This document shows, piece by piece, positions 1 through 38,857 of a DNA stretch of 38,857 bases. The stretch comes from an uncultured Sphingobacteriales bacterium (GTDB lineage Bacteria > Bacteroidota > Bacteroidia > CAILMK01 > JAAYUY01): the NCBI GenBank assembly GCA_964625265.1, contig CAZVAY010000001.1, positions 1 through 38,857 on the forward strand, given 5' to 3'. Both the position numbers and the translations under genes were made by a program. The notes under the pieces were generated by a model. The model searched no databases. It saw only the letters and a list, made by a program, of their open reading frames with translations, and had not been told where the DNA came from. Within the stretch, counting starts at the first letter, position 1. Each line of letters opens with the position of its first letter.

Positions 1-1
1 G

Positions 2-640
2 CGCAGCAAAGAATTGGGTGTTTTCCTGATAGACACTATGATATTTAACAATGGCTTTCTAATCCCGTTTATAACGGCCGGGTTCGGTCGGGAAGGCCTG
101 GGGAGGCTGTTTATTTTCGACCTTAGCAATGCCATTCTGGTCTATACCTGGATTTATTTCATTGCCTGTAAATACGGGGATAAATCTGCCTCCTGGCAAA
201 CGGCAATTAAAAAAGTTTTGATAGCCCCGCCTCTGTGGGCGCTGGCCGTGGCGTTTTTAATGAATATGGTCCAGGTAACTTTCAAGGGGGTGGCCTATTC
301 CTTTCTTGATATTACGGGCCAGCTAACGATTCCTTTGCTGATGATTGCCCTTGGATTATATTTCAGGCCCATTAATAAGCTATTCAGGTATTCGATAGCA
401 GCCATTCTTATCAGGATGGGGGCAGGCTTTGTCATAGGATTTATTTTAGCCGAGCTGGCCGGTCTTGAAGGACTGAACAAAGCCGTAGTCCTGATTTGCA
501 GTGCAGCCCCTACCGGATACAACACGCTGACCTATGCATCGCTGGAGGGTCTTGATAAAGAACTGGCAGCCAGCGTTGTTTCTTATTCCATCCTTGCAGG
601 AACTATTTTAGCACCCCTGATGATATGGCTATTGAAATGA
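2..640 (+). CDS. AEC (auxin efflux carrier) family permease, C-terminal portion; 5' end lies outside the window
   Basis: The reading frame is open from the window edge (codons RSKE precede the TTG at 14), so the gene is cut by the window. The product is a polytopic hydrophobic protein (e.g. LIAPPLWALAVAFLMN, ICSAAPTGYNTLTYA, ILAGTILAPLMIWLL) of the kind seen in AEC/malate-permease-like transporters. The family call is from recalled features only. Confidence 0.6.
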   Translation, partial: RSKELGVFLIDTMIFNNGFLIPFITAGFGREGLGRLFIFDLSNAILVYTWIYFIACKYGDKSASWQTAIKKVLIAPPLWALAVAFLMNMVQVTFKGVAYSFLDITGQLTIPLLMIALGLYFRPINKLFRYSIAAILIRMGAGFVIGFILAELAGLEGLNKAVVLICSAAPTGYNTLTYASLEGLDKELAASVVSYSILAGTILAPLMIWLLK

Positions 641-1584
641 AATTCCCCGGAAATAAAAGATATAATTCGCTTACTGCATATTTAAAGTCAAAATTTGGAG
701 GGCGATTTCAAAAAGTTACTGTTGATGCAGGATTTACCTGCCCCAACAGGGATGGAAAGCTGGCAATGGGTGGCTGCACCTATTGTGACAACAACGCTTT
801 CAACCCCTCATACAACAATCCAAAGAAAAGTATAGCCAAACAGGTGCAGGAAGGAATCGAATTTCATAAAAACCGATACAAGCGGGCCAATCATTTCCTG
901 GTTTATTTTCAGCCCTATTCCAACACCTATGACCGGGTTGACAAACTGCAAAAAATGTATAAAGAAGCGCTTGAAATACCCGGGGTTGAAGGTATTGTTA
1001 TAGGCACCAGGCCTGACTGCCTGGATGAAGGTGTCCTGGATTTACTGGTTGACCTGAACAGGAATAAATTCGTATTGCTTGAACTGGGGGTGGAAAGCAC
1101 TTTTGATATAACACTGGATAAAATCAACAGGAAGCATCATTACCGGCAGGCAGAAGAAGCAATATTAAACGCAGCTTCAGCCGGCCTGCATACCGGTGTT
1201 CACATGATCTTTGGTTTGCCCGGAGAAAACATGGATATGATGATGGAATCTGTCTCTCGGATTTCGGAACTGCCTGTAAACAGTGTCAAATTTCACCAGC
1301 TACAGATCATCAAAGGAACGGCCATGGCCAAAGATTACCGACAAAACCCGGGTAATTTCAACCTGTTTTCCTATGAGCAATATCTGGGTTTCATTTGTGA
1401 TGTGGTGGAGATTCTCAATCCTCGTATTATGATTGACCGGTTGGCAGGAGAAGTGCCCCCACGCTTTCTTGAAGTACAAAGCTGGACCGGGTTAAGATAC
1501 GACCAGGTATTAAACAGGATTGAAAAAGAACTGGACATCAGGAACACCTACCAGGGTAAGAAATATAATAAACGTGAAAGTTGA
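625..1584 (+). CDS. TIGR01212 (YhcC-like) radical SAM protein
   Basis: 319 aa. An N-terminal cysteine cluster FTCPNRDGKLAMGGCTYCDN is followed by IVIGTRPDC, LELGVES and MIFGLPGE segments typical of this radical SAM subfamily. The start overlaps the permease stop by 16 nt. Confidence 0.85.
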   Translation: MAIEMKFPGNKRYNSLTAYLKSKFGGRFQKVTVDAGFTCPNRDGKLAMGGCTYCDNNAFNPSYNNPKKSIAKQVQEGIEFHKNRYKRANHFLVYFQPYSNTYDRVDKLQKMYKEALEIPGVEGIVIGTRPDCLDEGVLDLLVDLNRNKFVLLELGVESTFDITLDKINRKHHYRQAEEAILNAASAGLHTGVHMIFGLPGENMDMMMESVSRISELPVNSVKFHQLQIIKGTAMAKDYRQNPGNFNLFSYEQYLGFICDVVEILNPRIMIDRLAGEVPPRFLEVQSWTGLRYDQVLNRIEKELDIRNTYQGKKYNKRES

Positions 1585-2053
1585 ACATGCATATCTTGAA
1601 ACGCCAATAGGATGGCTTGAAATATCCGGGAATGAATTGGGTATCTCTCAAATAAAATTTATTAATGCCGGAGGTAATCCTGACTATCAATCAGAGACAC
1701 TGTGTAAATGTTTGGAACAACTGGAGGAGTATTTTAATGGGAAAAGGAGAGAATTTACTATAAAAATGAACCCGTCCGGTACAGATTTTCAACGTAAAGT
1801 CTGGAACGAGACCTGCAAAATTCCTTTTGGACAAACAGCATCTTATGGTGAAATTGCAAAGAGATTGGGCGACACGGGTCACGCCAGGGCAGTGGGGCAG
1901 GCCAACGGGAAAAATCAAATCCCTATAGTTATTCCCTGCCATAGAGTTATTGGTATCAATGGCAAACTAACCGGATATGCCGGTGGTTTGGAAAAGAAAA
2001 AGTGGCTGTTAAGGCACGAAGCAGGTCATTCACCCGGCCTTCTGTTTGAATAA
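1574..2053 (+). CDS. ogt: methylated-DNA--protein-cysteine methyltransferase (O6-alkylguanine repair)
   Basis: The active-site IPCHRVIG, the preceding GQANGKNQIPIVIP and the N-terminal LETPIGWLEI form the MGMT/Ogt signature. The start is placed at the in-frame GTG 1574 (159 aa, usual size, 11-nt overlap with the upstream gene). The ORF-track start at 1520 would add 18 aa lying inside the radical SAM gene. The start codon is uncertain. Confidence 0.88.
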   Translation: MKVEHAYLETPIGWLEISGNELGISQIKFINAGGNPDYQSETLCKCLEQLEEYFNGKRREFTIKMNPSGTDFQRKVWNETCKIPFGQTASYGEIAKRLGDTGHARAVGQANGKNQIPIVIPCHRVIGINGKLTGYAGGLEKKKWLLRHEAGHSPGLLFE

Positions 2054-2082
2054 TTCATTTAACTTTGTACCAATATTGACCC

Positions 2083-2325
2083 ATGGGAATATTCAGAATA
2101 TTTTTCATTGCCATTTTGATCTACTTGGTCTACAGGTTGATCAGAATACTTTTTTTACCCTTTTTCTTTAAGAATAATCCTTTTGGGGACAACAGCCAGG
2201 TCAACCAGGAGGAGTACAGTAAGAAAAAGGAGGGAGAGACAACAATCAAACATATTCCTAGCCAGAAAGGGAATCCGGGTTCTGGCAACAAGGATGAATA
2301 CGTTGATTACGAAGAAGTTGACTAA
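2083..2325 (+). CDS. DUF4834-type small membrane protein
   Basis: 80 aa, with one N-terminal TM helix (IFRIFFIAILIYLVYRLIRILFL), a polar low-complexity linker and an acidic C-terminus DEYVDYEEVD. This is the pattern recalled for Bacteroidota DUF4834 proteins. Confidence 0.65.
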   Translation: MGIFRIFFIAILIYLVYRLIRILFLPFFFKNNPFGDNSQVNQEEYSKKKEGETTIKHIPSQKGNPGSGNKDEYVDYEEVD

Positions 2326-2345
2326 TGACCTGATATTAACCCTGT

Positions 2346-4703
2346 TTATTTTGTGACAAACACTCTTTTCACCGTCCTGAAATCATCTGAATAAACTTCC
2401 AGGAAATATACACCATTCGAAATTTCTTTAGGTACATGGATGGTAACAACATTGCTACCACGGGTAGAATAATAGGTTTTGGATAAAACAATCTTACCAT
2501 CAGGGCCGGTTAGGGTTATTGTAACGGGTTGAATATTGGTTGATGAAAAACCAATGTTCAGGATACCGGATGCCGGGTTGGGCCACAAGGATACAACCGG
2601 TACCTGCCTGGTGTCTTTCGCGGAAAGTGTAGTCGAGCCACCCTCGGTAAGGCGGTAAATATGATCCACCTGCAGATTGGTAAATGTTTCTTTTTTCTGC
2701 GGGGATGTAGGCCACAAGACAACAACCGAATCAACGATGGGTGTATACCCAAGTCCGAAATGCAACCTGTAAGGCTTTTGCATTTTCTGGCCGCGTCCTG
2801 CACAAACTTCCTGCATATACATTTTGCCATTGGCATATACATAAGCTCGTCCACCGATTGCGTAGGCATTGACTGAGGAGCTTCTCAGTTCAATTTCAAT
2901 CCAGCGTTTGTCGTTCCAGACATCATTTTTAAACAACCTGAATTTACCGCCAATGGCTCCGGCCAGATCAAGGCGGCCGTCATTATCGTAATCGAGCCAA
3001 ACGAGGTCGGTGCCTGTATTGATTCCCTCAAGCCCATACTCAAAAGTTTTCAGTTGAAAAGAGTGGTCGGTTTGCTGTTCATAGAAGTCGATATAACGGC
3101 AACCGTAAAAAACGGTTAAAAGGATATCTGCCAGGCCATCATTGTTCACATCTCCCCAGGCACCCCCGGCATGGGTTTCTTCAAGCTCCAGCCCAATGGG
3201 TGAAATCAATCCTTTATTGTTGTTGTACTGCCCTGTCATATCGGTAAAAGTAAAACCAGGAGCCCCTTCGTTGTGATAAATAGCTGTTCCCCTATGGTCG
3301 TAGGGCTCAATAAAGCGGGGATGGGCGAATTGCGGCAGCAACAGGTCAAGGTTGCCGTCATTGTCGTAATCAAACCAGTCTACACCGGTTCCGTGGTTGG
3401 CCCCGGTAGTGTTAATGTCAATGCCTTTGGCGACACAGATATCGGTAAATGTTCCATCTCCATTGTTTTGATAAAACTCATCCTGTTGCAGGAAATAATT
3501 GGTCACATAAAGGTCAGGGTCACCATCATTATCAAAATCGACCCATTGGCTGCCCCTGCTGTTGCGGTTTTTCTCAATAATAAAATTGGCAGGGTCCCAT
3601 TGCAGGTCAGGGTAGTTCCAGGTGCCATCCCACTTGGGGTAAATAGTTTGCGTAGACTCGATAAAACCAAGATTCTGGTCATTAATAAAGAAATGGTTTG
3701 CCTCGGCTTCAGGATAGGTTTTCCATAACTGGCTGACAAAAAGGTCAGGATAATTATCCTTATTGATATCGGCAAAACTGAAGGATAAAAAAGCAGGGAA
3801 TTTTGGTAAATTCAGGCCCTGCGCAGTAAAAGAGTTCTGGTCGTTGATGAACAGCACACAAGAATCCGCCCCAAAAAGGATGATGTCGAGATCAGCGTCA
3901 TTGTCCATATCAACAAAAACATTGGCAACCGTTGAAGGCGTGAAAGATGAAAGTCCTTTATCAGTCGTCACATCCTTGAAAGTTCCATTTTTTTGGTTTT
4001 CATAAAGGTTTCCCTTGAGAATAAGGTCTATCCATCCGTCATCGTTGTAATCTGCAGCAGCAATAGTAGAATTGGAAATATTTTCGTCAATTGAAGCCCT
4101 GGTAGTAAAGTCGGAAAAAATGTTACGTGATTCCGGCAGGGGATAATCTACAAGTACATCTATCGCAAAAGCACGATTCTGATTGCTGGCGAGGTACCAG
4201 GTATTATCGGAGCCGTTCATAACATACTGGTAATAATAAGTGCCACCCGAACCGGACTGGCAGGAAACCGGATGGTCTGTTTTATCGGATATCACCCGTG
4301 CATCGTTAAAATTTTCAAACAAAAGAAAAAACTGGTTGTTGTTAAAGGACACATAAGGGCTGTCAAATTCTGCAACAATTTTTTCTGTTCCATCCTTGGT
4401 TTTGGTCAGGGTGACAGGGTTGGTTACATCATTGAATAGCGAAGCCAGCATTTCACCTGCGGAATGGCCGAAGACTCGCATGGTTAGCGTCCCTCCCTTT
4501 TTTCCTCCCAGGGTCACAACAATAGATTTTATGATCACCGGTTTTTCGAGGTCAAAACGAGCCATTTGTTTGACATAGGTATTGGTATTATAGTAAGTAG
4601 AGGTTGTTGTTGATTCATTGTAAACCCGGATCGTATCTGTTTGAGAAAAGGCATAAAGAGCCATTCCCTGAACCAGGGTAATGATTAGAAACCATTTTTT
4701 CAT
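2346..4703 (-). CDS. secreted FG-GAP/VCBS-repeat (CRTAC1 / ASPIC-UnbV-like) protein with T9SS C-terminal sorting domain
   Basis: 785 aa with signal peptide MKKWFLIITLVQGMALYAFS. Seven Ca-binding-type repeats are present (DYNDDGWIDL, DMDNDADLDI, DINKDNYPDL, DFDNDGDPDL, DYDNDGNLDL, DVNNDGLADI, DYDNDGRLDL). There is an ASPIC/UnbV-like block (RWIEIELRS..AIGGRAYVY). The last ~85 aa (LWPNPASGILNI...GVYFLEVYSDDFRTVKRVFVTK) resemble a T9SS type A CTD. Confidence 0.7.
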   Translation of the reverse strand: MKKWFLIITLVQGMALYAFSQTDTIRVYNESTTTSTYYNTNTYVKQMARFDLEKPVIIKSIVVTLGGKKGGTLTMRVFGHSAGEMLASLFNDVTNPVTLTKTKDGTEKIVAEFDSPYVSFNNNQFFLLFENFNDARVISDKTDHPVSCQSGSGGTYYYQYVMNGSDNTWYLASNQNRAFAIDVLVDYPLPESRNIFSDFTTRASIDENISNSTIAAADYNDDGWIDLILKGNLYENQKNGTFKDVTTDKGLSSFTPSTVANVFVDMDNDADLDIILFGADSCVLFINDQNSFTAQGLNLPKFPAFLSFSFADINKDNYPDLFVSQLWKTYPEAEANHFFINDQNLGFIESTQTIYPKWDGTWNYPDLQWDPANFIIEKNRNSRGSQWVDFDNDGDPDLYVTNYFLQQDEFYQNNGDGTFTDICVAKGIDINTTGANHGTGVDWFDYDNDGNLDLLLPQFAHPRFIEPYDHRGTAIYHNEGAPGFTFTDMTGQYNNNKGLISPIGLELEETHAGGAWGDVNNDGLADILLTVFYGCRYIDFYEQQTDHSFQLKTFEYGLEGINTGTDLVWLDYDNDGRLDLAGAIGGKFRLFKNDVWNDKRWIEIELRSSSVNAYAIGGRAYVYANGKMYMQEVCAGRGQKMQKPYRLHFGLGYTPIVDSVVVLWPTSPQKKETFTNLQVDHIYRLTEGGSTTLSAKDTRQVPVVSLWPNPASGILNIGFSSTNIQPVTITLTGPDGKIVLSKTYYSTRGSNVVTIHVPKEISNGVYFLEVYSDDFRTVKRVFVTK

Positions 4704-4733
4704 AAGGGTAATTTTAATGAAACAAAAGAATTA

Positions 4734-5738
4734 TCAGGCTTCTTTACCAAATAATTTATCCAGTACTTTTGTTGATATTTCTTCCAGTAACTCGGGGTTG
4801 TCGCGCATGAGCTCAACCACGCTGTCCCGGCCCTGACCCAATTTAGTGTCACCATAGCTGTACCAGGAACCGCTTTTCTTCACAATATCAAAATCAGCTG
4901 CAAGGTCAACTACTTCACCTTCCTTACTAATGCCCTTGCCGTAAATGATATCAAATTCTGCCGTTCGGAATGGCGGGGCAACTTTGTTTTTGGCTACCTT
5001 AACACGGGTGCGGTTGCCAACCATATCCGTACCGGATTTTAAAGTGGCAATTCTCCTGATATCCAATCTGACTGAAGAATAAAATTTCAAAGCATTTCCA
5101 CCTGTTGTTGTTTCGGGGTTACCATAAACAATTCCGATTTTATCCCTTAGTTGGTTGATGAAAATACAGATGCACTTGGTTTTACTGATGGATGCCGTGA
5201 GTTTACGTAGTGCCTGTGACATCAGCCTGGCCTGTAGTCCCATTTTGGAATCACCCATGTCGCCTTCCAGTTCGGCTTTGGGAACCAGGGCCGCAACGGA
5301 GTCGATAACGATCACATCAATAGCCCCTGAGCGGATCAGGTTGTCGGTAATATCCAGGGCTTGTTCGCCATTGTCGGGTTGCGAAATCAGCAAATTATCA
5401 ACATCTATCCCAAGGTTTTCAGCATATTTTTTATCAAATGCATGTTCGGCATCAATAAATGCAGCCATACCGCCTTTTTTCTGGCTTTCGGCAATCACAT
5501 GCAAGGCCAGCGTTGTTTTCCCGGATGATTCAGGCCCGTAAATTTCTACCACCCGGCCACGGGGAACTCCTCCGCCACCCAGGGCGATATCAAGCCCCAG
5601 GCTTCCGGTTGAAATGGTTTCAATATCTGTAAGATAATCATCACTCATTTTCATGACAATGCCCTTGCCGTATTGCTTTTCCAGGTTGGCTATTGTCAGG
5701 TTTAATACTTTTTCTTTTTCTGAATTCTCTTTTGCCAT
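4734..5738 (-). CDS. recA: recombinase RecA
   Basis: 334 aa, full-length and collinear with RecA. It carries Walker [34 protein letters not shown] and the loop region [15 protein letters not shown]. Confidence 0.98.
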
Positions 5739-5778
5739 AGGCTGTGTTTTAATTCATTTTAAAATAAACATTGCTTAA

Positions 5779-5786
5779 CAAAAATA
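5779..5786 (-). promoter_or_regulatory. putative Bacteroidota sigma-A -7 box (TATTTTTG) upstream of recA
   Basis: Minus-strand TATTTTTG fits the TAnnTTTG consensus and lies 41 nt upstream of the recA ATG. This is a motif match only. Confidence 0.3.
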
Positions 5787-5830
5787 AGCTAATAATCGGA
5801 AACAGGGTACAAGTCTGTCCAATTGTCTGC

Positions 5831-6940
5831 TTATTGGACTAAAACTTTTTGTACAACCGGTTTTGAACCCGTATACAGGACTATCAGAAACGCCTCATTT
5901 TTATAGGCCGGCTGCCATTGTAGAAGATGTTGTCCCGGATGAAACCATTTATTCACCAATACTTCTATTTTTTTCCCGGAATAATTAATGACTTCAATCC
6001 TAACCTGTGAAGCATAGGGAAGGCTGAACAGGATTTCGGCAGAATCAGAAACAATCGTTGGACGAATTTCCAGGGTGGGAATTAAGACACCCTGTAATTC
6101 ATGGATAAAAGTGTTATTAATATCCGGTTTGCCGGCATCTACCCAGGCAGTATAGATCAATTCAGCAATTGAATGGGATGCTGATTTGAACAAACCGATA
6201 GTCATATTTTTTGTTTTTTCCCAAAGCGATGAATAGTATTTATCGAGGTATTGATTGCCCGAATTATTGTAGGCGTAATTATCTGCGTCAAGCAGGGAGT
6301 CAATTTTCAGGTAGTTCCTGTAAAGGTAATCGAATATAAAAGCTTGTACATCGTCAATATGTTGAACCGGATAACCACCGTATTTTATTTCACCAATAAA
6401 CTGATTGACCATGACCGATTCATATCTTCCGTGAATCCCAGTATTTCCACTATACTGGCCATTGTAGTTCCGGGTAATATGCAAAGGCATGTGCCCGTCA
6501 GCCACATAATGCCCAAGGTCGGAAGCAAAGAGGAGGGCTTGCCGAAAGTCCTTTCGCTGAAAGCAGTTGCGAAGCGAATCAAAAGTAATTTTTGTGGTCC
6601 AGGGTAAAATTCCCTGATCATCAACAAAACTCTGTCCGTGGATTTTTACTACCGAATCAAGAGTGAGAGCTATGCGGCCGCTGGCATTGAATTCAGGATA
6701 GTTGTCGATGTCGATATAATGCTTGTGGCCCTCGTCAGGGTCTTTGGATTTTCTGTAATCGGGGTCAGAAGCATGTGCAGCAAGGCTGTCGGACCAGAAA
6801 AGAAACTGTGACATTTCAGCGCCAAAGGACAGGCTTGCTTTTTTACTGATGTTATAATGACCCGTACCTCCCCAGGAGGTTAGCAGGATCAGAAAGAGGG
6901 GCAAAACAAAAACCTTAAGGGAGGGGAATTTCATGGTCAT
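5831..6940 (-). CDS. secreted S1/P1 nuclease / zinc phospholipase C superfamily protein with T9SS-type C-terminal domain
   Basis: After a signal peptide, the mature end WGGTGH is followed by HASDPDY, HKHYIDIDNYPE, DLGHYVADGHMPLHITRNYNG and GIHGRYES. These are the His/Asp zinc-ligand blocks recalled for S1/P1 nucleases. The last ~80 aa (LEIRPTIVSDSAEILFSLPYASQVRIEVINYSGKKI...VVQKVLVQ) look like a T9SS CTD. The start is set at ATG 6940 (MTMKFPSLKVF...); the ORF-track start 6955 is a TTG, and ATG 6934 is also possible. Confidence 0.6.
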   Translation of the reverse strand: MTMKFPSLKVFVLPLFLILLTSWGGTGHYNISKKASLSFGAEMSQFLFWSDSLAAHASDPDYRKSKDPDEGHKHYIDIDNYPEFNASGRIALTLDSVVKIHGQSFVDDQGILPWTTKITFDSLRNCFQRKDFRQALLFASDLGHYVADGHMPLHITRNYNGQYSGNTGIHGRYESVMVNQFIGEIKYGGYPVQHIDDVQAFIFDYLYRNYLKIDSLLDADNYAYNNSGNQYLDKYYSSLWEKTKNMTIGLFKSASHSIAELIYTAWVDAGKPDINNTFIHELQGVLIPTLEIRPTIVSDSAEILFSLPYASQVRIEVINYSGKKIEVLVNKWFHPGQHLLQWQPAYKNEAFLIVLYTGSKPVVQKVLVQ

Positions 6941-6981
6941 AAAATTATCCACCAAAAGTAACTAAATTATGCTGGTCTGTT

Positions 6982-9900
6982 TTATTTTGCAGGCAGGGAA
7001 AAATAAAAGCAGGCACCCTTATCCGGATACCCTTCAGCCCAAAGTTGTCCACCATGCCTGTCAATGATCTTTTGGGCTATAGCCAGCCCTATTCCCGTAC
7101 CTTCATAATCCTTTGTATTGGGGAGGCGATGGAAAACACCCATGATTTTGTCAGCATACTCCTGCTCGAAACCAATACCGTTGTCTTTGATGAAATAAGT
7201 AACAACACCTGGCGACTTCTCCTCCGAACCAATAGTGATTTTTATCACTTTTCTTTTACCACTGTATTTCAGGGCATTTGAAACAAGGTTATCCCACACC
7301 GACCGGATTAAACGTTCGTCACACTGAACTTTAGGCAGGCTACCTATTTTGATATCCACTTTTTTGCCTTCCATGTCCATTTCATTGTCCTGGAGAACAT
7401 GTTCAATCAGCCGGTTCATGTTTACATGTTTTTTGGTCATTTCCTGCCTGCCCACCCTTGAAAGGGCCAGGATATCGTCAATTAGCTTAGCCATCCTGTT
7501 GGATGCTGAAATAACAGTAGAAAAATACCTCAATTGTTCCTTGTCAAGATTATCGCCAAGGGAGTCCCTTAGCATGGCCGAATAGGCATTAATATGCCTG
7601 AGCGGGGCACGGAGGTCGTGAGAAACGGAATAGGCAAACGATTCAAGGTCTTTGTTTGCAGAAACTAACTCAGCCGTCCTTGCCTGAACCATTTCTTCCA
7701 GGTGTTTCCGGTGCATATCGAGTTCATTCCTGAGTTTTTTTTCTTCGGTGATATCTGTTGAAAAAAGAATCAGGTTTTCGACTTTTTTGTTGCGATAAAG
7801 AGGGCCGGCATGATTACTGAAATAACGGGTTCCATTCTTATCGGTATACGTGTTTTCAAAATAAACCGGTTTCTTTGTGGTGAAGACCTGTCTTAGGATT
7901 TTTTCAAACCGGGGTTTTTCATTATCAGCGTAAAAATTTAAAACACTTTGCCCCAAAAACATATCTTTGGTATATCCGGGGTTGGTTTTGTTAATAAAAA
8001 TAATTTTAAGGTCCTTATCTATTAAGGAGATATTTCCGGGGGCATTTTCTCCGAGTGAGCGCCATTTTTCCTCACTCCTTTGAAGTTCCTTTAATGACCC
8101 CATTCTTTCCATTTCCGAAGTTACCCGGTAAGCATATATTATTAGGATTTTTTCTATAAATCCTGCCTCTTCTAAATTTTTGCAGAACAGGGCCACCAGC
8201 AGGCCTATCCGTCTGTTTTCAGAATTTACCAGGGGTATGCCAATATAAGACTTTACCCCCATTTGGGTTAATAAATCGTCTTTAGGAAACATTTTGTCAA
8301 CATCCTGCAAATAAGAACAAGCACCGATACCGATTACGTTTTCGCAAGGGGTTCCGCTAAGGGAGTAGGTGAAATTAGGAAGCAGCTTATCATGATTACA
8401 AACAGCAACTGTTTCCACACTGTGTTCAGATTCTTTGTGTTGCCCTGCAAAAACGTAATCTGCCCTGAGGGTCTCACACAGACCGAGAACACTTTTTTCA
8501 ATAAAATCGACACCAAATGATGCATAAGTGCTTTCTTCCATTTTGTCAATGGCTAATTGCGTGGTTTTTCGCTCGGTAATGTCACGCCAAACCGTGTAGA
8601 TTTGTTTTGTGGAGGGTATATAGGTAAGCGCCACATCAATCCACATTTCTTCGCCCCCGGCATGAGTATGGACCCATTCAAAACGATGCGAGCCATGTTT
8701 AATAGCTGTATCCATCATTCGGATGGCTTTCCTTTTGGAAGAGGGATCATCAGGCTGCCCCGGAGGAGAAAGCTCCCATGGGTGTTTCCCTTCAATATCG
8801 GCCTTGCTTTTGTATCCAAGGAATTTTACTGTGGTTTCATTGCACAAGACAAAAGTATAATCTTCAATGATCAAGGTTGGGTCAGTAGAGTTTTCAAAAA
8901 GTGCACGGTACCTGGCTTCACTGTCACGTATTGCTTTCTCGGCCTTAAGGCGGTTGGTTATATCCCGGATAAAAATATGAATAACTTTTTCCCCGTTGAG
9001 GATACCAAAACCAGCGGGTATCAATTCTCCAAAAAGTATTTTGCCCTCTTTGGTCTTCCACCTGAAATTTGGAAATACTTTAAGGCCTGTGACAATTTCT
9101 TTAAAGGCTTTCCGGTATGCAGGCCTGTCTGCTGGAATGATACCCGGATTATTAAAGAAAGACTGCCCGATAATTTCGCTGGATGAAAAACCTGATTTAT
9201 TTAGGAAAGCCGGATTGACATCAATAATTTCGCCCCTCATTGATGTTGTTACAATGCTGTCTGGTGAACTTTCCACAATTTCCCTGAAATTTTGCTCGCT
9301 TACAATCAATTTGCGTTCAGCTTCTCTTTGTTCAGTGATATCGTGCATGATCACAAGTACAGCCGGCTCCCCTTCAAACTGTATCAGGCTGGAACTGATT
9401 TCAACATCATAGATACGGCCTGTTAATGATTGGGCTTTTGATTCGTATTTCAGATATTTTTTCCGGTTTTTTATACGATTGCGATAAATTTCAGCTACAT
9501 TTTTCTTTTCTTCAGGAGCAACAAAATCAAGAAAACTTCTCCCGATAATTTGAGCTTCTGTTGCCTGGTTGGCTTTGAGGATAGCCTTATTAACAAAAAT
9601 CACAATGCCGTTTTTAATGATAAAGATCATCTCTTTGGCATTTTGTACAACTGTCCGGTATTTGGATTCACTTTCTGCCAGCTCCAGCTCAATGTTTTTT
9701 CTTTCGGTAATGTCCTGATCAGTCCCGATCAATAACAAGGGGTTGTTATTGTTGTCAAAATCAACAGTGCCTTCGGAGTGGATATACCTCGTTTCTCCTG
9801 TTTTTTCATGGATTACCCTGTAATCACAGGAGTAAGGTTTTCCCCTTAAAGCATCCTCCACCTTTTTCTTCAATATCGCCCTGTCTTCTTCGTGGACATG

Positions 9901-10455
9901 GGCATAATAGGACTTGAGCGAAGGCGCCCCTGATTTTTTATTATAACCATGAATCCTGTATAACTGGTCGCTCCAGGTAACAATATTTGAAGGGATATGC
10001 CAGCTAAAGGTCCCGATTTTCGCCAGTTTTTGTGCCCGGTTAAACAATTCTGCATATTGTAACAACTCTTCCTGTGTTTTTTTCAGTTTGTCAATATTGT
10101 TTGTAAAACTTATATAGTGCAGTTGATTTTCCCCGTGCAATTCTACCGGTACCAGGCGGCTTTCAACCCAAAAAAGATTGCCATCCTTGTTTTTAACCCT
10201 GTAGGCGAGGTTCAGTGGTTTCCCCGGCTTTGCAAGTTTTTCAGCTAAGTTGTTAAAAACAGGGAAATCATCTTCCAGCACATAATCATAGGGCATTTTA
10301 TTTAGATATTCCTCCGGGCTGATATCCAGAATATTTTCTACTGATTTCGAAACAAATATTGCCTGCCCGGTGTCAAGATGAATGCTGATCATCTCGCTGG
10401 AGTTTTCACACAACAAGTTAAACCAATCCGGGTTTTTATTCTCCTGGTTCTTCAT
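6982..10455 (-). CDS. cytoplasmic multi-PAS/GAF sensor histidine kinase
   Basis: 1157 aa with no obvious TM segment. There are about six PAS/PAC modules with recurrent PAC ends (DITERK, DITEQR, DITNRL, DITERK, DITEEK) and a GAF-like block (IGIPLVNSENRRIGLLVALF). These are followed by the HisKA H-box SHDLRAPL (His codon 7618-7620) and HATPase_c boxes (NLVSNALKY, DNGIGF, GTGIGLAI). Confidence 0.9.
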   Translation of the reverse strand: MKNQENKNPDWFNLLCENSSEMISIHLDTGQAIFVSKSVENILDISPEEYLNKMPYDYVLEDDFPVFNNLAEKLAKPGKPLNLAYRVKNKDGNLFWVESRLVPVELHGENQLHYISFTNNIDKLKKTQEELLQYAELFNRAQKLAKIGTFSWHIPSNIVTWSDQLYRIHGYNKKSGAPSLKSYYAHVHEEDRAILKKKVEDALRGKPYSCDYRVIHEKTGETRYIHSEGTVDFDNNNNPLLLIGTDQDITERKNIELELAESESKYRTVVQNAKEMIFIIKNGIVIFVNKAILKANQATEAQIIGRSFLDFVAPEEKKNVAEIYRNRIKNRKKYLKYESKAQSLTGRIYDVEISSSLIQFEGEPAVLVIMHDITEQREAERKLIVSEQNFREIVESSPDSIVTTSMRGEIIDVNPAFLNKSGFSSSEIIGQSFFNNPGIIPADRPAYRKAFKEIVTGLKVFPNFRWKTKEGKILFGELIPAGFGILNGEKVIHIFIRDITNRLKAEKAIRDSEARYRALFENSTDPTLIIEDYTFVLCNETTVKFLGYKSKADIEGKHPWELSPPGQPDDPSSKRKAIRMMDTAIKHGSHRFEWVHTHAGGEEMWIDVALTYIPSTKQIYTVWRDITERKTTQLAIDKMEESTYASFGVDFIEKSVLGLCETLRADYVFAGQHKESEHSVETVAVCNHDKLLPNFTYSLSGTPCENVIGIGACSYLQDVDKMFPKDDLLTQMGVKSYIGIPLVNSENRRIGLLVALFCKNLEEAGFIEKILIIYAYRVTSEMERMGSLKELQRSEEKWRSLGENAPGNISLIDKDLKIIFINKTNPGYTKDMFLGQSVLNFYADNEKPRFEKILRQVFTTKKPVYFENTYTDKNGTRYFSNHAGPLYRNKKVENLILFSTDITEEKKLRNELDMHRKHLEEMVQARTAELVSANKDLESFAYSVSHDLRAPLRHINAYSAMLRDSLGDNLDKEQLRYFSTVISASNRMAKLIDDILALSRVGRQEMTKKHVNMNRLIEHVLQDNEMDMEGKKVDIKIGSLPKVQCDERLIRSVWDNLVSNALKYSGKRKVIKITIGSEEKSPGVVTYFIKDNGIGFEQEYADKIMGVFHRLPNTKDYEGTGIGLAIAQKIIDRHGGQLWAEGYPDKGACFYFSLPAK

Positions 10456-11842
10456 TGTTTTCTTCAGAAAGATTATTAATGGTTTCCTCCAGCCCCGCTA
10501 TTTTATCCCTGAGTTCTTTAATGCGAAACTCACGGCCAACAAACAAGCTGTTAAAACGCTCCAGTTCCTTGTTTTTTTCCTCCAACTCGTTACTTGATTT
10601 TTCCAGGGCAACTGTTCGTTGTTTTACCAGTTCTTCCAGGTGTTTTCTGTGTTGTTCCAATTCCAGTTCTGCCTGTTTTCTTGATGTGATATCTTCAAAG
10701 ATAATGACAATATTACTAATGGTGTTGTTATCGTCAGTCAATGGGTAAATACAGGTTTTTTGCCATAAGGGTTGGCTATCCTTGCTATTGCTTTTTAAGG
10801 GCAGTTCTTCCAGGGTGATTGTTCTTCCCGATTGTGCCTCACGAAAATAAGAAGCCAACAACGACTCTCCCACTATGGGGTTTTGCAGAATATTGGTCAG
10901 GGGTTTATCCTTGCCGGAAATCTTTTCAATAAGTGTTGTAAAATTATTATTTTGCTCAAAACGGCTTCCGTCCGGGTTAAAGATACCAATAGCCAGGGGT
11001 GAGTGAAGCATCATTTTCTGTAATCGGTCTTTGCTTAGGAATAATTCAGTACCGGCTTCATTGATTTTTTTATTTTGTTTTCGGATATAATTAAACGCAA
11101 ATGCACTTCCGGCTATTCCTAAAAGCCAAATCATTAAATGAATGAGAATATTATTATTTCTGTGCTTTTTAAAGATAGAAAAATAGGGTGTCAAGGGAAT
11201 AGAAACCCGAATGCCGCCCCTGATATCGCCTACTTTATAACCCTGGATAGCATGGCATTGTAGGCAGGTTTTTTCTGTCAGCAAGGGCATCATGTAATTT
11301 AAATAAGGTTTGCTGTCTATTTCGACTTCCTCATAAAATTCAGGCTCCCCGGTCTCGAACTTTTTCAATGCTTTTGTTTCCCATTGTGTAGCTTTATTGG
11401 CCGGACGAATGGGATTTAAGCTGGTGATGTGTGCCTTAATGCCCATTCTCTGTTCACTAAGCTCATGCACCTGGCGTGTCATATATGCAGGGTTGATCAG
11501 TGTTAAGGTTAAGCTGTCTGACACGAGAATATCCCTGTCAGGGAAGTTTTTCAGGTAGGGATTTGGCGGGTTTTCTTTTGTAACCGGAACATAAACACCT
11601 CCTTTGGAAGCATTCCATGCCCTGAACATTACATCTTTATTAATAGAAGTCTCTGCCTCAATTTTTGCATAACGGATGATATTATGCCTGTCCTGTTTTA
11701 AATTCACGTAAAATGAAACAACAATAACTACCGTCCATGTAATTGTCAAAACAGTGGATAATAAAAGGTGATTTTGGTCTTGGTTTTTATGCAAGACAGC
11801 TAATCCCCGTAATCCGGTTTCGGAATATTTTGTTTCATTCAT
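10436..11842 (-). CDS. membrane-anchored haem-c (CxxCH) DUF3365/Tll0287-like sensor protein with PAS and coiled coil, no output domain
   Basis: 468 aa. TM1 spans about aa 27-47. A ~185-aa extracytoplasmic domain carries a single CLQCH motif (11252-11266). TM2 spans about aa 233-252, followed by a PAS-like segment and a C-terminal coiled coil. The stop overlaps the kinase ATG by 20 nt. Confidence 0.7.
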   Translation of the reverse strand: MNETKYSETGLRGLAVLHKNQDQNHLLLSTVLTITWTVVIVVSFYVNLKQDRHNIIRYAKIEAETSINKDVMFRAWNASKGGVYVPVTKENPPNPYLKNFPDRDILVSDSLTLTLINPAYMTRQVHELSEQRMGIKAHITSLNPIRPANKATQWETKALKKFETGEPEFYEEVEIDSKPYLNYMMPLLTEKTCLQCHAIQGYKVGDIRGGIRVSIPLTPYFSIFKKHRNNNILIHLMIWLLGIAGSAFAFNYIRKQNKKINEAGTELFLSKDRLQKMMLHSPLAIGIFNPDGSRFEQNNNFTTLIEKISGKDKPLTNILQNPIVGESLLASYFREAQSGRTITLEELPLKSNSKDSQPLWQKTCIYPLTDDNNTISNIVIIFEDITSRKQAELELEQHRKHLEELVKQRTVALEKSSNELEEKNKELERFNSLFVGREFRIKELRDKIAGLEETINNLSEENNEEPGE

Positions 11843-11947
11843 AGCACGGGTAATTAAGACCCATATTCAACAGCGAAAATGTAGGCAGTTCTCCTAAAAA
11901 GCTTTTCAAGTTACGCAATTTACTGAAGGCAAGGCAAATTAATCTTT

Positions 11948-14113
11948 TTAATTTTTGTTTTTCCTTCCGGAAACGGCTGGGATAAACAGGATACAGCTAA
12001 TAATGCAAAGGAATAAAACCATAGTTACCAGGAATAGAATTTTTACAATTTTGTTTTGGTAGTGCAATTCTACCACAGCTTTTCCGGCAGGAACTTCAAT
12101 TCCCCTGAAAAGGAGATTGGTTGTTATGATCGGTGTTTCCTTCCCGTTAACCCGGGCAGACCAACCCTTGTATTGGCTTTGGAGAATGACAAGAAGGGCC
12201 GGAGACTCACTTTCTGTATGGATTACGATATTGTTGGGAGCAAAATGTACAAAGAAAGCGGTATCGTGTTGAGCGCGGTTTAGGGCCACACTATGTAAAT
12301 AGGAGTATTTGACGAAAAATGAATCGTCCACATAAAGGATTTCTTTTTCAGCGATCGGGCGGTTATTTATTTGGCTAACCGGTTCAATATGGTTGGAAAG
12401 ATATACCGGAGGATTCGACAGGACTGCGTCCAGCAGATTGGGATAATCGTCCACCAATCGAATAAAATCATCGAATACGAAAGAGCTGAACCCACCAAAG
12501 GAAATGGATTTATGAAAAATGTGTGTATTGCGCCAGACGGGTAAAAAGGCACCTGAAATGTCAGTATTTTCATTAAGGGGTTTTGGTTCCGGCAGTGGAA
12601 ATCCGGAGGGTTTTTCTTTTAGCTGGTGGTACAGTTTTACAGGGTTTTTGTGTGAGGCTACCGTGTAATACATATTGAACTGTACAGCAAATATCATTTC
12701 AAAGGAAAGCAAAAAACCGATAAGTTGAACAGATATTTTATTTCGGGATATCGTCAGCAACAGGCCTGACAAAATGATAAGCTGAAATAGCGACTGGATA
12801 AAGATATGCTCATGGAAAGTGGTTTTTTGAATGCTTTCGTAAAAAAGGTTGCCCAACCCCCCAAGCCCTGAATGGGCAAAATCAATTTTTGGAAATGAAT
12901 AAAAGGCTGCGCTAAGGAAAATGACAGCAAGGGGCAGGATGAGTAATTTTGTCCATCGCAGACTTGTCGTATTAAGTTCTGAAATACTTTTACCCGCTAA
13001 AAGTAAAAAACCAAGAATTGAAAAAAGTGTAAAATATGAAGGAGCCCGGAACAGGTTCATCATGGGTAAATAATGGTATAAAAACTCACGAACAGGGGTA
13101 TAGGAGCCGAAAGACGATAACAAGCAAAACAATGCCCAACCAAGAAAAAGGTATTCAATACGTGACAGTTTTCGGAAGAAGGAACCCAAAAGAAATACCA
13201 GCATGACCAACCCGAAATATGCATTAGACATGGATAGGTCGGTTTGAAAAAACTCCGGGTTTTTTACAGTGGCTGCCGGCAGGATTAAAGAGATCAGGGA
13301 TTGGGGAGAAAAAGGATTTTGTAACGCCAGTTCCAGCGGCAGGAACCCCAGCCTGGAAGTATAATCCGACACCTGGATCAGGGATACCCATAATGGACTG
13401 CAAAGGATAACAACTATAGCTGCAAGAAGTAAATTCAGCCAGGCCAGCCGAAAAAGGTTAGAATATTGTTTTCTAATAACATACATGACCAGGAAAAACA
13501 GGGCAATTACCACCAGAAAATAGCCAAGAATAATCGTAAAAGTCTGGTAACCATTGGTAATTAAAAGGAACAGGAACAGCGAAGTTGCGAGTGCATCCCG
13601 GGGTCTTAGGCTTGTAGACATTTTCAGAAAGAACATAATCACAAAGGGTACCCAGGCTGCAGAAACAAGGGCAAACATGGCCTGGCCATGGCCTACAAAA
13701 AATCCCGAAAGTGAGTAGGCAATCCCAGTATAAAGTGCTACTTCAGGCTTGATTTTAAAATACTTTGCTAAAAAATACATGCCCATGCCTGCAATGAAAA
13801 TATACAAGACAAACAGAAAATGTAGCGTCAGGTTTGAATAACTGCCCAGATGGCCAATAATGAAAGTTTCAGGGTAAAAAACCGGGTATTGCATATCGGG
13901 GTAAATAGGTGTACCGCCAAGCTGATATGGGTTCCAGAAGGGGAAATAGCCATTTTGCCAGCACTCACCGATAAAATACCGGAAAGGCAGGACTACATCA
14001 ATCATGTCCCACTTCAGGCAGTTTACAGGAAAAACTATTTGCCAGTAAGCTACAAGAATGACAGCTAAAAGAATAGCCAGTTGTTGCAGGGTTTGGCGGA
14101 CAGATGATTTCAT
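11948..14113 (-). CDS. YfhO-family polytopic membrane protein (putative glycosyl-transfer/glycopolymer modification)
   Basis: 721 aa with many TM helices. The N-terminal block DMIDVVLPFRYFIGECWQNGYFPFWNPYQLGGTPIY...FYPETF matches the conserved YfhO N-terminus as recalled. A large C-terminal extracytoplasmic region and a final TM helix follow. Confidence 0.65.
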   Translation of the reverse strand: MKSSVRQTLQQLAILLAVILVAYWQIVFPVNCLKWDMIDVVLPFRYFIGECWQNGYFPFWNPYQLGGTPIYPDMQYPVFYPETFIIGHLGSYSNLTLHFLFVLYIFIAGMGMYFLAKYFKIKPEVALYTGIAYSLSGFFVGHGQAMFALVSAAWVPFVIMFFLKMSTSLRPRDALATSLFLFLLITNGYQTFTIILGYFLVVIALFFLVMYVIRKQYSNLFRLAWLNLLLAAIVVILCSPLWVSLIQVSDYTSRLGFLPLELALQNPFSPQSLISLILPAATVKNPEFFQTDLSMSNAYFGLVMLVFLLGSFFRKLSRIEYLFLGWALFCLLSSFGSYTPVREFLYHYLPMMNLFRAPSYFTLFSILGFLLLAGKSISELNTTSLRWTKLLILPLAVIFLSAAFYSFPKIDFAHSGLGGLGNLFYESIQKTTFHEHIFIQSLFQLIILSGLLLTISRNKISVQLIGFLLSFEMIFAVQFNMYYTVASHKNPVKLYHQLKEKPSGFPLPEPKPLNENTDISGAFLPVWRNTHIFHKSISFGGFSSFVFDDFIRLVDDYPNLLDAVLSNPPVYLSNHIEPVSQINNRPIAEKEILYVDDSFFVKYSYLHSVALNRAQHDTAFFVHFAPNNIVIHTESESPALLVILQSQYKGWSARVNGKETPIITTNLLFRGIEVPAGKAVVELHYQNKIVKILFLVTMVLFLCIISCILFIPAVSGRKNKN

Positions 14114-14216
14114 TGCATAGGAATCAATACTTCAATATTAATAAAATCCCCGTAATGCCGGAAAGTAATCCGATAGTGGGAGAATAACTATTTTTCACAT
14201 TTATTTGTGGTTCGAT

Positions 14217-14224
14217 TACTTTTG
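14217..14224 (+). promoter_or_regulatory. putative -7 box (TACTTTTG) for the exosortase-family gene
   Basis: Fits TAnnTTTG and lies 28 nt upstream of the TTG start at 14252, in the 138-nt divergent spacer. This is a motif match only. Confidence 0.3.
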
Positions 14225-14251
14225 TGACCTGACTTATTAACGCGGCAAATT

Positions 14252-14842
14252 TTGATTACCTGGCTGAACCGGACATATGACAGTTTTATCGAGAAATTTA
14301 AGCTCCAGGCTTTTCGTGAAGTGATCATTTTCATTTTTCTTATCACCTTTTTTCATTTTGCTTACAGGCTGTGGGCAAATGTTTTCTTATACAGCGTATT
14401 CGGTTTTCATTTTATGGATTCGGTTTTCAATTTTCTAACCGATCAGCTCAGGGAAACAAGTACCTGGATTTGCAATCATGTTTTAGGAATTCATACGACC
14501 ATTTCGGGTGATTTGATGGTACATAACTCCAGGGACCGGATGGGTGTGACGGCTGGTTGTTCCGGGCTGAAACAATACTTTCAGTTCCTGGTGTTAATGA
14601 TTCTGTACCCGGGGCCCTGGAAGAAAAAACTATGGTTTATCCCCCTGGGGTTATTCATTATCTATGTGATAAATGTAACCCGGATTGTTACCCTTTTTCT
14701 TGTTGTTATCAGAAACATTGACCTATTCAATGCTGTCCACGATTGGATATTAAGGCCATTATTCTTTATCATCATTTTTTTATTGTGGGTCTGGTGGGTT
14801 GAGAAACTGGCCCCTGCAAGCATCAAAACAGGACAAAACTAA
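14252..14842 (+). CDS. exosortase/archaeosortase-family transpeptidase-like membrane protein
   Basis: 196 aa and polytopic. The Cys-Arg-His triad occurs in the expected order and context: Cys103 in GCSGLKQ (14558-14560), Arg144 in INVTRIV, His163 in AVHDWI. The start is a TTG, and no in-frame ATG lies near the N-terminus. Confidence 0.65.
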   Translation: MITWLNRTYDSFIEKFKLQAFREVIIFIFLITFFHFAYRLWANVFLYSVFGFHFMDSVFNFLTDQLRETSTWICNHVLGIHTTISGDLMVHNSRDRMGVTAGCSGLKQYFQFLVLMILYPGPWKKKLWFIPLGLFIIYVINVTRIVTLFLVVIRNIDLFNAVHDWILRPLFFIIIFLLWVWWVEKLAPASIKTGQN

Positions 14843-14853
14843 GCGATTGCAGT

Positions 14854-14907
14854 ACAGTTGACGGGATGCCAGATTAAAACTTATTGAGAATAAAACAGTT
14901 GACAGGA
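14854..14907 (+). repeat. two copies of ACAGTTGAC(G/A)GGA, 41 nt start-to-start, upstream of the HU gene
   Basis: Copies at 14854-14866 (ACAGTTGACGGGA) and 14895-14907 (ACAGTTGACAGGA) are 12/13 identical. They lie 100-150 nt upstream of the HU start. Their function is unknown. Confidence 0.4.
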
Positions 14908-14959
14908 AAATATTTCTGATTTCTTTTTACAAATCAACACCCAAATAAAAAATTATTTT

Positions 14960-14967
14960 TATTTTTG
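14960..14967 (+). promoter_or_regulatory. putative -7 box (TATTTTTG) upstream of the HU gene
   Basis: Fits TAnnTTTG and lies 41 nt upstream of GTG 15008. This is a motif match only. Confidence 0.35.
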
Positions 14968-15007
14968 CCGCTCGAATCTATTGTTTAACAATTAAAAGCG
15001 TACGATC

Positions 15008-15298
15008 GTGATTAAAACAGATGTAGTTACAGAAATCTCCAAGAAAACGGGATTGGAAAAAAGAGATGTCAAAGAAGTAGTAGAAACATTTTTTGATATT
15101 GTAAAAGGATCTTTGATTGATGGTGAAAATGTTTATTTCCGCGGATTTGGAAGTTTCACCCTGAAAAAAAGAGCTCAGAAAATCGGAAGAAACATCACAA
15201 AGAACACTTCTATTGTAGTACCGGAGCATTTCATTCCTTACTTTAAGCCTTCGAAATCTTTTTCAAACAAAGTAAAATCTACCGTTAAGGTAAAATAA
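15008..15298 (+). CDS. hup: HU-family DNA-binding protein
   Basis: 96 aa with a GTG start. MIKTDVVTEISKKTGLEKRDVKEVVETFFDIV...VYFRGFGSFTLKKRAQKIGRNITKNTSIVVPEHFIPYFKPSK is collinear with HU/IHF-fold proteins, including the beta-arm RNxxT..I.P. Confidence 0.9.
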   Translation: MIKTDVVTEISKKTGLEKRDVKEVVETFFDIVKGSLIDGENVYFRGFGSFTLKKRAQKIGRNITKNTSIVVPEHFIPYFKPSKSFSNKVKSTVKVK

Positions 15299-15417
15299 AT
15301 TTGATCTTTTAAATAAATTTTAGGGGCAGTTTAGCTTCAAAGGATTTTATCACGGTTTTTTATTTTGATAAAGAACCCATTTGATCAATCATCATTTGAC
15401 CTATAAATAATATCAAT

Positions 15418-15510
15418 ATGCCAAGCGGGAAAAAGAGGAAAAGACATAAAATATCTACCCATAAGAGGAAAAAAAGGCTGAGGAAAAACAGGCATAAGAA
15501 AAGGAAGTAA
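15418..15510 (+). CDS. 30-aa highly basic micro-protein, bS22-like (AURKAIP1/COX24-type) small ribosomal subunit protein
   Basis: ATG 15418 to TAA 15508-15510 encodes MPSGKKRKRHKISTHKRKKRLRKNRHKKRK, in which 21 of 30 residues are K/R/H. It is too short for the ORF track. The composition and the KRKRHK..HKRKKRLRKNRHK pattern match what I recall for bS22. Confidence 0.7.
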   Translation: MPSGKKRKRHKISTHKRKKRLRKNRHKKRK

Positions 15511-15582
15511 TGTTTGATTTGTAAACTGCTGACTAATAATTTACAAACCAATACCTGTTTCTTAATTTATCAAACCACATAC

Positions 15583-15588
15583 AGGAGG
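15583..15588 (+). promoter_or_regulatory. Shine-Dalgarno-like AGGAGG 7 nt upstream of the TTG start of the RNase G gene
   Basis: A perfect AGGAGG is followed by a 7-nt spacer (GTTAATT) and TTG 15596. No comparable purine-rich motif was seen in front of recA, secA, tsaD, HU, the Nif3 gene, tamB or the bS22-like gene in this window. Confidence 0.5.
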
Positions 15589-15595
15589 GTTTAAT

Positions 15596-17143
15596 TTGAA
15601 ACGTAATCTGATTATCCAGTCCACAAAACAAGGGCTGGATATTGCTTTGGTCGAAAACGACAAACTTGTCGAGTTTCACCAGGACGTTGTCAATAAAGAA
15701 TATCTTGTCGGAGATATTTACCTGGGCGAGGTCAAAAAAATATTGCCCGGGCTGAATGCCTGTTTCGTGGATATTGGTTTTGAAAAAAACGGTTTCTTAC
15801 ATTACTTTGATCTGGGGCCCAACATCAAAAACCAAAATGCCTTTGTAAAAAAAGCTTACAGGAACAAAAGTTTTTCAAGCAGCCCCAAGCACTTTAACAA
15901 GGAAAAGGAAATTGTAAAAACCGGGGATATTCCTGCGGTTGTTGAGCCAGGGCAAAAAATAGCGGTTCAGATAATGAAAGAACCGATATCAACAAAAGGC
16001 CACCGCCTGGGTTCACAATTAACACTTCCCGGAATGTATATTGTCCTTATCCCATTTGGGAATGGAATATCCTTGTCAAGACGAATAAGGAACAATAAAG
16101 AAAGGAAAAGGCTTATCAGTATTTTTCAGGATTTAATTCCCGGGAATTTCGGAGTAATTGTACGAACGGCAGCGGAAAATAAACAGGCTCATTTTCTGGA
16201 AAAAGATTTAAGTATCCTGCTTGCCAGATGGGAGCAGATTGTTGAAAACCTAAAAGCAGGTAATTCAAAACTTTTGGGCGAGTACGATAAGGCTACTTCG
16301 CTGATAAGGGACATGCTGAATGAAAGTTTTGATAACATTATTGTAAACGACAGGGACACCTACAACGAGTTGGACAAATACCTGTCGACCATTTCTACTG
16401 TATCCAAAAATGTGTTAAAATTTCATTCGGAAAGGAAACTCCCATTTGAATATTACCACATTGACAGGCAGATAAAATCTGCTTTTGGAAAAATATTCAA
16501 TTTCGGTAAAGGCGGTTACCTGGTTATTGAGCAAACGGAGGCCATGTATGTGGTAGATGTTAACAGTGGAAGTAAAAATAACAGTGAAGCCACCCGTGAA
16601 GAGAATGTGCTTAAAATCAATATGGATGCAGCCGATGAAATAGCCAGGCAGCTAAGGCTCAGGGATATTGGCGGGTTGATCATAGTCGATTTTATCGATA
16701 TGCGCTCATCGGCTAACAAAAAAGCACTTTACAACAAAATGAAAGAGGCTTTTAAAAACGACCGCACGCAGCATTCCTTATCGCCCCTTTCAAAATTCGG
16801 ACTGATGGAAATTACCCGGCAGAGGGTCAAACCAGCCCTGGAAATATCAACTGCCGAAACCTGTCCGGTCTGCAAGGGAAGCGGAGAATTAAAACCCACC
16901 ATCCTTGTGACTGATGATATTGAACACAGCCTGAATTTTATCAAGAGCGAACTCAATGTAAAATCCGTCTATTTAAAGGTACATCCTTTTGTTGCCACAT
17001 ACCTAAAAAGTGGTTGGATTTCCATGCGTTTAAAATGGATGTTTAAGTATAAACTTTACATCGGCATTGCAGAGTCTGAAGCTATGCAGCTTATCGACTA
17101 TCTTATTCTGAATAAAGAAGGAAAAGACCTCGAAGAATTTTAG
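15596..17143 (+). CDS. rng: Rne/Rng-family ribonuclease (RNase G-like)
   Basis: 515 aa. It has an N-terminal S1 domain (GDIYLGEVKKILPGLNACFVDIG), a catalytic core (VVDVNSG, GGLIIVDFIDM) and a Zn-link-like CPVCKGSG. The start is a TTG. Confidence 0.85.
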   Translation: MKRNLIIQSTKQGLDIALVENDKLVEFHQDVVNKEYLVGDIYLGEVKKILPGLNACFVDIGFEKNGFLHYFDLGPNIKNQNAFVKKAYRNKSFSSSPKHFNKEKEIVKTGDIPAVVEPGQKIAVQIMKEPISTKGHRLGSQLTLPGMYIVLIPFGNGISLSRRIRNNKERKRLISIFQDLIPGNFGVIVRTAAENKQAHFLEKDLSILLARWEQIVENLKAGNSKLLGEYDKATSLIRDMLNESFDNIIVNDRDTYNELDKYLSTISTVSKNVLKFHSERKLPFEYYHIDRQIKSAFGKIFNFGKGGYLVIEQTEAMYVVDVNSGSKNNSEATREENVLKINMDAADEIARQLRLRDIGGLIIVDFIDMRSSANKKALYNKMKEAFKNDRTQHSLSPLSKFGLMEITRQRVKPALEISTAETCPVCKGSGELKPTILVTDDIEHSLNFIKSELNVKSVYLKVHPFVATYLKSGWISMRLKWMFKYKLYIGIAESEAMQLIDYLILNKEGKDLEEF

Positions 17144-17166
17144 TTAAGTACGGGAAATAATTGAGA

Positions 17167-17943
17167 TCAGGCTTCCGTGGTAGTCTTAACTTTGGATTCT
17201 TCCTGGACATTATGTGCAAATTCATCATCAATCAATATCCTGCCACAGTTTTCGCAGGCAATGATTTTTAGATGAAGACGTACGTCCAACTGGCGTTGAG
17301 GAGGAACCTGGCTAAAGCATCCTCCACAGGAATCACGATCGATTGGTGCAACGGCCAGCCTGTTCTGATAGGTTGCCCTGACTTTTTTATAGGCTTTTAG
17401 AAGTCGTTCTTCTAAAACTTTTTCAGCGGTTTCCTTCAATTTGGTTGTTTCTTCCTCGTCTTTTTCCGTTTCACCAATGATCTCATTTAATTCTTTTTCT
17501 TTGGCTACCAGGTCTTTTTGTTTTTCCTGTAACTCTTCCTTTGCGTCTTTCTTTTGTTGTTCTTTCTCAGTAATTCCTGATTTAAACTCCTTGATTTTCT
17601 TCTCAGCAGCCATAATTTCCAGTTTTTGCAGCTCTATTTCTTTTGAAATAGCCACATATTCCCGGTTATTTTTTACATGCATTTGCTGCGATTCATATTT
17701 CAGCAGAAGCGTGTTGGCTTCACTGATTGCAGTTTTCCTTTCCTCAATTTTTTCTTTAAATTCCCCAATGGAAGTGTCAATATTTTCGAGCCTGGTATTG
17801 AGGCCTTCAATCTCATCTTCAAGGTCATGAACCTCCATCGGAAGCTCGCCCCTGATATTTTCAAGCTTGTCAAGGTAAGTGTCAATAAGCTGTAAATTGT
17901 AAAGAGCTGCCAACTGAGACTCAATAGCGGTCATCTTTTCCAT
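17167..17943 (-). CDS. COG1579-type coiled-coil protein with C-terminal C4 zinc ribbon
   Basis: 258 aa. A long Glu/Lys-rich coiled coil is followed by CGGCFSQVPPQ...IIACENCGRIL. The ATG shares one nucleotide with the stop of the Nif3-like gene (TAATG), which is the usual Nif3/COG1579 pairing. Confidence 0.8.
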   Translation of the reverse strand: MEKMTAIESQLAALYNLQLIDTYLDKLENIRGELPMEVHDLEDEIEGLNTRLENIDTSIGEFKEKIEERKTAISEANTLLLKYESQQMHVKNNREYVAISKEIELQKLEIMAAEKKIKEFKSGITEKEQQKKDAKEELQEKQKDLVAKEKELNEIIGETEKDEEETTKLKETAEKVLEERLLKAYKKVRATYQNRLAVAPIDRDSCGGCFSQVPPQRQLDVRLHLKIIACENCGRILIDDEFAHNVQEESKVKTTTEA

Positions 17944-19058
17944 TATAAATAATTAATAGGATTCGAAATAAGCATTGTTTTTGAGATGGCAAAGGTAGAG
18001 AATTTTTTGATTAATAATTGATACAAATAATCGATGAAAAACTGCTCAGTTTCATAATGGCCGGCATCAACTAAAAGCAGGTTTTTATTTGTGCCAAAAT
18101 AATCATGATATTTCAGGTCAGAAGAAATAAAAGCATCAGCTTCCGAACGAATTGCATCTCCGATCAGAAAACTGCCGGCACCCCCACAAACAGCGACTTT
18201 AGAAATTTTCTTTTTTGAAATATCCGAATGCCTGAGGGCTTTACAACCCAGGTTTTCCCTGACCATGTTTAAAAACTCTTTTTGTGTCATTTCCAGGGGT
18301 AAATCACCAATCATTCCACTGCCTGCTTTCTCATATTCATTGTCAAGTGGATAAATATCATAAGCCACCTCCTCGTAGGGGTGAACTTCTTTCATGGATT
18401 TTATTACTTTGTTTTGAAGGTAAGAAGGAACAACCGTTTCGATTTTCACTTCTTTTTGAACAGTCATTTTCCCTTGTGTTCCAATAAACGGGTTGGTACC
18501 TTCCAGGCCCCTGAATGTTCCCATTCCATCCGTATTGTAGCTACAGGAATCATAATCTCCAATAAAGCCGGCACCAGCTTCAAACATGGCGTTCCTGACC
18601 AGGCCGGGAACATATTGTCCATCTGATAGCTTAATGTCGGGACAAAATACAACCAGCTTTTTTAATTCACCTTTCAGGGGCTTCAAAACATTCAAATCTT
18701 TGAGCCCAATTTGTTCTGCAAGAAGACGGCTAATGCCCTGGTCGACATTGTCAAGGTTTGTATGTATAGCGTAAACAGCTATGTTGTGCCTGATGGCCCC
18801 GGCAATAATGTTTCCGGGATATTGGTCCGGGTTAATCTTTGTAATGCCACGGAAAATCAACGGATGATGCGAGATAATCAGGTCATGGCCGTTTTTAACA
18901 GCTTCTTCAAGAACTGCTTCTGTTACATCAAGGCAAATTAACGTTGACTCAACCTGTTTTTCAATATTTCCGATAATAAGGCCGGCATTGTCATAATCTT
19001 CCTGTAATGCGAGTGGTGCAATACTTTCCAGGAATGAAATAATTTCTTTAAGTTTCAT
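17943..19058 (-). CDS. Nif3-like dinuclear metal centre protein (YqfO-type with inserted PII-like domain)
   Basis: 371 aa with DYDNAGLIIGN, LIISHHPLIFRG, IAVYAIHTNLD and a C-terminal DAGHYETEQ. It has the long form with a ~100-aa central insert. Confidence 0.9.
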   Translation of the reverse strand: MKLKEIISFLESIAPLALQEDYDNAGLIIGNIEKQVESTLICLDVTEAVLEEAVKNGHDLIISHHPLIFRGITKINPDQYPGNIIAGAIRHNIAVYAIHTNLDNVDQGISRLLAEQIGLKDLNVLKPLKGELKKLVVFCPDIKLSDGQYVPGLVRNAMFEAGAGFIGDYDSCSYNTDGMGTFRGLEGTNPFIGTQGKMTVQKEVKIETVVPSYLQNKVIKSMKEVHPYEEVAYDIYPLDNEYEKAGSGMIGDLPLEMTQKEFLNMVRENLGCKALRHSDISKKKISKVAVCGGAGSFLIGDAIRSEADAFISSDLKYHDYFGTNKNLLLVDAGHYETEQFFIDYLYQLLIKKFSTFAISKTMLISNPINYL

Positions 19059-19080
19059 AAATAAGCAATTATACAGATTT

Positions 19081-19088
19081 CAAAATTA
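19081..19088 (-). promoter_or_regulatory. putative -7 box (TAATTTTG) upstream of the Nif3-like gene
   Basis: Minus-strand TAATTTTG fits TAnnTTTG and lies 23 nt upstream of ATG 19058. This is a motif match only. Confidence 0.3.
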
Positions 19089-19164
19089 ACCTGAATAATT
19101 CATAAAATTGAATTTTTCACCCAGGGGGTCGTAAAAAATCAATCATTTAATCCGGGAATAAGGG

Positions 19165-22100
19165 TTACTGGAAATTATAAGCTTTGTTTTTATTTCTAAA
19201 CAATTCTGCCCAGGTATCAAATTCTTCTTTGTAGAAAACCCCCATTCCCTGCCGGTTGATGTCTTGCTGGTAAATGGGATTATTGTCTGACCTGCTAAAT
19301 ACCTTTAACCTCAATTTGCTATCAGGTAATACTTTGTAATCAACCTGGAAATTAGCATTGATGTTTTCAATATCATAGCTGCCACTCAACTTCAACCTGT
19401 TATTAAACAGGCTGGTGGAAAGTAATATATCCAGTTCGCGTTGGTAGTTTTTATTTTCTGCCTGGTAATTTACCCCAAGCTGAAAGTCCTCGAAATATTT
19501 TGAGCCAAACTGACTGGTTATCTGTGAAACCCAGGACGAAACCTGTGAGGATATCAATGAGCCGACATTGGCATTAATACTATTGTCAAGGACCGCATTG
19601 TTTTGTGTGGCTATTTGTGGCAGGAAGCTGTTCAGGATCAAAAGGCTGATCACCTGTTTGTTCAATTCCTGTTCATCATTCTTAATGGCACGCACCTGTT
19701 GGTCTATCACATTGAATTGGGTTCCACTGATGGCATTCGAACTGAGAATTTCGAAATCAAGCTTAACATTTGGTGTGTAAAGATTGTCGGTCAGATAGAG
19801 CTTGGCTTCAACGGGTACTTTGGTACGAAATCCTTCGTTTTGATAATCGGAAGGTAACAGCTCATTGAGCGAAACCATCGTTTGATAGCCTGCTTCAATA
19901 TTGATGAAGGCATCCAGCGGGTCGCCCTTCCAGGTAATGGTACTGCCGTCTTTTACAATAAATTTTCTCTTTATCAACTCCAGTGCGGTGAATGTATAAT
20001 CTCCCGATTCTATGGTATATGTACCAAACATTGTTGTGTTGTAAAAGTTATCAATTTTTATGGCAAGGTTCCCATTCCCATTTCCTTTTATAATATCATC
20101 CGTGTTTGGGTCAAAGATCAATTGAATATCTGCATCAGGGGTAATTTCAAGATCAAGATTAACATAGATCCCACTTAATAAATCTTCCTTTATTTCTATA
20201 TCTTTTTTAACCAGCTTTTTATTGGTGTACTCAATAAAATTGTAATTACCCAAAGTGTTGTCATCGTAAGCTATCAGGTACAGTTCCGTATTCTTTTCGG
20301 AACGTGCCTGCAAATCCATCTTCATAAGTTCCAGTGGGCCGGTAATATCCAGTTTGCCCGATACAAATGCATGGCCGTAGTAGATGGTGTTGTCTTCAAC
20401 TGTGGTATTCAGCCCTTCAAAATTATTGGCGAACAGGTGCAGGTCGAAATTAAAATTATTGAAGTAATCATGGTTCACCTTGCCTTTTAATATAGCCAGG
20501 TTGTTAAATTTATCATATACCTTGATATTGTTTGCATATATCCCCTTTTCATCCATGGTTATTTTATCCGAAAAATGATAACGGGTCTTGAGATAATCTA
20601 CAGTGAAATATGCATTTGATATATTGGCTTCACCATCCACTTTATAATTATCGTAAGGCCCGTAAAACCGTGCGGTTGCATTAACGGTGCCATCAAGATC
20701 TGATGCAAGGTATTTAATAAAAGGATAGAAATTAGATGCATTGCTGTTAGGAACCGTAACCAGCAGGTCGATATCCTTATCTTCAACAAAATCAACATAG
20801 CCTGAAATATCCAGTACATCTTCCAGGTCAGGATTAGTCAGTGAGGCAAATATGTTATTGTTTTTGCCAGCCTTATCAAATGTTGAATAAATATTAAAAA
20901 TACCCAGGGTGTCTTCACCTTCATACACAAGTGGATTGACAATCAGGGCTGCGTCAAAATACAGGTCTTCCAGTACATTATAAATCACCACCTGCCCGTT
21001 CACGGGGCCTGAAAACATACTGAGGTTTACCGGAATATACTTTTCGAAAGAGGTAAAATCGGTTTGGTCAATCACTACACGCAGGGGTTCCGGGTTTTGC
21101 ATGGCAATAGTGCCAAGAATTTTAAGCCGGGTATTTTGACTATTGACCGATAAAAGCGGAATGGTGATTTTGGGAGAATAATCAATCCGGATATTTTCTC
21201 CCTCCATTGACCAAACCTGGTTGTCAGAGGTTATGAGTTCAGAGTTCTTTATTGTCACCAGAATTGAATCTCTGTTGAGGTTCAGGCCACCATTCAGCCT
21301 GATATGGTTATTGTATTTATCACCATAAAAATAGATATTGAATTCTGAAGTATCGGCCATGTGGTGTGTACCAAGATTAATACTACTGGCAATAACGGTG
21401 TCATTTAGCCTGACCTTGTCAGAAGAGATGTAGAAATCAAGGATGGAATCGTTTCCCGAAGAATTAACTATAAGACCGGAAATGTTTACATCCTTGTAAT
21501 GTAGCCACGAAATATTGGAATTCATCCTGAAAGTGTTGTCCGTCTGGTCAATATATCCGGAAATTGATGTATTGTTTCCGAATACGACAGGAATATCAAG
21601 CAATTCGTTAATAAAAGAGGTTTTTCGAAGCAAGATACTGTATTTGAGCTCTTGGTCAACAATATCCGGGTGTTGCTTAAGCCCAAAAGAGGGGTCAAGA
21701 TAACCGGAGAATACTGTTTCGAACAGCCCTGTCAAAGACAGTAAATTGTAATTGCCTTTAAGGCTTGCTTCAGCGAGGTCTGATTTCAGCTCAATTGATT
21801 TTCCGTCTTGTGTTTTTTCAGACGAAACCAAAAGGGTTTTTAGCGGGTATTCATTTCCGGTTGTTTTCAGCCCTGCGTTCAGTAACAAAATTTTTCCGGT
21901 CAGTTCATTGATAGATTCACCCATTAAGTTAAGATCGAGATAACCATTCAATGTCAGGCTGTCATTGACAAAGTGCAAGGCATAAAAATCTGCCCGCTTG
22001 ATTGCGGAGTTAAATTTAAAGTGGGGTACATCTCCGGTAAAATCAATTTTTCCGTTGAAGGCAATATTAAAATTCGGATCTGAAACATTCAGGTCGCCCA

Positions 22101-23577
22101 TGAAGATTTTCTTTTCCATATAGCCGTCAAAGTCCAGATTTTTATACGCATAATTGTTAAACTCGATATAATCGGCATGTGCGTCCAGGTCGGTTTTTAC
22201 ATCATTCAGGTTAATACCGGAACCAGAGACTTTTCCTGACATAGATATTTTTCCGATGGATGCCGTACTTTTTTCGAGAAATTTACCCATATCAAAATCT
22301 GTCAGCTTTATTTTTCCGGAATAGGTTGGAACTTTTGATTGGGGATTTATTTTAAAGTTGAGGTCAGATTCGATAATGCCTTCACCACTGTAGGCTTTTC
22401 CGTAAGTTACAAAGTCATTGACAAACCCGGTAAACCGACCCTTAAAACCATTTAATTGGGCTGTAAGCAATACTTCCGGGATGCTGGCCTCCGGTACCAG
22501 CCTGTTTATATCATTTAATGAAAACTCAAAATCTGTTGCTTTAACATCCATGAAAGTTTCCGGAATATCGGGTAATCCGTTAAAACTTACATCCCCTTTA
22601 AACCGGGACCTGTAACCAAAAAAAACATCCATATTGCTACAACGAAGGTTATCTACCGTGCCCGTAGCCAGGCCACTGATAAGCATTCTTTTTTCGTTGG
22701 TTTCAAACAATTGTGTAAAGTATTTCAGGTCATCCATATTGATATTGGATTTATAGATATCACCTTCCATGCGTACTTTTTGAATAAAATTTGAGAAATC
22801 CTGCCATCCGTGAAAATGAAATATAACCGAACCGGACAATTTGCTTTTCTCGGTAGTAATCAAAGTGTTGTTAAATGCAAGCAGGTTGGTGTCAACTGAA
22901 ATATCCGATTTCATATCGGTAAAGACCAACCCGTTCTGCTCAATGGCATAAAGTGTATCTACAGCCATTTGAATTTGGGTGGCGTAATTCTCCACATTGT
23001 ACGCAACAGCATAAATATCATGAATTTTAAAATCCTCCCAATTAATGATCCCGTATTCGTTATTTCGGGAAGGTAATTTATAGTGAAGATTTCCCCCTTT
23101 CAGGCCTATTTTTTTAAACAGTATTTTTTTTTGTGATTTACCGGAGTTGCTGTCGGCCTGCATTTTCCAGATCAGGTACTGAAAATTGAAAAATTCATCA
23201 GTACTGTACTGCCTGGCTTCGATATTGGCGTTTTCAAGGTCAAGTTCCCTGATGATCACCTTGCCCGGAGTTTGCCTGAACCCCCTGATATTCACCTTCA
23301 CTTTGTCGATATGGGCAAAAACCTGTTCTTTGTGATCAAAGATGTCGACATTGTGAAATTCAAAAATGCTATTGCTGTATTTTACAGTCTCGATTTTTGA
23401 TATTATATCGTATTTGGATTTTAGGAAAACTTCGGAAAAATAAGCCGCCTGTTTGCCCCCGGATGCCTTGTTAATAAAAATGACGGTAGTTATTGAAAAC
23501 AATGGAAAAACCAAGAAAAGCCCAATGACAATGTATTTTATATACCACGTCTTCTTATTTTTGCGGGCTTTCGGCAT
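19165..23577 (-). CDS. tamB: translocation/assembly module TamB-like protein (DUF490 C-terminus)
   Basis: 1470 aa with a single N-terminal TM anchor (WYIKYIVIGLFLVFPLFSITTVIFI). The rest is a very long Asn/Asp/Ser/Thr-rich beta-type sequence. The C-terminal block (LSGSYDIENINANFQVDYKV..LRLKVFSRSDNNP) is as in TamB/DUF490. It is divergent from tsaD, an arrangement I recall as common in Bacteroidota. Confidence 0.75.
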   Translation of the reverse strand: MPKARKNKKTWYIKYIVIGLFLVFPLFSITTVIFINKASGGKQAAYFSEVFLKSKYDIISKIETVKYSNSIFEFHNVDIFDHKEQVFAHIDKVKVNIRGFRQTPGKVIIRELDLENANIEARQYSTDEFFNFQYLIWKMQADSNSGKSQKKILFKKIGLKGGNLHYKLPSRNNEYGIINWEDFKIHDIYAVAYNVENYATQIQMAVDTLYAIEQNGLVFTDMKSDISVDTNLLAFNNTLITTEKSKLSGSVIFHFHGWQDFSNFIQKVRMEGDIYKSNINMDDLKYFTQLFETNEKRMLISGLATGTVDNLRCSNMDVFFGYRSRFKGDVSFNGLPDIPETFMDVKATDFEFSLNDINRLVPEASIPEVLLTAQLNGFKGRFTGFVNDFVTYGKAYSGEGIIESDLNFKINPQSKVPTYSGKIKLTDFDMGKFLEKSTASIGKISMSGKVSGSGINLNDVKTDLDAHADYIEFNNYAYKNLDFDGYMEKKIFMGDLNVSDPNFNIAFNGKIDFTGDVPHFKFNSAIKRADFYALHFVNDSLTLNGYLDLNLMGESINELTGKILLLNAGLKTTGNEYPLKTLLVSSEKTQDGKSIELKSDLAEASLKGNYNLLSLTGLFETVFSGYLDPSFGLKQHPDIVDQELKYSILLRKTSFINELLDIPVVFGNNTSISGYIDQTDNTFRMNSNISWLHYKDVNISGLIVNSSGNDSILDFYISSDKVRLNDTVIASSINLGTHHMADTSEFNIYFYGDKYNNHIRLNGGLNLNRDSILVTIKNSELITSDNQVWSMEGENIRIDYSPKITIPLLSVNSQNTRLKILGTIAMQNPEPLRVVIDQTDFTSFEKYIPVNLSMFSGPVNGQVVIYNVLEDLYFDAALIVNPLVYEGEDTLGIFNIYSTFDKAGKNNNIFASLTNPDLEDVLDISGYVDFVEDKDIDLLVTVPNSNASNFYPFIKYLASDLDGTVNATARFYGPYDNYKVDGEANISNAYFTVDYLKTRYHFSDKITMDEKGIYANNIKVYDKFNNLAILKGKVNHDYFNNFNFDLHLFANNFEGLNTTVEDNTIYYGHAFVSGKLDITGPLELMKMDLQARSEKNTELYLIAYDDNTLGNYNFIEYTNKKLVKKDIEIKEDLLSGIYVNLDLEITPDADIQLIFDPNTDDIIKGNGNGNLAIKIDNFYNTTMFGTYTIESGDYTFTALELIKRKFIVKDGSTITWKGDPLDAFINIEAGYQTMVSLNELLPSDYQNEGFRTKVPVEAKLYLTDNLYTPNVKLDFEILSSNAISGTQFNVIDQQVRAIKNDEQELNKQVISLLILNSFLPQIATQNNAVLDNSINANVGSLISSQVSSWVSQITSQFGSKYFEDFQLGVNYQAENKNYQRELDILLSTSLFNNRLKLSGSYDIENINANFQVDYKVLPDSKLRLKVFSRSDNNPIYQQDINRQGMGVFYKEEFDTWAELFRNKNKAYNFQ

Positions 23578-23620
23578 TAATAGATAGAATTAAAGGTCGA
23601 TAAAAATAAATAAAAAAATA

Positions 23621-24619
23621 ATGTGTACCATCCTCGCTCTCGAATCTTCCTGTGATGATACCTCTGCTGCAGTGCTCCAGAATGGCAAAATCCTTACCAA
23701 CAGGGTATCCGGGCAGGATGTGCATAAAAAATTCGGTGGGGTGGTACCCGAACTGGCATCAAGGGCTCATCAGCAGAATATCGTTTATGTGGTTGAGGAA
23801 GCACTAAAAGAAGCAGATATCAGCCTTGAATCCCTGGATGCCATTGGATTTACATCAGGCCCAGGGCTTATTGGTTCACTACTGGTATCGACCTCTTTTG
23901 CCAAAGGGCTGGCATTGTCGCTCAACATACCTCTTATCGGGGTAGACCACCTGCATGCACACGTGATGGCCAATTTTATTGACGAACCCAGGCCGGCTTT
24001 TCCCTTTCTTTGCCTGCTGGTTTCAGGGGGGCATACACAGATTATTAAAGTCAGTAGTTTCAATGATATTGAAATAATAGGCCAAACGCTGGATGATGCA
24101 GCAGGAGAGGCTTTTGACAAGGCAGCCCAGGTGATTGACATACCATATCCTGGTGGCCCGGGGATTGATAAATACAGCCAACAAGGCGACCCTGACTGGT
24201 ATTCGTTTCCGGAACCCAAAATTAAAAAATTCGATTACAGCTTCAGTGGGTTGAAAACAGCTTTTCTGTACCTTGTCCGGGATGAGTTGAAAAAAGACAA
24301 AAAGTTTCTGGATAAACATTTGGAAGACCTGTGTGCATCTTACCAACGAAGGATAGTTAACTACCTGGTTAAAAAGCTGGAATTGGCGTCCGAACATATG
24401 GGTATTAATAAAATTGCCCTTGCCGGAGGTGTGGCTGCCAATAGTGGCCTTAGAAAATTATTGGACCAGAAAGCTGCAGTCAATAACTGGAATGTGTATT
24501 ACCCGCAAATGCAGTATTGTACAGATAATGCTGCCATGATTGCCATTACCGCCATGCACAAATACAAAGCAGGTAACTTTGACAGTCAGAAAATAAAAGC
24601 ATACGCGCGGAGAGACTAG
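23621..24619 (+). CDS. tsaD: tRNA N6-adenosine threonylcarbamoyltransferase
   Basis: 332 aa with ILALESSCDDTSAAV, GVDHLHAHV, LLVSGGHTQ, DDAAGEAFDK, GGVAAN and CTDNAAMIA. It is full-length TsaD/Kae1/Gcp. Confidence 0.95.
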   Translation: MCTILALESSCDDTSAAVLQNGKILTNRVSGQDVHKKFGGVVPELASRAHQQNIVYVVEEALKEADISLESLDAIGFTSGPGLIGSLLVSTSFAKGLALSLNIPLIGVDHLHAHVMANFIDEPRPAFPFLCLLVSGGHTQIIKVSSFNDIEIIGQTLDDAAGEAFDKAAQVIDIPYPGGPGIDKYSQQGDPDWYSFPEPKIKKFDYSFSGLKTAFLYLVRDELKKDKKFLDKHLEDLCASYQRRIVNYLVKKLELASEHMGINKIALAGGVAANSGLRKLLDQKAAVNNWNVYYPQMQYCTDNAAMIAITAMHKYKAGNFDSQKIKAYARRD

Positions 24620-25182
24620 TTCAGGGAAGGGTTGACCGGATAATCAGCCCAAACTGTATATTCCTTTCGCCTGGAATTTTTAAGTTTATCGTTCCAGATA
24701 AACTCAGGATCACTGCTCATGATGTTTTGTATATCACCGGTGGTAACAACCCAGCTTTTTTCTTTCAATTCCCGGTCAAGTTGAAAGGGGGCCCAGCCTG
24801 AATAGCCGACAAAAAACCATAGATTGTCAGGGGTGAGTTCTCCTGTTTCAATCAGCATTTTAATAGTTTCAAAATTCCCACCCCAATAAAGCCCGTTAAC
24901 GATTTTTACACTATCGGGGATTTTCATTCCAGCGGTATGCAGATAAAACAGGGAGTTACTTTCAACAGGCCCGCCCAGGTAAAGATTATCATCAAATGCC
25001 GGAAACTCTTTGATAGCATCATTCACTTTGGTTTCCAGCGGTTTATTGATAATCAAACCGACAGAACCTTCCTCATTGTGTTCAGTGAGTAAAACTACTG
25101 AGCGGCCAAAATAGTAATCGTTCAGAAATGGAACAGAGATCAGTAAACGTCCCTTGGTGGGTTTGAGTGTGGTGGTACTCAT
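24616..25182 (-). CDS. YqgE/AlgH-family protein (UPF0301)
   Basis: 188 aa with GRLLISVPFLNDYYFGRSVVLLTEHNEEGSVGLIINKP, YLGGPV and GYSGWAPFQLDREL, which are the family signatures. Confidence 0.85.
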   Translation of the reverse strand: MSTTTLKPTKGRLLISVPFLNDYYFGRSVVLLTEHNEEGSVGLIINKPLETKVNDAIKEFPAFDDNLYLGGPVESNSLFYLHTAGMKIPDSVKIVNGLYWGGNFETIKMLIETGELTPDNLWFFVGYSGWAPFQLDRELKEKSWVVTTGDIQNIMSSDPEFIWNDKLKNSRRKEYTVWADYPVNPSLN

Positions 25183-25291
25183 AAAGCTAATTTTCTGTAA
25201 AATTAAGAATTTCGAAGTAGGGTTTCAAAATTTTTGCCAAATTTTAATTTTAATATTCCAATCGACCCGGGAATGGTGAATAAACGGGTAA

Positions 25292-25654
25292 CTAATTTTT
25301 AGCCATTGAAGCCACCAACAAAGAGCTGCCTATAAAAATCACATAAGAAGCAATGTATGATTTATTATGGCTGAATTCGGGAAGATAAATCAGAATAATA
25401 AACAGTGATATCATTAAGGCAAGTAGGAGTGAGGCTAGCCTGGCCCGGTAGTTCAGGATCATAGAAATAGCCGCCAGTATCATACAAACAGCAACAAAAT
25501 AAACCCAGAATTCCGGAAATGGAATATAGGATGGGACATATTCCAGGTATTTTCCAGGTTTGAAAAAATGATTGGCGCCAAAGCCAATAAAAGGAATGGC
25601 TACGAGCAACCGGCCAACAATAGCGAGAAATTTTTTAAATGATTCAGAATGCAT
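25292..25654 (-). CDS. DoxX-like small membrane protein
   Basis: 120 aa with four TM helices and an N-terminal GRLLVAIPFIGFGANHF resembling the DoxX motif. The support is weak and based on composition. Confidence 0.5.
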   Translation of the reverse strand: MHSESFKKFLAIVGRLLVAIPFIGFGANHFFKPGKYLEYVPSYIPFPEFWVYFVAVCMILAAISMILNYRARLASLLLALMISLFIILIYLPEFSHNKSYIASYVIFIGSSLLVASMAKN

Positions 25655-25741
25655 TTAGGTTCAATTTAATAGCAAAAATAAACAATTCATGTTGAACCCC
25701 AAAGAAACCTAAAGCCAAATGACTTTTCAAAGCGTTGAGCA

Positions 25742-27799
25742 TTACTTCTCCATTGCTTTAATGGCATCTGTAGCAACATCCAGCATGGGTTGTCCGTTGA
25801 TCCCGGTCCCCATAGCATTCATCATCCACTGTTGTGGTGACAAACGGCCTTGTTTGAACATTCGGATTACTTCTTCGGCAAATACTTTCCCTTTCAGTTG
25901 TTGTTCAATCTGAAAATCGATCAGATGGCCAATTGGATAGGCTGAAAGATAAAGCGGGTAATCTATCATATGGGAATAGATAGCCAGAATGGGAGAATCC
26001 TCTACGCCAAATACAGGTGCGTAATACTTGTTCCAGATGTCAATGGCAATGTTGATCACAGCCTCTTTCAATTCGGATGCGGTAGCGTCCGGATGTTCGT
26101 ACATCCATTTCCAGACATTCATATCAACCAGTGAAACACCCATAATTTCGTAAGTAGACCAGGTGATATCCAGTGCGTCCAGGTAATTTTTATCCGGGTT
26201 AGTTTCTTTTATACCAAGTAATTCCAAATCCCTTTTCTGAAACACAAACGCCAATGCTTCGGTAAATGCTGTATTGGGAACGCCATGTAGCAGATAATAA
26301 TCTGAAAGATGCAGGGAAATGGTTTGTTCTACATTATGGCCAAACTCGTGAACGGCAATGTTATATCCTTTGTAATTCATTCCTTCTTCTCCTATCCTTG
26401 TCCTCAGGTGCGATTTCACCGATTTCATTTCTGCCCCCCAGGCGTGTCCGGCACCTCTTGCCGGGTCAACCTGGACTTTTGAAGTGATAAAAGCAGCTTG
26501 TTCAGGTGTAAACTCAAGTTTCAGTAAAATATCGCCTAAACCGGCCTGAAAGGCATCTTTGTCAGGATATTTATTTGCAACAAGTTTGTTCAGTTCATTT
26601 TCATCAATAGTACTCCGGCTTTTAAAACCGTCATACCAAATATCGAAGGGACGCAAATCGCGGCCTAATCGCCCGGAAATTAATTTGCCAATATCCTTTA
26701 GTACAGGAGAAGAAATAAAATCAACAAATATTTTTTCCACCTCGGGCTGTGTCATCTCAAGGCCGGCATCAAAAGCACGTTGAATGTAAGTCGGATACCG
26801 GGGATTATAAATATCAGCTTTAGCCATGACATGGAAATTATTAAGCAGGTACTGATAACGGGTATCCGGCTCGGCATTTATTTCAACTTCCTTGTCATCC
26901 TGATATACCTTATTGGCAAAGGGTGCCCAGTAGTATTCATCCGAGTTGATCACTTTTTCAGGAATGGTTTGTTTGATGATATGCAACATAACCCGGTAGA
27001 TCATTTCCTGCTTTTTCAATCCATTTTCAATAGCATAATTCGATTTAAGTTCGTCTCTCAGGTTCCAGTGTGAAATCAATTTCATGTTTTTTGGGAAAAG
27101 AGTATCACCATTTTCATCGAGTAAATATCCCATCATGATGTTGTATTCCGAAATATACAGATCGGCATTACTGAGTGTTTGGCTTACTTCCCGGATGATA
27201 TCAGAAGGAACCCGGGTAGTGAACAAGTCTCCGGCACGGGCATAAGCCCAGTCTTTGGTAGTCCAGTCTTTGCCAAGGCTTTCTTTTTCTTCAAGCGTAT
27301 AGGCGGGAAAGTTTAAAGCAACAATAAAAGCAATTTTATTTTTGTAAAGGTCTTCGTTGAGGTGGGAACCAGGATTATAACCGCCTATCAACCGGTCAAA
27401 AGGTGTAATATCCCCGATATCAAGATGAAGGGGTTTTTGAAGTTCAAGGCTCATGGTATTGAAATACCCACCAAGGATTTCCATATTGGCAGAGACTTTT
27501 GATAACAACTCATCAAGTTGCTCTCCATTTGCAACAAAGTTCTTTAGGCAGAAATCTTTAAAATCTTCCCTGCTGCCATCCTCCTCTCGCCAAAGTACGG
27601 CAATCTGATTGACCCCACGGTCAATTCTGAATTTTTCCGTTTCACCGTATTGGTCTATCAATGCCTGAATGGTATTGTCAACATCATCATTCACGATAAA
27701 AACTGTGGATGAGGTTTCATTTTTCATTTCTGTTTCTTTTTTTTGGTTACATGCGCCAAGTATCAACAGCATGGTAAAAACAACAAGGATATTTTTCAT
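25742..27799 (-). CDS. gluzincin (M3-like) zinc metallopeptidase lipoprotein
   Basis: A lipoprotein signal MKNILVVFTMLLILGAC is obtained when the start is taken at ATG 27799; the ORF-track start 27823 adds 8 aa. HEFGH has a downstream Glu at +30 (AFTEALAF), as in M3-type gluzincins. The exact family was not recognised. Confidence 0.5.
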   Translation of the reverse strand: MKNILVVFTMLLILGACNQKKETEMKNETSSTVFIVNDDVDNTIQALIDQYGETEKFRIDRGVNQIAVLWREEDGSREDFKDFCLKNFVANGEQLDELLSKVSANMEILGGYFNTMSLELQKPLHLDIGDITPFDRLIGGYNPGSHLNEDLYKNKIAFIVALNFPAYTLEEKESLGKDWTTKDWAYARAGDLFTTRVPSDIIREVSQTLSNADLYISEYNIMMGYLLDENGDTLFPKNMKLISHWNLRDELKSNYAIENGLKKQEMIYRVMLHIIKQTIPEKVINSDEYYWAPFANKVYQDDKEVEINAEPDTRYQYLLNNFHVMAKADIYNPRYPTYIQRAFDAGLEMTQPEVEKIFVDFISSPVLKDIGKLISGRLGRDLRPFDIWYDGFKSRSTIDENELNKLVANKYPDKDAFQAGLGDILLKLEFTPEQAAFITSKVQVDPARGAGHAWGAEMKSVKSHLRTRIGEEGMNYKGYNIAVHEFGHNVEQTISLHLSDYYLLHGVPNTAFTEALAFVFQKRDLELLGIKETNPDKNYLDALDITWSTYEIMGVSLVDMNVWKWMYEHPDATASELKEAVINIAIDIWNKYYAPVFGVEDSPILAIYSHMIDYPLYLSAYPIGHLIDFQIEQQLKGKVFAEEVIRMFKQGRLSPQQWMMNAMGTGINGQPMLDVATDAIKAMEK

Positions 27800-27918
27800 A
27801 ATTAGGTGTATTACGTTTGTCACATAAAAATATTCGGAAACTAAATTAGGATAATTTCTGAAATTGTATATCCGGATAAAAAATCAAGTACAATTGCTAT
27901 GGAATCTTCCGGCAGCTA

Positions 27919-29172
27919 TTAAAAGCCCCTGCCGGACTTAAAGAACTTTTCCTCAAACGTACCATCGGCATAGCTGCCTTTAAGGATATAAAAACCAGGC
28001 CGAAGGTCATCAAGGGAAACAGGCAGGATCCCTTTAGTAATTCCTGTAAAATTTCTGTGAATGACTATGCGGCCGTACATATCCCAGATTGTAAGCTCAA
28101 GGCTGTAGGGGTCATTGCTGTGGGTTTCCACGTAGAGGTCGCTCACCACAGGATTTGGATACAGCCTAACATGGGTATTGTTGTTCAGGGAATCGTAAAA
28201 GGAGGTGCAACCTCTTTCAACAACATTTGCATAGCTGACCAGGATAGGCCTGTATTTGACAATAGCAGCTTTCATTTTATCACCCTGGCCCGGAGTAAAA
28301 AGTTTCATACAACCATCTGTGCTGTAGTCCATAAAATTTTCTATCATCCTGACATTATTACACTGTACGGGATGTGTGCAATGCGGATAAATGGCATTAT
28401 CGTAGGCCAATGAACAATTTGGTGTGTCCTCGATACCGTCATCATCACTACAACCTCCCTGCCCGCTATCATCACCACCCCAGGGGTGTATCAGGTCGAA
28501 ATAATGCCCGACTTCGTGTGTCGTAGTGCGGCCGAGTTTGTATCCTATAGGATCGTTACTTATCTTTCCAAAAAACTTGTAGGTAATAACAATTCCGTCA
28601 GCATCGAATGAAGGGCCACCTGCATTGGCAGGGGTGTAGGAATAACCCTGGATGTCGGACTCTCCATCAATGGACCGGACTACCCAGATATTGAGGTATC
28701 TTTTAGCATCCCAACGGCTCAGGTCTTTGGTAAGCATTTCTTTGTCTGATTCCAGGTTGGTATAGCTGGATTTAACCCTGACTATTCCCGTTGTCGGGTT
28801 TCCGTCCGGGTCAAGTGAAGCCAGGCAAAAGCGGATCTTTATATCCTCACCACGATCATCGTGGTTAAAACTTCCATAATGGCCAAAATCTTCATTCAGC
28901 ACATTGATCTGGCTGACAACCCTTGCATCTGATATGTTTTCCGGGCCATCATCATGAATAATATGAACCACTACCGGCACCACATAGTATTCGTCCTTAT
29001 AAACAGGAGTTCCGGCACGGAAATGAGTGTTGTTCTGCTTGGGGAACTTGTCCTTATTAAGCTCAGTCATATAATGTGTCAGGCACTTACGGGGGGCTGT
29101 CTGGCTGTACCCCGAATAACCCGAATAAACTAAAAAGACAAGAAGGAGTATTTGTGTATAGCGAAAGGTCAT
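27919..29172 (-). CDS. M43-family (pappalysin/cytophagalysin-like) zinc metalloprotease with T9SS C-terminal sorting domain
   Basis: 417 aa with a signal peptide. It carries the extended zinc motif HEVGHYFDLIHPWG and the Met-turn region ENFMDYS. The last ~85 aa (VRLYPNPVVSDLYVE...GFYILKGSYADGTFEEKFFK) look like a T9SS CTD. Confidence 0.8.
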   Translation of the reverse strand: MTFRYTQILLLVFLVYSGYSGYSQTAPRKCLTHYMTELNKDKFPKQNNTHFRAGTPVYKDEYYVVPVVVHIIHDDGPENISDARVVSQINVLNEDFGHYGSFNHDDRGEDIKIRFCLASLDPDGNPTTGIVRVKSSYTNLESDKEMLTKDLSRWDAKRYLNIWVVRSIDGESDIQGYSYTPANAGGPSFDADGIVITYKFFGKISNDPIGYKLGRTTTHEVGHYFDLIHPWGGDDSGQGGCSDDDGIEDTPNCSLAYDNAIYPHCTHPVQCNNVRMIENFMDYSTDGCMKLFTPGQGDKMKAAIVKYRPILVSYANVVERGCTSFYDSLNNNTHVRLYPNPVVSDLYVETHSNDPYSLELTIWDMYGRIVIHRNFTGITKGILPVSLDDLRPGFYILKGSYADGTFEEKFFKSGRGF

Positions 29173-30347
29173 GAGCGAAGGTAGTTTATCGTGGAATATG
29201 CCATAAAACCCATGCCGGTTAACAAGGCATTTTCATCAACATCAAAACGGGACGAATGAAGGGGGTATTCTTCTTCCCCGTTTTTGCCGGTTCCGAGGCG
29301 ATAAAAAACCGATGGCAGCCTGTGTGTGAAGTAACCGAAGTCTTCAGCTGTCATCCTTTGGTCAAGGTCGGCAACATTATCTTTACCCAAATACTCAACA
29401 GCAAATTGCCTGTATTGTTCTGTCAGTTTTATATCGTTTTTTACCACCGGATAACCCACAAGAATTTCCACATCTGCCATAACGCCAAACGGGGCTACGG
29501 CATGCATGGCAATATCCCTGATTTTCTCATGGGCTTTGTATCGCCAGTTTTCATCGAAAGTGCGAAACGTACCTGAAATGGTCACTTTATCAGGAATGAC
29601 ATTCAGGGAACCTCCGGGTGTTTCGATTTTACCAAACGATAAAACGGTGGGTATTCCTGCCGGGGCATGCCTGCTGGCAACAGGTTGCAGGCTAACAATT
29701 AACTGGGACGCTGCCAGGATGGTATCATTGATATTCCAGGGCAAAGCTGCATGTCCGCCTTTACCCGACAGGGTAATAACAATTTCATCGGATGATGCCA
29801 TGTAGTCTCCGCTCCTGAAGCCCACCTTGCCGGCTGGTAAATAGGGTTCAACATGCTGGCCTGCAGCAGCATTGACGGCAGGATTTTCAAGGATACCCTC
29901 TTCAATCATTGCCTTGGCTCCGCCCGGGATTTTTTCTTCGGCAGGTTGAAACAGTATTTTAACACTTCCCCGGATTTCCTTTTTCATAGCAAGCAGGATC
30001 CTGGTTGTTCCCAGCAAGGAAGCCATATGAACATCATGTCCGCAGGCATGCATGACACCTTTGTTGTCAGAGACAAAATCGTGCGTATTGGCTTCGGTTA
30101 TAGGCAAGGCATCCATATCAGCCCGAAGAGCCATAGTTCGGCCATGTTTTTTTTCATTTATGATAGCATAAACACCGTTACCGGCAATTTTCGTTGGGCT
30201 GAGCCCCATTTTAGTTAATTCGGAAAAAATATAGGCAGCCGTGTTTTCTTCCCGGAACGACAATTCCGGATGGCGGTGCAAATACCTTCTGGCCGAAACA
30301 ATTTCAGGATAATATTCCCTGGCAAGATGTTGAATACGTTCTTTCAA
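29169..30347 (-). CDS. M20D-family amidohydrolase (N-acyl-amino acid / hippurate hydrolase-like)
   Basis: 392 aa with RRYLHRHPELSFRE, ALRADMDALP, HACGHDVHMA and QPAEE, which are typical of the M20D family. The stop overlaps the M43 ATG (ATGA). Confidence 0.88.
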   Translation of the reverse strand: MKERIQHLAREYYPEIVSARRYLHRHPELSFREENTAAYIFSELTKMGLSPTKIAGNGVYAIINEKKHGRTMALRADMDALPITEANTHDFVSDNKGVMHACGHDVHMASLLGTTRILLAMKKEIRGSVKILFQPAEEKIPGGAKAMIEEGILENPAVNAAAGQHVEPYLPAGKVGFRSGDYMASSDEIVITLSGKGGHAALPWNINDTILAASQLIVSLQPVASRHAPAGIPTVLSFGKIETPGGSLNVIPDKVTISGTFRTFDENWRYKAHEKIRDIAMHAVAPFGVMADVEILVGYPVVKNDIKLTEQYRQFAVEYLGKDNVADLDQRMTAEDFGYFTHRLPSVFYRLGTGKNGEEEYPLHSSRFDVDENALLTGMGFMAYSTINYLRS

Positions 30348-30352
30348 AACAA

Positions 30353-30799
30353 CTATTTGTCTTTTTTATCCTTGAGAGCCGGAAGGAAGATTTTGTCCGG
30401 AACAAGCAGCACGTATTTGAATTCCTCCATTTCAATCAGTTTGAAATACAATGGCATGGCTTCACGCTGGTTTCTAAAATTACCTGCCCGGATCTTAAAA
30501 TTGGGTTGTTGGTAGATCAGGTAGGCACTTTCATCCGGGAAATTAACCAAAAAAGTGGCCTTTATCTTGTTGGCATTGGCCCGGCTCTTCCCTGAATATA
30601 TCTGAATCCTGTATCCGGGAATTGTTGGTTTCTTGTCATTTTCGTCAATCACCCGGTTTATCAGGGTGTCAATACGTGAATCCAGGTGAACTACAGTGTT
30701 TCCAATAAGGGTATCGTGTGTTTTGACCGGGTATGCTTCCTGTGCCGGAAGAATAAACCAGGCAAATAATAAAAATAATATGCCGATAAGGCTTTTCAT
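30353..30799 (-). CDS. SPOR domain-containing protein
   Basis: 148 aa with a signal peptide. The C-terminal segment GYRIQIYSGKSRANANKIKATFLVNFPDESAYLIYQQPNFKIRAGNFRNQREA fits the SPOR fold pattern. Confidence 0.7.
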   Translation of the reverse strand: MKSLIGILFLLFAWFILPAQEAYPVKTHDTLIGNTVVHLDSRIDTLINRVIDENDKKPTIPGYRIQIYSGKSRANANKIKATFLVNFPDESAYLIYQQPNFKIRAGNFRNQREAMPLYFKLIEMEEFKYVLLVPDKIFLPALKDKKDK

Positions 30800-31479
30800 C
30801 TTGATTCTGCTTTTTCTTCTTCCACTATTTTCATTCCGGAAGATGTTCCCAATCTTGAAGCCCCGGCCTTAACCAATTCGCGGGCACCCTCCAGGGTTTT
30901 AATTCCACCAGAAGCTTTGATTCTTATCCTGGAAGGTAGCCATTCCCTGAGTTTGAGAATATTTTCAACTGTTGCACCTTCGCCATTCATGCCTGTGGAT
31001 GTTTTGACATAATCGACACCTATTTCTTCGAGAATTTCGCACACTTTAAGCATTTCAGTATCATCGAGCAGGCAGGTTTCAATAATCACTTTAATTGGTT
31101 TTGCTTTCAGCCTGCAGAAAGTTGCTACACCTTCAATACCATCTTTAACATGGTTGTATTCTCCGGATTTAACTGCCGCAATATTGATGACCATATCAAT
31201 TTCATCAGCACCGTCTTCAATTGCTTTTTTAGTTTCTTCCATTTTAGAACTGATCAACTGATAGCCAAGAGGAAAACCAACTACCGTAACAAGTTTAATA
31301 GGCGAATCGCCTAATATCTCACGGCTGTATTTGACGTAATAGGGTGGAATACAGACTCCCGTAAACCCTTCCTGAATGGCATCTTCCAGGAGCTTTTTGA
31401 CCTGCTCCTTTGTAGTATCAGGTTTTAGTAAAGTCTGCTCAATATATTGTGCAATACTTGTATCGTTATTCTCTGCCAT
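30796..31479 (-). CDS. deoC: deoxyribose-phosphate aldolase
   Basis: [56 protein letters not shown] and the Schiff-base region IKASGGI are present. The start is set at ATG 31479 (227 aa), overlapping the secA 3' end by 14 nt. The ORF-track start 31533 would overlap it by 68 nt. Confidence 0.92.
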
Positions 31480-34400
31480 GACAATGTTTATATTTTTTCC
31501 CACTGCCACAAGGACAGGGTTCATTTCTACCAACTTTTTTCTCCACCCTAACGGGTTCTTTTTTCTTTTGTTGCGTATCTGAATATTCCGGCATTTTCGT
31601 TCCTTCGAAATCGTCCGGCCTTGATTCTTTCAGATTGCTCATATCAGCTCTCTTTTGCTTTTGCCCTTCGTTGATTTCAGCAGGATTCTGGGTGAGGATG
31701 TCTCCTTTGAAAATCATGGGTATTACTTCACGACTGATACGTCCCAGCATGCTTTCAAAAAGCTTGAATGATTCGAGTTTATAGATCAGAATAGGATCCT
31801 TTTGCTCGTATGATGCATTTTGAACCGACTGTTTCAGGTCGTCCAGTTCACGCAAGTGTTCTTTCCAGGCATCGTCAATATGGGTAAGGGTGGTCATTTT
31901 TTCGTAAGCCCTGATTATTTCCCTGCCTTCGGTTTTGTATGCCTTGTCAAGATCGACCAGTACCTCAATGATTTTTCTGCCATCAGTAAAGGGAACAACA
32001 ATATATTTCAGGGTTTTACCCCTTTCTTCGAAAACCTGTTTAATAACGGGCCAGGCTTTTTGAGCAATAGTTTCAACCTTTTGCTTGTATGACTTTTTAA
32101 CTTTTATGAAAAGTTGTTCTGAAAGTTCATGGATTTTACTGTCATGAAACTCCTGTTCAGAAATTTCAGGCCGCGTGGCAAAGTACATCATCACATCTCC
32201 CATAAATGCCTGATAGTCCCCTGATTCCTTATGGATGTCGATAATATCATCCCCAAAATCGAGCAACATACTGTTGATGTCTACTTCCAGCCTTTCGCCA
32301 TATAAGGCATTTCGCCTACGGGTATAAATGACCTCACGCTGAGAGTTCATCACGTCATCATATTCGAGGAGACGTTTACGGATTCCAAAGTTGTTCTCTT
32401 CAACTTTTTTCTGTGCACGTTCGATAGACTTGGTGATCATCGAATGCTGGATCACTTCACCTTCCTGAAGGCCCAGTCTGTCCATGTATTTAGCAATTCT
32501 TTCTGAACCGAAAAGACGCATCAAATTGTCTTCAAGGCTAACATAGAATTGGGAAGAACCCGGGTCTCCCTGTCTTCCGGAACGGCCACGTAACTGTCTG
32601 TCAATACGCCTTGATTCATGACGCTCGGTACCGATAATAGCGAGGCCTCCGGCATCTACTACGCCCTCCCCGAGCTTGATGTCGGTTCCTCGTCCGGCCA
32701 TGTTTGTAGCAAGGGTTACTGCACCTGGTTTACCGGCATGGGCAACAATTTCTGCTTCTCGTTGGTGTTGCTTGGCATTCAATACATTGTGAGGAATTTT
32801 TTGCCTTGTAAGGATTTTACTCAGTAACTCTGAAATCTCAACCGAAGTAGTACCCACCAAAACAGGCCTACCCTTTTTTGTTTGTTCAATAATTTCGTTT
32901 ACTACAGCATTGTATTTTTCGCGTGTGGTTTTGAATATCATGTCTTCCCTGTCGTCACGAATAGTAGGGACATTAGTGGGTATAACAACCACATCCAGCT
33001 TGTATATCTGCCACAATTCACCAGCCTCCGTTTCAGCAGTACCTGTCATACCGGCAAGTTTGTGGTACATCCTGAAATAGTTCTGAAGGGTAATTGTTGC
33101 GTATGTCTGTGTTGATTTTTCCACTTTGACATTTTCCTTGGCTTCAATGGCCTGGTGCAAGCCTTCGGAATAACGCCTTCCATCAAGAATACGGCCTGTC
33201 TGTTCGTCAACAATCTTGATTTTACCATCGGCTACAATATATTCAACATCCAGTTCAAACAAGGTATACGCTTTTAAAAGCTGGTTCACAATATGTATCC
33301 GTTCCGATTTGATGGAGTAGTCCACCAGCAATTCATTTTTTCTCCTGATTTTTTCTTCTTCAGATATTTCAAGCGTTTCCAATGTTGAGATTTCGCTACC
33401 GACATCCGGCATAATGAAAAAATCTTTATCATCACTATTGCTTGTGATCAGGTCGATACCTCGGTCTGTAATATCAATGGAGTTTTGTTTTTCTTCTATG
33501 ACAAAATAGAGATCTTTATCTATTTCAGGCATATTTTTTTGCTGCTCCTGCAAATAATAATTTTCCACTTTTTGCAAAAAGGCTTTAACTCCCTCTTCAC
33601 TCAGGAATTTGATCAGTGCCTTGTTTTTGGGCAAACCGCGATACGCCCGGAGCAACATCATCGCAGCTTCATCGGTAGGCTTCAGGTTGAACCCGTTTTG
33701 CAGGCCTTTTTTTGCAATTGTAAGCGCCTTGTTAACATAATCTTTTTGGACTTTAAGTAATTTCTCTATCTTGGGTTTCAGTTCGTAAAACTTCTCCTGC
33801 TCCTTGTCACTGGTTTCGGTAGGGCCGGAAATAATTAAGGGGGTACGGGCATCATCCACCAGCACCGAGTCAACCTCATCCACCATGGCAAAATGATGTT
33901 TCCGCTGGACCAGGTCTTCCGGGCTACGGGCCATATTATCCCTCAGGTAGTCAAACCCGAATTCGTTATTGGTGCCGTATGTAATATCGGCCAGGTAAGC
34001 ATTTCTTCTTTCGTTTGAATTGGGTTTGTGGTATTCGATACAATCTACGGTAATGCCAAGGAAGTTAAATATCGGGCCATTCCACTCGGCATCCCTTCGT
34101 GCCAGGTAATCGTTGACGGTAACAAGATGAACACCTTTGCCTGAAAGTGCGTTCAGGTAAGCCGGAAGGGTAGATACCAGGGTTTTACCTTCACCGGTAG
34201 CCATCTCGGCAATTTTTCCTTTGTGAAGCACTATCCCGCCAATAAGTTGAACATCATAATGCACCATGGCCCAATTAATCAGGCCCCCTGCAGCATCCCA
34301 ACTGTTTTTATAGATGGCGTTATCGCCTTTTATCTCAACAAAATCCTTGGTTGTAGCCAGGTTGCGGTCAAGTTCAGTGGCAATCACTTCAAGGGTTTCA

Positions 34401-34786
34401 TTTTCGGTAAACCTGCGGGAGGTTTCTTTTACAACGGCAAAAGCTTCAGGAAGTATTTCGTCCAGTACTTCTTCCAGCTTTTCGTTCCATTCTTTTTCCA
34501 ACTTGTCTATTTCGCGGAACAGCTCTTCTTTGTCTTCGGCATCCAGTTCTTCATTTATGTCTATTTCTTCCCTGATAGAACTAATCTTTGCGTCTATTTC
34601 ACTGACCCCTTCCTTGATCCGGTCTTTAAATTCAAGAGTTTTAGAGCGAAGTTCGTCATTCGAAATATTCCTGTACGATTCAAAATGCTTATTTATTTCT
34701 GCAACAGCAGGCAACATGGTTTTGATGTCCCGGTCTGATTTGCTACCAAAAACAGAAGTAAGCGTTTGGGTGATTATGTTTGCCAT
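31466..34786 (-). CDS. secA: preprotein translocase ATPase SecA
   Basis: 1106 aa with [53 protein letters not shown] and the C-terminal zinc finger [14 protein letters not shown]. Confidence 0.98.
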
Positions 34787-34839
34787 TATGCTATCTTCAA
34801 TCTTCTTTATTATTTTAAAGGCCTCGGCCCAATAAGCTA

Positions 34840-34847
34840 CAAAGTTA
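34840..34847 (-). promoter_or_regulatory. putative -7 box (TAACTTTG) upstream of secA
   Basis: Minus-strand TAACTTTG fits TAnnTTTG and lies 54 nt upstream of ATG 34786. This is a motif match only. Confidence 0.3.
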
Positions 34848-34935
34848 AGTAATGCAATTAAACAAGATTATATTAATTGGAGAGGCTTTTGGGGGCATTG
34901 TCAATAACTATACCATAGGATATGTTTTTCTGTAC

Positions 34936-35151
34936 TTAGCAATCGGGAATATGTGCTGTAAGGGTTTGTGGAGTAGAATCCTGTCCTCCGACACGAAAAT
35001 TTGAGCGGGCTACAACCCTTGAATACCTACTGAAACCCTTATGGCATATACCCTTTATTACCAACTGGCCTTTCCTTTTATCTGTCTGTATATCAATTTT
35101 TTTAATTGCTTTTGCTGCAATTTTCTTTGACAATGTAAGCCGGATGATCAT
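34936..35151 (-). CDS. hypothetical 71-aa basic protein, start overlapping the Res-like stop (ATGA); may not be a real gene
   Basis: MIIRLTLSKKIAAKAIKKIDIQTDKRKGQ... has 15 K/R against 4 D and no E. The ATG at 35149-35151 overlaps the TGA at 35148-35150, the same coupling geometry as three bona fide gene pairs in this window. I recognise no family. The 3' half has a different base composition and contains inverted repeats. Confidence 0.3.
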   Translation of the reverse strand: MIIRLTLSKKIAAKAIKKIDIQTDKRKGQLVIKGICHKGFSRYSRVVARSNFRVGGQDSTPQTLTAHIPDC

Positions 35152-37682
35152 TTCATCAAATTTTTCAAATCTTCTTCCTCTTTTCCCTGTTCGATCAAAT
35201 AACACTCAATTTTATCGTTTACCTGAAATTCCTTAAAAGGTATTTGCATCTGATAAGATTTAATATTCTTTTGTTGTTTCTGTTCTGTCATTATATCGAG
35301 AACTTTCTTTTTGTAGGTAGTGTCAATGTTACCAAGAAGATGTTCTCCTTTGCTTTCAATGATGTAAACCAATTCCAAATGATTCTCTGCTGTCTTTTTC
35401 GCTGCCACAAAGTCAGGTCTGATTTTATTCTGCTGCCAGCCTTGTATTGAGTACCATTTTCTGTTTACTTTATTCCTGAACCACCAAAGTATCTTTTCCT
35501 GTTTATCAAGTAAGTCGCCAACTTTCCTTTCAAGCGTGTTCATTGCTGTTACTTCAACATCTTCGAACAAATAATATTTGTAAGTGCTTGGAATTGGGCT
35601 TACTGTTATTACGTCTTCTTTTGGAACTTTGACCCCGACTGTATCATCATCGGATACAGCAAGAACAAGATTTTGGGCTTTTAATTCTTCCAAAAATATT
35701 TCTTCTTCCTGTTTTGTCTTTTCGTCCTGAAACTTTTTACATAGCTGAGAAACAATGAAACTGTAATGTTCTTTAAGTTTTTCCTGGCCTATCTTTTCTT
35801 CAATTTGTGATAAGTATTTCGTTCCGATAATTCTTGCCAAAAATGGATTTTCAATTAATTCATTCAGTCTGCGTGTTAAGTAATCAATATTAATTTCTGC
35901 CTTTCCGTTTGTTTGGCTTTGTTCTTCAACAAATGACGCTTTACTCGAATCATCAAGAGTAATGGCAAATGCTTTCCTTTCTTTTGTCTCGTTACTTAAT
36001 GTATTTTCAAGTTTAGTTAAAAACTCATCATCTAATTCGACTTTTGAAAAATCAATTTTGGGCTTAATATCCAGTTCATAGCTAAATCTTCGTTTTTTCC
36101 CTTCTTTATCAACCATTACCCAAACAGGCAAATAAAATGAATGCTGAAATTTCTCGCTGAACTCTCTTTTTATCTTTACTGTTTTGGTAGCGTTTATGGC
36201 TTCATTATCCCGGAATTTCAATTTTGTAACCAGGTCTTCAAGACCTTCATTTTTGAATCCGGTTGAAACCCTGTCTAAAATTTCTCGTGTATCGCCTTTC
36301 GTGTAATAAACATAACTCTCGTCAAGTTCTTTAACACCTGATTTTCTTGCAAACGGTTGTCGTAAAATTCTACCGACCAATTGGGTAACTCCTGTATTTG
36401 AATTCACATTTGGAATAATTCCCAGTATGTAGGCAAAAGAGAAATCCCAACCTTCACGCAATGCTTCTTTTGTAATGATAAAGCGCACAGGACAACCCTG
36501 CGAAAACAGGTTTACATCTTCAATATCATTTTGCGAACTTGTTTTAATTGCAATTTCATCGGGGTTTACTTCTAAGCTAACCAAATATTCTTTAACGTCA
36601 AGACTGTGAACTCTTCCTTTCCCTCTTTGGTCTTTGCCTGTTGCTTCAACTTGCAATAATGCAGTTGGACGAATATAAACGCCTGTATCTTTTTGATATT
36701 GCTTAGCAGTTTCTTCTAATTTTTCCCGATGTTCTTTGATTTCCTTTACCATCGCTTTCCAGTCGTTCTCCTGCTTGCTGATGGGAGGGAGAATGTGCAT
36801 GTCGAGTTTTACCATTTCCTCCTCTTTAAGCTCAAGGCCTGTAATGGTAACTAAAACATTCATTTCGGCTTTTGGCGTAGCAGAAAAACCAAGAACAAAT
36901 TCGGGATTTAAACTATCAATAGTTTTCCGGGCATTTTCAGAAAATACCTTGTGAATTTCATCAATAATTATAAATGGTTTTGAAATGCGGATTGCGTTTC
37001 CTAGACTTGTCATTATTAAAGGTTGTTCTGTGCCAAGTGGTGAAATATAATCAAGGTTTGGAACTTGCTTCAATAACTGTTCGTGCAAGTCGTAACGATT
37101 ATCGGCAGGGAAAAAACTGTCATAGCCGCCACTGTCCTGAAAAACTTTTAACGCTTCTTTTCCATTTTTGCGACTTATGGACTGAATCATAACGAACAGA
37201 ACAACCAAATTTTCTTCAATATCATGGGTTGTTAACCGTTGTCCTTTTTCCAGGATAATAGTTCGGTTTCCGCTACATTGGTCTAATAACTGGCGTAAGG
37301 GATTTCCCTTGTCCCTGATTTTTTGAACTGTTTGGCTGTAAATAGTCTCGCTCGGAACAATCCATACCACAAGCCCCGTGCGTTTTTGAGCAAAAAGGTT
37401 TTGATATTCACGAATTGATTCAACGGCAAGCAAAGTTTTTCCGCCACCTGTCGGCACTTTAATTATCATTCTTGGATAACTATTCCCTAGTCCGTTTGTG
37501 CATCGGTCTATATATTCCAGACTGCTTGTTTGAAAAGTTGTTTGCACCCAATTTAAAGTATGACGCATAGTTGAAGGCAGTGCCTGTTTCGCAATGTCAA
37601 ACGATGTTTTGGTATCACGGGCTGTTTGCAGAAACTGCTTGAGTGCGTTTACAACTTTTATCTGGTATTTTTTCAGGTACAT
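35148..37682 (-). CDS. type III restriction Res-like protein: N-terminal SF2 helicase/ATPase plus C-terminal PD-(D/E)xK nuclease motif
   Basis: 844 aa. Helicase motif I is VPTGGGKT (aa 76-83, about 37434-37457), motif II IIIDEIH (aa 238-244), motif III FSATP (aa 266-270), a motif V-like TKEALREGWD, and motif VI QLVGRILRQP (aa 434-443). The C-terminus WWFRN..GW..IRPDF-x17-IIESKGE has D757/E776/K778 (35349-35414), as in type III Res endonuclease domains. Confidence 0.75.
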   Translation of the reverse strand: MYLKKYQIKVVNALKQFLQTARDTKTSFDIAKQALPSTMRHTLNWVQTTFQTSSLEYIDRCTNGLGNSYPRMIIKVPTGGGKTLLAVESIREYQNLFAQKRTGLVVWIVPSETIYSQTVQKIRDKGNPLRQLLDQCSGNRTIILEKGQRLTTHDIEENLVVLFVMIQSISRKNGKEALKVFQDSGGYDSFFPADNRYDLHEQLLKQVPNLDYISPLGTEQPLIMTSLGNAIRISKPFIIIDEIHKVFSENARKTIDSLNPEFVLGFSATPKAEMNVLVTITGLELKEEEMVKLDMHILPPISKQENDWKAMVKEIKEHREKLEETAKQYQKDTGVYIRPTALLQVEATGKDQRGKGRVHSLDVKEYLVSLEVNPDEIAIKTSSQNDIEDVNLFSQGCPVRFIITKEALREGWDFSFAYILGIIPNVNSNTGVTQLVGRILRQPFARKSGVKELDESYVYYTKGDTREILDRVSTGFKNEGLEDLVTKLKFRDNEAINATKTVKIKREFSEKFQHSFYLPVWVMVDKEGKKRRFSYELDIKPKIDFSKVELDDEFLTKLENTLSNETKERKAFAITLDDSSKASFVEEQSQTNGKAEINIDYLTRRLNELIENPFLARIIGTKYLSQIEEKIGQEKLKEHYSFIVSQLCKKFQDEKTKQEEEIFLEELKAQNLVLAVSDDDTVGVKVPKEDVITVSPIPSTYKYYLFEDVEVTAMNTLERKVGDLLDKQEKILWWFRNKVNRKWYSIQGWQQNKIRPDFVAAKKTAENHLELVYIIESKGEHLLGNIDTTYKKKVLDIMTEQKQQKNIKSYQMQIPFKEFQVNDKIECYLIEQGKEEEDLKNLMK

Positions 37683-37683
37683 A

Positions 37684-38685
37684 TTATTTCTTTTTCCCTA
37701 ATTTCTTTAATTCCCGTTCAATCATTTTCATGGCTTCCGCATCGGTTGAAGCAATTTGCTTTTTTTCGAATTTCTCAAATTCCTTTTCAGCAAGTTCCAC
37801 TGCCAGATGATGAGAAATTTTGCCTGCATCCAGTAATATCTGTTTTTCATTTAAAGTTAGAAAGTCGTGCAATTTCTTTTCCCAGTCAGCCATATACATG
37901 GGTTTTCGTTTGCGGGCTTGCAATTCGGCAAAGCTAAGGTACTGGTCAACAATCAGGTTTAATTCTGTTAATTCATCCTGGGTTAAATAATTTTTAGCAA
38001 CAGAAACATCAGTTTTTCTGATTTTTCCCTTCGGACTGTTTTTCCATGAAGTCAATCCCATGTTTGGTTTATCCGCGTTTGCCCTGTTGTATATTACTTC
38101 GGCTGCGGTATGCCCATGTATTGCCCAATGCATTTTATTTTGCACCGAGGCAAAAAACAGTTGTGCCTGTTCGCTGTTGGGCGAATAGTCAATACTTGTT
38201 GCATAAATATCTTTAATTTTTGCATAGAAAATTTTCTCAGAACTTCGGATATCCCTGATTCTCTCAAGAAGTTCATCAAAATATTGGTTGGTGTGCCCGG
38301 TTTCTTTCAGTCGTTCATCGTTCAGTACAAAACCTTTAATTAAAAACTCTTTGAGTTGCTGGGTCGCCCAAATCCTGAACTGCGTCCCACGGTGTGATTT
38401 TACACGGTAACCAACAGAAATAATTACATCGAGGTTAAAAAATTTGGTTCTGTATTTTTTGCCATCTGAGGCAGTTGTCAAGTATTCCTTTACAACTGAA
38501 TCTTCTTCCAGTTCGCCCTCGCTGAAAATATTACGGATATGCAGACTGATGTTTTGTTTGGTGGTTTGGAATAGTTGAACCATTTGTGATTGTGTAAGCC
38601 AAACGGTTTCATTTTCCAAACGGACCTCAACTTTCGTTTGACCGTCTTCGGTTTGATATAGCAGTATTTCTGTATTTTCTTTCAT
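37684..38685 (-). CDS. RhuM-family protein (function unknown; R-M-associated)
   Basis: 333 aa. N-terminal LLYQTEDGQTKVEVRLENETVWLTQSQMVQLFQTTKQNISLHIRNIF is followed by the core LDVIISVGYRVKSHRGTQFRIWATQQLKEFLIKGFVLNDERLK and HWAIHGHTAAEVI. This matches the RhuM family as I recall it. The stop TAA is 1 nt from the Res-like ATG. Confidence 0.8.
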   Translation of the reverse strand: MKENTEILLYQTEDGQTKVEVRLENETVWLTQSQMVQLFQTTKQNISLHIRNIFSEGELEEDSVVKEYLTTASDGKKYRTKFFNLDVIISVGYRVKSHRGTQFRIWATQQLKEFLIKGFVLNDERLKETGHTNQYFDELLERIRDIRSSEKIFYAKIKDIYATSIDYSPNSEQAQLFFASVQNKMHWAIHGHTAAEVIYNRANADKPNMGLTSWKNSPKGKIRKTDVSVAKNYLTQDELTELNLIVDQYLSFAELQARKRKPMYMADWEKKLHDFLTLNEKQILLDAGKISHHLAVELAEKEFEKFEKKQIASTDAEAMKMIERELKKLGKKK

Positions 38686-38719
38686 CCAGGCATATTGTTG
38701 AGTTCAACAAAATGGTTAA

Positions 38720-38857
38720 TTACCTCCTTTGAAATAAATTATAAGGAATTCCCACATAATCAATCTGATTGTCGCTTAAATATTCCTCATCCAAAAAGCA
38801 TGACGGTGCATAAACAATCCTCTTTTTACCCGGTTGCTGCTGTTTAATTTTTTCGGC
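38720..38857 (-). CDS. 3' end (last 45 codons) of a gene continuing beyond the window; possibly the Mod DNA methyltransferase of the cassette
   Basis: The minus-strand frame is open from the window edge: AEKIKQQQPGKKRIVYAPSCFLDEEYLSDNQIDYVGIPYNLFQRR, with stop TAA at 38720-38722. The tail resembles C-termini of type III/N6-N4 methyltransferases as I recall them. Its position directly upstream of a Res-like gene fits Mod. Identity is an inference from 45 aa plus context. Confidence 0.35.
   Translation of the reverse strand, partial: AEKIKQQQPGKKRIVYAPSCFLDEEYLSDNQIDYVGIPYNLFQRR

Follow-up and report, generated by a model that had tools for sequence, protein, structure and literature searches.

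What kind of element lies upstream of secA in an uncultured Sphingobacteriales bacterium, and how did it get there? The stretch of DNA analysed here (38,857 nt, hereafter the window) ends at 34936-38857 on the minus strand with three real genes, the 3' end of mod, a RhuM-family gene and res, and a fourth frame that is not a gene (Table 1). We propose that a large integron-type gene cassette, encoding a type III restriction-modification (R-M) system, very probably has its 3' two-thirds in this region. In a preliminary description of the locus, the block had been read as four minus-strand frames packed like one transcription unit. Coordinates and spacings of the frames, read directly from the sequence, are right: 34 nt lie between the mod stop (TAA, 38720-38722) and the RhuM ATG at 38685, a single base separates the RhuM stop (37684-37686) from the res ATG at 37682, and the res stop TGA (35148-35150) overlaps an ATG (35151-35149) in the motif ATGA. 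Overall, the description holds for the type III R-M identity, the RhuM gene in the junction and the acquisition of the block, but not for the small fourth gene and the novelty of the layout.

Table 1. Features of the R-M block and its neighbourhood in the window.
Feature	Position	Strand	Evidence or remark
mod 3' end (45 codons and stop), type III methyltransferase	38720..38857	-	contig ends inside the gene
RhuM-family gene, 333 aa, slot 2 cargo	37684..38685	-	Pfam PF13310 E=4e-113; PADLOC PDC-S05 E=1.5e-146
res, type III restriction subunit, 844 aa	35148..37682	-	PADLOC REase_III PDLC03653 E=3e-140; Pfam ResIII E=3e-17
res tail remnant, 81 nt, non-coding	35067..35147	-	alignment with L005, L022 and L037
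Micro-ORF described as coupled, 71 codons from ATG	34936..35151	-	open frame, not a gene
Decayed attC site	34933..35066	-	covariance model R1 114 bits, E=2e-25; nhmmer E=1e-34
Host DNA, cassette end to secA start codon	34787..34932	-	contains TAACTTTG at 34847-34840
secA, housekeeping neighbour, outside the element	31466..34786	-	Pfam domains; downstream synteny with relatives

The block had been called A+T-rich and horizontally acquired. Its G+C content is 0.370 compared with 0.412 in the rest of the contig, and none of 125 segments of the same size elsewhere in the contig is this low (minimum 0.378). The tetranucleotide distance between block and rest amounts to 0.266, the other segments having a mean of 0.152 (sd 0.018, maximum 0.19), and the spot values given by eye were also correct (0.30 at 35161-35220, 0.55 at 28441-28500). 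Both statistics deviate by more than chance. Res is 89-96% identical to proteins of MAGs from other Bacteroidales families, in unrelated genomic contexts, whereas the nearest non-self SecA reaches only 78% identity. In three relatives with conserved synteny downstream of secA (DeoC, SPOR, M20, M43), R-M genes are absent upstream of secA. These findings support a horizontally acquired type III R-M module upstream of secA, with a RhuM gene between mod and res.

The methyltransferase tail proposed in the preliminary description is matched by the PADLOC MTase_III model at its extreme C-terminus, weakly, with 45 codons in the window (E=0.0015), and shares 89-95% identity with the Mod tails that precede Res in related loci. 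A metagenome contig (L191; 99.9% identity over 1805 nt) lengthens the mod ORF by 1193 nt, and the extended product matches N6_N4_Mtase (E=1e-22) and carries an FAGSG motif. The upstream gene encodes a beta-class N6/N4 DNA methyltransferase. The central part of Mod is variable among relatives, as expected for a target-recognition domain. The proposed identity of Res as helicase/nuclease agrees with its PADLOC and Pfam matches, the former spanning residues 57-802. From the motifs read in its translation (PTGGGKT, IIDEIH, SAT, REGWD, QLVGRILR and RPDF...IIESKGE), Res is predicted to combine an SF2 helicase-like ATPase and, at the C-terminus, a PD-(D/E)xK nuclease.

The module resembles the type III systems EcoP15I and EcoP1I (PADLOC REase_III/MTase_III) in the position of mod upstream of res on one strand, in an N6_N4_Mtase-type Mod with the order DPPY, variable region, FxGxG (L022 Mod; in part L191), and in the helicase and nuclease motifs of Res. 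In contrast to these systems, the operon takes in an XRE/HTH gene plus at most two accessory genes, attC sites flank it as a whole, and Res has very little similarity to the solved EcoP15I Res (4zcf_C; E=1.7e-7 across some 80 residues). By analogy with type III enzymes such as EcoP15I, a Mod dimer would methylate a short asymmetric site on one strand. Unmethylated invading DNA with two such sites in inverse orientation would be cut, with the use of ATP, by Res2Mod2 or Res1Mod2.

The RhuM identity given in the preliminary description is borne out by the Pfam match; the PADLOC hit is to a candidate model. The final mod codons, AAAGGAGG-TAA, provide an AGGAGG Shine-Dalgarno sequence for RhuM, whereas mod alleles with an empty mod-res junction end in ...CAACGTAACCAATAA; RhuM would be co-translated from this ribosome-binding site within the end of mod. 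The tight spacing, with this site inside mod and 1 nt to the res ATG, could mean that RhuM is an integral third subunit or regulator that the type III enzyme needs, and its predicted winged-helix-like N-terminal domain could bind DNA. However, Res proteins of 89-96% identity occur with empty junctions or unrelated junction genes, and RhuM homologues of 75-76% identity stand alone among housekeeping genes or, in one case, in a cassette with an MmeI-like R-M system, which makes an integral role very unlikely. Across 63 related loci, mod and res are adjacent in 41 (gaps mostly 5-24 nt, two at 145 and 158 nt), and in 22 the junction is filled by RhuM, a Bro-N protein, a PD-(D/E)XK protein, toxin-antitoxin pairs or others; RhuM sits at the identical position in L010, L011, L020 and L022. 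RhuM is an optional, independently mobile accessory. An AF2 model (pLDDT 86.5) shows an N-terminal beta/winged-helix-like domain and a helical C-terminus, its best PDB analogue being the DNA-binding protein DdrC, a weak match (E=6e-3, TM 0.34-0.45). The putative role of RhuM is most likely that of a second-line defence or a DNA-binding factor.

The layout had been presented as departing from the textbook. This overstates its novelty: RhuM-like genes embedded in R-M operons have been described since 2013, among other accessory or toxin genes (RhuM, Fic/DOC, PrrC/RloC, HEPN; Anantharaman et al., 2013, PMC3710099). As in those operons, the RhuM-like gene takes a position otherwise held by toxin-like genes, and the alternative cargo kinds include HEPN+MNT, PIN and an AAA_13 ATPase. 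Here, by contrast, the host system is of type III, there are two defined slots (HTH-mod and mod-res) with base-precise boundaries, and remodelling has turned the mod stop region into a ribosome-binding site. The embedded RhuM-like associations of 2013 reportedly may have been with type I systems. That RhuM is one of many alternative junction cargos had been missed in the preliminary description.

What follows res had been described as an extra small gene. On this account mod, RhuM, res and a coupled 71-aa protein would form a non-canonical type III operon with two extra proteins, and the frame does exist, its ATG overlaps the res stop, and, among 70 closely similar copies of the underlying element, 58 keep it open. 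It has, however, no family match in Pfam, NCBIfam or PADLOC, and stops interrupt it in 13 of 28 diverse copies, whose lengths (121-127 nt) vary by non-multiples of three. In L005, L022 and L037 the homologous DNA begins 171-184 nt past the res stop, behind a conserved non-coding tail of that length (81 nt in the window), so neither start nor coupling is conserved; the ATGA overlap is found only in the window because in the relatives some 90-100 nt more separate the res stop from the homologous DNA. The variation is compensatory across a hairpin, neither synonymous nor non-synonymous, and the element is also found after dozens of unrelated genes. A four-gene operon is scarcely conceivable on this evidence, and the micro-ORF was ruled out as a gene by its absent family match, its non-conserved frame and start and its stops. 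The DNA is a non-coding attC site, with the TAA of the frame inside the mutated R' box.

This attC belongs to a family of structured repeats of about 130 nt. A scan with an exact 16-mer core yielded 120 metagenome stretches, of which about 80 are full homologues, and the repeat is present in at least 80 metagenome contigs. Its copies line up on one strand in arrays of 3-5 or more, separating co-oriented genes, and conservation ends exactly at AAC and GTT. Compensatory changes affect 14 of 17 stem pairs in the family alignment; 92% of stem cells are paired, compared with 76% in shuffles (0 of 500 reach 92%) and 23-40% in slid controls. Between adjacent repeats, the six bases past G|TT are the perfect reverse complement of the six before the next AAC in 32 of 46 pairs (mean complementarity 5.0/6; random pairs 2.2/6, 1.7% perfect). 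This flank complementarity is the signature of integron attC sites, and together with the AAC/GTT boundaries it leads to the attC assignment.

In relatives the R-M module can carry attC on both sides, giving cassettes of 6.6-8.0 kb with the complete order XRE/HTH regulator, slot 1, mod, slot 2, res, tail, attC. Slot 1 holds OLD-like ATPase-TOPRIM, AAA_13/AAA_15 ATPases, ORF6N or 23S_rRNA_IVP proteins, or is empty; slot 2 holds RhuM, Bro-N, PD-(D/E)XK, toxin-antitoxin pairs, or is empty. A 3' attC was found in the window, L003, L005, L008, L022, L034 and L037. In related contigs the bases before the module's AAC are the reverse complement of the first cassette bases: in L003, R'' GCTTGTAAC pairs with the start GTTACAAGC, and in a second pair GTTGGTAA(C/T) pairs with GTTACCAAC.

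Could the repeat instead be a MITE/REP-like sequence that landed after res by chance, the R-M island having arrived by homologous recombination or an ICE? The window contains only one attC, with no integrase and no second cassette, and most close R-M relatives (e.g. L002, L004, L007, L009-L013) have none at E<=1; thus either the module does not always come as a recognisable cassette, or the model misses attC sites that have diverged too far. Yet terminal inverted repeats and target duplications are absent, the longest ORF of each of the 42 cassettes runs in the same direction as the repeats, and the module, whose two ends are complementary to each other and which begins G|TTAC(C/A)A(A/G)CAAGCCGAG..., abuts four different upstream attC sites precisely at G|TT (L001, L005, L020, L035). 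We consider a chance insertion highly implausible. Counting against the cassette reading, attC bodies differ between loci with a common R'' flank, a difference not expected from simple one-site integron recombination. The 3' attC of L005 does not match its own 5' start.

At a distance of about 105 nt, a 388-aa tyrosine recombinase precedes a conserved ATAA(A)CA(A)G|TT. Four contigs with identical recombinase and flank diverge exactly past GTT into different cassettes, and each first cassette is followed by an attC (4/4). An RNA-level element (terminator, stabilising 3' UTR structure or small RNA) would account for a hairpin that always stands at the 3' end of co-oriented genes and has an RNA fold z of -2.2; covariation alone cannot tell RNA from single-stranded DNA structure. 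It would leave unexplained the sharp loss of homology at G|TT, the complementarity of neighbouring flanks and the divergence of the identical integrase-attI platforms at GTT. Furthermore, of the two strands the bottom (non-coding) one folds into the better hairpin, having G.T in place of the A.C of the coding strand, and neither an Rfam family match nor a T-run terminator was found, so that a recombination site is preferred and a role in RNA is quite improbable.

As an integron-type cassette, the locus would have worked as follows. One minus-strand unit of mod, RhuM and res, followed by a short non-coding tail and the attC of about 130 nt, would have been mobilised by a tyrosine recombinase in the form of a circular cassette, as its features and established integron biology suggest. 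The recombinase would cut folded attC DNA between G and TT, the circular form would have a junction of R''...G joined to TTACCAAC..., and the cassette would insert at attI or another attC. The recombination chemistry is inferred rather than demonstrated because the neighbouring recombinase lacks the IntI-specific insertion, the domain defining classical integron integrases. Mobility as a gene cassette had been missed in the preliminary description.

Similarities with integrons (sedentary chromosomal integrons, CALINs) extend to imperfect palindromes with AAC...GTT cores 3' of co-oriented genes, tandem arrays, the G|TT crossover, cassette starts complementary to their own R'', an attI adjoining a tyrosine recombinase, attC homogeneity within a lineage and defence cargo. 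Unlike in integrons, the adjacent integrase is co-oriented with the cassettes, and the window itself keeps only one degenerate attC. Where the extrahelical bases of classical attC sites would be expected, the stem here shows a conserved A.C mismatch at two positions (G.T on the bottom strand). Defence genes are known from integron cassettes (Darracq et al., 2024, bioRxiv 10.1101/2024.07.02.601686), and among R-M systems a bias toward the compact types II/IV has been reported, whereas the present system is a large type III one; cassettes of 6.6-8.0 kb with 3-6 genes also contrast with the largest known ones of about 2 kb (PMC4889954).

The small XRE-type HTH gene at the first position of the relatives' cassettes recalls R-M systems controlled by C proteins and would fit a delay in nuclease expression once the system has been transferred. 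The classical C proteins are those of type II systems. In the source genome the HTH gene and the 5' cassette boundary would lie beyond the contig end, which falls inside mod, and control by the HTH gene is a presumed one.

The attC after res marks the whole multi-kilobase R-M system as a former mobile gene cassette. In the window its R'' triplet is AAT (35059-35057; consensus AAC) and its R' triplet GCT (34940-34938; consensus GTT), and it folds worst among the copies tested (DNA MFE -14 kcal/mol, z -1.35), compared with -21.9 and z -3.4 for a consensus-like copy. With both core triplets mutated and part of the stem lost, the cassette is probably immobilised and locked beside secA. No related cassette shares homology with the window beyond the R' box; the adjoining host DNA is likely the secA promoter region, and its TAACTTTG is what we take to be a putative match to the Bacteroidetes -7 consensus TAnnTTTG.

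The A+T-rich block that abuts secA consists of the 3' end of mod, a RhuM gene, res and a fourth, short ORF, all on the minus strand. The tight packing proposed in the preliminary description, with a 34-nt gap, a 1-nt gap and an ATGA overlap, was recovered exactly. In agreement with the base composition first noticed by eye, the G+C content of the block is 0.370 versus 0.412 for the remaining contig, every other 3.9-kb window of the contig is higher, and the tetranucleotide profile lies more than 6 standard deviations off the contig norm. The objection that low G+C is nothing special here, as the stretch at 14.5-16 kb also reaches 0.35, was rejected: that patch is a non-coding gap of ~750 nt, and the block is extreme at the 3.9-kb scale. 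Sigma-70 promoter and terminator scans, which do not model Bacteroidetes promoters, stayed at chance level.

Features of the block and of related loci (L numbers are related loci or metagenome contigs)
Feature	Sequence	Position	Strand	Remark
mod, 3' end	window	38720-38857	-	last 45 codons; gene runs off contig
RhuM gene	window	37684-38685	-	333 codons (333 aa)
res	window	35148-37682	-	844 codons (844 aa)
Fourth ORF	window	34936-35151/35205	-	71 codons from ATG / 89 from GTG
attC	window	34933-35066	-	same body type as L022
attC	L022	10144-10282		same body type as window
attC	L003	8014-8150		body type differs from window
attC	L008	6223-6359		body type differs from window
attC	L034	2049-2185		body type differs from window
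Tail after res	window	35067-35147		short by ~90-100 nt
Tail after res	L005	7133-7303		non-coding
Tail after res	L022	9960-10143		non-coding
Region after res	L003	7578-8013		76-aa ORF, then conserved tail
Slot 1	L005	309-2914		equivalents in L001/L020/L035
Slot 1	L022	3924-4630		equivalents in L001/L020/L035
Recombinase + attI-like site	L020	3403-4572 and 4640-4665
Recombinase + attI-like site	L200-L203	8001-9280
Recombinase + attI-like site	L199	8001-9270
Two successive cassettes	L207	1703-13002		example of L206-L209
ORF after recombinase homologue	L169	4113-4900
Low-G+C patch	window	14843-15595		~750 nt

Profile searches bore out the identities claimed for Mod, Res and RhuM. Res matches PADLOC REase_III (E=3e-140) together with Pfam ResIII and DEAD, and EcoP15I Res weakly. 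Its translation contains PTGGGKT, DEIH, SAT, QxxGRxxR and PD...ESK, that is, the motifs of an SF2 helicase/ATPase and of a PD-(D/E)xK endonuclease, with the helicase and the C-terminal PD...ExK intact. The similarity of the Mod tail in the window to type III methyltransferase profiles is confined to their extreme C-terminus. A 2,998-nt metagenome contig (L191, in JGI 3300002231), 99.9% identical across 1,805 nt, lengthens mod by 1,193 nt, and the product matches N6_N4_Mtase (E=1e-22) and carries the FAGSG motif. L191 (+1.2 kb) was the only sequence found beyond the contig end, as exact-protein look-ups with Res and SecA returned no further contig and the window is the complete contig of 38,857 nt. 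In the full-length Mod of a relative (L022; N6_N4_Mtase, E=3e-39) DPPY precedes FAGSG, so that L191 and L022 together give the type III arrangement of DPPY, variable recognition region and FxGxG; in the window's own copy, a DPPY would lie off the contig. On their common strand mod stands before res, and the two are predicted to be co-transcribed; a scan of the mod-res interval revealed no terminator-like and no above-chance promoter-like site. As a type III system, the block would be predicted to cleave DNA with ATP at two unmethylated sites in inverse orientation, and to hemimethylate an asymmetric site. An NCBIfam search with all four products gave no match.

Relatives of Res were collected by scanning one genome per species, which yielded 70 loci. 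In more than 30 of these, Res identity is 81-98%, in MAGs labelled Rikenellaceae, Prolixibacteraceae, Mariniphaga and other Bacteroidales, with a few labelled as other phyla. None of the related Res loci has secA adjoining the R-M module (a 45%-identical secA lies several kb upstream of mod in the distant locus L057), and the best non-self match of SecA is only 78% identical. The comparison of the region upstream of secA, which the preliminary description had called for, found the block missing in three relatives that keep the secA-DeoC-SPOR-M20-M43 synteny; upstream of secA they carry LptF/G, YkuD or small genes. It follows that the R-M block was inserted and does not belong to the core synteny. 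The preliminary observation was largely borne out. Of its interpretation, the horizontally acquired type III R-M system with RhuM stands, and the fourth gene gives way to an integron recombination site (attC). Three Res copies 92-94% identical to that of the window (L006, L035, L037) come from MAGs labelled Bacillota, Caldisericales and Ignavibacteriaceae, which reflects either very recent transfer across phyla or mis-binned cassette-array contigs.

The presumed extra small gene after res (34936-35151) has no family match, its reading frame is not kept across diverse copies, and it overlies the attC site. DNA similarity to most relatives ends at the res stop codon. In L005, L022 and L037 it continues through a tail of ~170 nt into an element of ~130 nt, and since this element lies ~90-100 nt closer to res in the window, the ATGA coupling is not conserved. 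The tail is a conserved non-coding stretch of 171-184 nt in L005 and L022. In L003, an ORF of 76 aa with an HNH-like Cys/His pattern and no Pfam match is located between res and the conserved tail.

The 16-nt core of the element was found in at least 120 metagenome stretches, ~80 of them full homologues, and a profile together with an attC covariance model (R1) detected arrays in which 3-8 copies share one strand at intervals of roughly 0.35-3 kb. The element forms a long imperfect hairpin with compensatory changes in 14 of the 17 stem pairs. Paired cells reached 92%, versus 76% in shuffles (0/500 reach 92%) and 23-40% in slid controls, and the covariation score was 0.39 versus 0.11 and at most 0.08, respectively. 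As in attC sites, structure is kept rather than sequence, with a covarying L''/L' stem. Conservation stops sharply at a 5' AAC and a 3' GTT; these two triplets are the best conserved columns of the family (26-27 of 28), pair with each other and correspond to inverse R''/R' core sites around an imperfect palindrome, which is degenerate in the window copy. For 46 pairs of neighbouring copies, the hexamer following GTT was compared with the one preceding the next AAC: complementarity was perfect in 32 and averaged 5.0 of 6, versus 2.2 of 6 in random pairs, which is comparative evidence for a crossover at G↓TT, where a cassette start complements its own R''. Furthermore, the longest ORF lies on the top strand of the repeat in all 42 inter-repeat segments. 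Judged from the sequence comparisons, these array, hairpin, flank and orientation features are the defining comparative features of integron cassettes and attC sites.

Extrahelical bases on the bottom strand, a further attC feature, were not found, and the stem has no single-base bulges. It contains two conserved top-strand A.C mismatches (columns 21/132 and 27/126 of alignment A2), which are G.T on the bottom strand. The bottom strand thereby forms an unbroken stem of ~19 bp and folds better by 0.3-3.7 kcal/mol in 6/6 sites. This A.C/G.T asymmetry is a possible strand-choice device, unlike the classical extrahelical bases. For archaeal attC sites, recombination has been assayed by suicide conjugation with delivery of either strand (PMC9668308). 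As Rfam returned nothing relevant at gathering or at E<=10 and ARAGORN no tRNA or tmRNA, the element is neither a known RNA family nor a tRNA-derived att site. For annotation, the lesson is that an attC site can pose as a small ORF 'coupled' to the final gene of an island.

Both ends of a cassette are recognisable in the R-M module itself. The 5' end, G↓TTAC(C/A)A(A/G)CAAGCCGAG...AAAGACAACGACAG, comes immediately after a different attC in each of L001, L005, L020 and L035, and a 3' attC is present in the window, L003, L005, L008, L022, L034 and L037. The match between the two ends spans nine bases: within L003, GCTTGTAAC pairs with GTTACAAGC, and the R'' GTTGGTAA(C/T) of L022 and the window pairs with the start GTTACCAAC of L005 and L020. 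In a circular cassette, the junction would join R''-attC-G to TTACCAAC/TTACAAGC... The full layout in relatives is an XRE/HTH gene, a variable position (slot 1), mod, a second variable position (slot 2), res, tail and attC. With lengths of 6.6 kb (L022), 7.4 kb (L005) and 8.0 kb (L003), these cassettes exceed the largest known integron cassettes of ~2 kb, on which the 4-kb threshold for attC clustering in IntegronFinder was based (PMC4889954). Defence cassettes in integrons are reported to be compact, with no long systems among them, and it has been argued that integrons select for compactness (bioRxiv 10.1101/2024.07.02.601686).

Two side observations concern these cassettes. The attC bodies of L003, L008 and L034 differ in sequence type from those of L022 and the window, although all of them follow the same R-M cassette, ~170-nt tail and R'' flank. 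A single G↓TT crossover does not predict this, which points to a further site of exchange close to AAC or to conversion among attC sites. In L206-L209, two multi-kb cassettes stand in succession, each with an attC at its end: the first (~5.3 kb) encodes an MmeI-like R-M, a 328-aa protein, RhuM and a 62-aa ORF, the second (~5.6 kb) HTH, Res and Mod in a res-first order.

The attC of the window scores 114 bits with the covariance model. Its core triplets are mutated (R'' = AAT, R' = GCT), the stem is partly mismatched and the fold is the weakest among the copies tested. Neither a second attC nor a tyrosine recombinase was found in the 38.8 kb of the window. Most likely, the cassette is fixed in place; it may be the last of an array beyond the contig end, or solitary. 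A fossilised, unusually large integron-type cassette is the best-supported reading of the block.

RhuM belongs to the cargo of this cassette. The product matches PF13310 at positions 1-248 of 252, i.e. over essentially the full profile (E=4e-113; 377 bits, curated cut-off 33.7), and the PADLOC candidate PDC-S05 (E=1.5e-146). An AF2 model from a deeper alignment (pLDDT 86.5; a shallow alignment of 73-100% identity gave 45) consists of a beta-rich, winged-helix-like N-terminal domain and a helical C-terminus. A PDB fold search found nothing at E<=0.001 and no enzyme-like analogue, the best match being a weak one to the DNA-binding protein DdrC (E=6e-3); a sequence search of the PDB gave no match. 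A Fic/DOC-like fold, which had been expected, was absent from the fold search results. Representative clusters of the family number more than 33,000. At 75-76% identity, homologues are also found solitarily among housekeeping genes and in a cassette with MmeI-like R-M. RhuM-like genes within R-M operons were described in 2013 and proposed as toxins (PMC3710099). For the family as a whole, the proposed activity is toxic or anti-phage.

Slot 2, between mod and res, takes up variable cargo. It is empty in 41 related loci, where gaps of mostly 5-24 nt (145 and 158 nt in two cases) separate the two genes, and occupied by other genes in 22. The cargo is RhuM in L010, L011, L020, L022 and the window, a 281-aa Bro-N protein in ten loci and one truncated copy, and elsewhere a PD-(D/E)XK protein, a trypsin-like protein, or PIN+DUF2281, DUF2283 and nucleotidyltransferase+HEPN pairs. 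With an empty junction mod ends in ...CAACGTAACCAATAA, and with an occupied one in ...AAAGGAGG-TAA, by which a ribosome-binding site is created. Slot 1, which separates mod from the conserved XRE/HTH gene, is either empty or contains an AAA_13 ATPase (770 aa), an AAA_15+OLD-TOPRIM protein (577 aa), an AAA_15/21 protein (~600 aa), an ORF6N protein (170 aa), an unknown protein (174 aa) or a 23S_rRNA_IVP protein (124 aa); L067 has retained an 86-aa remnant of an OLD-like gene in this position.

In relatives, the cassettes are accompanied by an Xer-like tyrosine recombinase of ~388 aa (Pfam PF13495+PF00589+PF22823), whose gene precedes a conserved ATAA(A)CA(A)G↓TT by about 105 nt. In L020, the recombinase has 389 aa and its gene, on the strand of the cassettes, ends about 90 nt ahead of ...ATAAACA↓GTTAGGG; then come a 355-nt cassette, its attC and the R-M cassette. 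Four contigs share an identical recombinase of the P0160 type and its upstream flank. Their sequences part precisely behind ...ATATAACAAG↓TT, with a different first gene in each of the four, and each of these first cassettes is closed by an attC. An attI-like site beside a recombinase gene and an attC-delimited array occur together in L020 and L199-L203. At the P0122-type platforms (L195-L198), the attI-like GTT is present and no attC was detected.

The recombinase scores 191 bits in two pieces against TIGR02249 (cut-off 265), and compared with VchIntIA, 17 residues stand opposite IntI4 residues 183-241, so that it lacks the IntI-specific insertion. An IntI with the additional domain near patch III was accordingly found neither among these recombinases nor in the window. 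From sequence, the recombinase and its GTT site look like an integron integrase with attI, without the IntI-specific insertion and co-oriented with the cassettes. Together with its homologues it makes up a large family in Bacteroidales; searching for tyrosine recombinases by regex recovered few. We set aside the homologue in L169 as integrase evidence: the next ORF starts, by eye, like what we take to be the zinc-finger domain of an IS91-family transposase. Part of the family may therefore reside on IS91-like elements instead of cassette platforms.

Type III R-M and RhuM alone are of ordinary, known kinds, and the interest lies in their mode of travel. What sets the block apart is its modular packaging in a cassette of several kb, along with the non-canonical platform of its relatives. 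Integrons have been reported in Bacteroidota, and we found no description of this recombinase-attI-cassette arrangement in the literature searched. Integron cassettes are usually viewed as small and mostly of one gene; here, an operon of 6.6-8 kb has all the comparative hallmarks, carries a regulator, a methyltransferase, a helicase-nuclease and up to two accessory defence genes, and recurs beside other multi-kb R-M cassettes.

Taken together, the data raise a joint reading that we hold tentatively, at slightly less than an even chance: Bacteroidales and their neighbours would carry an unrecognised integron lineage, whose integrase is the co-oriented ~388-aa Xer-like recombinase without the IntI 'additional domain', whose ~130-nt attC uses G.T/A.C asymmetry and not extrahelical bases for strand choice, and which would mobilise 5-8 kb multi-gene defence operons with swappable cargo slots as single cassettes, the block in the window being a fossil mega-cassette. 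All integron surveys that we consulted define IntI by the IntI-specific insertion, so that a whole lineage escapes such surveys at present if the recombinase works without this domain. A second, independent family of enzymes would then be available in which to test how attC hairpins are recognised.

Elsewhere in the contig, G+C is low in one patch only, at 14843-15595 (~0.35), which is free of ORFs of 100 aa or more and has no match in Rfam. The 515-aa ORF downstream of it is, by eye, presumably RNase E/G-like.

Follow-up and report, generated by a model that had tools for sequence, protein, structure and literature searches.

What is a RhuM-family gene doing between the methyltransferase and restriction genes of a type III restriction-modification (R-M) operon? 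RhuM is among the largest protein families without known biochemistry, and its members are still commonly labelled virulence factors or Fic toxins. The initial annotation of this locus proposed an R-M-associated accessory effector, an idea whose novelty does not hold. A toxin role for RhuM in R-M/PrrC loci was proposed by Anantharaman et al. 2013 (PMC3710099), and Payne et al. 2024 (bioRxiv 10.1101/2024.01.29.577857) defined RhuM as the PADLOC candidate PDC-S05 by its embedding in type I R-M, BREX, and DISARM. The locus shows no new kind of system; the embedding of RhuM in R-M is already catalogued. The reading favoured here, which we consider probable, is that rhuM is a functional PDC-S05 gene carried as optional cargo in a mobile type III R-M cassette, where it would form a self-contained second anti-phage layer.

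Layout of the locus

The window, the whole stretch of 38,857 nt that was analysed, carries the three genes on its minus strand. The 3' end of a type III mod gene (38720..38857) comprises its last 45 codons, reading ...IPYNLFQRR*, with a TAA stop at 38720-38722, and is open at the window end, which is also the contig end. A spacer of 34 nt (38686..38719) leads from the mod stop to the ATG of rhuM at 38685. The rhuM gene (37684..38685) is a 333-aa ORF with the 3' end ...GGG AAA AAG AAA TAA, its stop lying at 37684-37686, and a single T (37683) separates it from the ATG of res at 37682. This res gene (35148..37682) encodes an 844-aa type III restriction subunit. The mod-rhuM-res order and the 34-nt and 1-nt spacings of the initial annotation are confirmed by this minus-strand reading, with Mod recognised through two related contigs, L001 and L002.

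The TAA-T-ATG arrangement of rhuM and res is, going by its spacing, of the kind typical of translational coupling. The 1-nt spacing recurs in L002, L085, and L089, and in L106 a DinD homologue occupying the slot likewise ends 1 nt before res (TAG-C-ATG). Promoter- or terminator-like sites between mod, rhuM, and res do not rise above shuffle expectation in a scan made without Bacteroidota promoters, no credible flanking repeats mark rhuM as insertion scars, and tRNA and Rfam scans of the window gave no matches. In the favoured reading rhuM probably shares the operon's transcript and has its translation coupled to that of res, so that its insertion would leave Res expression intact and RhuM would be made whenever the R-M system is.

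By its sequence the host operon is a type III R-M system, with both the Res motifs and an upstream same-strand N6/N4 methyltransferase present. Res matches Pfam PF04851 ResIII (E 3e-17), a DEAD model, and PADLOC REase_III PDLC03653 (E 3e-140), and its translation contains a DEIH box (SF2 helicase) and a C-terminal ...RPDFV...IIESKGE... PD-ExK-type nuclease motif; NCBIfam has no model for Res or RhuM. Since the window holds 45 mod codons, Mod was judged via L001, a contig with an identical RhuM in which mod extends to 442 aa (PF01555 N6_N4_Mtase, E 1e-22), and via L002, a 91%-identical relative with a 552-aa N6_N4_Mtase (PF01555, E 1e-28). The mod orthologues of L002, L084, L085, and L089 are all N6_N4_Mtase genes, encoding 540-579 aa. 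These four loci share the order HTH_3 - [OLD, 23S_rRNA_IVP, 174 aa, or nothing] - Mod - RhuM - Res(844) at different chromosomal sites, headed by an HTH_3 gene of 99-109 aa. The G+C content of the module is 0.33-0.39, compared with 0.40-0.49 in the adjoining DNA. We picture rhuM as lodged between mod and res in a small, mobile cassette, which would consist of a controller-like HTH_3 gene, mod, the cargo, and res.

Identity and conservation of RhuM

Profile searches agree that the window protein is a full-length member of the RhuM family (PF13310 / PDC-S05), as had been proposed from the ORF. Pfam PF13310 Virulence_RhuM scores 377 bits (cut-off 33.7; E 4.3e-113) over residues 63-310, covering model positions 1-248 of 252, and PADLOC PDC-S05 (PDLC04851) matches residues 3-327 with E 1.5e-146. 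All family-invariant residues, taken from columns in alignments of 78 and 137 sequences, are kept, among them W29, G92-Y93-R94, F103-R104, R144, R147, Y167, Q182-N183, T193, E196, and K231. Against six relatives the dN/dS of RhuM is 0.05-0.07, equal to that of Res; rhuM is intact and under strong purifying selection. The protein is 54-76% identical across phyla, reaching one archaeon, and the family numbers 33,286 representatives of 50%-identity clusters at E<=1e-3. Long RhuM matches with C-terminal PTA_PTB or phosphorylase fragments (P0380, P0383) resemble gene-call chimeras and were set aside.

The rhuM of Salmonella SPI-3, STM3755, the founding member of the family, is 49.8% identical over residues 6-322 (tblastn) and shares the length and domain layout of the window RhuM, but stands alone in a pathogenicity island without R-M neighbours. 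A mechanistic basis for its 'virulence' label was not found in the literature searched. Some database records call RhuM 'Fic family'. A Fic/Doc identity was considered and rejected, as PF02661 gave no match at E up to 10 and no Fic/Doc structure appears among the Foldseek PDB matches. The nearest Fic-like stretch, H186-W-A-I-H-G-H-T-A-A-E196, is without the Asn and Arg of HxFx(D/E)GNGRxxR.

Variable cargo at the mod-res junction

Metagenomes contain 80 orthologues of this Res at 65-96% identity, and the junction was compared across 48 de-duplicated informative lineages with the same Res in that range. It is empty in 32 of the 48, where the mod stop lies 6-10 nt ahead of the res ATG. RhuM fills it in three lineages, a DinD homologue (PDC-S13) in five, an AAA_14/DUF4143 ATPase (PDC-S01) in two, a nucleotidyltransferase (PDC-S09) in one, and a PDDEXK_3 gene in two, while three others have a short ORF-free gap. 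The Res of the window is nearest (dS 0.42) to one from a system with an empty junction, which points to a recent gain or loss of rhuM. RhuM is here an optional, swappable passenger and no new part of the restriction enzyme. The same type III enzyme occurs with its junction empty, occupied by RhuM, or occupied by a DinD homologue, which amounts to a clean natural experiment and allows isogenic comparisons with and without cargo to be designed directly.

This variability parallels that of the embedded PDC-S05 genes in type I R-M, BREX, and DISARM. The family is the same, as is the nesting of a single co-oriented gene within a multi-gene defence system, and here too the slot of RhuM is taken elsewhere by other PDC families, S13, S01, and S09. 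The 'guilt-by-embedding' set of type I R-M, BREX, and DISARM therefore recurs in type III systems. The locus differs from those of Payne et al. in that its host is a type III R-M system, which lies outside the systems they screened, that insertion is at the mod/res junction, and that orthologous sites without cargo or with a different one are described.

A functional link to defence comes from a single preprint (bioRxiv 10.1101/2024.09.26.614923), according to which a PDC-S05 candidate, one randomly chosen representative, lowers T7 and T5 plating about 1000-fold in E. coli B, a strain said there to be without these candidate systems. The initial annotation had described RhuM as having no demonstrated biochemical activity; this still applies to its biochemistry, but a phage-protection phenotype has now been reported. 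The anti-phage role suggested for the window RhuM is drawn by analogy from this phenotype of another PDC-S05 candidate.

RhuM might instead be a selfish or neutral passenger that exploits a permissive, well-expressed junction and plays no part in the defence of its host cell. Genes of unrelated kinds do enter the slot, among them PDDEXK_3 and 23S_rRNA_IVP genes without a PADLOC match, two thirds of the orthologous systems are empty, and Payne et al. describe embedding as bringing a selfish benefit (bioRxiv 10.1101/2024.01.29.577857). However, a passenger of this kind fits poorly with the low dN/dS and with the identity retained across phyla and into an archaeon, as well as with the phage protection reported in the preprint. 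In addition, four of the cargo types belong to families independently flagged in type I R-M, BREX, or DISARM. We regard this explanation as distinctly improbable.

RhuM in other genomes

Neighbourhoods were surveyed at 81 genome loci, a sample built on the 80 closest of more than 600 matches and so a non-random draw from the family. Neighbours were assigned by Pfam and PADLOC scans and locally built HMMs, as BLASTP clustering proved too insensitive. R-M loci hold about a quarter of the RhuM homologues in this sample, with type I components near RhuM at 14 of the 81 loci and type III-like components at about 5-9 (clear type III at about 5). Within type I operons RhuM sits at M/S or S/R junctions. 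Across the 81 loci R-M genes are concentrated directly beside RhuM, with 21 at +/-1 followed by 8, 6, 6, and 4 at +/-2 to +/-5, which upholds the general link to R-M operons made in the initial annotation. RhuM is also carried by phages, streptococcal phage satellites, and plasmids.

The mod-rhuM-res order is found with five type III Res subfamilies (PDLC03653/03651/03647/03648/03654), in which the junctions overlap or span 1-4 nt. The recurrence of so tight an arrangement in five unrelated subfamilies could alternatively mean that RhuM has a specific functional connection with Res. Identity among the RhuMs embedded in type III loci is 55-61%, equal to the family median, and their nearest relatives lie in non-R-M or type I/IIG loci. 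From these comparisons the R-M-embedded copies are polyphyletic, with no R-M-specific clade. In P0019 an 88%-identical RhuM is flanked by a methyltransferase gene on one side and recX/prfB on the other, and R-M genes are absent within 6 kb. Because of the empty junctions, the copies outside R-M, the polyphyly, and this stand-alone copy, an obligate physical partnership of RhuM with Mod/Res appears unlikely. Support for the physically R-M-associated effector of the initial annotation is partial. In the favoured reading RhuM would be no subunit of the restriction enzyme and would act independently of it, since the family is mostly found outside R-M loci and the R-M family is mostly without RhuM.

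The same data bear on whether RhuM acts as a PrrC-like guard, a latent toxin that is held by Mod/Res and freed by a phage anti-restriction protein to cause abortive infection. PrrC in the EcoprrI hsd operon provides the precedent: it too is an accessory gene that lies within an R-M operon and that restriction does not require. The position of rhuM inside the operon with coupling-type spacing, its pairing with five Res subfamilies and with type I M/S or S/R junctions, and the toxin proposal of Anantharaman et al. (PMC3710099) would all fit such a role. However, PrrC consists of an ABC-ATPase and a HEPN RNase kept latent by the R-M enzyme, whereas RhuM has neither domain, with no Pfam or PADLOC match to either even at E up to 10 on separated halves. 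PrrC is also said to occur almost only within type I R-M (bioRxiv 10.1101/2024.01.29.577857), while some three quarters of the RhuM homologues in the sample lie outside R-M and no R-M protein interaction is known for RhuM. A guard would further require one highly conserved protein to dock with type I and IIG enzymes as well as with several type III enzymes unrelated to one another, and would be expected neither from the lack of an R-M-specific clade and the 88%-identical stand-alone copy nor from the reported activity of a PDC-S05 candidate in E. coli B. A PrrC-like guard role gained no positive support here and is considered unlikely.

Domain architecture and predicted activity

Given 137 sequences drawn from three sequence clouds, AlphaFold2 models RhuM with medium confidence (pLDDT 75, pTM 0.50); 58 close homologues alone gave a pLDDT of 48. 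Residues 1-110 (38356..38685, minus strand; pLDDT 75-91) are predicted to form a beta-beta-beta-alpha-alpha-beta-beta-alpha domain resembling Bro-N/KilA-N (winged-helix-like). Residues 134-333 (37687..38286, minus strand; pLDDT about 70-89) are modelled as all-helical and hold most of the invariant polar residues (R142, R144, R147, D166, Y167, Q182, N183, H186, T193, E196, and K231). The linker, residues 113-140, is unreliable in the model.

Searched with Foldseek against BFVD, this medium-confidence model returned 34 matches at E<1e-3 to Bro-N, KilA-N, 'repressor domain', and Ant-like proteins, such as a 95-aa Bro-N protein matching the N-terminus with TM 0.69 and rmsd 3.5. Natural fusions in which a second Bro-N or a Cro/CI HTH precedes RhuM also exist. 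At the sequence level Pfam Bro-N does not match RhuM, and hhalign of RhuM against a DinD/Bro-N alignment gave 0.2% probability; sub-threshold Pfam matches to HTH_38, HTH_36, and HTH_24 around residues 32-59 of three homologues, obtained on separated halves, are a hint only. On the strength of the model, the N-terminal domain is a putative DNA-binding module of Bro-N/KilA-N-like type. In the PDB, Foldseek matched the N-terminal part only to DdrC and to generic winged-helix proteins, with weak scores. DdrC (E 3e-3, TM 0.24-0.32) was not accepted as a relative. Searching the PDB by sequence, with the protein alone or with a profile of 78 sequences, gave a best E of about 0.08, to a lysine-rich tail, and the C-terminal half has no PDB relative by sequence profile or by fold.

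A DNA-binding N-terminal domain encoded immediately upstream of res could suggest an operon regulator, in which RhuM would time or tune res after entry into a new host as an analogue of R-M controller (C) proteins. Such proteins are small HTH proteins encoded at the operon head, whereas RhuM is 333 aa and operon-internal, and the relatives already have the 99-109-aa HTH_3 gene at the cassette head, the usual controller place. Most orthologous systems manage without RhuM, and near-identical RhuMs beside unrelated operons and alone are a poor fit to a sequence-specific operon regulator, which would also leave the conserved 200-residue C-terminal half unexplained. A regulatory role is therefore very improbable. 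In the favoured reading of RhuM as an anti-phage cargo, the N-terminal domain would bind DNA or a phage DNA-protein complex, and the conserved helical C-terminal half may perform an effector step that acts on DNA metabolism. The latter is a guess, as the C-terminal domain has no informative relative.

Comparison with DinD

The DinD homologue found in the slot shares 37% identity (E 2e-52) with E. coli DinD, which is described as an SOS-induced inhibitor of RecA filaments (Uranga et al. 2011, as cited in PMC4457935). DinD and RhuM share the mod/res slot, in five lineages for DinD, and in both a Bro-N-type domain precedes a helical region, for RhuM as judged from the model. Fusions of a DinD-type Bro-N to RhuM occur naturally. 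The two differ in that a RecA-related activity is known for DinD and none for RhuM. Homology between them was tried and not accepted, as BLASTP and hhalign, with a single sequence and with a 9-sequence alignment, were all non-significant.

A more speculative extension is that the mod/res junctions of type III and the M/S/R junctions of type I systems constitute a dedicated exchange slot for Bro-N-headed, DNA-binding defence genes, namely RhuM and DinD homologues. Their products would work alongside restriction on DNA itself. They might, for instance, attach to phage DNA that has been cleaved or is recombining, and so keep RecA or a recombinase from rescuing restricted genomes. We give this proposal a low probability. 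If true, RhuM, the 'virulence' protein of Salmonella, and DinD, an orphan SOS protein of E. coli, would share a single function.

The mod-rhuM-res arrangement

The rhuM gene lies on the minus strand at 37684–38685, with an ATG start, 333 codons and an end reading GKKK-TAA. On that strand, its ATG (38685) follows the mod stop codon (TAA, 38720–38722) by 34 nt, and a single T separates its own TAA from the ATG of res, an 844-codon ORF at 35148–37682, also on the minus strand. The coordinates and both spacings (34 nt and 1 nt) in the initial annotation are exact on this reading. Its placement of the protein in the RhuM family is borne out by profile searches, with an end-to-end match to Pfam PF13310 (Virulence_RhuM, E 4e-113) and matches to models of PDC-S05 (E 1.5e-146), the RhuM family among the PADLOC defence candidates defined by embedding. 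The original rhuM of Salmonella SPI-3 shares 49.8% identity with the window protein over residues 6–322.

Judged by its sequence, the downstream 844-aa protein is a type III Res, matching Pfam ResIII and PADLOC REase_III (E 3e-140) and showing a DEIH box and a C-terminal RPDF...ESK nuclease motif. The window is a complete 38,857-nt contig ending within mod, so that the mod ORF enters from the window end with 45 codons present. In L001, a contig with an identical RhuM, and L002, which carries a 91%-identical relative, the upstream gene is an N6_N4 DNA methyltransferase of ~550 aa. With Res downstream, the mod-rhuM-res order is therefore genuine, and rhuM does sit between the two genes of a type III-like system as first proposed. 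The G+C content of the R-M stretch is 0.33–0.39, against 0.40–0.49 in its neighbours. The res stop and the start of secA are 361 nt apart (34787–35147), and this gap may mark the downstream edge of an inserted cassette. Its sole ORF (34936–35205, 89 aa, GTG start) overlaps the end of res, and tRNA and Rfam scans of the gap gave no match.

RhuM and restriction-modification loci across genomes

RhuM-like genes in R-M/PrrC loci were noted by Anantharaman et al., who proposed that RhuM is a toxin domain that might act via protein modification (PMC3710099), and RhuM family proteins are enriched beside invertible hsdS genes (PMC9881135). Payne et al. formalised 'guilt-by-embedding', with PDC candidates defined by their nesting within type I R-M, BREX and DISARM (bioRxiv 10.1101/2024.01.29.577857). 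The arrangement found here is of the same kind as the published embedding of PDC-S05/RhuM in R-M operons, in this case of type III. A literature search found no biochemical study of RhuM.

A one-genome-per-species scan yielded >600 RhuM loci, of which the closest 80 (54–76% identity) were analysed. These range over Bacteroidota, Ignavibacteriota, Proteobacteria, Verrucomicrobiota, Planctomycetota, Acidobacteriota, Bacillota and one Methanosarcinales archaeon. By Pfam, the immediate upstream neighbour is N6_N4_Mtase in 4/76, N6_Mtase/HsdM_N in 2/76 and DpnI in 2/76, and the immediate downstream neighbour is ResIII in 11/76, Methylase_S in 4/76 and HSDR_N in 2/76. Other neighbours are highly varied, including housekeeping genes, integrases, Cas genes, a pAgo and a PARIS-like AriAB. 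Locally built HMMs place type I components within five genes of RhuM in 14/81 loci and type III-like components within two genes in 9/81, with a clean mod-rhuM-res order in four (L002, L010, L039, L081) and rhuM-res at the contig start in L036. R-M matches peak beside rhuM and fall with distance (21, 8, 6, 6 and 4 at ±1 to ±5). The association is real and concerns roughly a quarter of sampled loci.

The five type III Res partners match five different PADLOC REase_III models. RhuMs embedded in type III systems are 55–61% identical to one another, no closer than the family median of 55%, and their nearest relatives lie in non-R-M or type I/IIG loci. RhuM thus came into R-M operons on many independent occasions, and there is no R-M-specialised subfamily. 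Carriers include Wolbachia phage WO, a Gordonia phage, 22 streptococcal phage records (those listed are satellite phages) and 130 plasmids, one of which, from Aliarcobacter, has the order hsdS-hsdM-rhuM-hsdS-KAP-ATPase-hsdR. A PrrC-like role, in which RhuM would act as a guard of the R-M system, is less likely; it fits this distribution poorly, and no positive evidence for it was found.

Non-R-M defence neighbours include a long pAgo 6 nt downstream of rhuM in Algoriphagus (L075:9024–11123) and a PARIS-like AriAB fusion 21 nt upstream in Massilibacteroides (L070:6063–7976). Two loci carry two diverged RhuM paralogues, as adjacent genes in L051 (6751–7788, 7977–8987) and two genes apart in L061 (5786–6820, 7971–8966); compared with the window protein, these additional copies show 53% and 44% identity.

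The mod-res junction as a cargo slot

Mod, RhuM and Res were located in 80 metagenome loci (L091–L170) with orthologues of the window Res (65–96% identity); the window's own filled junction spans 37683–38719. For the survey, near-identical Res genes (at least 97% nucleotide identity) were collapsed to give 48 informative lineages. The junction is empty in 32/48, with the mod stop 6–10 nt before the res ATG, and is a short gap of 67–145 nt without an ORF in 3/48. RhuM occupies it in 3/48, a DinD homologue of 281–282 aa in 5/48, an AAA_14/DUF4143 ATPase (PDC-S01 match) in 2/48, a PDDEXK_3 ('GxxExxY') gene in 2/48 and a minimal nucleotidyltransferase (PDC-S09 match) in 1/48. The DinD cargo shares 37% identity with E. 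coli DinD (E 2e-52), carries Pfam Bro-N and matches PDC-S13 (E 3e-118). Its start overlaps the mod stop (ATGA) and its end reads TAG-C-ATG into res, a 1-nt coupling that it has in common with RhuM. The L109 junction suggests successive insertions, as its AAA_14/DUF4143 ATPase is accompanied by a 23S_rRNA_IVP gene and by a DinD remnant truncated to 111 aa. The window Res is closest to that of an empty system (dS 0.42, against 0.54–2.1 to RhuM-bearing relatives), so gain or loss of the cargo is recent.

The junction serves as a cargo slot, with RhuM as one optional occupant that is dispensable to the restriction system. Of the R-M association initially suggested for RhuM, the genomic linkage holds, as enrichment at ±1. 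An obligate physical partnership is unlikely, given these empty junctions and the quarter of loci concerned. As a by-product, the survey provides natural variants of one Res lineage whose junctions are empty or hold RhuM or DinD.

That RhuM is purely a passenger agrees with a slot that takes unrelated cargos. However, this is at odds with dN/dS values for rhuM of 0.05–0.07, equal to Res, which point to strong constraint on the window protein. It is also at odds with the phage protection reported for PDC-S05 in a cold-seep study, where one representative cloned in E. coli B is described as lowering T7 and T5 plating ~1000-fold and T4 plating ~10-fold (bioRxiv 10.1101/2024.09.26.614923).

In the window, L106 and L122, Mod ends in FQRR and an AAGGAGG Shine-Dalgarno-like string precedes the cargo, while in the closest empty loci (L091, L110) Mod ends in FQRNQ and the string is absent. 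The region varies in other loci, reading AAGGAGA in L121. In the window the string lies at 38720–38731 (minus strand), 35–46 nt from the rhuM ATG and too distant to serve rhuM, and may be left over from a DinD-type cargo that occupied the slot earlier.

The cassette at other chromosomal sites

The same module occurs at unrelated chromosomal sites in four contigs with RhuMs 86–91% identical to that of the window (L002, L084, L085, L089), in the order HTH_3 gene (99–109 aa), mod, rhuM, res (844 aa). The rhuM-res spacing is 4 nt in L084 and 1 nt in the others. Content also varies at a second position, located between mod and the HTH_3 controller-like gene and holding an OLD/GajA-like ATPase-TOPRIM gene in L002 (6574–8307), a 23S_rRNA_IVP gene for a four-helix protein in L084 (3835–4209), a 174-aa ORF without Pfam or PADLOC match in L085 (3757–4281), and nothing in L089. 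A separate HTH gene stands at the head of the cassette, which makes it unlikely that RhuM is the regulator. The fifth close relative, P0019, at 88% identity, departs from this pattern: its rhuM is a solitary gene flanked by a methyltransferase gene and recX/prfB, and no R-M gene occurs within 6 kb.

Overall, the data best support a reading of rhuM as a mobile single-gene defence candidate that is autonomous. It would sit in a permissive, translationally coupled slot of a mobile type III cassette that provides co-expression and co-transfer, and the host would gain a second defence layer. The accessory effector proposed in the initial annotation is supported in part, and was largely anticipated by published work.

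Fold and domain architecture of RhuM

With 33,286 cluster representatives at E<=1e-3, the RhuM family is very large. Single-protein and profile searches of the PDB found no solved structure related by sequence. An AlphaFold2 model from a diverse alignment (pLDDT 75, pTM 0.50) predicts a beta-beta-beta-alpha-alpha-beta-beta-alpha domain (residues 1–110), a linker of low reliability (113–140) and a helical remainder. Among predicted viral structures, the model has 34 matches at E<1e-3 to Bro-N, KilA-N, 'repressor domain' and Ant-like antirepressor proteins, and RhuM would probably act on DNA via this predicted Bro-N-like head. A PDB fold search gave only winged-helix proteins and DdrC, all weak matches. 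A Fic/Doc identity was rejected, being absent from these matches, and Pfam finds no Fic motif. Most of the invariant polar residues lie in the C-terminal half (R142/R144/R147, D166, Q182-N183, H186, T193, E196, K231), for which PDB sequence-profile and fold searches found no informative relative.

Natural fusions place an extra Bro-N (DinD-type) or Cro/CI HTH ahead of RhuM. In PDLC04871, a PADLOC 'PDC-S05' model, E. coli DinD and the DinD cargo match positions 6–129 and RhuM matches 130–451, so Bro-N(DinD)+RhuM fusion proteins exist. The protein P0374 is such a fusion, confirmed by Pfam, and P0408 is a Cro/CI-HTH+RhuM fusion. This recurrent pairing of RhuM with DinD-type Bro-N modules is a further by-product of the analysis.

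DinD also matches positions 6–268 of PDLC03083, a type I 'Specificity' model, implying that DinD-HsdS fusions may exist as well. PDC-S23 models match RhuM residues 1–200 only (E 1e-57), over positions 3–203 of profiles ~330 long, so a sister candidate family has the head and first helices in common with RhuM and differs in its C-terminal part. E. coli DinD is described as a regulator acting on the RecA nucleoprotein filament, 'inhibiting postsynaptic RecA filaments' (Uranga et al. 2011, cited in PMC4457935). The 88%-identical stand-alone rhuM has recX, the gene of a RecA regulator, directly downstream (L087:7182–7661), which is worth mention as DinD, the alternative cargo, also regulates the RecA filament; the adjacency is probably a coincidence.
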